Shown here in pieces: positions 1 to 64,000 of a stretch of 64,000 bases of DNA. Source of the DNA: Eledone cirrhosa. Taxonomy: Eukaryota. Location of the stretch: contig CAXHJY010000292.1 in assembly GCA_964016885.1 (NCBI GenBank), positions 1-64,000 of the forward strand. Reading direction: 5' to 3'. The notes under the pieces were generated by a model. That model did not search any database. It was not told the DNA's origin and saw nothing but the letters and a program-made list of their open reading frames with translations. The position numbers and the translations under genes were made by a program. Positions within the stretch are counted from its first letter, which is position 1, and the number at the start of each line of letters is the position of its first letter.

Positions 1-537
1 TTTAATTACACCCCACCCACCCACACACCTGCCACCACCAGAAAACCCCAAGCAAATTGCTGGTCTTGTGCCTAAATTAGAAATCAATTACTAAAGGAAT
101 GGCTGTAAGGTTAAAAATTTCACTTCACAACAACAACATGGTCTTAGGTTAAATTACACTGTAGGACAATTTGCACAAGTGCCTTCAACCATATACCATT
201 AATATGTATCAACCAATGCTTTAAGAGTGAATTTAGTAAATGGAAACTATAAGGAAGCCTGTCATGCATGTGTATGTGTGTGTATGAGAGAGAGAGAGAG
301 AAAGAGAGAGAGAGCATCTTTAGCAGAGAACGTTTTAGAATATTTGCCGGACCCCCTTTTTGCCTTACATTTGTTTGTATATCTTTGGCAAAACAAAGGA
401 AGGTTGGCATTTTAGAAGAATGGCATTAGTACAGATAATAGTTGGTGTTGAAATAACAAGAATGGCTTTTTTGGTTTATATACAAAGGTTTACTTCATTG
501 AAGTCAAAGAAAAGACAATAAACATATTACCACTAGT

Positions 538-839
538 TGTGAAGGTTGACGATGGAATGGTGTGGCTGGTTCATGAGGCTGTTGGTAGTAAAAAGATTTG
601 CTCTTAACATGTTCACTGGAGTAGGCTGGTATTTTCACTCAACGTGCCGTGGGGTGAAGGCTGAAATGGAGGAGGCGAAGTCGCCTCCGTTCTCCAGTGC
701 TGCTGCGGAGTGGAAAAGAGAGAGAGATAGAGCGCTCTCGCTGTCTCTATATATATAATCCCCATGGGGACATAACTCCATTTACTTCTGTTGTTGACAC
801 TCTCATGAGTTCTGGATTTCACGGCTAGGGGTCACTACA
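538..839 (-). mobile_element. Putative 3' LTR of a Gypsy/Ty3 retrotransposon
   Basis: ~300 bp bounded by TGT...ACA, TATA-like run at ~748-757, and directly downstream (minus strand) of the Gypsy pol remnant. Confidence 0.6.
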
Positions 840-2580
840 ATTTACTGTGGCTGAAGCTCCTGGGTGAGAAATGCTGTGCAAAGCAAGGAACACAATTCGA
901 CAGTGAGTCTCTGGGAACATAGGGTCGTGGTGAATCCATAGATATGTCACAGAGGATCTGCCTGTCGGTAGTCGACAAGGGCAGATATTTCAGGTTGCAA
1001 GTCGTAAATTCGGCCTGATTGAGTATCCAACAATTCGAGTGCAGGTTGGTCTGCTGCCCAACGACTTAAATCTATCTCCTGGGATGACGAAATCGAGCTG
1101 ATTGGCAAGCGTGACAAGGCGTCTGCAGCTGTGTTTAATGAGCCAGCAATGTGCTGTATATCCTTTGTAAACTGCGAAATGTAATCAAGGTGTCTTGTCT
1201 CTCTGGGTGAATATTTGTCAGCTTTAGCCCTCAAAGTGAAGGTCAGAGGTTTGTGGTCAGTGAAAACTGGTAAAATTTCTTCCCTCAAGAATATGAGAAA
1301 AATGTTTCAACGACAGATATATGGCTAATAACTCCCGACCAAACGTGCTGTAATGAGTTTCTGCTGGTTTCAGATTCCTGCAGAAAAATGCCAAAGGTTG
1401 TTGGTTTCCAGTGTTATACTGTTGTAAAACTGCTCCCACAGCAGTATCAGATGCATCAACACAAAGCGAAAGCTTGGCCTCTGGTACTGGGTGGGCTAGC
1501 AAAGATGAATTAGCAAGTGCTGTCTTGGCAGTCTGGAAATCTTCGAGTTGTCCTTGTGTCAAGGAAATATCCTCATTCTTCTTATGAGGATTTTTCAAAA
1601 TCTCGGTAAGGGAAAACAGTAATTTTGCACATTGAGGAACGAAACGTCTATAAAAATTGATTAGGCCTAAGAAGTGACGCAACTGGTGAAGTGTAGTAGG
1701 CGGAGGTAAATCCTGTATAGCCTTAACTCGCTGTGGAAGGGGTCAAATACCCTCGGCGTCGATGATGTGACCTAAAAAAATCAGTGAAGCAGATCCGAAA
1801 ACACACTTCATTCGAACGCGGTAATCGTGGAGTCGGCGAAATAAAAGGTTCAGGTGACGCATATGCTCTTCTGGAGAGGAACTAGCGATGAGAAGATCAT
1901 CTATATATGCATAAACGAAGTCCAGACCATGAGTGACCTAGTCTATGAACCGCTGAAAAGTGCTAGCGGCATTCCTGAGTCCGAAAGGCATGGTCAAAAA
2001 ACTCGAAGAATCCGAAAGGAGTCGTAATAGCTGTTTTCGGAATGTCTTCGTTCCTGACCGGAATTTGGTAGTAAGCTCGCACTAAATCGAGTTTGGAGAA
2101 AATCTTACAACCCTGCAACGAAGATGCGAAATCCTGGAGATGGGGAATCGGATATCTATCCGGGACGGTCATCGCGTTTAACCTCCTATAATCCCCAGTG
2201 GGTCTCCAGTCACCAGAAGTCTTGGGCCCCATATGTAACGGTGAAGCCCAAGGACTTGTAGATGGGCGAATAATGCCCAGCTGCAGTATATGGTCGAACT
2301 CGGACTGTGCTGCCTTTAACTTGTCCACTGGTAAACATGACGTGGACATGAAAATACTGGAGCACCGGTTGTGGAAATAAAATGTTCCGTTGAGTGAGTT
2401 GACTCAGTAACTCGAAAATTTCCATCGGTGAGCTCCGGGAGTGATCCTAATAATGAATGGTAGGCGTCTCCAATGGCAGTGATGAAGAATATTGGGCTGA
2501 TCATGGGAGCATTGGCTTTTCAGCCACGAATTGAGAAACCAGTGATGTCATCCACAAGGCGTTGGCCTCGGACATTCACA
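840..2580 (-). pseudogene. Gypsy/Ty3 pol remnant (protease end, RT, RNase H, start of integrase) with frameshifts and stops
   Basis: ORF pieces [49 protein letters not shown]; AYIDDLLIAS at ~1880-1915; FLGLINFYRRF, VDASD, ELLAIY, TDHKPL, ADALSR; LHSISHPG integrase start at ~860-885. Confidence 0.92.
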
Positions 2581-3805
2581 GCATCAAGAAGGGCATCCAG
2601 CCAAAGAATTCTGCCTCAAAAGATCTTGTCTAACCAATGCTACTGATGATGATGATGATAATGATGTTAAACAAAATTTCTTGTAGAATTTAATAACATC
2701 TTGTTACATTTCTGCCAGATGTCAACTTTACTGGCCAGTCTTCTGGGGTTGATAAATAAATACCACTCATATACTGGAGTCGATTTAATTGATTATATCA
2801 CTCCCACCAAAATGTGTGACCTTATGTCAATTTAAGTAAACATGAAATACTGAAGTAATTATACAAAAACAACAAAAATTATTCCTTTAGAAATGATAAG
2901 GAAATCAAAATATAAAGGAAATAATTTTTGTTGTAACAAGATTTATTTGTTGAAGCCAAAACTATTTGATAAATTAGATATATCATGAACTGAGATAATT
3001 TATTATATAGTTAATCTAACTTAAAGAATAGAGTGGGAAAATCAATATAACTGCTTGACAGATAGTGTAAATAAATCCTTCAAAATCATCATAATTCTCT
3101 TCTTTATCCTGACTCTGATTCATATTACAGTGACTGTTAGTGACAAAACAATTCCCTCCTCAACTGAATATAATCCACACCACCAATCACTTCTCAGAAG
3201 TTTTATTTGATTAGTCTATCAAAGAGAGTCTGTGACCATGCTGGTAGGCTTTCTAGAACCTAGAGGTCTACTTGATCAGAGACTATCTGGGTGTCATGTT
3301 ACATTAAGCCACCCAGTCAAAATTTTAACGCCTCAGCTGCTGAAAGGACTGGAGCAACATAAAATGAAATGCATTGCTCAAAGACACAATGCAGAGAAAA
3401 ATAATAATTATAGGCTATCATAGATAGGCAGAAGTAAAGAAAAGCTATTTGCATTAGTAAACAAACTCATTCCTTCTCATTTCTTATCGTAAAACTGTTT
3501 TTTTCCCCACATCATAGCAACAGCAGCACCAACTTTACCTAAACTGTCACTGGATGTTTTCATTTGTGCATTTTGGAATATGTGGGCATGCTTCAGAGAG
3601 TGTGCATAATGTGAAATATAACCTCACACCACTCCACCAGCAGTCTATTAACTAAATCCTCCAATATTCTTCTGCTTTTAATAATTTAAGGTCTTAGCTA
3701 TTCTGTATGTCTGAAGAGACTATTTTTACACATAACATTAACTGAAGTTTTTACTATGTGAAATTACTGTGGTTAAATTTGGTCGATGGAAATTACAGAA
3801 GCTTG

Positions 3806-3846
<41 letters not shown>

Positions 3847-3883
3847 TGCATATATGCACACACACACACATGCACACATACTC

Positions 3884-5050
3884 TATCATTATCATTTAAC
3901 GTGTATTTTTCCATGCTTGCATGGGTTAGATGGGTTATCATATTATGAGATTAGTCAGGTCAGGAGACTGTATCATACTCATATGGATACTGATTTGTAT
4001 TTTGGCTTGGTTTCTATGGCTGGATGCTTTTTCTAACACCAACAACATTACAGTGTTGACTGGATGCTATTTATAGTGGCATCGAAATGGCCACCTTCCA
4101 GTATGAACTGAGTGCTTTTTGTTGTCACCAGCATGACCCCCTTACTGTTTGGACTAGGTGCTGTTTCTTGTGTTACCAACATATGACCACCTTACAGGAT
4201 GGACTGGGTACTTTTGTTTTTGTAGCACCATATCAGCATACAGGGTAGACTTTGTTTTTTTTGCCATGGCAACAGCATTGTGGGAAACAAGATGTTGAGC
4301 ATGACCTGCTTCCATGAGCTGGGCAGGTGAGGTGTATCAGGGCTGGGGATGGAGGGCAAGTAAGCAAGTTCGACATTGATTAGGATCATGTGATATTTAG
4401 CAAGTGTATGGTGCATGAGATATTTAACAGGTAATAGTGGGGTATTAAGATGATGGAAGAGTGGATAGGGGAGAGTGTTTGTGCAGACTAGTGTGTCCTC
4501 TACATGTTTATTTTATTTCATTTTGTGCCCATGAGAAGGCATTTCTTCTCCAGTATGGCATGTTGCAAGAGATCTCGATCCTGTGCCATCTCCTTTGAGA
4601 TGTTTAATTGGGCAAGATCAGCTTTCGTTACTTCACATCAAATTTTCCTGGGTCTTTTTCTTCCATAGCTACCATCGACTGAGTGCCTTGCTCCTTTTCA
4701 TCCTCCATACGCATTACATATCAAAACCATCACAATCTCTTCACCGGTACACTACATCTTACACCTTTTGTGTCTAGTTTCTCAGTTTATTAATGCTTTG
4801 TCATTCATGCACACTACTATTACACATCAATCAGAGCATGTAAGATTCATTTCCTTCCCTTGCACATATTGCTCAGGTTTCACTTCCATGCAGTGCAACT
4901 GTTCATACACAAGCTTCATACAATCTGCCCTTCATTTGGAGAGAAGCTCCCTGAACATTTTCCATCCCATTCTCACTCTGACAACTATACTTTCAGAACA
5001 CCCTCATCAACTGCTAATTTGGTTCACTAGGTAACAGAATCTATTGACAT
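3884..5050 (-). mobile_element. Degenerate RTE LINE 3' remnant
   Basis: Decayed similarity to the younger RTE copies: (ATC)n tail, ggctggatgc 3' UTR motif, cactctgacaactatactttcagaacaccc = GCSESIVVRV. Confidence 0.7.
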
Positions 5051-5629
5051 TATATATATATATATATATTCTGTTGAATCCATGCTAGTATGAAAAAATG
5101 GGTGTTATATGATGATAACGGAAATATATGTGGTGTGCCTATGTTTATGTCTTTGTCTGTGTTTATGTCCTATAAGCAGTTAAAAAAAAGAGATCAATAA
5201 TATATACTAGAGTAGATATGACCCCTTCAAGGCAGTACCTCAGCATCACTACTGTCAAATGACTAAAACTAGTTAAAGAGTAACAGCTAACATTTACAGA
5301 TGCCAAAACTAACCACATTCTTGCCAAATTATAAATTATAGGCCATATATATATATATATATATATATTGCTAATATTCTGTTACAAGCTATAATGATGC
5401 CTCATAAGGAAATACATTAACAGGCGTTTGTTTCCCTAATATTTGATGGATCATTTCCTTCAGCAACACACAATACATAAAATTATGTGAACATGTCTAA
5501 ATTACAAATACTGCACAGGAAATAAATATTTTCAGTTTTAACACAATTAAAACTGGTTAGTTTCCAGAGAGTTTATGTAGCTCATGTTAAATGTAACTGG
5601 CAAAAGTCCTAAAACTGCCTTATATATAT

Positions 5630-7071
5630 ATCATCATCATCGTTTAACGTCCATCTTCCACGCTAGCATGGGTTTGGACAGTAATTTTCCCACTTGAGGC
5701 AAGATTGGTTGTCTGGCTCGTATAGGACTGTCTGGCGGGTTTTCTATGGCTGGATGCCCTTCCTAACACCAACCACGTTTCCAGTGTGGACTGGGAGGTT
5801 TTTACCGTGTTACCTACACGGCCACATTACAGCGTGGGCTGTGTGTTTTTTTTTGTTGTGACACCTACACGACCTCATTTATTTAGGACGTGTGGTACCA
5901 ACATAACTTTACATCGAAAAGGGGTGGTGTGGATGGGGTGGGGGTAGTGATACGGGGGTGTATTTTGGTAAGAGGTGTAGGTTTGCTTTGCACTTAGGCA
6001 AGGCGGGTCTTCTGTATTATTGCGTAGCGCCAAAGATCTCGGTCCAGTGACATTGTCTTGGAGAGGTGTAAGTGTGTGAGGTCGAAATTTATCAAGTTGT
6101 CCCAGGTTTTTCTGGGTCTGCCTACTCCGTGGCTACCATCTATTTTGATCGCCCAGCCACTTTTTTATACAGCGGTCGTCTTTCATGCGCATCACGTGAC
6201 CATACCAATGTAGTCTTCTCTCGAGTAAACAGCATCTGATCCCTCTTATTCCTAATTTCTCACTTAGTTCATGTATGCTTTGCCGTTCACGTATATTACT
6301 ATTACACATCCAACGGAGCATGCAAGCTTCGTTCCTCTCCAGTCTGCGTAGATCCTCTGCATGTAAGCCCAAGTCTCACTACCATGTAACATTGCTGTTC
6401 GTATGCAGGTATCATACAGCCTGCCTTTCCTTTTTAGAGAGAAACCTTTAGCGGCCAATAGTGGTATAAGCTCTCTGAACTTTTTCCATCCCATTCTGAC
6501 TTTAGCTACTGTACTTTCAGAGCACCCTCCCCCACTGCTGATTTTGTCACCCAGGTAATGGAAGGTATCCACTATTTCTATAGAACCATCTGTGCAATGG
6601 AATGGGCTAGTATTCTGTGGGCACTTGCTGCTACTTAATGCACCTGAGCACTGGCCACATATAAAATTTATATTCTTAGTTAGCTTACCTGTGATCCCAC
6701 TACATCTTTTATGCACCCATACTTTGCATTTGGGACATAAAATGGAGTTTCTGCCTATTCCTTTCCTACACACTGAGCATGGCCATTTCCCAGATGGGAC
6801 CAGTGCCCTATTTTCCTTCCTATATACTAGCACTTTAGTCTTAGACAGACAGGTTAATTTTAAGACCTTTTGATTCTAGGCTATGCTTCCATGTTTGGAA
6901 TTTCTTCTCTAGTTCAGCCATTGATTCAGCTATAAGTGTTAGATCATCAGCGTATAGGAGTTCCCATGGGCAGCCGGTCTTGAATTCCTGTTATAGCCTG
7001 AAGGGCAATAATAAATAGGAGGGGTCTAAGGACATAGGCCCTGATGAACACCAACTTTTACGCTAAACTCT

Positions 7072-7076
<5 letters not shown>
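5630..7076 (-). mobile_element. 5'-truncated RTE-clade LINE (subfamily A2), frameshifted
   Basis: LLYADD at ~6940-6960, PHD-like Cys cluster, [33 protein letters not shown]; 3' UTR ends ggacgttaaacg(ATG)n; flanked by (TA)n. Confidence 0.92.
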
Positions 7077-7130
<54 letters not shown>

Positions 7131-7131
<1 letters not shown>

Positions 7132-7478
7132 GGAGGCACATGGCTTAGTGGTTAGAGCATTGGTCTTGCAATCGAAAGGTTGTGAGTCCAATTCTCAGAC
7201 CGGGTGATGTGTTGTTTCCTTGAGCAAGACACTTTATTTCACATTGCTCCAGTTTACTCAGCTGTAGAAATGAGATGATAGGGATTGAGGTCCCAGTCCC
7301 TATCATTCCACTGCAAAGAGGTCGTGGAGGTGCCACGGCAAAAAAGCACCCAACACTCACTGTAAATGAGGTTGGTGTTAGGAAGGGCATCCAGCTGTAG
7401 AAATCAAGCCAGAATCAGTTCCTGTCCCACCCTTGCAAGCAGGGAAAAGCGGACGTAAAATGAAATGAAATGATGAAT
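7131..7478 (+). mobile_element. tRNA-derived SINE with CORE-like segment and RTE-derived tail
   Basis: A box tggcttagtgg, B box gagtccaattc, CORE-like ccttgagcaagacacttt; 3' half matches RTE 3' ends elsewhere in the window. Confidence 0.8.
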
Positions 7479-7552
7479 GATAACGAAGCAAATGTGGTAA
7501 GGAACCAGATGAACCATAACGCACCAAGGTACTCAATACTTACTTACTTGTT

Positions 7553-7589
<37 letters not shown>

Positions 7590-9099
7590 TCTTCAATGAA
7601 TACAGTTATAAGAGATAACCAAGACTACAGGGAGAATAAATATTTTAAAAGATTTTCGTTGCCTTATCATAACAGAAAAATAAGTGCACAGATGTTGTGT
7701 GTGTGTGTGTGTACACACACACACAATGTTTTGAGCATATGATTCAGTACATTGCTAGCTACATGAATTAACTAATTTCATGCTACTGGCTCACTTCTAT
7801 TATTTCCCCCCAACCCACATTGTAATTATGCCAATTATACTGATTCAAATATTTGTCCACTGTTCAAAGCAGGCTTGATAAACTGCTTTGCTGAAGAGAT
7901 TTAATAAGTATAAAACATGTCCTTACCTACCAACTTGTGTGTTGACATACATCAGATTTTTCTCCCTAAGCATAAAATTCAAACTTTGGGGGAAATTATC
8001 CTTTAATTTCTTGGTCTTATATCCCCTTTAAGAATTGCTACTGGGTTTATGTTTTCCTTCTCCAACTAAAGGGCAAATTTCAATCTATGTAAAATAATTT
8101 GTATATGTTATTTAGTATATTATCTATATGAAGTATCTAAATCAGAAGTTCCCAAGCAATGGTTGCTTCTTGAGCCTTGGGCATCTGTGACCTAAATTCC
8201 TCATTTCGAGTACTTTGTTAAAAATATTACATACATATGCTATTGGGTATCCTTTCTTTTCTAATATAAATATATATTTTTCTATTGTTATTCTCACTCT
8301 CTATTTGGGGCTAGAATAATTGTAGTGTGGGTGGGAAGGAGATGAAAATTCATTTAAACTTGGGGTTATGGAGTCACATGTGGCTATTTAACCTACTCAA
8401 GTAGCTCTTAAATGCTCTGAACCTTTTATTTCTTATATTATTAATTTTGTCATCTTGTATTAAAATAAAAGTCACAATTTATAACTGAGACATAGAAGAA
8501 ATTTCAGATAAGATTCAAAACCAAAACCACACTGAGTAAGAGAAAGGTAAGCTAAATTCATGTTTCATTGTAAGTAGTTTTATTTATGATAAATTATGCA
8601 ACTAATAGCTCTTCAGATTGAAAACTTTCCACACCCATATTCTAAATAAAAAAGAAATCACTTATCTAAATTTATACATGTGTTATTTCCCTTAACTTTT
8701 TTTTTTCTTTTTGTAATTATAACAGTTTGGGTAATGGTTGCATGTCAAGCTAACTTGTCAAAAGAGCTTCCATCCACCCTCAAACAGCTGACAACCTTGA
8801 AGTGAAGGACTGTGTTCAATCCATCTTATCAGTTAGTGGATATTAAATTGATAGTGATACTTTATATGATGGAGTTATTTATTCTGAAGTTAACCAATAT
8901 CACTTGATATTAATAAAAATTGGGTTTCAAAGCAGCAATATTATTGCAAAATAAATCACAGAGGAAAATTCCAAAGAGATAATATTACTGGAAGTTCTTG
9001 GCTATCATATCACATATTAGCTGTTTTTTTTATATCGTTTGCAGCCCCTTTTTTTAAAGGCAATACTGGAGAGATTTAAAGCTAAGTCAAGATAGTCAA

Positions 9100-9160
<61 letters not shown>

Positions 9161-9490
9161 TTGAAAGGGACAAGGCTGCATGGATACATTCCATAAAAAG
9201 TAGATCTGTAAAATGATAGGTAATGGTTTGAGTGAGATGTGATGAAATATGAGAAAGGTTAAACTGCTATTTCTAGTAAGCAAATCAATTAATTTGAGGC
9301 CTCATTATATTCTACTGATACTAGACTTCATCACCACTATCACCCCCACACATCATTATCATCACCGTTTTTATGCTCATTCCTCCATGCTAGCATGAGC
9401 TAGATAAAACATTTTGAAGCATTGTCTTGTCCTTTCTAGTGCTAGCCCATTTAGTTACTTCTAAAAAAATATCAGATGCAAAGAGAGGAG

Positions 9491-9542
<52 letters not shown>

Positions 9543-9544
<2 letters not shown>

Positions 9545-9746
9545 ATTGTTTCTACTTTCGGCACGAGGCCAGCAATTGCACGAGGCCAGCAATTACCCAT
9601 ACATTACTGGTACTTTATTTTATCGACCCCGTAAGGATGAAAGGCAAAGTTGACCTCGGCGGGGTTTGAACTCAGAATGGAAAGGGCCGTAACTCTATGT
9701 GTCAAAGCATGGTGTCCGACTCTCTACCGATACTGCCAATCCACCA
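9543..9746 (-). mobile_element. tRNA-derived SINE (Meta-domain-like core gcctttcatcct..ggggtcgataaaataaagtaccag)
   Basis: B box gagttcaaacc on the minus strand, conserved core, and the same family as the 11-14.5 kb copies. Confidence 0.85.
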
Positions 9747-10730
9747 TATATAATGAGCATCATACAGTTTCTCTCTGCTAAATTCAGGACATAGTAAAAA
9801 AACATTTTCTTAAGGTACTATGCAGTTTGATAGAACTTCCATAACCATATAGCTGTAAAACAAAGTTTGTTAACCACACAGCCATGTTTGCAACCTATCA
9901 ATGACAAATTTCGCTGGGTAGATAAGAGATTGCATGAAAGATAATTTCCTATATCATAAGTTAAAGAATGGACACAAATAACAGATATATACCACTAATC
10001 ATTACAAGCAGAACTCTATGCAGAATCCAAATAGAAAATTCCAAATATTTTTTCTATGACTGCAATAGAAATTACAGAAACTGTTTTGAAAACATTATTA
10101 GCCTCAATAAATCAGATATTCAAAATTTAATTCTATTCATGCTTTATTGGCAACTTAAATGAAGGAACCTAACAAATCATGCTGAATAGGAGTAGTAGAA
10201 ATAAGTGAACCTTTCAAGGTTTTATAAAAAAAAAAACCCATAAAAAATAACAAAAATAAACAAAAGGGAGAATAAATTGAAATAAATTGATTATTTTGGA
10301 GAAGCCTACAGCTGAAAAGAAGGGTTTTTACCATCAGAGAGTTATCGGGGGAAAAAAATTAAATAAAAGTGAATTTTAGATTTATTGAATGAAGAAGAGT
10401 AAGGTTTACAATCTCCACCAAATAATCAAAAAAAGAAACAGCATATGGCAAAATGAGCCATGCCTTAATAAGACAGGTGTAAGTAATTGGCATCTGATGC
10501 TGATTTTTTGTTTTATATATATTTCCTTTATTGCTTTCCTCTACTAAAAAACATTGGAAGCATTCACAGTTCACTAGATTCACTAGATTCACTGTAAATA
10601 GCTAGGAAATGGCAAACAGAAAAGCTGGTGTTAGCTGAAACTATGACTTGACAAAAACTATCAATAACAACAATATATTTACATGTATGTGTGTGTGTGT
10701 GTACATATATATGTGTGTGTGCATGTGTAC

Positions 10731-10765
<35 letters not shown>

Positions 10766-10792
10766 AGTATGTGTACATATATGTGTAAGAGC

Positions 10793-10823
<31 letters not shown>

Positions 10824-11160
10824 TAAACATATGCACACACACAAATATATGTAAACATATTGGCCCAAAAGTAAGAGTACTGATGTTTTATTTAGGGAGG
10901 TTGTCTGTCAGACTTGACTGAAAGGAACTCTCTCCCCTATGTTGTTTGTGTATGCATGTGCTTATATATATAAATGTCAGTGTGTGTGTGTGTGTGTGTG
11001 AGAGAGACAGAGAAGATGTGAAATGATACAAATTATGAAATAATACAAAATTACAAATTTGCCAAAGTACCATCATTTAATTGTAAATATTAATAAAAAT
11101 TCTGAGCAGTAACTAGGAATTCTCTAATGTATACTGGTGCACCCCTTGATATTATTATTA

Positions 11161-11553
11161 TGGCAGTATCGGTAGAGGGTCGGACACCATGCTTTGCAGC
11201 AAAGAGTTACGGCCCTTTATGGTCTGAGTTCAAATCCCGCCGAGGTTAACTTTGCCTTTCATCCTTATGGGGTCGATAAAATAAAATACCAGTAATACAC
11301 TGAGATAATTGCTGGCCTTGTGCCAAAAGTAGAAACATTATTATTAATATTGGATTGGCAGTAGAATGTCAGGCACCCTGCTTTGCGGCATAGAGTTACA
11401 GCCTTTTACGTTTTGAGTTCAAATCTCGCCGAGGTTAGCTTTGCCTTTCATCCTTACAGGGTCAATAATATAAAGTACCAGTAATGCACTGGGGTCGATT
11501 TAATTGACTTCCTCCTCCCCTAAAATTATTGGCCTTGTGCCTAAAGTAGAAAC
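11161..11553 (+). mobile_element. Two tandem SINE copies (short variant then long variant)
   Basis: Each has B box gagttcaaatc and the core gcctttcatcctta..ggggtc.ataa; (ATT)n spacer between them. Confidence 0.85.
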
Positions 11554-11889
11554 AATTATTACTATCATCATCACTATGCAACAACCACCAACACTATCCT
11601 TATAATTATTATCATTACCATATGCACTGTATTTTTCAATTTTATCTTCCCTTGTTTTGTTTATAATTTGTCCATGTGTTGCTCCTAATATTTTGAGCCA
11701 TTGCGGCCAAATAAAAGAACTCAGCATCAACATCTGTTTTTGTGGGTTTTAAACACTCTCTTGCCAATACCCGAGATCTGGGGCAATAGAATGTCAGGGA
11801 ATAGTAGCTTTCAGTTATTATAAGAGCTGACATAAAAGTATATTAGTTACAAGAAATATATGCATTGTACATAAACTTAGTGTTGAATG

Positions 11890-12091
11890 TACGAGGGTTG
11901 GCAAAAATGTTCCTAGGCTGACCAAGATACTCTCATGAAATGACCAAATGAGTTTTATTCTTCAACATAGTCCCTGAAAAGAAACAACACTGTTATTGAT
12001 AAAAAGAGTTGAAATTAATGCCTGCATGATTCCACAGCACTAACATCACTCCTTCATAGTCAACCTATGAAATTTTCATCCTACCCTTGTA
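11890..12091. mobile_element. Tc1/mariner-type MITE with TA target duplication
   Basis: TA-cgagggttggcaaaaatgttcctaggctgac ... gtcaacctatgaaattttcatcctacccttg-TA: imperfect ~31-bp TIRs. Confidence 0.8.
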
Positions 12092-12173
12092 TATGAAGTA
12101 TAGAGATCATCATCTTCTCCCTCCAAAATTACTGGCCTTGTGTCTAAGTTAAGAATCATTATTATTATTATTA

Positions 12174-12592
12174 TGAGGTGGATTGGCAGTATCGGTAGAG
12201 GGTCGGATGCTATTCTTTGACACATAGAGTTACGGCTCTTGCCATTCTGAGTTCGAATCCCGCTGAGGTTAACTTTGCCTTTCATCCTTACGGCGTCGAT
12301 AAAATAAAGTACCAGTAATGCACTGGGTAATTGCTGGCCTTGTGCCAAAAAGTAGAAACAATTATTATTATTATGAAGGCGGTGGATTGGCAGTATTGGT
12401 AGAGTGCCAGAGACCATGCTTCACAGCATAAAGTTACGGCCCTTTGTCCTCTGATTTTAAATCTTGCCAAAGCTAGCTTTCCCTTTCATCCTTACAGGGT
12501 TGATAAAATAAAGTACCAGTAAACACTGGAGTCAATTTAATCAACTTTCCCCTCCCCTTCAAATTGCTGGTCTTGTGTCTAAGTTAGGAATC
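12174..12592 (+). mobile_element. Two tandem SINE copies (short then long variant)
   Basis: Same family and arrangement as 11161-11553. Confidence 0.85.
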
Positions 12593-12939
12593 TATTATTA
12601 TTATTATGAATAAGTGGCATAAATAAGTGTGTTTTTATGACATACTAGCTAGCAAGATTCAATGTGTTTGGCATACAACTATTCAATCATCTGAAAATGT
12701 ATTATCAGTTCACAACGAATATTCATCTTTATGTATTAGCTTTATATTATTTTTATGTTGAAAAATATGCTATTGAATACTGCATATTAAAATAATAATA
12801 ATGATGATGATTATCATCATCATTGTAGTCATCATCCAGATCATGAACAACTTTCTCTTTCTCCTAGTCATCATCATCATTCTCATTATCACTATCCTCA
12901 TTAACACAACAATGACAAAAATGATGATTGATGATAATA

Positions 12940-13800
12940 ATGAATTTTTTAAAGGTCACAAAGGCCAAGACATTGGGGACAGTACAAGGAAAAATCAATA
13001 CAGAGTTGGGTTAATATCAAGTAAAGGAAAGGGAATATCATCGAAGAGAAAAGAGTAGGAACAACAATAATAGGAATTGTAATACATAATAGAAAACAAA
13101 TATCAACAAGAATAAGTTCTCCAATGGTGGGGGACTGCCCTTTAGGGTAATTCCATGATGAAACCCAACACAAAATCCCAGATTACTCTGTTGCCTCATG
13201 GACATTGGAAGTATCCACTCCTGGTTTCTTTCTACCTACTTAGAATAGTTTAGTTTGATTATGCCTGTTCAGCTTTGTCAATCTTGCCAATCTGACTCAT
13301 CTTTCATAAAACACACTAAAAGACAGCATCTCCTCTATTCTAACCTTTATCTTAAAGTAGAACTTGAAGTTGATAAAAGCTTGCCCAGAGTCTACCATAC
13401 AGCTTTCTTTGCCATAGCTTCCAGACAGAGGAAGATTTGCTGGGACTCTCTTCTACATGAAGGTGGCCATTCAATAGCAGTTGTTTGACACAAGCCCACA
13501 ACTCTGCAGTGCATGGTCACTGGGTGATAGCAGGCATAATGGTTTCATCAACCTTGGACAGGTTTGACTGATGGCACTAATGTGCCTGTATAACTTGTCT
13601 CAAACTGGTTGTGCTGCTCTACCATACCAAGAATTTTGTTCATAATCTCCAACCTGAAAATCCTCCAAAAGAGACTCTTTTTGTCAATACCCAGAGCCAC
13701 TCTCAGACTATCATCACTCATACCTGCCATTAACCCTCCATAGAAAGCAAGTGCTGTTTTCTACCTATCATGTTGTTTAGCTGGTAAAGTGCCACAAGCA
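12940..13800 (-). mobile_element. Possible degenerate L1/Tx1-type LINE 3' end
   Basis: Stop-riddled translation IFLCLEAMAKKAVW..LLSTSSSTLR followed by a T-rich 3' UTR and (ATT/ATC)n tail; family assignment is from recall only. Confidence 0.4.
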
Positions 13801-13856
13801 CCAAGCAACACACTAGAATCAATGAATAAGCAATGATTATGATGATGGTGATAATA

Positions 13857-14512
13857 ATTGTTTCTACATTTGGCACAAGGCCAGCAATTTGAAAGGAAGG
13901 AGAAAGTTGATTAAATCGACTCCAGGCGTTATTGGTAATTTATTTTATTGACCCTGCAGGATGAGAGTCAAAGTTGACCTTGAAGAGATTGCCTTTCATC
14001 ATTCCATAGTTGATAAAATAATGTACCAGTAAAGTATTGGGGTCAATTTAATCGACTTTCCTCTCCCTCAAAATTGCTGGCCTTGTGCCTATATAAGAAA
14101 CCATTATTATTGTCGGTAGAGGGTTGGACGCCATGCTTTGACGCATAGAGTTACGGCCCTTTCCATTTTGAGTTCAAATCCCGCCGAGATTAACTTTATC
14201 TTTCATCTTACAGGGTCGATAAAATAAAGTACCAGTAATGCACTGGGTAATTGCTGGCCTTGTGCCAAAAGTAGAAACAATTATTATATATAGGACAGCA
14301 GATTAGCAGTAACAGTAGATTGTTGGATGACACGCTTTGCAGCATATAGTTACGGCGCTTTATGTTCTGAGTTCAAATCCCGGCAAGTTAGCTTTGGCTT
14401 TCAACCTTACAGGTTCATTGAAATCAAATACCAGTAACACACTAGGGTCGATTTAATTAATCAACTTTCCCCTCTCCCAAAATTGTTAGCCTTGTGCCTA
14501 GATCAAAAATCA
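13857..14512. mobile_element. SINE cluster: partial minus copy, partial plus copy, then a short+long plus pair (14112-14512)
   Basis: Four occurrences of the same SINE core. Confidence 0.82.
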
Positions 14513-15082
14513 TTATTTCCAATAATGATCATAATAATAACAACAACGAATAATACAACAATATTAATAAGGAGAAGGATTTCTTTTAATAATAAATGCA
14601 ATAAACAACAAACTATCAATAAGCAATAATGATGATGATGATGACGATAATGAATTTTATCTATTGCACTCTCTCCTTCAGAGTATAATATACAACATAC
14701 ATATCTCTCATATAGCTTATTAATTATATATGAATATATGAAATGGGTTTTTAGGCAAATTCAAAAGCAGATTTTTATTGCTAACACTGAATTAAAAACC
14801 ATTAAATAAAAATAAATTACTCTTTTTACTTTACAATTCCAAGTTTTAAAGAATGAATGAAAAAAAAATTTATTTATTTATTTAAGTTCGATTTCCATTG
14901 ATTTTACCTGGAAAAAAAAAATGTCTACAGAGTTCTAAAACAAATCTACAAAACCGTTTCTATACTTAGAGGAAACAATTATTTCTCAGAGTTCTAAGAG
15001 CTAGTAAAAAGTAAATAAATAGATATAATAAAAAGTACAAACGACAAAAACCCGACAAGAGAAACAAAAAATTCCATATCCT

Positions 15083-15133
<51 letters not shown>

Positions 15134-15596
15134 ATATGTATATACATAATATTAAAATGCTTTGATCGTTGTCAGGCTGTCACCAAACAGGTTTTTATCT
15201 TCTAGCACCATTTTTTTTTCTTTTATCACAAACCATACATTTTAGATGTTTTAATAATGATAGAAATATATAATTCTCAATCATAATTTAGCAGCCAGCT
15301 AATAATAATAATAACGAAGACAAAAGCAACAATAAAAATGATAATGATGATGTTGATAATGACTGCTACGGTGATGAAGATGACGAGGAGGAGAGTGTGT
15401 ACAGTTGATGGTGATGGTTTGGGGTGATATTGATAGGAAATATGGTAGCGGTAAATGATGGGGGGGGGGGGTCATGATGGGAGTGGTGGTGATGATCATA
15501 GTAAATAACAACAGAAATAATAAGTCATGAGGTTATATGATACGATGATTTGCTATTGACATTGAAATTAAATCTAGCAGAGAGAGACTGTGAGAG

Positions 15597-15712
15597 AGAG
15601 GGTGGGGGGGTTAGAGAGTGGGGGGGTTAGAGAGTGTGGGGGGGGGGTTAGAGAGTGGAGGGGGTTAGAGAGTGGGGGGTAGAGAGTGGAGGGAGGGGAG
15701 GGAGAGAGAGGG

Positions 15713-15766
<54 letters not shown>
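15597..15766 (+). repeat. G-rich minisatellite (Gn-TTAGAGAGT, ~5 units) followed by (GA)n
   Basis: Read directly from the sequence. Confidence 0.9.
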
Positions 15767-15770
<4 letters not shown>

Positions 15771-16047
15771 AAAAAATTATCCTCACGACCACCCCTAAAA
15801 AAACATTTAAAAAATTCAGACAAATATCTATATAAATAAATATGGCAAGAACTGGAGCTGAGACAAGTTAGTGAATGGAATAGCTGGAAGTTAAACAAGA
15901 TTCTCACATCTCTTCCTTCTAGCTAGTATATGGGTTTGTGATTTGTGTAATATGGATGGTTATGTGTCTATATGTGTATATATATATATGTGTTTGTATG
16001 TATATGGTTATAGGTTGATGTTGAAGTGTGAATTTATGTTTAAGTGT

Positions 16048-16520
16048 GTATGATTCTGCATTGATGTGTGTGTGTTTCTCTTTATATGTATATAGTTCTG
16101 AGTTGAAGTATGTGTATGTATTTATATGTGTATGGTTCTGCATTAATGTGTGTGTGTTTCTCTTTATATGTGTATGGTTCTGGGTTGAAAAGTATGTGTG
16201 TATGTATTTATATGTATATGGTTCTGCATTAATGTTTGTGTGTTTCTCTTTATATGTGTATGGTTCTGGGTTGAAAAGTATGTGTGTATATGTTTATATG
16301 TGTATGGTTCTGCATTAATGTTTGTGTGTGTGTGTGTGTGTTTCTCTTCATATGTGTATAGTTCTGGGTTGAAGTGTATGGGTATGTGTTTATATGTGTG
16401 TGATACTGTGTTGATATATGTATATATGTGTGTTTGGATATGTATGATTCTGAGTTGATGTATGTGTGTGTGTGTGTGTGTGCATGCATTTATATGTGTG
16501 CAGTTCTGAGTTTGATGCTC
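16048..16520 (+). repeat. Minisatellite with a ~78-bp unit made of two alternating ~40-bp subunits
   Basis: Alternating gtatggttctgcattaatg... and gtatggttctgggttgaa... blocks. Confidence 0.85.
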
Positions 16521-16637
16521 ATGTGTATTTATATGTGCATGTCACTTGGTTGATGTATATGTTTATATTACATTTAATTTATTATGTGCGTGTGTTTACA
16601 TGTTCATGACACTTCGTTGATGTTTGTAAGTTTGTTT

Positions 16638-16695
<58 letters not shown>

Positions 16696-17869
16696 GACAT
16701 GCTCCATGCATGTTTTTATGTGTATATAACATAGTTGATGTATATATATTTGTTTATATATTTATGTCACAGAGTTTATATATATATATTTGTTTATGCA
16801 TGTATGTGACAGAGCTGATGTCTATATGTGTTTATATATGCATGGCACATAGTTGATAAGATGGAGGTTTGGCAGAGTCATTAAAACATCGGATATTTTT
16901 GGTATTTGTTTTGTTACTCTATGCTTTAAATTCATCCTTTCGTGGTTGATAAAAAAAGTACTCAGGGTATATTCTTCTACTATATAACTTTCTCACTTCC
17001 TTTCTCATACTCCCTCCTAATTTGGAAGAAATCAGCTGTGTTTATACCTGGAAATGGATGGGTTACTGCAGGTTTAAATGCTCCTATAGCCCAATAAGAT
17101 TTAGAGGTGCATACATACACACAAAGTTGACATCATTTGGACCTTGGGTGCCTCTAACAGCATCCATCCTGTTGGAAGTATTGAACAAGACCTCTCGTTT
17201 GAGCATACCATATCCTGCCTCTCCACTAGTTTTGAAGGCCTCTAAAAAGGGTTATGGGTAATTATTCTAACCTCCTGAATAAGCAATAAAAAAAATGTGC
17301 TTGAGAAAGAGAGAGAGAGACAGAGAGACAGAGAGTGTGTGTGTGTTTATGTTCTTTGTTCCTTTTATTGGCATCAGTCATTTGACTATGACCATGCTTG
17401 AGTCATCAGCTTCAAAGGTTTTAGTCAATCATATCAACCTCAATACCTATTATGTCTAAGCAATCTCTTTTTAGTGAACAGCCAAGCCACAGAGACTTAA
17501 AGGAGCAAATATAAACAACACAGGTTTTCACACTGGTATGAATATTAAGCTGGATGCAAATACACAAATGGATATATGAAGACTTATTAAAAAGTACAAT
17601 AGTTGCAGAAATAATCAAATCCTAGTGCAACTGGAGGGTGTTAATATATTTAGTACAGGAAGAATAAAAAATATCTAAACTAGATATAACTTTTTAGAAA
17701 AACAAAATAGTGAATTACTAATATTTCTTGTCGTCACCTAGCTATTTAAAAACACATAAAAACATATATCTAGGAGAAACAATTGACAAGATCCCAGACC
17801 TCACTCACTTACTGATTGGAGTAGAACTTGTCAAAGCAGACCAAGGAAACAATATTTCCATTGTTCTTT

Positions 17870-17998
17870 CCATTGCTGATACTATCTACTAGTTGCAACT
17901 CCTGGCAGAAAGAGCAACATGAAATAAAGTGTCTAGGAATTGAACTCACAACCTCACAATTGCGAATCCAATTCTCTAACCACTGAGCCAAACACCTT
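17870..17998 (-). mobile_element. tRNA-derived SINE 5' part, related to 7131
   Basis: Minus strand tggctcagtggttagag...gagttcaattcc...gacactttatttca. Confidence 0.7.
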
Positions 17999-19518
17999 CT
18001 CTGTTAAATTTACTATGTATTTATGATCAAGAAATGTGTGTTTTAAAATGACAAAACTTCCTCTTTCACACTAATTATTTTGTTTTAACACATAGTCTCA
18101 GATCAAGTCACTCGCCAGACAAGTAAAATTCCTAACATTTCATAATTTGTGAATTTTTCCTTCAATATTTTGAAACAACTCCAGACATGTTTTTGTCTTT
18201 ACCTAGCGTTATCTACCTTTATCTGGCCATCTTCTAGCTTGCTGAATTAGTAGTCAATGAATCCCTAGGTGATTTACATCAATATATATATGCTAGTATG
18301 AAAAAATACAATTGTTGCTGTGAATTCTGGGAGACAATCAGCAACAACAAACTGCCATAATATTCTCATTTAATTATCAGCGATACATGAACACAGATGT
18401 TTTTCTTCTAAAAACAATTAATATATATTTAGCTGTTAGTTTAATTATATTTGTTTTTCCAGTTTCTGCAAAATGTGATAGAAATGTAGAGGATAGGGAT
18501 AAAAAGATGCCATCTTTCTAATGATCTTAAGATTCCACTGAGTTTTCAGCTCACTCCCCCACATAACAGCTACAGAAACAAACAACAAAGAATTAGAATT
18601 CTCTTCCCCTACTAATACACTCTACTAGCATCGGTTATGGAATATTTTCATTACTCATATCCAGAATTTAACAGCTCTTTTTGTCACTGAAATTCTCCAA
18701 GAAATTATCATCATTATTATCATTTTATGTCTTTGCTCAAGCTGGTATAGGTCAGTCAATCATGTCTTGCTCATAAATTAAATTTTTGTCATTTCTACAG
18801 CTGAATAACAATACTGACATCAACCACCTTACAGAGTGTACTGGGTGTATTATCATGACCCCAGCGCTATCATTTATCAATTGTACTGGGTGTATTTTAT
18901 CATGTTACCAGTATTGCATTCATTAAATTAATTTTCTATAGAAAATACGATTGGTGCTAACCTAAGTTGTTATTATTGTTTAGTTCCAGGTTATACCTAA
19001 CAGAGACTATATGATCACAAGCATTCAAACTATGATTATCATGTTTTTTTTTTTTTCAAGCAATATGCATCTAGAACCACATTTTCTAATGAGCTCTTCT
19101 CTTTTTAAAGCAATAGGGGTGTGATTTGAGAGAGATTTGACCATATATAGCCCCCTCCCCCATCCCCCTACAACACACCTCTTCCACACATGTTGATCTA
19201 AGTAGATCTCAATTGTCGCTTGTTTTATTAAATCACAGCTGAAGTTCTACTCAGCCACATAGGAAAGTGTTCTTTAATCCTTTTGTTACCAAACTGCCTC
19301 AAACCACCCATGTTTTTCTGATAGGAAACTATATATTTTTAAGTGTTTATATTTATCTAAACACTTTCTAACATGATTTTAAGCAAAAAACCTTTGTTAT
19401 GTTCCAAACACCATCTTAACAACGAGAATGTTTATTATATCATTAAATCACTCAAAATTCATTATTATTTTAAAATTATAGGCAGTGTTTTTCATTAAAA
19501 ATAAACCCAAAAAATTCT

Positions 19519-19720
19519 TTAACCCTTTAGCATTTACATTACTCTATATTTACTACTGTATTTTCACAGTAAATGCTTTACCTCACATAATATCGAATCT
19601 ACAAGATTTTGATATTATTTATCAAACAATACCTTAACATAAGTATGAGCAGCCACTTATGGCAGAAAGAGGTGAGAGAATTCTGGCCGGATACAGCCGG
19701 TTTAAATACTAAAGTGTTAA
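19519..19720. mobile_element. piggyBac-like MITE with TTAA flanks
   Basis: TTAA-ccctttagcattta ... taaatactaaagtg-TTAA. Confidence 0.7.
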
Positions 19721-20798
19721 GAGAAGGACACTGGGACTACAATCCTAATGCATAGCAGATAATTCTTCAGAAACTTATGTCACAGTATGGGTGAAAAGGT
19801 CAAAGATGCTAGAAGAAAGAATTGAAAAATGTAACATATTGACCAAACACTTTCATAAGGACTCTTTGTACATTGAAATTGTGAAGAAAATGTAGTAAAA
19901 GACAATACTCCTTTGTTTAACTAATAAACTATAATATGTATATATTGCATCTCTGACAGTTCTGATGACAAGTGTTCCAGTCAATTAACAGAACAACCTG
20001 CTCATGAAATTAACATGCAAGTGGCTGAGCATTCCACAAACATGTTTATCCCTCCAAATTCTAGACATTTATTTGAAAATCGTGTCTTTCACGAGAAATC
20101 TGGTAATGAAAGAGGTAAAGATATAATATAGAAATATTTAGTTTCAAAGATAGCTGTGTTAGAGATATTATGTATCAGAGATGACAATCGATATCAAATC
20201 ACATCTAAACAAACTTCAATTTCAAAGCTGGAATATTTTTAGTTTGCTTCATTAAATTTCTCTAATTCATTAGCTTCGTCTAATTGCTATTTGTTTCAAG
20301 TTTAAATTAAACACACCCTGTTAAAAACTATCCCAGTTGTATTCCGCAGAAACAAACAATACTCTACATCTGTATTTAGCAAATCTATGAGTGTGTGTGT
20401 GTGCACGTGCATTTGTAAACTTTCAGAACAACACTACTATATATATAATGAGAAATAAAAGGTTGTATATGAAAATGTCCAATTGAGATGCTAAAGCAAG
20501 ATTCTGAACTTTTATAGTCTTACAGTTATATGTTAAAACTTCATTCTTCAATAATTTCCTGTAATGAATTGTGTAACATTTAATAAAAGATACTTCTAAC
20601 GAGATCATGATTTCATTAGTTATAAAGACGACCAGAGTTCTTAAAATGATTTCTTCAAACAATCAGTTTGTTCTGTTAGAAAATATCCTCAACAAACAAA
20701 GATATTTTTGTCAAAAGAATTATTCTATTTGTGATCAACATAAATTAATAAATTAGATATGATACCAAAAGAAAATATATACATACATATATACTCAT

Positions 20799-20834
<36 letters not shown>

Positions 20835-20853
20835 GCACATAAATACACACATA

Positions 20854-20899
<46 letters not shown>

Positions 20900-20951
20900 T
20901 ACACACACACACACATATATAGCTGTCAAAACGGCTGGTCCTGAATCTTTT

Positions 20952-20988
<37 letters not shown>

Positions 20989-22422
20989 TGTTTACAAGAG
21001 TTTGAATTTACAAAGAGACATCAGATGTCTTTGTTTCGTTTTTTCAACAGAAACTGTAACACATTGTAAATTAATTTAATTTCAATATTTTACAATATTA
21101 TTCACCAATGACAATGCATTAAATATTTTAATAAAATATTTAAACACTTGATTTCTTAATGTTTTCTATATATTAGGGAGAATTAGTGGAAATCAACTAC
21201 AATCATAACCCTGTCATTACGATATTTCAAATGAACAACTCTGCTTAAGATTTTCAAATAATTTTGAAAAAAAAAAAAAAAAAAAAAAAAATCAAGATTT
21301 TGGAGGGACTTAGTAAGATAACTGATTTTCTAATTATTATGCTGGTGTTTGGAACATAAAGACTCTCATATAAAAGTAAGATGGAAGGTTTTTAGATAAA
21401 TATAACACGTGAAAACAAACAGTTTCCTGTAATAGAGCCAGTAGTATTTTGGTATCTTTGGGTTAAATCTGCCATCATAATTTTTGTAAGAAAATTTGTT
21501 AAGTTTTAAACACCAAAAATAATGAGAAACTTATATTGCTAAATCTCACTAAATTCTCATTTTAAAAATTATTTGAAAATCATTGCGACCCATTAGAATT
21601 TATGGTAGGTAGTGAAAGGGTTAAAGATATTTTATATAAAACGAAATGACAATGAATCAGTCATAAAGAGAGGAGTACAAGGAGTATGTGTCACACACTA
21701 CTAAATATGTTTGATGTTTAATTGATATAAAGGCCTTAAAACTATGTGATTATGACTTTTAAGTGTTTTTATAAGTGTATTTAAAGTGTTTTGAAGTTTA
21801 GTATAAGTGTATTAAATCAAGTGAAGAACATAAGAGCATGCAGTTGATAAAATTTAAATGTTTTGACAGCAAATTGCTTTGGCTGTTTTCTGATGAAAGA
21901 AATTAATTCCATCAGCATCAATATCCTCGTTTTTTGTGTCTGGTTTTCCAGATTATCATTAGTTGGATGAAATTTGTTTTCAGGCAAAATTCTAAGGCAT
22001 GATGCTTGTCCTGATGTCTACCTTCATTTGCCTTGTTATAAATAAGCTATAGATCTTTCCATATCTAATCACTGAACTGTGGGATTTATGTTTATGTCAA
22101 ACATAAATAGCTATTACTGCCTGCACTAGTGATACTAATGAGATTCACAGAAACTAAGACAATCAAACAGAGAGAGAGAGAGAGTCTTGGCTGCTGCAGT
22201 GAAACTGCTTGGCACCATGCTTGCGATTTTATATATCTCTATACTCCCTCTGCATCTCCCCATGTATTCAATACTTCCATGATTAGAGGTTTCCTCGGTC
22301 TCAGTACCACAGTACCTTTCTCTCTAATATATATATATATATATATATATAACGAAGGAATTGTGGTAAGGAACCAGATGGACCATAACGTACCAGAGTA
22401 CTCAATACTATATATATATATA

Positions 22423-22760
22423 ATCATCATCACCATCATCATCATCATAATTTTACGTCCTCTTTTCCCTGCTTGCAAGGGTGGGACGGGTCCTATTCAG
22501 CACAGCATCTCTTCCCTTGTCACGGTCCTTCGTCATCTCCACCGTGAGCTTCAGCGATCTGAGGTTTGCTCTCACCACCTCCGCCCATGTTTTTCGTGGT
22601 CTTCCTCTACTACGTCTTCCTTCAACTGGCATTTCTTGGCACTTCTTCACCCAGCGGTCATCCTCCATGCGCATCACATGTCCATACCATCGCAGTCTCC
22701 TCTCCCGCACACAACAATTTATCCCTCTCAGACACAGTTTCTCTCTCAACACATCGGAGC
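22423..22760 (-). mobile_element. RTE LINE 3' end (subfamily A3)
   Basis: [44 protein letters not shown] immediately followed by (ATG)n. Confidence 0.9.
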
Positions 22761-24899
22761 GAGAGAGAGAGAGGGTAGATAAGGTATTGTTTATGTATAT
22801 CAGGAATGAATGCATAGTGAATATGACATAGTGAATAGTCACTTCCATAATTATAAGCTTTCTGATGAAAGTGTGATAAATAATTAAGTATTACCTATGA
22901 TTGAACAATGTATATTGTAATCAGCATATGTAGACAATTATAATAGATACAGAAACATATATCAAAGCAAATAAATTCCTAATCTCAATTTTCGCCGATG
23001 TTTATATTTTTCTTGGTGCAATACTTGCTTATATATATATATGTATGTGTATGCTTTAGTTTGTTTGTCACAGGTCTTTTTGTGGTGGGAAATTAAAAAA
23101 ACAGAGCAAAGCATCAATGATAAACTTTAAAAAAAAAAAATGAATTGTTCCTCTCATTTTTTTAATAATGTCACTTTGATGAATCAAAGAAGGGAAAAAG
23201 AGAAAAACAGATCCTTAAATATATTTTCCGTGCTATTTCTAATTCCACGTTTTCTCTATAACTCCTGTGTTATCTCTTGTTTGTGTCCCGATTACCTTCT
23301 AACACTTCGTTTTCAGTAACCACACAGCCTCGCCTCCTAACCCATATTTTTGTATATATATATATAATATTTATATATATATAGTAGTCCTACCCATGCC
23401 AGCATAGAAAATGGACGTTAAACAATGATGATGATGATATAATAATAATACTGAAACAAGGCTATCAATTAGGGTCAATACACCTTTGATTGTCTTCCTA
23501 TATATATATATTTATCTATTTATAATTACAGGCCTCTGCACAGTTTATGTCTACCAAACTTTATTCATGAGGTAAGAGTAGAAAACACCTACCCAAACCA
23601 TGTGGAAGCAAAGTGGACTTTTTCACCACACAGCCACGTCTGCACCTAATGAGAAATGAAACTGAAAGGTTCAGAAAATATTCCAGTAATACAAAGAACC
23701 ACTTGATTCCTAAAGAGTAAATCACTAATATAGATGAAGAACCATGGGAGTGCTTCATTAGATCTTCATCCTATATATTATGTCTAATTTAGCCAATTCC
23801 TAGCTGTATCATCTACCTTTCGGCTACAGACTTTACCAAAGTAATTAATCAAAGATCAATAAAGCCTCCTGGTTATATTCATTACGTCAGCTTTCTAACT
23901 ATTAACTCGAGTTAATCAATGATGGACCCAGAAGTAGAATCTTGTTATAGAAAGAAATGCCTTGCTTACCAGCATTATAGAGAGAGAGAGAGAGAATGTC
24001 TCAACAGTATTTTTTATCAGTCTCTTTCTTATATATATATATATATATATATACATATTGTTATCTAAAGTGTTTTTTATAAAATATCATTTTCATTACA
24101 TTGTAATATTTATCCTTACTGGTTATACTACTCTCTCACCCACCTACCTACTGTCATGATTTACTTTCACTCTTTGATTTTCTAACAAATTATTTTATCT
24201 ATTATCACTGGCTTCTGTAACACATCTCCCATCATCAAAATCATCATTGTCACAACATCACTACCACCATCACCATCGTTTTCACCATCACCCATCAGCA
24301 TGAACATTGCCATCATCATAATCACCACCAACATTTATCATCATTATCATGATCATTGTTAATTTCTGACTGCTTCCTTGCAGCTTTAATACAGTTCCTA
24401 TCAACAATGTTTCTATGTGGACTCACACACACCTACAAAAATATAGAACCCACTAAAATACCATTTATTCAGGCCTTAGGATGTTTTAAACACCTGAAAG
24501 CAAACAGTTGGTATATTAATTGATTTTATTTACTGCCTCTCTAACACCTCTGAAAAGGACTTTACTCAAAATATATCAAGACCAATTACATATGTCTAAG
24601 GTAACATTTCAATATCTTTGTTATTATTATTTAATGTTCCATTTTTTTCAAGTCTTGTGTAAAATCTGGCAGTCAGTGTGGACAGATGATGTTCCTTTTG
24701 CATTACTATAATCTACACACACAAAAATTTTTTTTACTATCACATCGTCATGATTTCTAACAAATTATTTCATCTATTAACTGGAATCTTTAACACAACT
24801 ACTATCATTATCTACACTATCGTCACCAACATCACTACCACCCCTATCATCATTATTATTATTGTTGTTTTCACCATCAGCACCCACCAACACCACCAT

Positions 24900-25900
24900 C
24901 ATTATCATCATTGTCACGGTGAGATTTACTTTAAATGTGTTAATTAAAGGAGGAAGAATAATGCTCAGACCAGTGAAATTGATGCAGTTGATCTTCAATT
25001 TAAACATCTGTAGGTTAATGATTGCCGATGTGTGGATGGAAATGGAATTTCAAAGGGTTGTATAGATAGGGAAGAAGAAGTGGGAAAAGTCTTTAGTGAG
25101 AGAAAGTAACGGTTTCTGATCTAGGCACAAGGCCAACAATTTGATTCCAGTGCATTACTGGTACTTGCTTTTATTTACCCTGTAAGGATGAAAGGCAAAA
25201 CTAACCTCAGCAAGATTTGAACTCAGAACGCAAAGGGACGTAACTATATGCCACAAAGTATGTCTGGCGCTCTACCACTACTGTCAATCCACCACCCTTA
25301 GAGAAAGAAAGAATAATTACATGAGGAGAGATAAATTGAATGAAGTATTCCTGAGTAAAGAAGGTATACAGATAGCTAGTTTCAAAGAGCAGAGGTCACT
25401 CTAGGGACAATAGAAGTGACAAAGAGAAGAAACAATGTATCTATGAGTTAGAGGTTGTTGCATGTTGCTGAGTGAATCATTGACAATCAGTCAAATGACG
25501 TTTTAGATGCTGCTCAACATACTTGAATGTCTATGGTAGCAGCAACACCCCAGATGTGAGCTCATTGGAGTTTTGTAGAATGCAAGAAATTGGTCAACAT
25601 TAAAGAATCCTCATATGGCAAGTCTTTGTAATAAGATTTTGACAATAAGTGAAGCCACTTTAAGAGATCATCACATATTGTAAGTCACAGCATATGTAGT
25701 GACTTTGAGGATTTTAGTCATGTTTCATTAGAATGTAGAATGTGTTCAGTCCAAGGTTTTTTCTTTGAAATAATTATATCGTAGACTTGAGGCTTCTGTT
25801 CAAAAAAGTAGTATATGTTTGGCTTGAAGTATCTTCTATGTTATTTTCTTTTTGCCATATTGGACTTAATGATTTACATTCTTTACTTCTTAACCTTGTT
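24900..25900 (-). mobile_element. Highly degenerate CR1/jockey-group LINE 3' remnant interrupted by a SINE (25108-25298, minus)
   Basis: Decayed QPL.HR..VSSLC- and FFP...L.NS..INLQMFK-like translations; agagaaag occurs on both sides of the SINE. Confidence 0.45.
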
Positions 25901-28900
25901 GTGATTGTATTTTTAATGAGGTACTTTCTATTTCAATTAATTAATGAATAATTAGGAGGGATTAACTAAAAGTATTAATTATTTCATTAATAAAAAAGTA
26001 AATGAAGATATGGTTGTTATATAAAATTATCTTGAAAGTTTAATTTAAATAGGAAGCCTTTAAAATGGATGGTTTTGTTTCGTAAAACCAGAACCAGTTA
26101 ATTACCGTTTTTACTAATGGTGTAGTTAATTTGGAAGATAACTCCTTCAATAAATAAATGATAAAGTAAACATCAACATAGCCAAACACTACTTATCACT
26201 CCCTATCTATTTGTCAGTATTTTGAAAATTTCCCCTTATAGATTGTTGTATTATGGCAGAAATGTACATTTCTTTACTAAAAATTGCCATAGGGTAAACC
26301 AGGACATTTGGAAGCCCTGTCTTGGTAGGGAAAGAGGAAAGGTTTGGAAGAAGCTTATAACAACAAAGTTAGAGAGTTTATCTGCTCACTGTCACAAGAG
26401 ATTAGTCAGGCAGTTTAGTACAGAATGTGGGATGTAGTAGTGAGTGATGGACTGACAGGTGTAGCTTGTCTTTTGGCACATCGTAGAGGAGGCTAAAACT
26501 ACTGGAATTAGGGAGCAGGGAGAGAAAATGAAACATTGGTAGCAAATGATAGCAAAAACATAATAATGATAATAATTGGACATGGTTAATGGCAGATTTT
26601 TTGGAAGTTTTTATCTTTCTAATAATTTATTTAACTATTGAATTATTTTCTTTCTATCAAGAGCTTCAGCATCCTTCTTTCCTCCTTCCAAATCAACCTT
26701 GTAATTGACATACATCTGTTAGTACTGACTTCTCCTTATCTAAACTACAGTCTAATCTTTCTGCAGACTTCACTAACACACAAGCCACACAGCTATCAAT
26801 ACTTTATTGCAATCTCTCAAAACAGGCAGCCCACTCCACCTGTTCTGGGGTAACAATCTGAGGCCCATTCACTTTCCATGAACAATTTATTTTATTTTAT
26901 TTATTTATTTATTTATTTATTTTTGTTTATCTTCATCACATATGGCTATAAAGCCTCTGAAACTTGTTTTCTTTTTTTCTGCAAGATGATAGTTAATGTC
27001 ACAGTGAAACGTGCTGTTTCCATGAGGGGAAGATAGAAACTATTGCAGAGTTTAGTTACAGCTTTATCAATAGGAAGCCAGGAGAGAAAGAGAGAGAAAG
27101 AAGCAGAAATCCACTATTATCATCATTTTATTTTATTTTATTTTTCAATACTAGCATATATTGGGCAAAACATTTTGGAGGCAGTATTGAATGGTTGGAT
27201 ATCCCTCTGGATGCCAACCCATACTTTTTAAATAAGGTATTGATTGTTGCACATTGGACTGTTAGATTCTTGTTTATGTGGGATTTAAGCAATCATAACT
27301 GCTGCAACAAATGTAAAACAAAAACCCCATGCATACACACACATACACACACATATATATATATATATACACACACACATATATAAATACACACACACAC
27401 ATGTATACACACACACACATATATACATACATACATACATATACACCCACCCACACACACCTACTTGTGCGTGTGTGTATGGTTTCATACATGTATTCTG
27501 AAGTAGAGAGAGGCAATACTCTGTGGATTGGAGGCAGATTCCTAATTTTACTGCCAATCCAATCAAAAATACAAAAACTATATAGGACACCTGCGTGAAA
27601 CCATAGTACAGATTTATTTATATGGATATCCACATACACACACAGGGGAATCTACACACGCTACGAAGTGCCTATAGAGTATATACTTAAGTGTTTATGA
27701 ATGTAACCATTCACACACAAATGCATTTTTATATACACGTATATCTATCTGTCTATCTCCTCCCTCTCTCTCTGTACATATACATATATATATATATATA
27801 TATACACTCACACATATACATATCTAGTAGGGAAAACGGATATTAAACAATGATGATGATGATGCTTGTATATTTTATATGGGGGTATGGGTGTATATAA
27901 GTGTATTTGTATGTATCTATGTATGCATTATATATAATAAACTAATTCTCAAATTCTCAAGACAATGAAAAGGAACTAGCAGGCACAGGCATGGCATATG
28001 AATATAATTTATCTTCCAATTTTATTCATATTTCTTCACTTTTATTTCATTTACATCATCTCATTCTCTCTCTGGCTAATTACCTCCATTAAAACATTAC
28101 CACATGTTGCATGCGCTATATAGAGTACATGCAAAATTGGGGAAAAAACCTAAACATTTCTTAAGATTCTTTTCGCTTTTAAACAAACATGATTGTATTT
28201 AGGAAACATAAATAGAACAGTCTCGAATATGGTTTTAATAATTCTTGAGAAATAACTATTAACTATTCAAATTTATCAAGGATAAACATGCAGCTTTTCA
28301 AAGAGTGTCATGAATAATAATATAACCACTTTTCTTCTTAAATAAAATATAAATGAAAACTTTAATAAATTAGAAAGAACGCAACTTAGGAATAGAATTT
28401 TTATATATATCAATATTGATCTAGTCTTTGCTAACATGGAAAAGAAAAAAACTGACATCGATTAGTGATCAATCATGATTATTTAATTAGCGATTAGTTC
28501 GTTTATTTAATGAGGAGACACTCTCAATACTGAATCACACTATGCCAGCTAGCAAAGTAAGAGTTGCATTTGTTTTTGTTGTTTTTCTGGCAGAGGAGAT
28601 CAAGTTGAAGTGAAATTAATCTTCTGTTTACTATGGATATTATATATTAAATTTCAAAGTTTCTCTTATTAGACATGCTGTGTGATTTAGAAGCATGCCT
28701 CACAATCACATACGTTTTAAGTCTGGCCCCTCTGCATTCCTTTTTTGTGAAGTGTTTTCTTTGGTTGATGGAAACTGTAAAGATGACTGTTGTATATAAT
28801 ATGCATGTGAGAGTGTGTATGAGAGAAAGGAGTGTCATATTGACACTGCTTAAAATGCAAATAGGCACACTTGTTTTGTCCCCCAGAAACAATGTTTCAC

Positions 28901-30324
28901 ACCTTTTCAGTTCAACAAATGCCAGTGAGCTATAACATACTTTAAAAATATAAAGTACAAGTTGATATTAGGAAGGGCTTCAGGCCATTGAAAAACTGCC
29001 TTGAAAAGAAAAAGGAAAAGGTTTCATCCCACCTATGTTAGCATAGAAAAACAGACATAAGAATAATGACAACAACTATTTCATAGATATATATATATAT
29101 ATGTTAACAACTTAGGTTCCTTCTATTAACATAGCATCTGTAATTACATATTACTACATACAAGTTGTATGATGATTGATCAGATAGAAAGTAGACAGGA
29201 AGTTCTATTTGTGGTACAGTAGTTTTTATGTTTTTTTAACAGAATCCATTGAGTGTATCTGGTTTAGAATAGATTCCTCATATCCTTGCATATCATATGA
29301 TGCTACTAAAAGCATTAGCAACAGGAAGGGCATTCAGGTGTAAAACAATGCCTCAAAAAGTTCTCAAGGATGAATATGAAGCCAATCATGTCCACAAAGC
29401 TAACCCTTGCTTTAGCAGTGAAAAATGGTCTGAAAATACTTGTAGTAGTAACAGTCAACGTCCTTTCTGTTCAGTAACAGTACATCTGAAATTCCATACC
29501 ACTACATAGAAGTTTTACGTTGATTGTTCAAAAAGAAAATATTAAGCAAGTTCTATTTGTGGTATGCAGAGGAGCTTTTTATTTTCTTATTTTTAACAGA
29601 CCTCACTGTAATATATAGGAACATTTTTCAAGATGGTTCTGAAGAACACTCATTATGTATTCCTATCTGAGAGATTTTGTTGCCATGAAAATTAGTTAAA
29701 CTAAAATTTTACATTACAGTCCTCAAAATACTTCAAACTGTTCTATTTATATTTTCTCAAATACAATCATGTTCATTTAAAACCAAAAAGAACTCTTGGC
29801 ATTGAAAAATAGACATACAATGATCATGATGAGGATGTACTCACAAACATGCATATGTACATGTATATGTAGATATACTTTTTATATATATATATATATA
29901 AATGCATTAAACTCTATGAAAGTAGTCACATTGGTGCCATGATAAAATACACACTATTCTGTAAAGTGGTTGACATAAGGAGAGGCATCCATCTGTAGAA
30001 ACCATGCCAAAATAAAATGTATGTACATGATGAGGTTCCCGTCTTGTGAACCATGACAACCTATGCCAACAGGGAAGATGGATATTATATGATGATATAT
30101 ACATACACAGACTGTTTGAATAAGCCCCAATGAAATAAATGGTAGTAATAGTCAAACCAATATATAAAACATATTAGTCTACCACCAGGATTTACTTCTT
30201 TTATCAGAAAATGTTTGTTATTGAACAAACCCAAAATTAAAACACATACATTTAATGTCCATTTTCCTCTCAAGTATATATCTATCTATCTCTCTATCTC
30301 TATACACATACATAACTCTCCCAT

Positions 30325-30377
<53 letters not shown>

Positions 30378-30953
30378 TAGATAGATAGAGAGAGAGTTTT
30401 GGACAGTATAAATGAAGCAATGAGACTATAGCGAGGAGGAGCTCCACTTAATGATGAGATATATTTGGTAGGAAGTATAGCACTGAAGTGTGATTCAAGC
30501 TACTGAAATTGATGTAGAATAGATAATAGTAGGAGCTTGTATGGTACTTGGTGCAGATAAGACATTAAGAACAACAAGAAATAGATTTAATTAGCAATAA
30601 ATATAAGATTGCGGCGTGGAATATATCTAATTAATAATAGTGAGTAGAAATATGAAAGTCGTGTCTAGCAATATAAATAGCTAGTAATTGACATAATATT
30701 CTATCCATATATCCACATGTAGATAGCTAGATAACTAGAAAGATATCTTTCTGTGTGCGTGTAAGTCTCTCTCTCTCTCTCTTTCTCTCATATATATATG
30801 TATACACATATGCATATATATATATATAAATATGCATATATATTTATATATATACATATGCATATATATATATACATATATATACATATACATATATACA
30901 TATATTATAATGAAATGACAGGAGGCTGGATTTGTGTAAATCCTTGAAAGGTT

Positions 30954-31029
30954 TATTATACTATGATCATTTCAATGACCGGGTTCCGTATGAATCCGGT
31001 GATATCATCAGGTATTCGAAATATAATAC
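30954..31029 (-). ncRNA. Minimal type I hammerhead ribozyme (family 2)
   Basis: Minus strand: atac-CUGAUGA-tatcaccggattc(atacg)gaacccggtcatt-GAAA-tgatca-UA-gtat. Full catalytic core, stem I atac/gtat, palindromic stem III; stem II has mismatches. Confidence 0.75.
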
Positions 31030-31199
31030 GTGATTGTAATAGATAAAATCCATGGGGCTGAAAATCAAGGACCCGAGGGCGATCGCTATCCTGTACCTTC
31101 TACCTTAGCCGGTTGCCCTCGAGTGACGTGGCTAAAGCTTACAGTGTGCTACTACCGGTCAGATAGAGGCTCCATCAAGTAGTGAACCTCAAACCTGAT

Positions 31200-33142
<1,943 letters not shown>

Positions 33143-34060
33143 ATCTTTGCTCCCAAATACAGGGAGTCCTCAACCAATTCCAGCAGCTTCCCGCCTATAT
33201 TAGTGATCCCCTCTGGCTTCTCAACATTCTCTACTAGATATTTTGTTTTAGTCTCATTCATTCTCAGCCCCACACTCATCGACACAGTCTCAACCTCCCG
33301 CATCAAATCCTCTGCCTCCTTCACTGTATTTGTCACCAAAACTATGTCGTCGGCAAATTCACCATCCGATACCTTTTTCGCCCTAACTCTCCTGCTCTGA
33401 GCCGGTGCTACAGTAAAGCCAGAGTCCTGGTGTTTCTCCAGTGCAAGTTGCATACAATAGTCCACTACGATGACAAAAAAGTAGGGAGCCAATGTAGGGA
33501 GCAAAGATTGGGAATACGGAAGATGATGTGGTTGAGAGGAAGAGCAAGGCCTGGGCTGCGTGCCATAGCTTGAGATCGGTGTGGAAGTTGGACCTTCGTA
33601 GAGACCTGAAAGTCCGCCTCTTCATTGCTGTAGTGGAGTCTGTGCTGCTGTATGGGTCTGAGACTTGGACACTGACCAAGAAACTCACTCAGATGGTGGA
33701 TGGGTGCTATACGAGAATGCTGAGGATGGCTCTGAACATTAATCAGTATACACTGAGGATGAAAAACTCAGAGCTGTATGGCAGCATCCCAAAAGTCAGC
33801 TCAAAAGTGACACAGAGGAGACTGAGGTTAGCTGGACATGCTCACCGACATCCAGAGTTGACATTGCACTCAGTACTCCTTTGGGAGCCCCTACATGGAC
33901 ACACTAGAAGAGGAAGACAAAGGTTAAGGTATGTTGATGCCCTCAGGACAGACACTGGTCTGTTGGAGATGCAGGACATGGCAGCGATAATGAGGGACAG
34001 AGACCGCTGGAGAGAACTCGTCCATAGATCTCGGGAATTTTACCCGCCTTAGATAGATAG

Positions 34061-34061
<1 letters not shown>
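33143..34061 (+). mobile_element. RTE-group LINE (family B), 5'-truncated with an inverted 5' segment (33143-33495 minus; 33497-34052 plus)
   Basis: Minus part [33 protein letters not shown]; plus part GAKIG..VESVLLYGSETW..LRLAGHAHRH..RRGR..EFYPP*; (TAGA)n tail. Confidence 0.93.
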
Positions 34062-34126
<65 letters not shown>

Positions 34127-34175
34127 GCATACATATATATATATATATATATAAGATCAAATGATGGTTAAAGGA

Positions 34176-34261
34176 GTTCCATATATTTTATTATGCGCAT
34201 TTCAAAAACAAACATCATCAAGCAATAATATTTGTGTTTTCATCAGATAAAACAGGAGAAC
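34176..34261 (-). ncRNA. Type I hammerhead ribozyme at the 3' end of the left PLE copy
   Basis: Minus strand ttttat-CUGAUGA-stem II-GAAA-tgcgca-UA-ataaaa. Confidence 0.88.
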
Positions 34262-35228
34262 ATGATATGAAGGCTAAAAAACACTTGTTGATAGTGCAGT
34301 TTTAAATCAACATATGAAAAGTGGTTTTAGATTGATGTGTGATATTGGGAAAAATATTTTATTTTGAGAGGGGTGGGGGAGGATGAAAAGGGAAGGAGAT
34401 GAGAGGGAGAGATGGGTGATAGAGAGAAAGAGATAGTTTTTATAACTGAGAGGAGATATATTTTTTACATAGAGGGGTTGAAAACCGTTGGAAGATACTG
34501 TATAAATTAAAAATTTTGAAAATTAACGAAGGGAGGATATGTGCGAGGAAAAAATATTTTATTTAGGGAGGGGGGGGCGATGAAAAAAAGGGGGGAGGAG
34601 ATGAGAGTGAAGGTGGAGAGGGAGAGATGGGTGATAGAGAGAAAGAGATAGTTTTTATAACTGAGAAAAAGATATATTGTTTTAATATAGAGAGGTTGGG
34701 AACCGTTGGAAGATAATGTATAAATTAAAGGAATTTGAAAATTAACGAAGGGAAATTATGTATGAAGATAGAGAGAAAAAAATAATAATTGTGGGTGAAT
34801 ATTCTAACGTCAAAAGAAGAAATGTATGTATTGTGGCAATTTCAAAATTAGCGAAGAGAAAAATTGTTAAGGTTTGTGTGTAGAAGGATTTGAGAAAAAT
34901 AATGTGAAGTTAAAGTTTGTATATTGAATTGATATGTATTAATAATGAGTTCGTTGATGGGGAGAAAAAAAATAATAATAAATTAAGGATGAAATTGAGA
35001 TTAAAAAGATTTATGATAGAGAGAAAAAATAATAATGATTGCGGATGAATATTCAAAATGTCAAAAACAAATGTTATTATTTTACGAGAAGATAGAATGA
35101 GGGTAATGAGTAAACGAGTATTATAGAGTGTATAATGCCCTTTAAAGTAAGGTAGATGGGTATATTTTAAAGAGGTGTATGTATATGTGCCTTTGAGAAA
35201 AGATTCTAAATTGATAAAGAATTGAATA

Positions 35229-37452
35229 TTAACTGTATACTTTGTGAAAAGTTCTATGGAATTTATGCAGGCAGATAGAAAACAAATCTGAGCGTCTATT
35301 TATTATAGAATCTAGGTTAGAGATAATGGTAAATTTTTCATTTAGGCAGAGATTACAGATTTTAGATAGAGAGCTGTTCAAGTATGAGGATGCAGAAGAA
35401 ATCTTTTTCCAAAAGATGTTATATTTAATGTTTTTGTCTTTTAAGGACCATATGAGTTCTGAGAGAGCAGTGTTAGTTCTTTTAAGTTTGTATTTGAAAG
35501 ATGAATGATGATTATAGAGACGAGCTTTAAAAGAGGTGGAAGTGGAGCCAAAATAGGTGAAGGAATTGGTGCTAGTTATAATTTTACATTCATAAATTAA
35601 GTTTTTATCGAGGCAATGGTTGTTGAGAGGACATTTATTTTTAATGCGGCAGTTGCAATTAGAGAGATTATTAATGAGTGATCTAGTGTTATCTATAGAA
35701 GGAATTGGATTGGAGAAGTTGTTTGCGATAGGAATAATAGGAATAATAGTTTCTTGATTTAGAGTTGGATTATGAACATTTAGCGAAGTTGTGTTTGACG
35801 TTGTATTTGGGTTTACAGAAGTTAGCCTAGGGTTTACAATGACGTCGGGAGTACTATTACTGTTATTATGAAATTCAATATTGGAAGGAAGAGATTTAGT
35901 ATTTAATATTTTGTTGTTGTGTTTAGAGATGATGTTGGAAATATTGGAGGATGTAGAATACGAAAATTTGATGGTGTGTTTGTTAAATATTTTACTATAG
36001 ATATGTGAGGGAGGGAAGCATTTATTTAAGGCACTAAAAAATAATTTAGGAATATTGTTATTAATAGAGATGGAGAAAGGAGCATTATACCAGATTATGT
36101 TTTTGTATCTAGGTCTTTTATTAAAATTATTGGAATGGTCATGATTAATTATTCTACTGTAAGTTTTCCTAGAACTTGTTTCTTTATTATATTTGATTTT
36201 GTCTGGATAGCCGGCTTTAGAAAGTGCGTTATTATAGTAATTGGCGTTAGCATCAAAGATGTTTTTATTAGAAGATATGTTAGATATTCTATTTCCAATA
36301 TTATTAACTATAGCATTCTTGATATTGGTAGGATGGTTAGATTTAAAGTTAACATAATTAAGATTCTCATTGTTTTTATGGTAAGGGTAATATAGGCCAG
36401 TGTCAAGATTAAGAGATACATCCAAGAAATTAGCTAGTTTGATACTATTATCAAATTCAATTTTTAGGTTATGTTGGTTAAAGAGATTACGTATATTGTT
36501 CTTAATAATATTAAGTTTAACTATATTGCAATTTAGGATAGTAAAGAGTCCATCGTCACGATAAATTCCACCGCGAAGTTGAGGAATTTTCCGACTCAAA
36601 GAGTTCAAAATGAAGATACCAATTAAATCAGTCAATTGGGATGAATCGGATGCTCCCATTGTGATGTCGAAGTTGTTAGAGGTATCGGCTCTGGTCCAAT
36701 ATTCGTTGTTGAACTCTAGGATGGTTTTACGTGCGGTGAGGATGATGTGAAGTTCATCTGTGGTGATGTCAGAATATTTAAGTGCGAAAGATAGAGCATT
36801 ATTGAGAAGTGAAGGCGAAATGGAGGAATAGTAGCTGGCAATATCGAATTGAATAAATTTTAGTTTGTTTTTATTATCCAATTTGTTGAACCAGCCAATC
36901 ACTTCAGAAGTACCAAACCATAAATTTAGGTTTAAAGAAGAGCAATTAGAACTAACCTGTGGGATAATCCTATCCAAGATGGCTTTACTAACAACCCCCA
37001 GATCAGATTTAGAGGGGGCGATTAATCTAACAGGTAGTTCAGTGCGAAAATTGTTTTTGTGATCCTTGAGATTTATCCTCGGAGTTCTTGGGAGGAATGG
37101 TTCGGTCTTTTTTTCAATGCCAAGTTTTGACATAATCTCATAGGCTTCAAGGTTTATGCATTCTAAATTTTTATGGTTGGTTTTACGATACTTTTTCCTA
37201 AGTTCCTTTAGGATAAGGTTGTTATAATTATCCTTGGAAATACCATATAGGTTATTGGTTTTGTCAGAGTGGACTAAAACATTTTTTGAGGAATTTAGGT
37301 TATAGATTGTGTTCTTGAGATTTACAAGGTGCTCTTGTCCTTTGTAAGGGTATCTCTTGAATTTAAGATTTTTTATTATTTTAGTTAATTCTTCCTCGAA
37401 TTGTGCTAGATTTTTGTTGGAAGGAGGATTTCGTCTAGAATTAAAAAGATGA
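35229..37452 (-). CDS. PLE polyprotein: reverse transcriptase + C-terminal GIY-YIG endonuclease (first ATG at 37133 gives 634 aa; frame open ~106 codons further upstream)
   Basis: Upstream NPP..FEEEL..IKNLKF..VHSDKTNNLY; RT motifs FDIASYYSSI, ITMGASDS, YRDDGL, NFLDVSL; CNCx5Cx5C; LIY..YFGST..FKARLYNH; CNLCLNEK. Confidence 0.95.
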
Positions 37453-37982
37453 TCAAAATTAGCGAAGAGAAAAATTGTTAAGGTTTGTTTGTAGAAGGAT
37501 TTGAGAAAAATAATGTGAAGTTAAAGTTTGTATATGTCATTGATATGTATTAATAATGAGTTCGTTGATGGGGAGAAAAAATTAATAATAAATTAAGGAT
37601 GAAATTGAGATTAAAAAGATTTATGATAGAGAGAAAAAATAATAATGATTGCGGATGAATATTCAAAATGTCAAAAACAAATGTTATTATTTTACGAGAA
37701 GATAAAATGAGAGTAATGAGTAAACGAGTATTATAGAGTGTATAATGCCCTTTAAAGTAAGGTAGATGGGTATATTTTAAAGAGGTGTATGTATATGTGC
37801 CTTTGAGAAAAGATTCTAAATTGATAAAGAATTGAATATTAACTGTATACTTTGTGAAAAGTTCTATGGAATTTATGCAGGCAGATAGAAAACAAATCTG
37901 AGCGTCTATTTATTATAGAATCTAGGTTAGAGATAATGGTAAATTTTTCATTTAGGCAGAGATTACAGATTTTAGATAGAGA
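37453..37982 (-). repeat. Pseudo-LTR-like duplicate of the PLE ORF end and proximal 3' UTR
   Basis: Near-identical direct repeat of 34842-35372. Confidence 0.93.
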
Positions 37983-37996
37983 TAGAGTTTGAGATT

Positions 37997-39901
37997 ATGT
38001 CAAAACTTGGCATTGAAAAAAAGACCGAACCATTCCTCCCAAGAACTCCGAGGATAAATCTCAAGGATCACAAAAACAATTTTCGCACTGAACTACCTGT
38101 TAGATTAATCGCCCCCTCTAAATCTGATCTGGGGGTTGTTAGTAAAGCCATCTTGGATAGGATTATCCCACAGGTTAGTTCTAATTGCTCTTCTTTAAAC
38201 CTAAATTTATGGTTTGGTACTTCTGAAGTGATTGGCTGGTTCAACAAATTGGATAATAAAAACAAACTAAAATTTATTCAATTCGATATTGCCAGCTACT
38301 ATTCCTCCATTTCGCCTTCACTTCTCAATAATGCTCTATCTTTCGCACTTAAATATTCTGACATCACCACAGATGAACTTCACATCATCCTCACCGCACG
38401 TAAAACCATCCTAGAGTTCAACAACGAATATTGGACCAGAGCCGATACCTCTAACAACTTCGACATCACAATGGGAGCATCCGATTCATCCCAATTGACT
38501 GATTTAATTGGTATCTTCATTTTGAACTCTTTGAGTCGGAAAATTCCTCAACTTCGCGGTGGAATTTATCGTGACGATGGACTCTTTACTATCCTAAATT
38601 GCAATATAGTTAAACTTAATATTATTAAGAACAATATACGTAATCTCTTTAACCAACATAACCTAAAAATTGAATTTGATAATAGTATCAAACTAGCTAA
38701 TTTCTTGGATGTATCTCTTAATCTTGACACTGGCCTATATTACCCTTACCATAAAAACAATGAGAATCTTAATTATGTTAACTTTAAATCTAACCATCCT
38801 ACCAATATCAAGAATGCTATAGTTAATAATATTGGAAATAGAATATCTAACATATCTTCTAATAAAAACATCTTTGATGCTAACGCCATTTACTATAATA
38901 ACGCACTTTCTAAAGCCGGCTATCCAGACAAAATCAAATATAATAAAGAAACAAATTCTAGGAAAACTTACAGTAGAATAATTAATCATGACCATTCCAA
39001 TAATTTTAATAAAATACCTAGATACAAAAACATAATCTGGTATAATGCTCCTTTCTCCATCTCTATTAATAACAATATTCCTAAATTATTTTTTAGTGCC
39101 TTAAATAAATGCTTCCCTCCCTCACATATCTATAGTAAAATATTTAACAAACACACCATCAAATTTTCGTATTCTACATCCTCCAATATTTCCAACATCA
39201 TCTCTAAACACAACAACAAAATATTAAATACTAAATCTCTTCCTTCCAATATTGAATTTCATAATAACAGTAATAGTACTCCCGACGTCATTGTAAACCC
39301 TAGGCTAACTTCTGTAAACCCAAATACAACGTCAAACACAACTTCGCTAAATGTTCATAATCCAACTCTAAATCAAGAAACTATTATTCCTATTATTCCT
39401 ATCGCAAACAACTTCTCCAATCCAATTCCTTCTATAGATAACACTAGATCACTCATTAATAATCTCTCTAATTGCAACTGCCGCATTAAAAATAAATGTC
39501 CTCTCAACAACCATTGCCTCGATAAAAACTTAATTTATGAATGTAAAATTATAACTAGCACCAATTCCTTCACCTATTTTGGCTCCACTTCCACCTCTTT
39601 TAAAGCTCGTCTCTATAATCATCATTCATCTTTCAAATACAAACTTAAAAGAACTAACACTGCTCTCTCAGAACTCATATGGTCCTTAAAAGACAAAAAC
39701 ATTAAATATAACATCTTTTGGAAAAAGATTTCTTCTGCATCCTCATACTTGAACAGCTCTCTATCTAAAATCTGTAATCTCTGCCTAAATGAAAAATTTA
39801 CCATTATCTCTAACCTAGATTCTATAATAAATAGACGCTCAGATTTGTTTTCTATCTGCCTGCATAAATTCCATAGAACTTTTCACAAAGTATACATTTA
39901 A
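37997..39901 (+). CDS. PLE RT + GIY-YIG endonuclease, second copy (5'-truncated, lacks the DKT region)
   Basis: 634 aa; differs from the minus copy at four residues (N/I, S/N, R/I, terminal S/I). Confidence 0.95.
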   Translation: MSKLGIEKKTEPFLPRTPRINLKDHKNNFRTELPVRLIAPSKSDLGVVSKAILDRIIPQVSSNCSSLNLNLWFGTSEVIGWFNKLDNKNKLKFIQFDIASYYSSISPSLLNNALSFALKYSDITTDELHIILTARKTILEFNNEYWTRADTSNNFDITMGASDSSQLTDLIGIFILNSLSRKIPQLRGGIYRDDGLFTILNCNIVKLNIIKNNIRNLFNQHNLKIEFDNSIKLANFLDVSLNLDTGLYYPYHKNNENLNYVNFKSNHPTNIKNAIVNNIGNRISNISSNKNIFDANAIYYNNALSKAGYPDKIKYNKETNSRKTYSRIINHDHSNNFNKIPRYKNIIWYNAPFSISINNNIPKLFFSALNKCFPPSHIYSKIFNKHTIKFSYSTSSNISNIISKHNNKILNTKSLPSNIEFHNNSNSTPDVIVNPRLTSVNPNTTSNTTSLNVHNPTLNQETIIPIIPIANNFSNPIPSIDNTRSLINNLSNCNCRIKNKCPLNNHCLDKNLIYECKIITSTNSFTYFGSTSTSFKARLYNHHSSFKYKLKRTNTALSELIWSLKDKNIKYNIFWKKISSASSYLNSSLSKICNLCLNEKFTIISNLDSIINRRSDLFSICLHKFHRTFHKVYI

Positions 39902-40868
39902 TATTCAATTCTTTATCAATTTAGAATCTTTTCTCAAAGGCACATATACATACACCTCTTTAAAATATACCCATCTACCTTACTTTAAAGGGCATTATAC
40001 ACTCTATAATACTCGTTTACTCATTACCCTCATTCTATCTTCTCGTAAAACAATAACATTTGTTTTTGACATTTTGAATATTCATCCGCAATCATTATTA
40101 TTTTTTCTCTCTATCATAAATCTTTTTAATCTCAATTTCATCCTTAATTTATTATTATTTTTTTCTCCCCATCAACGAACTCATTATTAATACATATCAA
40201 TTCAATATACAAACTTTAACTTCACATTATTTTTCTCAAATCCTTCTACACACAAACCTTAACAATTTTTCTCTTCGCTAATTTTGAAATTGCCACAATA
40301 CATACATTTCTTCTTTTGACGTTAGAATATTCACCCACAATTATTATTTTTTTCTCTCTATCTTCATACATAATTTCCCTTCGTTAATTTTCAAATTCCT
40401 TTAATTTATACATTATCTTCCAACGGTTCCCAACCTCTCTATATTAAAACAATATATCTTTTTCTCAGTTATAAAAACTATCTCTTTCTCTCTATCACCC
40501 ATCTCTCCCTCTCCACCTTCACTCTCATCTCCTCCCCCCTTTTTTTCATCCTTTCCCCCCCCTCCCTAAATAAAATATTTTTTCCTCGCACATATCCTCC
40601 CTTCGTTAATTTTCAAAATTTTTAATTTATACAGTATCTTCCAACGGTTTTCAACCCCTCTATGTAAAAAATATATCTCCTCTCAGTTATAAAAACTATC
40701 TCTTTCTCTCTATCACCCATCTCTCCCTCTCATCTCCTTCCCTTTTCATCCCCCCCCCCCTCTCTAAATAAAATATTTTTCCCAATATCACACATCAATC
40801 TAAAACCACTTTTCATATGTTGATTTAAAACTGCACTATCAACAAGTGTTTTTTAGCCTTCATATCAT

Positions 40869-40954
40869 GTTCTCCTGTTTTATCTGATGAAAACACAAAT
40901 ATTATTGCTTGATGATGTTTGTTTTTGAAATGCGCATCATAAAATATATGGAAC
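40869..40954 (+). ncRNA. Type I hammerhead ribozyme at the 3' end of the right PLE copy
   Basis: ttttat(40878-83) CTGATGA(40884-90) aaacacaaatattatt-gctt-gatgatgtttgttttt GAAA(40927-30) tgcgca TC ataaaa(40939-44); distal gttct/ggaac pairing. Confidence 0.9.
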
Positions 40955-41070
40955 TCCTTTAACCATCTTTTGATCTTATATTATGCATACTCCAGTCCCA
41001 CAAACTGTAGAGTGCTTCTTATCCGATATCTGCATTGCTTTATTGTACTACAATAAAACTCACCTCCCAC

Positions 41071-41107
<37 letters not shown>

Positions 41108-41159
41108 GCATATATATATATACATATGCATATATATACATATATATATATACATATGC

Positions 41160-42271
41160 ATCATCATCAGGTTTAGCGTCCGTGTTCCACGCTTGCATGG
41201 GTTTGGACGGGGGTTTTCCCACTTGAGGCAAGAGTGATTGTCTTGCTCGCATAGGACTGTCTGGCGGGTTTTCTACAGTTGGATGCCCTTCCTAACACCA
41301 ACCACATTTACAGTGTGGGGCTGGGCGGTTTTTACCGTGTTGCCTACACGGCCACATTACAGCGTGGACTGTCTGGCGGGTTTTCTACAGCTGGATGCCC
41401 TTCCTAACACCAACCACATTTACAGTGTGGGGCTGGGAGGTTTTTACCGTGTTGCCTACACGGCCACATTTACAGCGTGGACAGTTTGTTTTTTTTTGTC
41501 GTGACACCTACACGATCTCATTTGTTTCGGCCTGGATGTTGTGGGACCAACATAACTTACATTGAAAGGGGCGGTGTGGATGGGGTGGAGGTGGTGGGAC
41601 GGGGGTGTGCTTTGATAGAGATGCCTACTGACTGTAGTAGGTTTTTACTTTGTATTTAGGTAAGGCGGGTCTTCTCTATTACTGAGTACCGCCAAAGGTC
41701 TCGGTCCAGTGACATTGTCTTGGAGAGGTGTAAGCGTGTGAGGTCGGAATTTATCAGCTCGTCCCATGTTTTTCTGGGTCTGCCTACTCTGTGGCTACCG
41801 TCTATCTTTATTGCCCTGCACTTTGTTATACAGCTGTCGTCTTTCATGCGCATCACGTGACCGTACCAACGTAGCCTTCTCTCGAGTAAACAACATCTGA
41901 TCCCTCTTATTTCTAATTTTTTCCTTAGTTCGTTTATGCTTTGCCGTTCAAGTATATTACTATTGCACATCCAGCGGAGCATGCAAGCTTCGTTCCTCTC
42001 TAGTCTGCGTATATCCTCTGCACACAATGCCCAGGTCTCATTGCCATGCAGCATTGCTGTTCGTATGCAGGCATCGTATAACCTGCCTTTCATTTTTAGG
42101 GAGAGCCCTCTAGCGGCTAATAGTGGTATAAGCACTCTGAACTTTTTCCATCCAGTTCTGACTCTAGCTACTGTACTTTCAGAGCACCCTCCCCCACTGC
42201 TGATTTTGTCACCCAGGTAACGGAAGCTGTCCACTATTTCTATAGAACCCTCTGCGCAGTTGAAGGAGCTA
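41160..42271 (-). mobile_element. 5'-truncated RTE LINE (subfamily A2)
   Basis: [51 protein letters not shown]; 3' UTR like 5630-5995. Confidence 0.93.
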
Positions 42272-42316
42272 ATATATATATACATACATATGCATATATA
42301 TATATACATATATATA

Positions 42317-42347
<31 letters not shown>

Positions 42348-42463
42348 ATATGTACATATGCATATATATATACATATACATATATGTACATATATATATA
42401 CATACATACATATGCATATACATATATATACATACATATGCATATACATATATACATATATAC

Positions 42464-42496
<33 letters not shown>

Positions 42497-42581
42497 CATA
42501 TGCATATATATATATACATATATGTACATATATATACATACATATATATATATACATATATATACATACATATATATATAC

Positions 42582-42634
<53 letters not shown>

Positions 42635-42661
42635 CATATATATACATACATATATATATAC

Positions 42662-42698
<37 letters not shown>

Positions 42699-42789
42699 CA
42701 TATATATAAACATATATATACATACATATATATAAACATATATATACATACATATATATAAACATATATATACATACATATATATAAAC

Positions 42790-42856
<67 letters not shown>

Positions 42857-42925
42857 TATACATATATATATACATATATATACATATATATACATATATA
42901 TATACATATATATACATACATATAT

Positions 42926-43531
42926 ATGGTGGCTGCCAACTCGTTTTCGAGTACGGCCACTACTTTATATCCATGTAGGAGAACCCCTACCGATGCGCTG
43001 AACTACTGTGACTTTTTAGTCCAGCCAGCGACTTGAGAACTCTGGTACAAACACTACACTTTTGACAATTATTGACACATAGTGCTGGGCCCATGGTACC
43101 ATGTGACGACAAGTGCAGAGAGATCTCCTGATATAAATCAATGCCTGTGCCGTGAAGATTTTATAGTGAGCAAAGGCACTGCACAAAGCCAGTCCCACTC
43201 TCTTAACCAAGATGATATTTACCAAAAAGAAGAACAAGTCAACATCATTGGATACCATCAGGGTTGCAGGTGTTATATCAGAGTTTTCCTTCTCCTAGAA
43301 TTCTGCCTTGACAAAGGCTAAGGGGTCATCTCTCCCGATGATTTTGGATGGCCATTGACTCTTAAGAGCTCCTTTGCCCTTTGACAGGTTTTGTTTTTAG
43401 TCCCACAGGATGTCCAAAGTCACCCTCCTCACCAAGAAACCTTGATGGGGTTGCCAGTTTATTCGCCAACGACCCGACCATGAGACAGGTTGTACTGGGA
43501 TACATGTTACCAGTAGCACCAACTGGTGACC
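42926..43531 (-). mobile_element. Unclassified 606-bp non-coding element, copy 1
   Basis: ~97% identical and indel-free relative to 53926-54536; both copies are bounded by TA microsatellite; strand is inferred. Confidence 0.75.
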
Positions 43532-43974
43532 ATACATATATATACACATATATATACATACATATACACATATATACACATATATATACATACATATATA
43601 TACACATATATATACATACATATATATAGACATATATATACATACATATATATAGACATATATATAGACATATATATACATACATATATATAGACATATA
43701 TATACATACATATATATATATACATATATATACATACATATATATATACATATATATACATATATATATATACATATATATACATATATATATATATACA
43801 TATATATACATATACATATATATACATATACATATATATACATACATATATATACATATATATACATATATATATATACACATATATATATACATATATA
43901 TATACATATATATACATACATATATATACATATATATATACATACATATATATATATACATATATATACATACA

Positions 43975-44138
43975 TATCTAAGGCGGGTAAAATTCCCGAG
44001 ATCCATGCACGCGTTCTCTCCAGCGGTCTTTGTCCCTCATTATCGCTGCCATGTCCTGTGTCTCCAACAGACCAGTGTCTGTCCTTAGGGCATCAACATA
44101 CGTTAACCTTGGTCTTCCTCTTCTAGTGTGTCCATGCA
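43975..44138 (-). mobile_element. Family B LINE extreme 3' end
   Basis: [29 protein letters not shown], homologous to 33895-34052. Confidence 0.9.
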
Positions 44139-44176
44139 TTGTGTGCAGAGAGAGGAATGAAGCTTGCATGCTCCGG

Positions 44177-46426
44177 CAAGAGACAGGCATGGAAAGAATG
44201 GAGAACGGGGGGAGCAGGGTACATTACATAGAGACCAAGAGGGAAGCTAGGCGACAAGTATACTTAGCTAGGAGGGAAGCAGAGGATAGGAAATTCAAGC
44301 ATGTTTTGCAACGTGAGGACCAGAAACAGGAGGTATTCAAGATTGCGAAGCAGTGTGTCAGAGATAGTTGTGATGTCATTGGAGAGAAGTGTATCCGGAA
44401 TGATAAAGGTGAGCTTGCCCTCACAAGTGCTGAGAAGAAAGATGCATGGAAGAGTCATTATGATAGATTACTAAATGAGGAGAATGCATGGGGAGAAGAG
44501 ACCCTACCCCAAGTAGACCCTATAGAGGGACCAGCAGTACAAGTCAGCAGCAGCGTAGTAAGTAAGGCAATCAAAGATATGAAGATGGGGAAGGCAACCG
44601 GTCCATCGGCTATAGCTGCCGAGATGCTGAAGGCATCTGGGTCTGTAGGTCACACTATAACCACACGTATCGTTAACCAGGTAATACTAGAAGGTGCCAT
44701 ACCAAAAGATTGGTGCAGTAGCGTCATTGTCAACTGCTACAAAGGTAAAGGCGATGCACTAGATAGAGGAAACTATAGAGGTATGAAGTTGATGGACCAG
44801 GTCATGAAAGTAACAGAAAGAGTTATAGCACAGCTGATTAGGGACCGGGTGAATATAGACGAGATGCAATTTGGGTTTGTACCAGGAAGAGGCACCACTG
44901 ATGCCTCTTCCTTGTGAGGCAATTACAGGAAAAGTACCTAGCTAAATGTAAGCCACTCTACTTGGCATTTGTCGACCTTGCGAAAGCCTTTGACAGAGTT
45001 CCACGTGCTGTAATCTGGTGGGCTCCTAGAAAACTAGGAGTAGATGAATGGCTTGTGAAAGCGGTACAAGCCATGTATAGGGGAGCAGTCAGCAAAGTTA
45101 GGATTAGCAATGAGTATAGCGATGAATTTAGCGTACAGGTTGGGGTCCACCAGGGCTCTGTTCTTAGCCCCTCCTGTTCATCATAGTCCTGCAGTCAATA
45201 ACGGAGGAGTTTAAGACCGGATGCCCATGGGAACTCCTGTATGCTGATGACCTCGCACTCATAGCTGAATCTATGGTAGAACTAGAGAAGAAATTCCAAA
45301 CTTGGAAGCAGGGACTAGAAAGAAAGGGTCTCAAAGTCAACATGACAAAGACTAAGGTCCTTGTAAGTAGACGAGAAAACAAATGCAAACAATAGGTTCA
45401 CAAGAGATGTAGCGGGATCTCAGGAAGCTTAATTAAGAATGTGGGATTCACATGCAGCAGCTGTGCTGAGACAGCACGCAGCAAACAGCCACAGGAAACA
45501 AGTACCACCAATCTCTGGGAGGGCTCTGTAGAAACAGTAGACAGCTTCTGCTACCTAGGTGACCGAATTAGCAGCGGAGGTGGGTGTTCAGAAAGTACAA
45601 TAACTAGGGTAAGAACGGGATCGAAGAAGTTTAGGGAACTACTACCACTGCTAGCTGCAAAAGGCTTCTCCCTCAGAATGAAAGGCAGACTGTATGATGC
45701 GTGTATCCGAACTGCGATGTTGCATGGTAGTGAGACCTGGACGCTGAAGGTGGAAGACTTACGTAGATTAGAGAGAAACGAAGCCTGCATGCTCCGATGG
45801 ATGTGTAACAGTAATATACATGAACGACAAAGCATAAATGAATTGAGAGAGAGACTGAGCATAAGAGGAGTCAAATGCTGTGTGCAGGAGAGGCGGTTGC
45901 GCTGGTATGGACATGTGATGCGTATGAAGGATGACAGCTGCATAAAAAGGTGCAGAGTACTAGAAGTTGATGGAAACCGCGGAGTGGGGAGACCCAAGAT
46001 GACCTGGGATGAGGTGATAAAAGCCGACCTTACCCAATTACACCTCTCAAAGGCAATGACACATGACCGTGACTTCTGGCGTCACGCAGTAATACAGAGT
46101 ACCCGACCTCCCATGGGTACAAGCTGAAGCATATAGACAATATGCCCCAACACCCCTCACCGCAAGGTGGTCGTGGAGGTGCCACGGCAAAAAAGCACCC
46201 AGCCCACACTGTAAAGTGGACGTGTAGGCGCCACGAAAAAGCAGGCAGCACTCACTGTAAATGAGGTTGGTGTTAGGAAGGGCATCCAGCTGTAGAAATC
46301 AAGCCAAATCAGTTCCTGTATGAGCAAGGCATGGTCAGCCAACCAGACACTGCCCACAACAGGACAACCCGTCTAACCCATGCTAGCGTGGAAGAACGGA
46401 CGTAAAACGGTGATGATGATGATGAT
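44177..46426 (+). mobile_element. 5'-truncated RTE LINE (subfamily A1) with frameshifts and a 78-bp deletion
   Basis: Colinear with the reverse complement of 46701-49035; NYRGMKL, QFGF, DLAKAFD, GVHQGS, YADD; (ATG)n tail. Confidence 0.95.
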
Positions 46427-46520
46427 ACATATATATATATATATATATACATACACATATATATATATACATATACATATATATATACATATATATATAT
46501 ACATATACATATATATATAC

Positions 46521-46551
<31 letters not shown>

Positions 46552-46624
46552 CATACACATATATATATATACATATACATATATATATACATATATATAT
46601 ATACATATATATATATACATATAC

Positions 46625-46700
<76 letters not shown>

Positions 46701-46702
<2 letters not shown>

Positions 46703-49595
46703 CATCATCATCATCATCATCACCGTTTTACGTCCGTTCTTCCACGCTAGCATGGGTTAGACGGGTTGTCCTGTTGTGGGCAGTGTCTGGTCGGCTGACC
46801 ATGCCTTGCTCATACAGGAACTGATCTGGCTTGATTTCTACAGCTGGATGCCCTTCCTAACACCAACCTCATTTACAGTGAGTGCTGGGTGCTTTTTCGT
46901 GGCGCCTACACGTCCACTTTACAGTGTGGGCTGGGTGCTTTTTTGCCGTGGCACCTCCACGACCACCTTGCGGTGGGGGGGGGGGGGGCATATTGTTTAT
47001 ATGCTTCAGCATGTACCCATGGGAGGTCGGGTACCCTGTATTACTGCGTGACGCCAGAAGTCACGGTCGTGTGTCATTGACTTTGAGAGGTGTAGTTGGG
47101 TAAGGTCGGCTTTTATCACCTCATCCCAAGTCATCTTGGGTCTCCCCACTCCGCGGTTTCCATCAACTTCTAGTGCTCTGCACCTTTTTATGCAGCTGTC
47201 ATCCTTCATACGCATCACATGTCCATACCAGCGTAACCGCCTCTCCTGCACGCAGCATTTGATTCCTCTTATGCTCAGTCTCTCTCTCAATTCATTTATG
47301 CTTTGTCGTTCACGTATATTACTGTTACACATCCATCGGAGCATGCAGGCTTCGTTTCTCTCTAATCTACGTAGGTCTTCCACCTTCAGCGCCCAGGTCT
47401 CACTACCATGCAACATCGCTGTTCGGATACACGCATCATACAGTCTGCCTTTCATTCTGAGGGAGAAGCCTTTTGCAGCTAGCAGTGGTAGTAGTTCCCT
47501 AAACTTCTTCCATCCCGTTCTTACCCTAGTTATTGTACTTTCTGAGCACCCACCTCCGTTGCTAATTCGGTCACCTAGGTAGCAGAAGCTGTCTACTGTT
47601 TCTACAGGGCCCTCCCAGAGATTGGTGGTACTTGTTTCCTGTGGCTGTTTGCTTGCTGTTTCAGCACAGCTGCTGCATGTGAATCCTACATTCTTAATTA
47701 AGCTTCCTGAGATCCCGGTACATCTCTTGTGTACCCATTGTTTGCATTTGGGGCAAAGAATGGAGTTCCTACCTACACCTTTCCTACATACTGAGCAAGG
47801 CCATTTCCCTGAGGGGATCTGGGTTCTGTTTTCTCGTCTACTTATAAGGACCTTAGTCTTTGTCATGTTGACTTTGAGGCCCTTTCTCTCTAGTCCCTGC
47901 TTCCAGGTTTGGAATTTATTCTCTAGTTCTACCATAGATTCAGCTATGAGTGCGAGGTCATCAGCATACAGGAGTTCCCATGGGCATCCGGTCTTAAACT
48001 CCTCCGTTATTGCCTGCAGGACTATGATGAACAGGAGAGGGCTAAGAACAGAGCCCTGGTGGACCCCAACCTGTACGCTAAATTCCTCGCTATACTCATT
48101 GCCAATCCTAACTTTGCTGACTGCTCCCCTATACATGGCTTGTACCGCTTTCACAAGCCATTCATCTACTCCTAGTTTTCTAGGAGCCCACCAGATTACT
48201 GCACGTGGAACTCTGTCAAAGGCTTTCTCAAGGTCGACAAATGCCAAGTAGAGTGGCTTACTTTTAGCTAGGTACTTTTCCTGTAATTGCCTCACAAGGA
48301 AGAGCGCATCAGTGGTGCCTTTCCCTGGAACAAACCCAAATTGCATCTCGTCTATATTCACCCGGTCCCTAATCAGCTGTGCTATAACTCTTTCTGTTAC
48401 TTTCATGACCTGGTCCATCAACTTTATACCTCTATAGTTTCCTCTATCTAGTGCATCGCCTTTACCTTTGTAGCAGTTGACAATGATGCTACTGCACCAA
48501 TCTTTTGGTATGGCCCCCTCTAGTATTACCTGGTTAACGATACGTGTGGTTATAGTGTGACCTACAGACCCAGATGCCTTCAGCATCTCGGCAGCTATAC
48601 CCGATGGACCGGTTGCCTTCCCTATCTTCATATCTCTGATTGCCTTACTTACTACGCTGCCGCTGACTTGTACTGCTGGTCCCTCTATAGGGTCTACGTG
48701 GAGTAGGGTCTCTTCTTCCCATGCATTCTCCTCATTTAGTAATCTATCATAATGACTCTTCCATGCATCTTTCTTCTCAGCACTTGTGAGGGCAAGCTCA
48801 CCTTTATCATTCCGGATACACTTCTCTCCAATGACATCACAACTATCTCTGACACACTGCCTCGCAATCTTGAATACCTCCTGTTTCTGGTCCTCACGTT
48901 GTAAAACATGCTTGAATTTTCTATCCTCTGCTTCCCTCCTAGCTAAGTATACTTGTCGCCTAGCTTCCCTCTTGGTCTCTATGTAATGTACCCTGCTCCC
49001 CCCGTTCTTCCATTCTTTCCATGCCTGTCTCTTGGCCTTGACTGCTTCATCTACCTTATTGTTCCACCACCAAGTCACTCTCCTCCTGCTTGAGGTCTTA
49101 CTCCAGCCACAAACCTCATCCGTCGCCTCTAGTAAGTTATTTTTTAGGAACTCCCAGTTCTCTTCTACGTTAAATGTCTCTATCTGTTCTTCTTTACTGT
49201 CGTAGGCGTTGAGTAAAATATCTTTAAATCTGTTACTGGTTGAGGGGACTTTCAGCTTCCAGATCTTTCTTCTCCAGGTTGGCCTCTGTTTCAGGGCTCG
49301 TCTAGTTCTGACCGTGAGGTCGCTGACAACTAAGCTATGTTGGGATGTACATTCCTCACTAGGGAAGGCTTTTGTGTTTACGACCGTCCATCTGTCACGT
49401 CCTCTGATGAGGATAAAATCTAACTGACTAGAGTGCTCCCCTGATCTATAGGTGATCAGGTGGTTGTCGGGTTTTTTAAAGTTTGTGTTACATATCGACA
49501 TGTCATTGGCGTCGCAGAATTCTAGAAGTCTGAATCCTTCCTCATTCCTTGTGCCAACTCCATGGCCTCCATGTACTCTATTGAAGCCGTCGCAG
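46701..49595 (-). mobile_element. 5'-truncated RTE LINE (subfamily A1), ORF uninterrupted
   Basis: Starts within the APE domain (DGFNRVHGGHGVGTRNEEG); 3' UTR and (ATG)n tail. Confidence 0.96.
47006..49501 (-). CDS. RTE ORF: C-terminal part of APE endonuclease + RT with embedded PHD-type zinc finger
   Basis: SQLDFIL..TSQHSLV (APE); KATGPSG, YKGKGD, NYRGIKL, QFGF, DLEKAFD, GVHQGSVLSPLLF, LLYADD, CYLG; C4HC3 cluster. Confidence 0.93.
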   Translation of the reverse strand: MSICNTNFKKPDNHLITYRSGEHSSQLDFILIRGRDRWTVVNTKAFPSEECTSQHSLVVSDLTVRTRRALKQRPTWRRKIWKLKVPSTSNRFKDILLNAYDSKEEQIETFNVEENWEFLKNNLLEATDEVCGWSKTSSRRRVTWWWNNKVDEAVKAKRQAWKEWKNGGSRVHYIETKREARRQVYLARREAEDRKFKHVLQREDQKQEVFKIARQCVRDSCDVIGEKCIRNDKGELALTSAEKKDAWKSHYDRLLNEENAWEEETLLHVDPIEGPAVQVSGSVVSKAIRDMKIGKATGPSGIAAEMLKASGSVGHTITTRIVNQVILEGAIPKDWCSSIIVNCYKGKGDALDRGNYRGIKLMDQVMKVTERVIAQLIRDRVNIDEMQFGFVPGKGTTDALFLVRQLQEKYLAKSKPLYLAFVDLEKAFDRVPRAVIWWAPRKLGVDEWLVKAVQAMYRGAVSKVRIGNEYSEEFSVQVGVHQGSVLSPLLFIIVLQAITEEFKTGCPWELLYADDLALIAESMVELENKFQTWKQGLERKGLKVNMTKTKVLISRRENRTQIPSGKWPCSVCRKGVGRNSILCPKCKQWVHKRCTGISGSLIKNVGFTCSSCAETASKQPQETSTTNLWEGPVETVDSFCYLGDRISNGGGCSESTITRVRTGWKKFRELLPLLAAKGFSLRMKGRLYDACIRTAMLHGSETWALKVEDLRRLERNEACMLRWMCNSNIRERQSINELRERLSIRGIKCCVQERRLRWYGHVMRMKDDSCIKRCRALEVDGNRGVGRPKMTWDEVIKADLTQLHLSKSMTHDRDFWRHAVIQGTRPPMGTC

Positions 49596-49836
49596 TGTTG
49601 GGGAGGGTCATATTTGTGTAATATTGCCAGAATTAATAACAGAACACACTCACTGTTTGGTTGGTTTTCGCTTCTCGCTGTCTTTTATATATATATATCT
49701 GCGATCTAACTTACTCGGTCCTCAATGTTGCCATTGACTGACCGGCGGTCAAAAATAATACAGATACAATATAGACAAACACATATATATATAGTTTACA
49801 TAATTTACATAAATCTTTCGTTGCACATCTGCAACA
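49596..49836 (-). mobile_element. Possible solo LTR
   Basis: TGTTG...CAACA termini, TATA box, and shares tatata..gacagcgaga(a)gcg with the LTR at 538-839; no TSD seen. Confidence 0.45.
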
Positions 49837-49909
49837 TCGTCAGTGGTGTTATATTCATTGTTCCTCCTGTTGTGTTGTATGTCTACGCCATTTTTTTTGT
49901 GTTCCAAAA

Positions 49910-49966
49910 TATACATATACATATACATATATACATATATATATATACATATATACATATATACAT

Positions 49967-50004
<38 letters not shown>

Positions 50005-50056
50005 ATATATATATTTATATATACATATATATATATACATATATATATATACATAT

Positions 50057-50094
<38 letters not shown>

Positions 50095-50564
50095 ATATAT
50101 ATATTTATATATACATATATATATATATTTATATATACATATATATATATACATATATATATATACATATATATATATATTTATATATACATATATATAT
50201 ATACATATATATATATACATATATATATATATACATACATATATATATATACATACATATATATATATACATATATATATATACATATATATATATACAT
50301 ATATACATATATATATATACAAATACATATATATACATATATATACATACATATATATACATATACATATATATATACATATATATACATATACATATAT
50401 ATACATATACATATATATATACATATATATACATATACATATATATACATATATATACATATATATACATATACATACATATATATACATATACATATAT
50501 ATACATATACATACATATATATACATATATATACATATACATATATATACATATATACATATAC

Positions 50565-50633
<69 letters not shown>

Positions 50634-50634
50634 C

Positions 50635-50666
<32 letters not shown>

Positions 50667-50933
50667 ATATATATATATGCATATACATATATATATATAA
50701 AGAATCTTGCTAAACAAATTCAGAAACGAAATATATATATATACATATATATTTACATATATATACATATATATATACATATATATACATATATATATAC
50801 ATATATATACATATATATATATACATATATATACATATATATATATACATATATATACATATATATATATACATATATATACATATATATATATACATAT
50901 ATATACATATATATATATACATATATATACACA
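49910..50933. repeat. (TA)n/(TACA)n microsatellite
   Basis: Read directly; contains a ~31-bp unique insert at ~50699-50730. Confidence 0.97.
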
Positions 50934-52257
50934 TTTTATCTGTGATCTTAAGGGAGCTAATATACCATATAGCCTTAATTGGCGTTTAGTAGCACGCTCT
51001 AACCACCTTTCTACACATACTAAGTTTTATAATCTCTGATCCTCGAGACACACTCTATAATCTTCTCTAGCGCATCTTTACTTAATAGAAAGTCTGAGAT
51101 ATTCTCTTCTTGCCCCCACGCTATTTCTAATTCATACTTTTATTATAAACCTAAACGTTCTAGTGGTACAAATTGTACCCATTAGCTGATATATTCCATT
51201 ATTTATTTTTTAGTTTAGGTTCTTTTGTTTGCCAACATTATTATTATCATCATTATTATCATTGGTTTTTGATGACTCTTTATTCTAGCTCTCATAATCT
51301 TTTGGCTACTGTACCATATCTATCTTCTTACGCATTAAATTTTCACTATTACACCTTATGAATGTATATAAGATTATATATTTTACGCTATTTATTTTAT
51401 TTTATTCTTATTTTTATTTTTATTCGGATTCTTCTTTGGAACCCCCTCCCCCTCCCCCCCCATGCGCACATAAACTTATTGTCAACCCCTCCAAATTGAC
51501 TATGATTATATCTAACCCCCCCTCTTTTACGCTCCTTTCTATTATGTAATATAGTATATCGACTATATTTTATGCCCCTTTGCATCCTCCATATATTTCT
51601 TCATTTCTGTCCCTATTAGCCTACCTTAATTCTGCTTAAGTCAGTTTTTTAGATATCGTTATGTATATGATAATAACAAATTTTCATTCCTTTTTGTAAA
51701 CATTTGTAACGAAATATTAACGTTTATAAACTTTAATGACTTAAACTATAGCTAATATTATACTGCCTTATTGGATATTCTAAATATTTTTAATATTAAT
51801 TTATCAAATAGGGTTTTCGAGTCATTTGCAGGGGTTGTTTCCTTAGTTTTTACTTAACTACTTAACTGCATGTGAGACCTAAATGTATACGTTTGTTTTT
51901 GTTTTTTAATTTCCGGTTGATTCTATTTATTTATTTTATTCTATATGTTATAGTTTATATTTTATTTGTAATACTACTGTGCATTATATTGACTGTCTGG
52001 CACTTACTCACTCATCCATATACATATCTGTTCACCAACCTTGTAATTATAAGTAATTATATATTATATTGTGTTAATTTATTTTATATAATATATTATA
52101 TTATATTGTATTTTTTATTGTAATATTGATCCTTATTACTTACCGTTAATTATATGTAAGATTATGATATGTTAAACTTTATATATCATGTAAGATGTTT
52201 GTACTTTTGTACCATCAACATTTTTTGGGGGGTATTGTACAATTTATTTTTCCTCAC
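50934..52257 (+). mobile_element. Second PLE family: GIY-YIG C-terminus (frameshifted) + long AT-rich 3' UTR
   Basis: [24 protein letters not shown] / ILETHSII..LLNRKSEIFSSCPH aligns with LIWSLKDKNIKYNIFWKKI..CNLCLNEKFTII..IINRRSDLFSICLH. Confidence 0.8.
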
Positions 52258-53925
<1,668 letters not shown>

Positions 53926-54536
53926 ATGGTGGCTGCCAACTCGTTTTCGAGTACGGCCACTACTTTATATCCATGTAGGAGAACCCCTACCGATGCGCTG
54001 AACGAGTGTGACTTTTGAGTCCAGCCAGCGACTTGAAAACTCTGGTACAAACACTACACTTGTGACAATTATTGACACATAGTGCTGGGCCCATGGTACC
54101 ATGTGATGACAAGTGCAGAGAGATCTCCAGATATAAAGCAATGCCTGTGCTGTGAAGCTTTTATAGTGAGCAAAGGCACTGCACAAAGCCAGTCCCACTC
54201 TCTTAACCAAGATGATATTTACCAAAAAGAAGAACAAGTCAACATCATTGGATACCATCAGGGTTGCAGGTGTTATATCAGAGTTTTCCTTCTCTTAGAA
54301 TTCTGCCTTGACAAAGGCTAAGGGGTCATCTCTCCCAGTGATTTCGGATGGCCATTGACTCTTAAGAGCTCCTTTGCCCTTCGACAGGTTTTGTTTTTAG
54401 TCCTGCAGGATGTCCAAAGTCACCCTCCTCACCAAGAAACCTTGGTGGGGTTGCCAGTTTAGTCGCCAACGACCCGACCATGAGACAGGTTGTACTGGGA
54501 TACATGTTACCAGTAGCACCAAGTGGTGACCTGACA
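53926..54536 (-). mobile_element. Unclassified non-coding element, copy 2
   Basis: See 42926-43531. Confidence 0.75.
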
Positions 54537-54549
54537 TATATATATATAC

Positions 54550-54604
<55 letters not shown>

Positions 54605-54626
54605 CATACATACATACATACATACA

Positions 54627-54658
<32 letters not shown>

Positions 54659-54659
54659 C

Positions 54660-54710
<51 letters not shown>

Positions 54711-54711
54711 C

Positions 54712-55580
54712 ATGTTACTGAACGAAGACAAATTCGAACTGATCCACTTTGGAAAAGAGGATGCTCTGAAACTCCCATACTCCCTTCCCTCCGGGGAAAC
54801 TCTCGTGGCATCTAACAACATCAGAGACTTGGGAGTAACCGTGGACAGCAACATAAGCTGGACCACGCATATAAGCAGCAAAGTTGACATGGCCCGCAGA
54901 ATGTGTTCCTGGATCCTCAGAACCTTCCAGTCGAGAGATTCCCGCACCATTATCCTTCTCTTCTCTACTTTCGCCCGACCACACCTTGAATACTGTTGTC
55001 CACTGTGGTCTCCCCACACGAAACAAAGTATCATGAAACTTGAAGCTCCTCAAAGGGCAATCACGAAAAAGATAGATGGCATGTCAGACCTTGACTACTG
55101 GGGTCGATTAGAAAACCTGAAACTTTACTCACTCCAACGTCGCCGTGAGCGTTATATTATCTGCATGATGTGGAAAATGTTCCATCATCACTGCCCAAAT
55201 GATGTTGGCATCGCCTTCAAGATACACCCAAGGCTTGGACCCCGTGCTATCCGTCCCATTCAAAAATCTAAATCGCAACTCATAACAACAATACGGCACA
55301 ATTATTTCCCCTCAATCGGCCCTGCTCTCCTCAACATCACACCAGGACACGTCAAAACAGAAACTGACCACACAAAATTCAAGAAGTCTTTGGACAAATT
55401 CCTCCAAGTAATCCCGGACAAACCACCCACACCCGGATATGTCTCCGCAAACAGTAATTCTCTTCTCGAATGGGCCATGGTGCCCAAATCCTGAATTGAA
55501 AGACTTCGCCAGGTGGTGCTATTAAGTTAGACATGGCCTGGGCCAATACTGGCCAAAACATTTCAAAGTTATTCAAAGTT
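54712..55580 (+). mobile_element. 5'-truncated CR1-group LINE (RT C-terminus 54712-55494 + 3' UTR)
   Basis: [56 protein letters not shown]; tail (ttcaaagtta)x2. Confidence 0.92.
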
Positions 55581-56080
55581 ACATACATATATATATATAC
55601 ATATACATATATATATATACATATACATATATATATATATACATATATACATATACATATATACATATACATACATATATATATATACATATACATACAT
55701 ATATATATATACATACATATATATATATACATACATATATATATATACATACATATATATATATACATACATATATATATATACATACATATATATATAT
55801 ACATACATATATATATATACATACATATATATATATACATACATATATATATATACATATACATACATATATATACATATACATACATATATATACATAT
55901 ACATACATATATATACATATACATACATATATATACATATACATACATATATATACATATACATACATATATATACATATACATACATATATATACATAT
56001 ACATACATATATATACATATACATACATATACATACATATACATACATACATACATATACATATACATACATATACATAC

Positions 56081-56133
<53 letters not shown>

Positions 56134-56135
56134 AT
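55581..56135. repeat. (TACA)/(TA) compound microsatellite
   Basis: Read directly from the sequence. Confidence 0.97.
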
Positions 56136-56169
56136 ATATGCATGCACTTATGTTTATATGGTATGTGTA

Positions 56170-58735
56170 TCCTCATCATCTTCATTTTATGTCTATTTTT
56201 CCATGCTTGCATGATTTGGACAAGTCTTTTCCAATATAAGTTCCCTCCATTCGTAGCAGTCTTTCATCATCTCCTCTTTGAACTTCAGTAATTTGAGACC
56301 AAGCAAGACAAACACTGCATATGTCTTCCTTGGTCCCCCTCTACTGCAGCTTCATTCCACTAGGAATTCTCGTCACTTCTTCACTCAACGATCATCATCC
56401 ATATGCATCATGTATCCATACTTGTGCACTACATCTGATTTCTCTCCAACCTTTACATATCCTCTGCATCCACTATCTATGTGTCACTACCATGCTACTT
56501 TGCACATCACACACAGGCATCATATAGCTGATCTTTCATTTGTAGAGTGAAACCTGTTGTTGTCAACAAAGATAGTAACTTCCTGAACTTTTTCTATCTT
56601 GTTCTTATTCTAACTACTGTGTTCTCAGAACACCATCTTTCACTGCTAATTAGACAGCCTCGGTAGCAGAAGCTACCAACCAAGTCTAGGGGCCCCTCTT
56701 GGGATTGAAAAAGTTTATTACACTGATGCTCTGATTACCAACTATACCCTCTGTATCTATTACATTTAAAGTCTACCTTTTCTAATAGTCTGCCTGCTAT
56801 CTCATTAGACCTCTTGTATACCCAAGATTTGCATTATGTAAATCATATAGAGTTTCTACCTATGCTTTATCATGCATGGGATCACGGCCCTGTCTTCTTT
56901 CCTACTTGCTAAAACTTGTGCTTTCCCCATGTTTACTCAAAGCTATACAGACGGGGAATTTCAAGAATGGCCTGGAAAAATGTATGTGAAATAAACATTA
57001 AGTCGTTGATGGTGAAGAAACGAAATGGGGAAATTATCAAATCCTCAAGCAGACATTTAAAAGAATGGAAACAGTATTTTTCAAATCTCCTAAATGCCCA
57101 ACCAATTATATCAACTTGAGAAGTTTTCCCACAGAACACCTTCTCAAGGGGGATTTCACTGAGGCTGAAAGCCCTGAATAATTACAAAGCCTTTGTGTAT
57201 GATTAAGACATGATTGCTGAAAAGGTTATCAAACATGGTGACAGTGCTATATAATCTTGACTCCTAAGACTCATCAGCATGATCAAAACCAACTAAAACC
57301 ACTAACTGACTGAGACAAAACATCATAGTACCTCTTCTTAAGAAAGGTGACCACACAAAAATGAAAATTTACAAGAGGATCCCTCTAATGAGCATATAAA
57401 TCAAACTGTACAAAGTGCTTTTAGATTAAATTAGATGTGAACTAGATAAGAAGCACAGTAAATCATGTTGGTTTCCTGTCAGGCAGAGGATGGATTGAGT
57501 ATATTCAAACCCTGTGCAGGATATTAAAAGCTGTGATGCAAATAACCTTCCTTTATTATCTCTTTTTGAGGATTTTAAGAAGGCTTTTGATTCCATAGAT
57601 CACAATGTTGTCTTCAGGATCATGAAATTAAGCCTAACCAAAGTCATCAAAATCCTATATGAAAACACTACATCATCAATCATTGTTTATGCTGAGCTAT
57701 TGGAGGAATTTGAAGTTACAATTGGCATTCTCCAAGGGGATGTATTGGTACCGTATCTTTTCATTGTTGTGATTTACTGGGTGATGAGACATGCCAATAT
57801 TAATGATCTTGGTTTTATCTCACATAAGTGTCAATCCAAAAGATATCCTGGGAAAAGGGTTGATGACCTTGAATATGCAGATGATCGGCCTGTTGGAGAA
57901 GGAATTTGAAAGCAGTCAAAAAGCAACTTCATTCACTGACCTCTACAGCTAAAGAAGTAGGTTTTAATTATCATTGATATGGTGACAAATTTTGACCACA
58001 TTAATATAACCTTAGATGGAACAACACTTAAGAGTGTTGATGATTTCTAGTATCTAGGGTCATTCGTCAATGATACCATGAAGGATTTCAAGTTTAGAAG
58101 GTCAATAGCTTGGACAACCTTTTGAAAACTGAAAAAATATCAGTCGAGTGCAAGTATCCCACTAAAAATCAATTTTTTAAAAGTGTCAGTCCTTCCTATT
58201 CCTCTATGCAACTGAGTAATACACTATCACAAAAAAGCTAGAAAAGAAAATTAACACTTTTCAAACTCAGTGTCTACGAATCATACTTAATATCAGCAGA
58301 ACAGACCATGTCAGCAATCAATATGTATAAAAGCCTACTAGTTAATACAGTGATTTATTGACAGTTATAAATCATTGGACATTCTATTAGAAGAAGCAAG
58401 GAAATTTGATTCAGCAATATTGTCTGTATGTCTCATAGCATGGATAAGGAAGCAGATATAGACAGAAATCAAGCTATGTTATGTGCCTTAGTCCTGACAT
58501 CCAACTCCTAGACAGAGTGGCATAGAGATATGTTGCTGAGGCAACCACTTGTTTCTTCATACTAGGATGAGACAGTACTGCTTGAGAGATTAATTCTAAG
58601 TAGCGTTTCCAAAGTTAGAGTTTTTTCTCTAGTTCTATACATTCAACCAAGTTACCAGCATACAGAATACCACATGGAAAGCCAGTCTTAAACTACTCTG
58701 TTAAGGCCTGGAGAACTATAATAAACAGAGTGTAC
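56170..58735. mobile_element. Old A-type RTE (minus; 56170-56915 and ~58580-58735) interrupted by an old family-B-like LINE (plus; ~56916-58570)
   Basis: Plus: FEDFKKAFDSI, GILQGDVLVPYLFIVVI, LEYADD. The minus pieces are consecutive parts of the A-type RT. Confidence 0.75.
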
Positions 58736-58879
58736 CTTATATTTATATTCAATGTATGTATATATAGGGTTGGTGCCATGATAAAATGCACACAGTAGAA
58801 TGCAGGATTGTATTTCAGGCCAACAGCCCACCAAGAGATTAGTAACTCTGTTTGAGTACTGACCAATCTGGAATGACAT

Positions 58880-59330
58880 ATTCAACCCTTGCTAACTGAG
58901 AAAACCAATGCTAAATGATGGTGTTGATTGAGAAAAGGCTTTTGAAGCATACCTCGATCTATTATCCGGTGGTCCTTAAGAAAATTAGGTATAGAAGAAT
59001 GGCTTGTGAGAGCAGTGCAAGCCATGTTCAGAAGAGCTGTTAATAAAATGAAAGTAAGAAGTGGATTTAGTGAGGAATTCAAGGTACAGGTAGGAGTTCA
59101 TCTGGGTTTGGTTCCCAACCCACTTCCATTCTCAAGCCATAACAGAGGAGTTTAAGACTGGCTGCTCATGGAAACTTTTCTATGTGGATATGTTCTTATG
59201 AATCCATAAAAGAACTAGAGAATAAGTTCTGATTCTGGAAACAGAATTTACAATCAAAATGGCTGAGAGTAAATTTAGAAAAACCTCAAGTGTTGGTAAG
59301 CTGGAAAAAAAAGACATTGCAATCGTGGAA
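58880..59330 (+). mobile_element. Degenerate RTE RT fragment
   Basis: PRSIIRWSLRKLGIEEWLVRAVQAMFR..SEEFKVQVGVH. Confidence 0.8.
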
Positions 59331-62300
59331 AAATAGGTGTAAAAATAACAATAATAATGATGATGATGATCTATATACATTATATATTTCATCATCTTCA
59401 AACATCGCTTTTCTGTGCTAGCAAGGGTTGAATTGTCACAAACCAAGTCAATAATTAATCAGTGACACTAACCTATCAGATGGTCTGGGGACCCATATCT
59501 TGCTTACATAAGTCCCTGCACTCTATAGAGTGCATTGGGGGCATTCTATCATGGCACCAACACAAGAGAGGCTGCCATGTTTTTAATACAACTGATGGGT
59601 TCTCCCGAGCCCATATTTTGCAAATTTTCAATAGCTGCCCTTCCTATTACTAAACACCTTACCAAGTGTACTGGGTGCATATTTGTGGCACCAACAGTAG
59701 CACCTTACAGTTACTATATATATAGTAATTGGTAATATCCCAGTAGTGAGCACACTCCATTCCAGCTCATTTGCAAGTTGGCTGGCTTAGAACTATACCA
59801 ACTCTGTACTTAAACATACATTGAATACTACTCTGTTCTGTGATATTTCTGGCCTCCATATTATGAACAATTCATATATGATGATGATGATATAAGAAAA
59901 TAATTGAACAACGTAATGTTTTCTCCACTTACTATACATGTAACAACTCTAAAAGATTCACATAAAACATAAATTAGCTGACAGAGCAGCTGGAAATTAT
60001 TACATTGCTACATATACTAGCTAACATATAGCATGTATGAACATGCTAAATTAAGTTGATAATGACTAATAACTATACATATTAAGTATAGAACATAAAT
60101 TCAAAACTGCTATATTACCCTTTATAATGTTATAGTGATAATTGAGATAATCATGAATATTAAGAATTTACATAAGATTTGTAGCAGTGTGGTTAATGAA
60201 TTCACTTTACAACCACATGATTTGGGGTTTACTTTCATTGTGTGTTGCCATGGACTGGTGTCTTCTACTATAACCTTGGCTTTCCCAATGCTGTGTGAGT
60301 GAAATTTGATAAATGAAAACCACTGAAACTATGCTCCCATTCATTTTTCCATTGCTGATACTATTTGCTGGCTGTAATTCCTAGAAGAAAGGAGAATTTG
60401 AATTCAGAACACACTGAACCAAATCAGGTACTGTGAAGCATTCTGTATGACTAACAATTCTGCCAATCCATTGTCCATGGACTGGTACTTTATCATTCCA
60501 AAATGGATGAAAAGCAAATTTGACTGTGGCAGGATTTGAAAGCAAAGCACAGAGAGAATGAATAGATACCAATTCTCAAATACATGTGTATGTGTGTGCC
60601 CTTGTCTGTATTTTTAAATCTGTGCCTGCGTCTCTGTCCTATAACATAGTTGACAAAAAGAGTTTTATAAAATACATATCAGATTTTAAAATACAAGGGT
60701 TTGATATATTTAACTAAATACTTTTAAGGTGGTGCCACAGCATGGCTGCAGTCTAATGACTAAAACCAGTAAAAGAATTAAAGAATGTTGGTGCAGGCAT
60801 GGCTGTCTAATTAAAAAGTCTGCTTTGCAAATACATGGTTTAGAGTTTCACAATCTTTAGTAGCTTGGGCTGCATGTGAGTGAAATATATTAGATGGAAA
60901 CTTTACAGAGACCATGTGATAGATTGTGTAAGTTCTTAGGTAGTATACTATTACTTGATTTAACACCATAAACTAGCTCTAAGGTGCATTTACCAGACAG
61001 AGTCTAATCTGCTACAAGCACATGGACATGGTTCTGAGGATAATTAAATATCCAGATATGCTGCAACAGACCATGTGTTGTGGTTTCATCTTCTCTTTCT
61101 ACTCCTCACCAGTCTCAAAGGCCCTGAAACAAGGTCAAAGGGATACCATTTTCTTCTCTAAGCCATACCAGATGGGTTAAATAATTAACTAAAATAATTA
61201 CAATGTGTTACAGTCATGACAGACATATACTCCTCCCCCTCCTACACACACAGATCCTCTATTATGTTCATGATTGGAGAGGCCATGAAAAGAGATGGCA
61301 GAAGATGCTTAGCTACAACCTCCTCATGCCTAATCAGATACTAAGATTCTCTTATAAATGGAAGCCAGAAGTAGGAGGCAAAGCAAATCTGCCAAGATCT
61401 GGTTAAGGTTTGTGAAGGAGGACTTGATAGACATAAGTCTGGCCTGGGAGCACACCTGTGACAAAGCTTGCAACTATGTTAGGAGCAAGAGGAACTATCT
61501 TCGATTTGGTTTAATATTATAAGAGTATTCCTTACCATACTTATTTTATGTCACTTTTTCCATGATGGTATGGATTGGATGGGTTGTCATGATCAGCTTC
61601 ACTTCTTAGAGTTACTGCCCTTGTAATTGAGTTGGAGGAACACAACTAATATATTTTGATATGGTTTCTATTGTTGGGTGCTCTTCCTAAATACAAGGTT
61701 GGAGTGAGGGGCTAGTTGATTAAATTGACCACCATCCCACAGTACTTGATTTGTATTTTATTTTATTGAAGGCTGAAAGGTAAAGTTGACTTTAGTTTGA
61801 TTTGAACTGAGAATATAGTTAGCTATAAATAAAAATCTATATTATAATAGACATTATTACTATTCATTCATATGGGTATTCTGAGTTGAGATGAAGCATA
61901 TTTGTTGTTAGATACAGTTAGCCTAAAACTTACAGAGCTCTGACCAGTCAGTTGACTTGAGATGCAGGCACTGCATTTTATGTGGATATGTGGTGGGTAG
62001 TGGCAGTAAGTCAGTCAGTGATCAGGTGACCCATTAGATGAAGAGATGGTAATGGTGTATTAGATGTTGGCTTTGGAGGTGAGACAGATATCTTGGGTGT
62101 TTGTGTAGTCCTTATTTTGATCAGAAAGCTATGTAAGCATGTATGACATTAATTGATGGAGGGAATTAAAGGATTGCAAAAGAATCAGATTCTACAGCAA
62201 TGGCATTAGAATCAAATAAATGCAACAATGAAGGAATGCTGTGAACATTGAATTCCTTGAGGACAATGAATCATCAATGTCATCATCATTATCACCTCCA

Positions 62301-63369
62301 TTACCATCATTACCACCTCCATTACAATCACTACCCCTACAAACATCATTATCCTTATCATCAATGAAGCAGTAACATGTTTTCTGGAAGCAGTTTGCTA
62401 CCCTAAGTTTGTAAATTTCATGCAAATAAGCGACATAAAGCAGAGATCCCAAACAACAACAACAACTCCATCATCAACCTTCAACACCACCATCGATGCT
62501 ACCATCACCATATATTTAAGGATTCTTCACTTTTTTACATTTTACACTAACTTTTTACTATGATAGTTGGATTCAAATATGGTAATTAATGCAACATGTT
62601 TCTGTTTTATCATCACGTTGACAGCATGGAGAGAAAACATGGTTTTGTTTACAACGATTACTTCCTCATTCCTAAATAGTCAATGCGACATTTTACATAA
62701 TTTTATCACATTACCACGGCCATCCTCGTGACCCTGCACCATCCTCACTGATATACAAGTATCTCAGAATGCTAAAAAATAATGATATATTTCTTAAGCA
62801 TTACCATATAGTAAATTAAACATGAGGAAAATGTCCGTAAGAAGAACATAAAAAACATTTAGTAAATCACAATTGCATCATTATTAATAAGAGATGCCTA
62901 ACAATGTACTAAAATGTTTGGAATAGTTGAATAATTCCTTTAGGTATAATTACCAAATAATCTAAAGTAAAAATATATATAGGTACTCCTATAACAACAT
63001 GGAATAACAAATGAAGATCAGAAATCAGAAAGTCTAATTGTCACTGACCAGAATAATTAACAGCACATAATTAGACATTAACAAAAATGATTGTATTTAA
63101 ATATGCAAATAAACATGATTGTGATCATCATCATCAGCAGCATCAGTAATTTAACATAGTATTTTTTGGCTATGAATTGCTGAAGTCTTCTGTAAAATTC
63201 TCCATACATGTACAGACTACGTCATTTCATTTTTGAGAATAGCAGTTCTCATACCCAACCCTGCTACTTCCTATGAAATACTTCTTTGTCTTTTTAAAGT
63301 TGTACTTGTTTGGCAAGTGACTTGATTTGAGAGCATGTGGTGAAAGTAAAGCAATCGCATCATGGAAGA

Positions 63370-63800
63370 TTCAGTTTAGCCATTCAAAAAACAAAAAGGA
63401 AATACTGTTATATTCTCTTTTCATTTATTTAATTTATTTCATGACATTTGTGGAAGAATGTGAAAGATGTGCAAAAGCAGGAGAAAATGAATCAAGGATA
63501 TTCCATTAGATGTATAATGTTAGTGTGCTTCAACAACAAAGCACAAATGAGTTGAAGGAAAAACTAGACATAAGAAGAATCAAATATTATATGAAGAAGA
63601 GAAGATTACATTGAAACAGACATGTAACACATGGGGATGATAATCGTTGGGTGAAGAAGTTCTAGAAGTTCTAAATAGAAGCAGGTTGTGGAAGAGGAAA
63701 ACCAAGAAAAATTAGGCAAGGGCAGTAAAAGCTGATCTCAATAAACTGAACCTTCAAAAGGAAATGACAAAGAGATGAGAAAGAACCAAGTAGTGAGAGG
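63370..63800 (+). mobile_element. Degenerate RTE 3' fragment
   Basis: Decayed NES..FH, ELKEKLDIRRIK, DDNRWVKK, GRGKPRK motifs. Confidence 0.65.
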
Positions 63801-64000
63801 ATTACTGAGTAAGACTCACTTAACTTATGAATACATAGAAAATAGATGTAAAAATGATGAAGACAATGATAATAGTGATAATAGTAACGGTTTTTGTGTT
63901 TTTGAATGGCTAAAATGACTTTCCACAATGTAATTGCTTCAGTTTCAGCACAATTTCAAATCAAGTTGCTTGCCAAACAAGTACAACTCTGAAATGACAA

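What the first reader, a model, noticed from the sequence alone, without database searches (positions are those of the whole stretch)
30908..31199. ORF-less ~290-bp insert carrying a second, unrelated hammerhead ribozyme
The insert is flanked by (TA)n on both sides. Its minus strand has the full CUGAUGA/GAAA/UH core, with a different stem II and a different palindromic stem III (TGATCA versus TGCGCA in the PLE). A ~50-nt tail follows, and an upstream ctcgagggc/gccctcggg helix is possible. It is either the 3' end of another PLE family or a non-autonomous retrozyme-like element. Palindromic stem III is the known signature of minimal hammerheads that cleave as dimers.
Basis: partly seen in the sequence, partly recalled or inferred. 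Interest (0 to 1): 0.72.

Follow-up and report, generated by a model that had tools for sequence, protein, structure and literature searches.

The report
Fragment of protein-free 2-kb Penelope parasite
The 290-base insert is a truncated, two-armed copy of an abundant jumping element of about 2 kb that encodes no protein, carries a hammerhead ribozyme motif, and likely borrows its copying enzyme from Penelope-type retrotransposons in the same genome.

Summary
The hammerhead motif is real (core 31011-30962, minus strand). The insert is neither a 290-nt retrozyme nor, in any copy examined, the end of an ORF-coding element. It is a 5'-truncated copy of a family with 5,811 exact motif matches in this genome. 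Complete copies have hammerhead-to-hammerhead units of 1.8-3.3 kb, mostly 2.0-2.4 kb, with no ORF over 126 aa, in three subfamilies 71-83% alike. Insertions are back-to-back arms ending at two fixed sites about 140 nt apart (18 of 20 pairs), the footprint of two internal reverse-transcription starts shown in vitro for a Penelope-like element. A hairpin beside the short end is shared with Hydra-like elements, including the one in this window, the likely helper type. Cleavage, dimer action and circular RNA are untested: arms run across the cut site, the stems show no covariation above shuffles, and no RNA run was listed. New: about twice the longest animal retrozyme unit in the papers read.

The parts
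30902..31169 (-). Short-end arm: last ~158 nt of the pseudo-LTR upstream of the hammerhead, the hammerhead, and ~55 nt to the family's fixed short end (end ambiguous within 30902-30908 because AT-rich)
   Evidence: 94-99% identical to 41 other genomic matches, nearly all spanning query 31-292
31169..31198 (+). Long-end arm: last 30 nt of the family's 140-nt tail, inverted against the other arm, 1-nt overlap at the junction
   Evidence: 93% matches to the tail end in L003, L004, L006, L007, L013, L019, L028, L029; junction shown; same layout in L257, L258
30958..31015 (-). Type I hammerhead motif: stem I 31015-31012/30961-30958, core CUGAUGA 31011-31005, stem II 31003-30975 with U.U at its base, GAAA, palindromic stem III 30970-30963, predicted cut 3' of 30962
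   Evidence: all 11 core positions identical in the three subfamily majority sequences
31072..31123 (-). GC-rich upstream hairpin; two mismatches in this copy, 11-14 bp in the family
   Evidence: one compensatory change (C-G in A and B, U-A in 11 of 11 C copies) and G.U swaps at three pairs
30790..30901 (.). (TA)n-type microsatellite target, left
31199..33169 (.). (TA)n-type microsatellite target, right
34150..41075 (.). Not part of the insert: two-armed autonomous Hydra-like PLE (ORFs 35229-37520 minus, 37976-39901 plus; hammerheads at 34246 and 40884), candidate helper type
   Evidence: same short/long end layout; DKT, CxCX5C, C-terminal endonuclease, 821-aa frames in many ~100% identical copies
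40988..41014 (+). Tail hairpin of the autonomous PLE, shared in form and position with the non-autonomous family (absent from the truncated window copy)

Best explanation
The insert is a truncated copy of a multicopy, ORF-less element with hammerhead-bounded units of about 2 kb, likely copied in trans by a Hydra-like Penelope reverse transcriptase-endonuclease that would cut both strands of (TA)n DNA and start one cDNA at each of two fixed internal RNA sites. Shown: family size, unit length, absence of ORF, back-to-back arms, two fixed ends about +110 and +255 from hammerhead C3, (TA)n flanks, shared haplotype of the two arms, shared tail hairpin. Inferred by analogy with the Anolis PAc element (PMC11167929): double-strand cutting, internal initiation, tail = distance between start sites. 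Inferred: the hairpin recruits the protein; the two cDNAs join at their truncated ends; the template is usually RNA not cut at the hammerhead (uncut or re-ligated). The window copy lacks the hairpin and the body and would be dead on arrival. The hammerhead is probably functional but weak or protein-assisted in source elements.
For: 5,811 exact 20-mer matches, control 0. Tandem units 1.8-3.3 kb at 13 locus groups; 11 units tested have longest stop-free frames of 87-126 aa and 8 units give no tblastn match to 10 PLE/RT proteins below E 0.35. Of 134 arms chosen by pseudo-LTR similarity alone, 35 extend 1 kb or more upstream, all in the non-coding body; no arm is contiguous with an upstream same-strand PLE ORF (1 of 422 arm intervals flagged, separated by an inverted arm), whereas 7 of 20 loci of another hammerhead family show the ORF upstream. 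First 100 motif hits: 23 outward-facing pairs; of the first 20 pairs 18 have one short and one long end. Arms of one insertion differ at 0.59 common-variant sites per 100 nt (34 pairs) against 5.3 for random pairs. Bulged hairpin at +104 to +112 in 59 of 84 long-ended family copies, in the window PLE and in a second ORF-linked Hydra-like family, with changed inner pairs (CGT/ACG, CAG/CTG, CAA/TTG); 0-3 of 2000 shuffles. Hammerhead region differs at 2-4 of about 77 positions between subfamilies whose pseudo-LTRs are 71-83% alike.
Against: Only about 280 of more than 5,800 hammerhead copies were inspected, so a rare ORF-bearing parent is not excluded. No DNA homology to any autonomous PLE was found, so the helper is not identified; three head-to-head junctions join family arms to three different PLE families (L037, L129, L287), and the one with complementary short and long ends (L129) involves a family without the hairpin. 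The hairpin pattern was drawn after seeing these sequences, and its outer stem has a mismatch in subfamilies A and C. Hammerhead stems show no covariation above shuffles (454 of 500 reach it); core positions are not significantly better kept per copy (1.7% versus 2.4%, p 0.15). The active fold is 14 kcal/mol above the minimum as monomer and 11 above two monomers as dimer. L043 (two arms) and L114 (two pseudo-LTRs) differ at 8 common-variant sites each, against a single-template rule.
Confidence: 0.8

Rival explanations
1. The element is a giant retrozyme in the strict sense: hammerheads cut out a 2-kb monomer, it is ligated to a circle, and the circle is the template for the two reverse transcriptases.
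For: Head-to-tail units with variable overshoot (17 to about 860 nt upstream of the first hammerhead); arms cross the cut site without scars (2 indels at +48/49 in 267 copies); repeats within an arm are identical or nearly so in L128, L111, L281; hammerhead conserved across subfamilies.
Against: Arms with two or more hammerheads are rare (10 of 134; 0 same-strand pairs within 4 kb among the first 100 hits). Uncut read-through RNA explains the same crossing, and was the main substrate in vitro for PAc (PMC11167929). In L281 the two tandem units share two private changes that the short arm lacks, which fits a later DNA duplication. L114 is mosaic.
Confidence: 0.25
2. The copies are truncated 3' ends or internal deletions of an autonomous PLE of the same family that still exists or is extinct; the ORF-less units are by-products.
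For: Most arms are short (median 180 nt upstream) and cannot show what lay upstream; the body resembles PLE 3' UTRs in being pyrimidine-rich with internal duplications.
Against: All 35 long arms are non-coding; three diverged subfamilies share the same ORF-less collinear body, so the ORF-less form itself has replicated for a long time; positive control finds ORFs for another family.
Confidence: 0.08
3. The insert is a self-contained ~290-nt retrozyme monomer.
For: Size and (TA)n flanks; small retrozymes of 310-615 nt are noted elsewhere in this genome by earlier scan reports (not checked).
Against: Its 5' boundary is an inversion junction, not a family boundary; other copies continue upstream for up to 2 kb; no 290-nt tandem was seen.
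Confidence: 0.01

Closest known systems
Metazoan non-LTR retrozymes (Cervera and de la Pena 2020, PMC7229834, passages read; Li, Clavereau and Pollet 2026, 10.64898/2026.07.22.740005, parts 1-3 of 5 read)
   Same: ORF-less, type I hammerhead at each unit boundary, GC under 45% (37-39%), U.U at base of stem II as in axolotl HHR_Amex2, proposed PLE dependence
Non-autonomous Chlamys elements such as MRC1 (Craig et al. 2021, PMC8557442, passages and section 11 read)
   Same: Non-autonomous PLEs that form pseudo-LTRs and head-to-tail insertions
   Different: Green algae; most Chlamys lack canonical hammerheads; they generally share 3' sequence with an autonomous family, which was not found here
Hydra-clade PLEs (PMC8557442) and the PAc mechanism (Frangieh et al. 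2024, PMC11167929, parts 1-2 of 4 read)
   Same: (TA)n targets, hammerhead in pseudo-LTR, inverted truncated arm, tail at one end only, two fixed ends beside an AC-rich stem-loop
   Different: No ORF; tail about 140 nt against the 30-40 nt described
PLE minimal/palindromic hammerheads (Cervera and de la Pena 2014, PMC4209133, parts 1-2 of 4 read)
   Same: Short stem I, long stem II, palindromic helix III, dual motifs on opposite strands 100-700 bp apart
   Different: G10.1-C11.1 pair, highly conserved there, is absent (U.U, A-U or C.U here)

Membership tests
Type I hammerhead ribozyme | Core CUGANGA, GAAA, UH with three helices | tested here: met
   core identical in three subfamilies
Type I hammerhead ribozyme | G10.1-C11.1 pair at the base of stem II | tested here: not met
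   U.U in A and B, A-U in C; a U.U variant cleaves weakly in axolotl (PMC7229834)
Type I hammerhead ribozyme | Covariation in stems | tested here: inconclusive
   96% paired but nearly invariant; 1 pair changes on both sides, not above shuffles
Type I hammerhead ribozyme | Self-cleavage, alone or as dimer | not testable with these tools
   needs in vitro assay; folding predicts a competing structure
Non-autonomous Penelope-like element | No protein-coding capacity | tested here: met
Non-autonomous Penelope-like element | Pseudo-LTR partial tandems, inverted truncated arm, tail at one end | tested here: met
Non-autonomous Penelope-like element | Microsatellite (TA)n targeting | tested here: met
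   116 of 131 classified terminal ends run into TA repeats (18 further copies continue into the body)
Non-autonomous Penelope-like element | Sequence shared with an autonomous partner | tested here: inconclusive
   no alignable DNA; shared hairpin only
Metazoan non-LTR retrozyme | Short unit (150-450 nt; up to 972 bp reported) | tested here: not met
   1.8-3.3 kb
Metazoan non-LTR retrozyme | Tandem units each with a hammerhead | tested here: met
   13 locus groups, but a minority of copies
Metazoan non-LTR retrozyme | Expressed as monomeric and circular RNA | not testable with these tools
   no RNA holder listed
Hydra clade (window PLE, candidate helper) | C-terminal endonuclease, DKT, CxCX5C, RWK, hammerhead, (TA)n target | tested here: inconclusive
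   DKT, CxCX5C, hammerhead, TA target present; RWK reads RWT; no tree built

The most novel reading that the evidence does not exclude
A 2-kb protein-free RNA, cut by its hammerheads and circularised, has replicated through at least three subfamilies by mimicking one small hairpin that Hydra-like Penelope proteins use to pick their RNA; it would be the largest animal retrozyme circle described in the papers read, with a second conserved internal element, and would show that retrozymes grade into a broad, under-counted class of kilobase non-autonomous PLEs missed by searches capped at 1 kb.
Probability: 0.22. Interest if true: 0.68.

Novelty: new variant of a known kind. Interest (0 to 1): 0.42.

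Why it matters
It extends hammerhead-bearing non-autonomous PLE parasites to about twice the longest animal unit in the surveys read, a size their pipelines could not detect. Because the RNA has no ORF, whatever it has conserved across subfamilies (hammerhead, upstream helix, tail hairpin, a repeated 60-nt motif) is a short list of cis needs for Penelope-type mobilisation, and the young, intact Hydra-like family in the same window offers a protein to test them with. The insert itself is an ordinary dead fragment, and the two-armed footprint is explained by published biochemistry.

Tried and rejected
Rfam: no match for the insert or a full unit at E<=10; the whole-window scan listed 150 of 294 hits, all microsatellite-like miRNA models. 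RNA: no RNA holder listed; three contig runs of one study cover the unit but cannot show ends or expression. First reading of the window PLE as Naiad was dropped: its endonuclease is C-terminal. First reading of the unit as 2.1 kb with an altered tail came from one local cluster on C3 that carries a deletion. Helper search: protein search returned only the window family; two families with similar stem II were searched, one is ORF-linked, neither aligns with this family beyond neighbouring insertions; profile searches with the tail and internal motif hit only family copies (lowest 45 rows of each list viewed). Pfam gave no hits for three PLE proteins. Bacterial promoter scan is not applicable. 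Internal 60-nt motif as an RNA junction: 93% paired, no covariation above shuffles (one search used a mis-registered third helix and is void). No pile-up of arm 5' ends at the cut site (0 of 60). Literature searches for non-autonomous Penelope elements listed nothing describing this family; Repbase/Dfam and paper supplements were not seen and may hold it as an unclassified repeat.

Full report
Observation. The minus strand of 30908-31199 holds a complete type I hammerhead motif: stem I AUAC/GUAU, CUGAUGA at 31011-31005, a 10-pair stem II with two internal mismatches, GAAA, the palindrome AUGAUCAU and H17 at 30962. A strict descriptor finds it and the two hammerheads of the neighbouring PLE in the window, and nothing in 30 shuffles. 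The base of stem II is U.U, not G-C. Rfam does not recognise it. Both flanks are TA-type microsatellite.

The family. The window is the start of contig C319 of a 3.0-Gb genome. A DNA search gave 1,758 candidates, 40 scored, 42 matches at 94-100%; an exact 20-mer from the hammerhead's 3' half occurs 5,811 times, control 0. Nearly all matches begin at insert position 31. Positions 2-31 match the end of the family's tail on the opposite strand. The insert is therefore two back-to-back arms: 30 nt of tail and about 265 nt of pseudo-LTR, joined with a 1-nt overlap.

Walking upstream and downstream showed what the full element is. After the hammerhead come about 55 nt, a 140-nt tail, then a non-coding body with internal duplications that leads back to the next pseudo-LTR and hammerhead. 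Hammerhead-to-hammerhead distances are 2,069, 2,181, 2,262, 2,276, 2,362, 2,639 and 3,346 bp at seven dispersed subfamily A loci, 2,101-2,333 bp in one duplicated cluster on C3, 2,056 and 1,904 bp in subfamily C, and 2,077, 2,058 and 1,806 bp (the last with a deletion) in subfamily B. Eleven units were translated: longest stop-free frame 87-126 aa; eight were searched with ten PLE and RT proteins from these loci, best E 0.35. Clustering 149 copies gave A (51), B (34), C (12, plus 7 with inverted upstream parts) and 45 in small groups; majority sequences are 71-83% alike over the pseudo-LTR but differ at only 2-4 of about 77 hammerhead positions, none in the core. The three bodies are collinear.

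Is there an ORF-bearing form? Among 134 arms picked by pseudo-LTR similarity alone, the median upstream extent is 180 nt; 35 reach 1 kb or more and all stay in the non-coding body. Five same-strand PLE ORFs within 4.5 kb upstream are separated from the arm by TA repeats, an inverted arm or other sequence; one of 422 arm intervals had one within 300 bp, with an inverted arm between. As a positive control, 7 of 20 loci of another hammerhead family show the endonuclease ORF upstream. About 280 copies of more than 5,800 were seen, so a rare parent is not excluded.

Insertion anatomy. Of the first 100 motif hits on C1, 46 form 23 outward-facing pairs within 3 kb and none forms a same-strand pair within 4 kb. 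I fetched the first 20 pairs and the first 20 singles. In 18 of 20 pairs one arm ends at +98 to +113 from C3 and the other at +249 to +256; two pairs have two short-type ends. Nine of the 20 singles have a second arm, two with the window's layout. Of 149 hammerhead copies classified, 66 end long in TA, 50 short in TA, 18 continue into the body, 15 are other. The two arms usually share haplotype: 46 common-variant differences in 7,844 aligned bases over 34 pairs, against 5.3 per 100 in 387 random pairs; L043 is an exception. Arm 5' ends do not pile up at the cut site (0 of 60 within +45..+55) but 13 of 60 fall at -120..-95, the 5' strand of the upstream helix, against 2 and 4 in the neighbouring bins (coordinates read by hand). 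The autonomous PLE at 34150-41075 has the same short and long ends.

Mechanism. Frangieh et al. (PMC11167929, parts 1-2 of 4 read) show that a PLE protein cuts both strands at AT-rich DNA, starts reverse transcription at two internal sites beside an AC-rich stem-loop, that the tail is the sequence between them, that uncut RNA is the main substrate and that the hammerhead cleaves only with protein. The two ends here fit that scheme with a 140-nt spacing; this step is inference. Prompted by an earlier scan note (e1-8664520) I looked for a hairpin shared with coding families. A bulged hairpin begins at +104 to +112, right at the short end, in 59 of 84 long-ended family copies, in the window PLE, in a second ORF-linked family (L172) and in one of two copies of a third family; its inner three pairs differ between families and stay paired. 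It is absent from five other hammerhead families examined. Shuffles give it 0-3 times in 2,000, but the pattern was drawn from these sequences. The window PLE has DKT, CxCX5C and a C-terminal endonuclease, as Craig et al. describe for Hydra (RWK reads RWT, no tree built), and many near-identical 821-aa frames. Hydra-like proteins are thus the likely helpers. Against this, three head-to-head junctions join family arms to three different PLE families, and the best-fitting one (L129) is with a family that lacks the hairpin and whose clade I did not determine.

Ribozyme activity. For: invariant core across diverged subfamilies; palindromic helix III (intermolecular duplex -7.2 kcal/mol), the signature Cervera and de la Pena link to dimers (PMC4209133); a U.U variant cleaves in axolotl, better as a dimer (PMC7229834). 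Against or neutral: no covariation above shuffles in 56 aligned copies (24 of 51 A, 20 of 34 B, 12 of 12 C); no significant per-copy protection of the core in 110 copies not selected on it (p 0.15); predicted energies -1.3 (monomer) against -15.2, and -19.2 (dimer) against -30.4 kcal/mol; only 1 of 9 predicted Xenopus retrozymes cleaved in vitro. The upstream helix has one compensatory pair and three G.U swaps between subfamilies (no shuffle control).

Circle or read-through? Arms cross the cut site without excess indels, so the template was uncut or re-ligated. Repeats within an arm are near-identical in some loci and mosaic in L114. L281 has two units 0.2% apart that share private changes absent from its short arm, which fits later duplication as well as a circle. 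Multi-unit arms are rare. No RNA data were available. I rate linear read-through at least as likely as a circle.

Comparison and novelty. It works like a non-autonomous PLE and meets the tested features of one; it fails the size feature of metazoan non-LTR retrozymes (150-450 nt; 51-972 bp in a 2026 survey capped at 1,000 bp), and circular RNA is untested, so I do not file it as a retrozyme member. Non-autonomous PLEs are known in Chlamydomonas. Seven literature searches listed no description of this family; repeat databases and supplements were not seen. Earlier scan notes report the same two-armed footprint for 310-615-nt units in this genome but none matched this family by sequence. Those notes call the host a cephalopod; I did not test that. 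Verdict: new variant of a known kind, interest 0.42.

Noticed in passing
window 34150-41075: Two-armed autonomous PLE, Hydra-like, with short and long ends about 100 nt apart; family is young (150 of 150 listed hits 99-100% identical, many with 821-aa frames).
   Followed up: partly
L114:3459-3530, L196:1086-1457, L179 and others: A ~60-nt motif occurs two or three times in the body of all three subfamilies while its flanks diverge; it can fold as a three-way junction (93% paired) but shows no covariation above shuffles. Promoter or protein-binding site?
   Followed up: partly
L129:2840, L287:5089, L037:7380: Family arms joined head-to-head, without spacer, to 5'-truncated arms of three different autonomous PLE families; possible two-RNA insertions or later deletions.
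   Followed up: partly
L114:2093 versus 4274; L043: Mosaic insertions whose two pseudo-LTRs or arms belong to different sub-lineages (8 shared-variant differences each); possible template switch between RNAs.
   Followed up: partly
L241-L280: Arm 5' ends cluster at -120 to -95 (13 of 60), at the 5' strand of the GC-rich helix.
   Followed up: partly
many loci: At least ten other hammerhead families with different palindromic stem III; several also lack the G-C pair at the base of stem II.
   Followed up: no
G000:C3:89.4-90.4 Mb (L031, L032, L040, L039, L061, L064): Cluster of near-identical duplicated loci carrying a deleted 2.1-kb tandem variant.
   Followed up: partly
L329:668-1086: A fourth, more diverged relative of the family (70-79% identity).
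   Followed up: no
L161:3062-3547: Open frame resembling a von Willebrand D domain exon (label recalled, not tested) lies between two family copies, which may sit in introns.
   Followed up: no
L172:5080-6013: Hammerheads of another family 557 bp apart on one strand plus an inverted third; possible small retrozyme.
   Followed up: no
window 49598-49898, 47006-49684, 1257-2403: Fragment of another PLE pseudo-LTR; an 892-aa RTE-like LINE frame; LTR-retrotransposon RT/RNase H fragments (labels recalled from sequence appearance).
   Followed up: no

What the first reader, a model, noticed from the sequence alone, without database searches (positions are those of the whole stretch)
40869..40954. 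Hammerhead ribozymes cap both outer ends of the PLE inverted repeat
The core is intact in both arms, with a long stem II, bulged stem I and palindromic TGCGCA stem III. The arms differ exactly at the cleavage nucleotide (AUC here, AUA at 34192), and both fit the NUH rule. The left arm ends ~40 nt past the cut site, while the right arm has ~90 nt more tail. Hammerheads in PLE pseudo-LTRs are established; this instance is read directly from the sequence.
Basis: partly seen in the sequence, partly recalled or inferred. Interest (0 to 1): 0.75.

Follow-up and report, generated by a model that had tools for sequence, protein, structure and literature searches.

The report
Hydra-clade Penelope hammerhead end pair
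The two hammerhead-ribozyme motifs are real but ordinary parts of one back-to-back insertion of a very abundant jumping gene, and its thousands of sister copies show that the insertion ends do not fall at the ribozyme's predicted cut, so the element is likely copied from uncut RNA.

Summary
Real motif, known kind. Both arms carry a type I hammerhead (cores at 40884 + and 34246 -), the only two descriptor hits in 64 kb. They lie in the pLTR of a Hydra-clade Penelope-like element (RW, DKT, CxCx5C, TA target) with about 25,000 copies of the cut-site 20-mer. Shared stem variants keep pairing. Helix III is predicted to form only in a dimer. The AUC/AUA difference is a private point change (27 AUC against 24,808 AUA). 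The motifs do not cap the ends: arms stop 43-46 or 134 nt past the cut, one of each in 30 of 33 inverted pairs, which fits the published two RT start sites with an unusually long ~88-nt tail. This copy is defective: a ~1-kb deletion removes its upstream hammerhead and start codon. Extra: about 5,400 arms stop at one point 124 nt upstream of the cut, 48% with a G where the template has C, likely a copied cap that marks the transcription start; there is no pile-up at the cut. Cleavage is untested. The scan reported similar Penelope hairpin and run-off patterns before on other DNA.

The parts
40876..40946 (+). Type I hammerhead motif, right (long-tailed) arm; core 40884-40890 and 40927-40930, predicted cut after C40938 (rare AUC variant)
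34184..34254 (-). Type I hammerhead motif, left (short) arm; predicted cut after A34192 (family-typical AUA)
40930..40937 (+). Self-complementary AUGCGCAU; predicted 8-bp intermolecular helix III (-10.5 kcal/mol); no shared variant in 158 arms
37990..41072 (+). Right arm: 5'-truncated ORF (to stop at 39901), long 3' UTR/pLTR, hammerhead, tail; ends at the family's long end (+134)
34149..37982 (-). Left arm: truncated upstream pLTR, ORF lacking its start, 3' UTR/pLTR, hammerhead; ends at the family's short end (+43)
35229..37452 (-). RT plus C-terminal GIY-YIG-type ORF of the Hydra clade (DKT, YRDD, CNCRIKNKC, CNLC, CLH); first ~60 codons missing here
37453..37982 (-). Upstream partial pLTR (530 nt) joined straight to the ORF body; about 1,042 nt of the normal monomer (run-off point, hammerhead, tail, ATG) deleted at a GA microhomology, no GT-AG
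40985..41072 (+). About 88-nt one-sided tail between the two end sites; in full monomers it runs on into the 5' UTR and ORF
40989..41013 (+). Small hairpin with a 2-nt 3' bulge starting 5-8 nt behind the short end; a similar, weaker hairpin lies 7 nt behind the long end in full monomers (L061 3892-3909); candidate RT positioning signal (inferred)
40815..40815 (+). A at which thousands of family arms begin (mirror 34315 -); likely transcription start of the pLTR promoter
40368..40783 (+). Two ~81% identical, ~200-nt C/T-rich duplications in the 3' UTR, which lengthen the monomer to ~3.66 kb
41073..41160 (.). (TA)n target flank; the other flank is about 34050-34148

Best explanation
The motif is the conserved type I hammerhead of a Hydra-clade Penelope-like retrotransposon, it is predicted to cleave only as a dimer or with protein help, and it sits near both outer ends because each arm of this back-to-back insertion was likely copied from uncut RNA starting 43-46 or 134 nt downstream of the cut site. 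Shown: motif, clade markers, copy number, two fixed end sites, long/short pairing, pairing-preserving variation, the deletion in this copy. Inferred: the protein nicks both strands of a (TA)n target; each DNA end primes reverse transcription at one of two internal RNA sites (as in Poseidon_Ac, PMC11167929); the two cDNAs run towards the RNA's 5' end and are joined head-to-head. Where the template is the short capped leader both cDNAs run off at A40815, giving the common ~430-bp mini hairpins; where it is the 3' end of a long or tandem transcript they copy the ORF, as here. The ribozyme most likely trims multimeric transcripts or removes the capped 124-nt leader from the mRNA at another stage, and does not set insertion ends.
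For: Descriptor: 2 hits in 64 kb; hits in 29 of 79 relative loci, 37 sense and 2 antisense, 0 in 20 shuffles. In 15 distinct relative motifs helix III is wholly or nearly self-complementary with different letters, H17 = A in 11 (this stricter scan required the first loop pair). Family variation: 0 of 17 core and helix III positions carry a shared variant against 14 of 54 and 4 of 24 flank positions; 9 of 24 stem positions where a transition keeps the pair vary, 0 of 20 where it would break it, Fisher p = 0.002; A-U, G-U and G-C all occur at 10.1-11.1 (158 arms). Cofold of two copies gives the double hammerhead, -41.5 against 2 x -14.7 kcal/mol for AUA; the monomer active fold is 6.5 kcal/mol above its minimum. 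Ends: of 101 positionally sampled arms 52 short, 43 long, 4 read-through, 2 other; 30 of 33 tail-out neighbours are long + short (30 of 31 long/short-only pairs, p = 3e-8); partner arms differ by a median 0 of 110 nt against 8 between loci. Either arm can reach further 5'. Arms starting at the cut: 290 pattern hits, 18 of 30 true starts, against 349 and 11 of 30 at a control 3 nt upstream. Literature: canonical HHRs, RWK, DKT, CxCX5C and (TA)n in the Hydra clade, one-sided 30-40 bp tail (PMC8557442); two internal RT start sites, HHR mutants do not affect insertion, protein-assisted cleavage (PMC11167929); dimer-type PLE HHRs with low activity (PMC4209133).
Against: No cleavage, RNA-end or expression data. 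No Rfam hammerhead match. Position 10.1-11.1 is mostly A-U, not the usual G-C. Variation is nearly all one-sided: the covariation score on 37 distinct variants does not beat the shuffle control (165 of 500 reach it), though it beats all slid controls. The p = 0.002 test treats related sites as independent, and its 158 arms include loci picked for AUC or for likeness to the window. Conservation could also reflect promoter or protein-binding needs. One RNA read twice cannot be told from two RNAs of one source locus. The short end abuts a TA-like stretch, so it is placed only to within +43 to +46.
Confidence: 0.8

Rival explanations
1. Ribozyme cleavage defines the element's ends or makes the template (cut, possibly circularised RNA), as the first reader's title implies and as PMC4209133 proposed.
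For: Tandem monomers of ~3.66 kb exist and could give unit RNAs and circles; a religated circle rebuilds the whole motif.
Against: No 3' ends at the cut among 101 arms (the sample needs 8 nt past the cut, so exact-cut ends could not appear; ends cluster at +46 and +134). No pile-up of 5' ends at the cut. No mutation excess at H17: 127 non-A against a mean of ~237 per position. Thousands of arms stop at a fixed point upstream, which a circle would not give.
Confidence: 0.1
2. The inverted arm comes from fold-back (self-priming) of one cDNA or of an antisense template at palindromes such as CATATG, not from two primings (idea in PMC3846280).
For: The run-off point lies in CATATG; many joints overlap by ATAT or other microhomology; partner arms are near-identical.
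Against: Either the long or the short arm can be the one reaching further 5'; arms stop at the same point when the partner ends elsewhere, and many joints have untemplated filler between the arms.
Confidence: 0.15
3. The motif is no longer catalytic and is kept as a structural or protein-binding RNA element, for example a dimer link through the palindrome.
For: Predicted monomer misfolding, worst for AUC; weak A-U closing pair; PAc HHR is dispensable for insertion in vitro.
Against: All catalytic positions are free of shared variants while N7 and loop II vary, the pattern expected of selection on catalysis.
Confidence: 0.15

Closest known systems
Hydra clade of C-terminal EN+ Penelope-like elements (Craig et al. 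2021, PMC8557442; seen: passages, section 11, supplement search hits)
   Same: RW motif, DKT, CxCx5C linker, CxxC and CxH in the EN, (TA)n target, type I HHR in the pLTR, inverted 5'-truncated copy with one-sided tail.
   Different: Monomer ~3.66 kb (paper: generally under 3 kb); RWT for RWK; tail ~88 nt (paper: 30-40 bp for PLEs); AUA triplet and U-A at 15.2-16.2 where 15 of 15 relative motifs have C-G; 15-bp stem II. The N-terminus differs by eye from the listed Hydra-1_Obim; best database hits are 31-42% identical.
Poseidon_Ac of the green anole (Frangieh et al. 2024, PMC11167929; seen: abstract, main text, part of Methods)
   Same: Two fixed end sites downstream of the HHR with the tail between them; AC-rich context at the long end; AT-rich targets; uncut RNA as template.
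   Different: Here the HHR is 213 nt upstream of the ATG, not overlapping it; genomic pairs use one site per arm almost without exception, whereas the paper saw no strand difference in start site in vitro.
Metazoan PLE min-HHRs and dimer-type type I HHRs (Cervera and de la Pena 2014, PMC4209133; seen: abstract, Results, Discussion)
   Same: Long helix II, palindromic minimal helix III, predicted dimer activity, opposite-strand pairs 100-700 bp apart.
   Different: No unpaired base between 9 and 10.1 in the best register; A-U or G-U instead of G-C at 10.1-11.1; longer stem I (8 bp).
Untemplated 5' G of full-length L1 and SVA insertions (review PMC4859970; seen: passages)
   Same: Excess G just 5' of a fixed 5' end, read as a copy of the m7G cap.
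   Different: Here it occurs at the joint of head-to-head arms, where microhomology confounds many cases.

Membership tests
Type I hammerhead ribozyme | Core CUGANGA ... GAAA ... UH in order | tested here: met
   no shared variant in 158 arms except N7
Type I hammerhead ribozyme | Stems I and II flanking the core, kept by variation | tested here: met
   stem I 99.7%, stem II 96.9% of cells paired; changes mostly one-sided; shuffle control not exceeded
Type I hammerhead ribozyme | Helix III able to form | tested here: inconclusive
   not in the monomer (P <= 0.001); 8 bp in the predicted dimer
Type I hammerhead ribozyme | Match to a curated Rfam hammerhead model | tested here: not met
   no hammerhead family at E <= 10 in 40780-41050. 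A library match, not a defining trait of the class
Type I hammerhead ribozyme | Self-cleavage after H17 | not testable with these tools
   needs an assay
Hydra-clade PLE | Single ORF with RT and C-terminal GIY-YIG-type EN | tested here: met
   YRDD; IYECK...YFG...FKARLYNH; 358 homologues. Pfam gives no hit
Hydra-clade PLE | RWK and DKT motifs | tested here: met
   RRLRWT in full monomers (RWK in most relatives); HSDKTNN
Hydra-clade PLE | CxCX5C linker; CxxC and CxH in EN | tested here: met
   CNCRIKNKC, CNLC, CLH
Hydra-clade PLE | (TA)n insertion, partial tandem or inverted structure, one-sided tail | tested here: met
Hydra-clade PLE | Placement in an RT tree with the named clades | not tested
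   no tree built; assignment rests on motifs
Non-LTR retrozyme | Short non-coding tandem repeats with an HHR in each unit | tested here: not met
   units are coding 3.66-kb monomers or inverted stubs

The most novel reading that the evidence does not exclude
This family is a genome-scale record of the PLE reaction: one capped, uncut leader RNA (start A40815) is read twice by a protein dimer from two hairpin-marked sites 88 nt apart, one per DNA end, and both cDNAs run off at the cap; the hammerhead, centred in this 260-nt leader, is a switch whose palindrome pairs two RNAs and whose cleavage removes cap and leader, sorting RNAs between template and message.
Probability: 0.3. Interest if true: 0.62.

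Novelty: new member of a known kind. Interest (0 to 1): 0.3.

Why it matters
The flagged motif itself is expected. The family is a good test system for an open question, what PLE hammerheads do: it is young, has about 25,000 copies, and gives exact predictions for the transcription start (40815), the cut (40938) and the two RT starts (+46, +134). The genomic record argues that uncut, capped RNA is the template, and that assays should use AUA, not the window's AUC copy.

Tried and rejected
(1) AUC as a scar of RT crossing a cut-and-rejoined junction. It looked recurrent in long arms, but that came from a query carrying the rare C. Genome-wide: 27 AUC (11 long, 16 short arms by my reading), 127 non-A, below the per-position mean. 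Rejected. (2) Arms from two different source RNAs: L026 and L016 looked so, but in the positional sample 19 of 25 pairs differ by 0-1 of 110 nt; not supported, not excluded. (3) The upstream join as a spliced intron: no GT-AG, GA microhomology. Rejected. (4) Rfam: only microsatellite miRNA and snoRNA noise. (5) repeat finder was swamped by (TA)n. (6) RNA reads: no RNA holder listed, so no reads were laid. (7) First control for the 5' G at non-hotspot ends was small and noisy, G in 8 of 24, and does not support the cap reading. (8) Two look-ups for the deletion length failed on mismatches; the 1,042-nt figure comes. (9) No earlier scan note at this place or sequence.

Full report
Observation. 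The motif is there as described. On the + strand: stem I 40876-40883, CUGAUGA 40884-40890, a 36-nt stem-loop II, GAAA, UGCGCA, UC, then the 3' strand of stem I. The mirror copy lies on the - strand with A at 34192. A descriptor I wrote (core, stem II of at least 4 bp, stem I of at least 4 bp) finds only these two sites in 64 kb and 1 site in 20 shuffles of the element. Rfam has no hammerhead match.

The element. The arms 37990-40981 and 37140-34149 are 99.5% identical and point tail-out, between (TA)n tracts. The ORF has YRDD, HSDKT, CNCRIKNKC, a C-terminal GIY-YIG-type region, CNLC and CLH; full monomers elsewhere add MDYY...KDIPIP...RRLRWT. These are the markers listed for the Hydra clade (PMC8557442 section 11). 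Pfam does not recognise the protein; 358 homologues at 31-42% identity were found among 7,993 scored candidates. I built no tree. Tandem monomers have periods of 3,662 and 3,656 nt. In them the sequence after the long end runs on for 257 nt into the ORF body, with the ATG 213 nt past the cut. In the window the upstream pLTR jumps straight into the ORF at a GA microhomology, losing about 1,042 nt with the hammerhead and start codon. So this copy is defective, and its two hammerheads lie on opposite strands and cannot pair in cis.

Is it a selected ribozyme? In 158 family arms (75-99% identical; drawn from L002-L030, L065-L090, L092-L151) no core or helix III position has a variant shared by 5 or more arms (0 of 17), against 14 of 54 and 4 of 24 in the flanks; N7 and loop II vary. 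Shared stem variants fall only where a transition keeps the pair (9 of 24 against 0 of 20, p = 0.002, sites treated as independent). Among 79 metagenome loci with related ORFs, 29 hold a descriptor hit, 37 sense and 2 antisense, none in 20 shuffles; helix III is self-complementary with different letters and H17 is mostly A. Folding predicts that helix III does not form in the monomer, that AUC lets the core pair with helix III (probability 0.99), and that two copies fold into the double hammerhead (gain 12.1 kcal/mol for AUA, 5.7 for AUC). This matches the dimer-type PLE hammerheads of PMC4209133.

AUC versus AUA. The exact AUA 20-mer occurs 24,808 times, 29,541 with one mismatch, so single variants average about 237 per position; position 17 has 127, of which 27 are C. 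The C is one of 10 substitutions between the arms. It is a private change.

What sets the ends. I fetched 60 regions around the first 100 exact hits on contig C1, which gave 101 arms: 52 end at +36 to +55 (mostly +43 or +46), 43 at +133 to +136, 4 read through, 2 other. Of 33 tail-out neighbours 30 are long plus short; partners are near-identical, and either may reach further 5'. PMC11167929 showed in vitro that a PLE nicks and extends both strands, starts RT at two internal sites whose spacing is the tail, uses uncut RNA, and cleaves its hammerhead only with protein. The one-sided tail is known (PMC8557442, PMC3846280); here it is about 88 nt. Following an earlier scan note I checked for hairpins: a bulged hairpin starts 5-8 nt behind the short end, with shared variants in its loop, its bulge and one wobble-keeping stem position (99 arms), and a weaker similar one starts 7 nt behind the long end (29 arms, little variation, so not tested by covariation).

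The 5' run-off point. Of 57 sampled arms ending less than 160 nt upstream of the cut, 27 stop within 4 nt at window 40813-40816. Genome-wide 5,377 arms have a non-template base before A40815, 2,557 of them G; a control two bases in has 650 hits (slightly different pattern). In the first 100 rows G:A is 41:15 against 18:33 (second pair counted by hand; p about 1e-4, run with 14 A). Of 99 fetched joints, 4 were flagged as template continuing, 61 have the base explained by the inverted partner (25 G), and 34 are free: G in 13 at -1 against 5 at -2, p = 0.053. A small control at other ends gave G in 8 of 24. So the fixed 5' end is solid; the cap reading, by analogy with L1 and SVA (PMC4859970), is suggestive only. 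A TSS in the pLTR is known for Penelope and Chlamys-3. By contrast, arms starting at the cut are about as rare as at a nearby control (about 170 against 130 by extrapolation from 30 loci each; arms preceded by the template base by chance are missed).

Mechanism. Most likely the RNP primes one cDNA from each target end, at the two sites, on uncut RNA; the cDNAs are joined head-to-head. Leader templates give ~430-bp hairpins with two hammerheads; long templates give structures like this one. The hammerhead is near both ends because it lies just upstream of the RT starts. Its cleavage role (trimming multimers, or removing the cap and 124-nt leader) is inferred and untested.

Novelty. Hammerheads in Hydra-clade pLTRs, inverted copies and tails are published. 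I found no paper reporting a capped run-off point or strict long/short pairing (searches; the library lacks most subscription papers, and I did not read the supplements of PMC11167929, PMC4209133 or the 2026 bioRxiv preprint, of which I saw only the first fifth). Earlier scan notes describe like patterns on other DNA; they are unchecked and not counted as support. Verdict: new member of a known kind, interest 0.3.

Noticed in passing
G000 genome-wide: Many ~430-bp tail-out mini insertions with two opposed hammerheads about 240 nt apart, both arms starting at the same A; a possible source of dsRNA or outward transcripts.
   Followed up: yes
L061-L062 (G000:C6:38071000-38090999): Head-to-tail array of at least five ~3.66-kb monomers, the natural place for cis dimer hammerheads; the two monomers read whole in L061 show the same frame break near codon 490 of the ORF.
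   Followed up: partly
window 33498-34052 (+), 41656-42270 (-), 43991-44917 (+): Fragments of other LINE-like RT elements (weak RVT_1 hit for the last); the PLE sits in the TA tract just after the first fragment's 3' end.
   Followed up: partly
window 35690-35950 (-), between thumb and linker of the ORF: About 70-aa Asn/Thr/Pro-rich in-frame insertion absent from most relatives, recalling the N-rich inserts of Adineta PLEs (PMC3846280).
   Followed up: no
window 40894 and 40923: A C.U mismatch at the fourth position of stem II is kept in nearly all 158 arms; possible tertiary or protein contact.
   Followed up: no
L203 (2263 and 2400), L184 (2826 and 5418): Relative loci with two different hammerhead motifs; in L203 they are 137 nt apart after the ORF.
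   Followed up: no
protein P0105: A Hydra-clade PLE protein annotated in NCBI as 'GATA zinc finger domain-containing protein 14-like', probably a misannotation.
   Followed up: no
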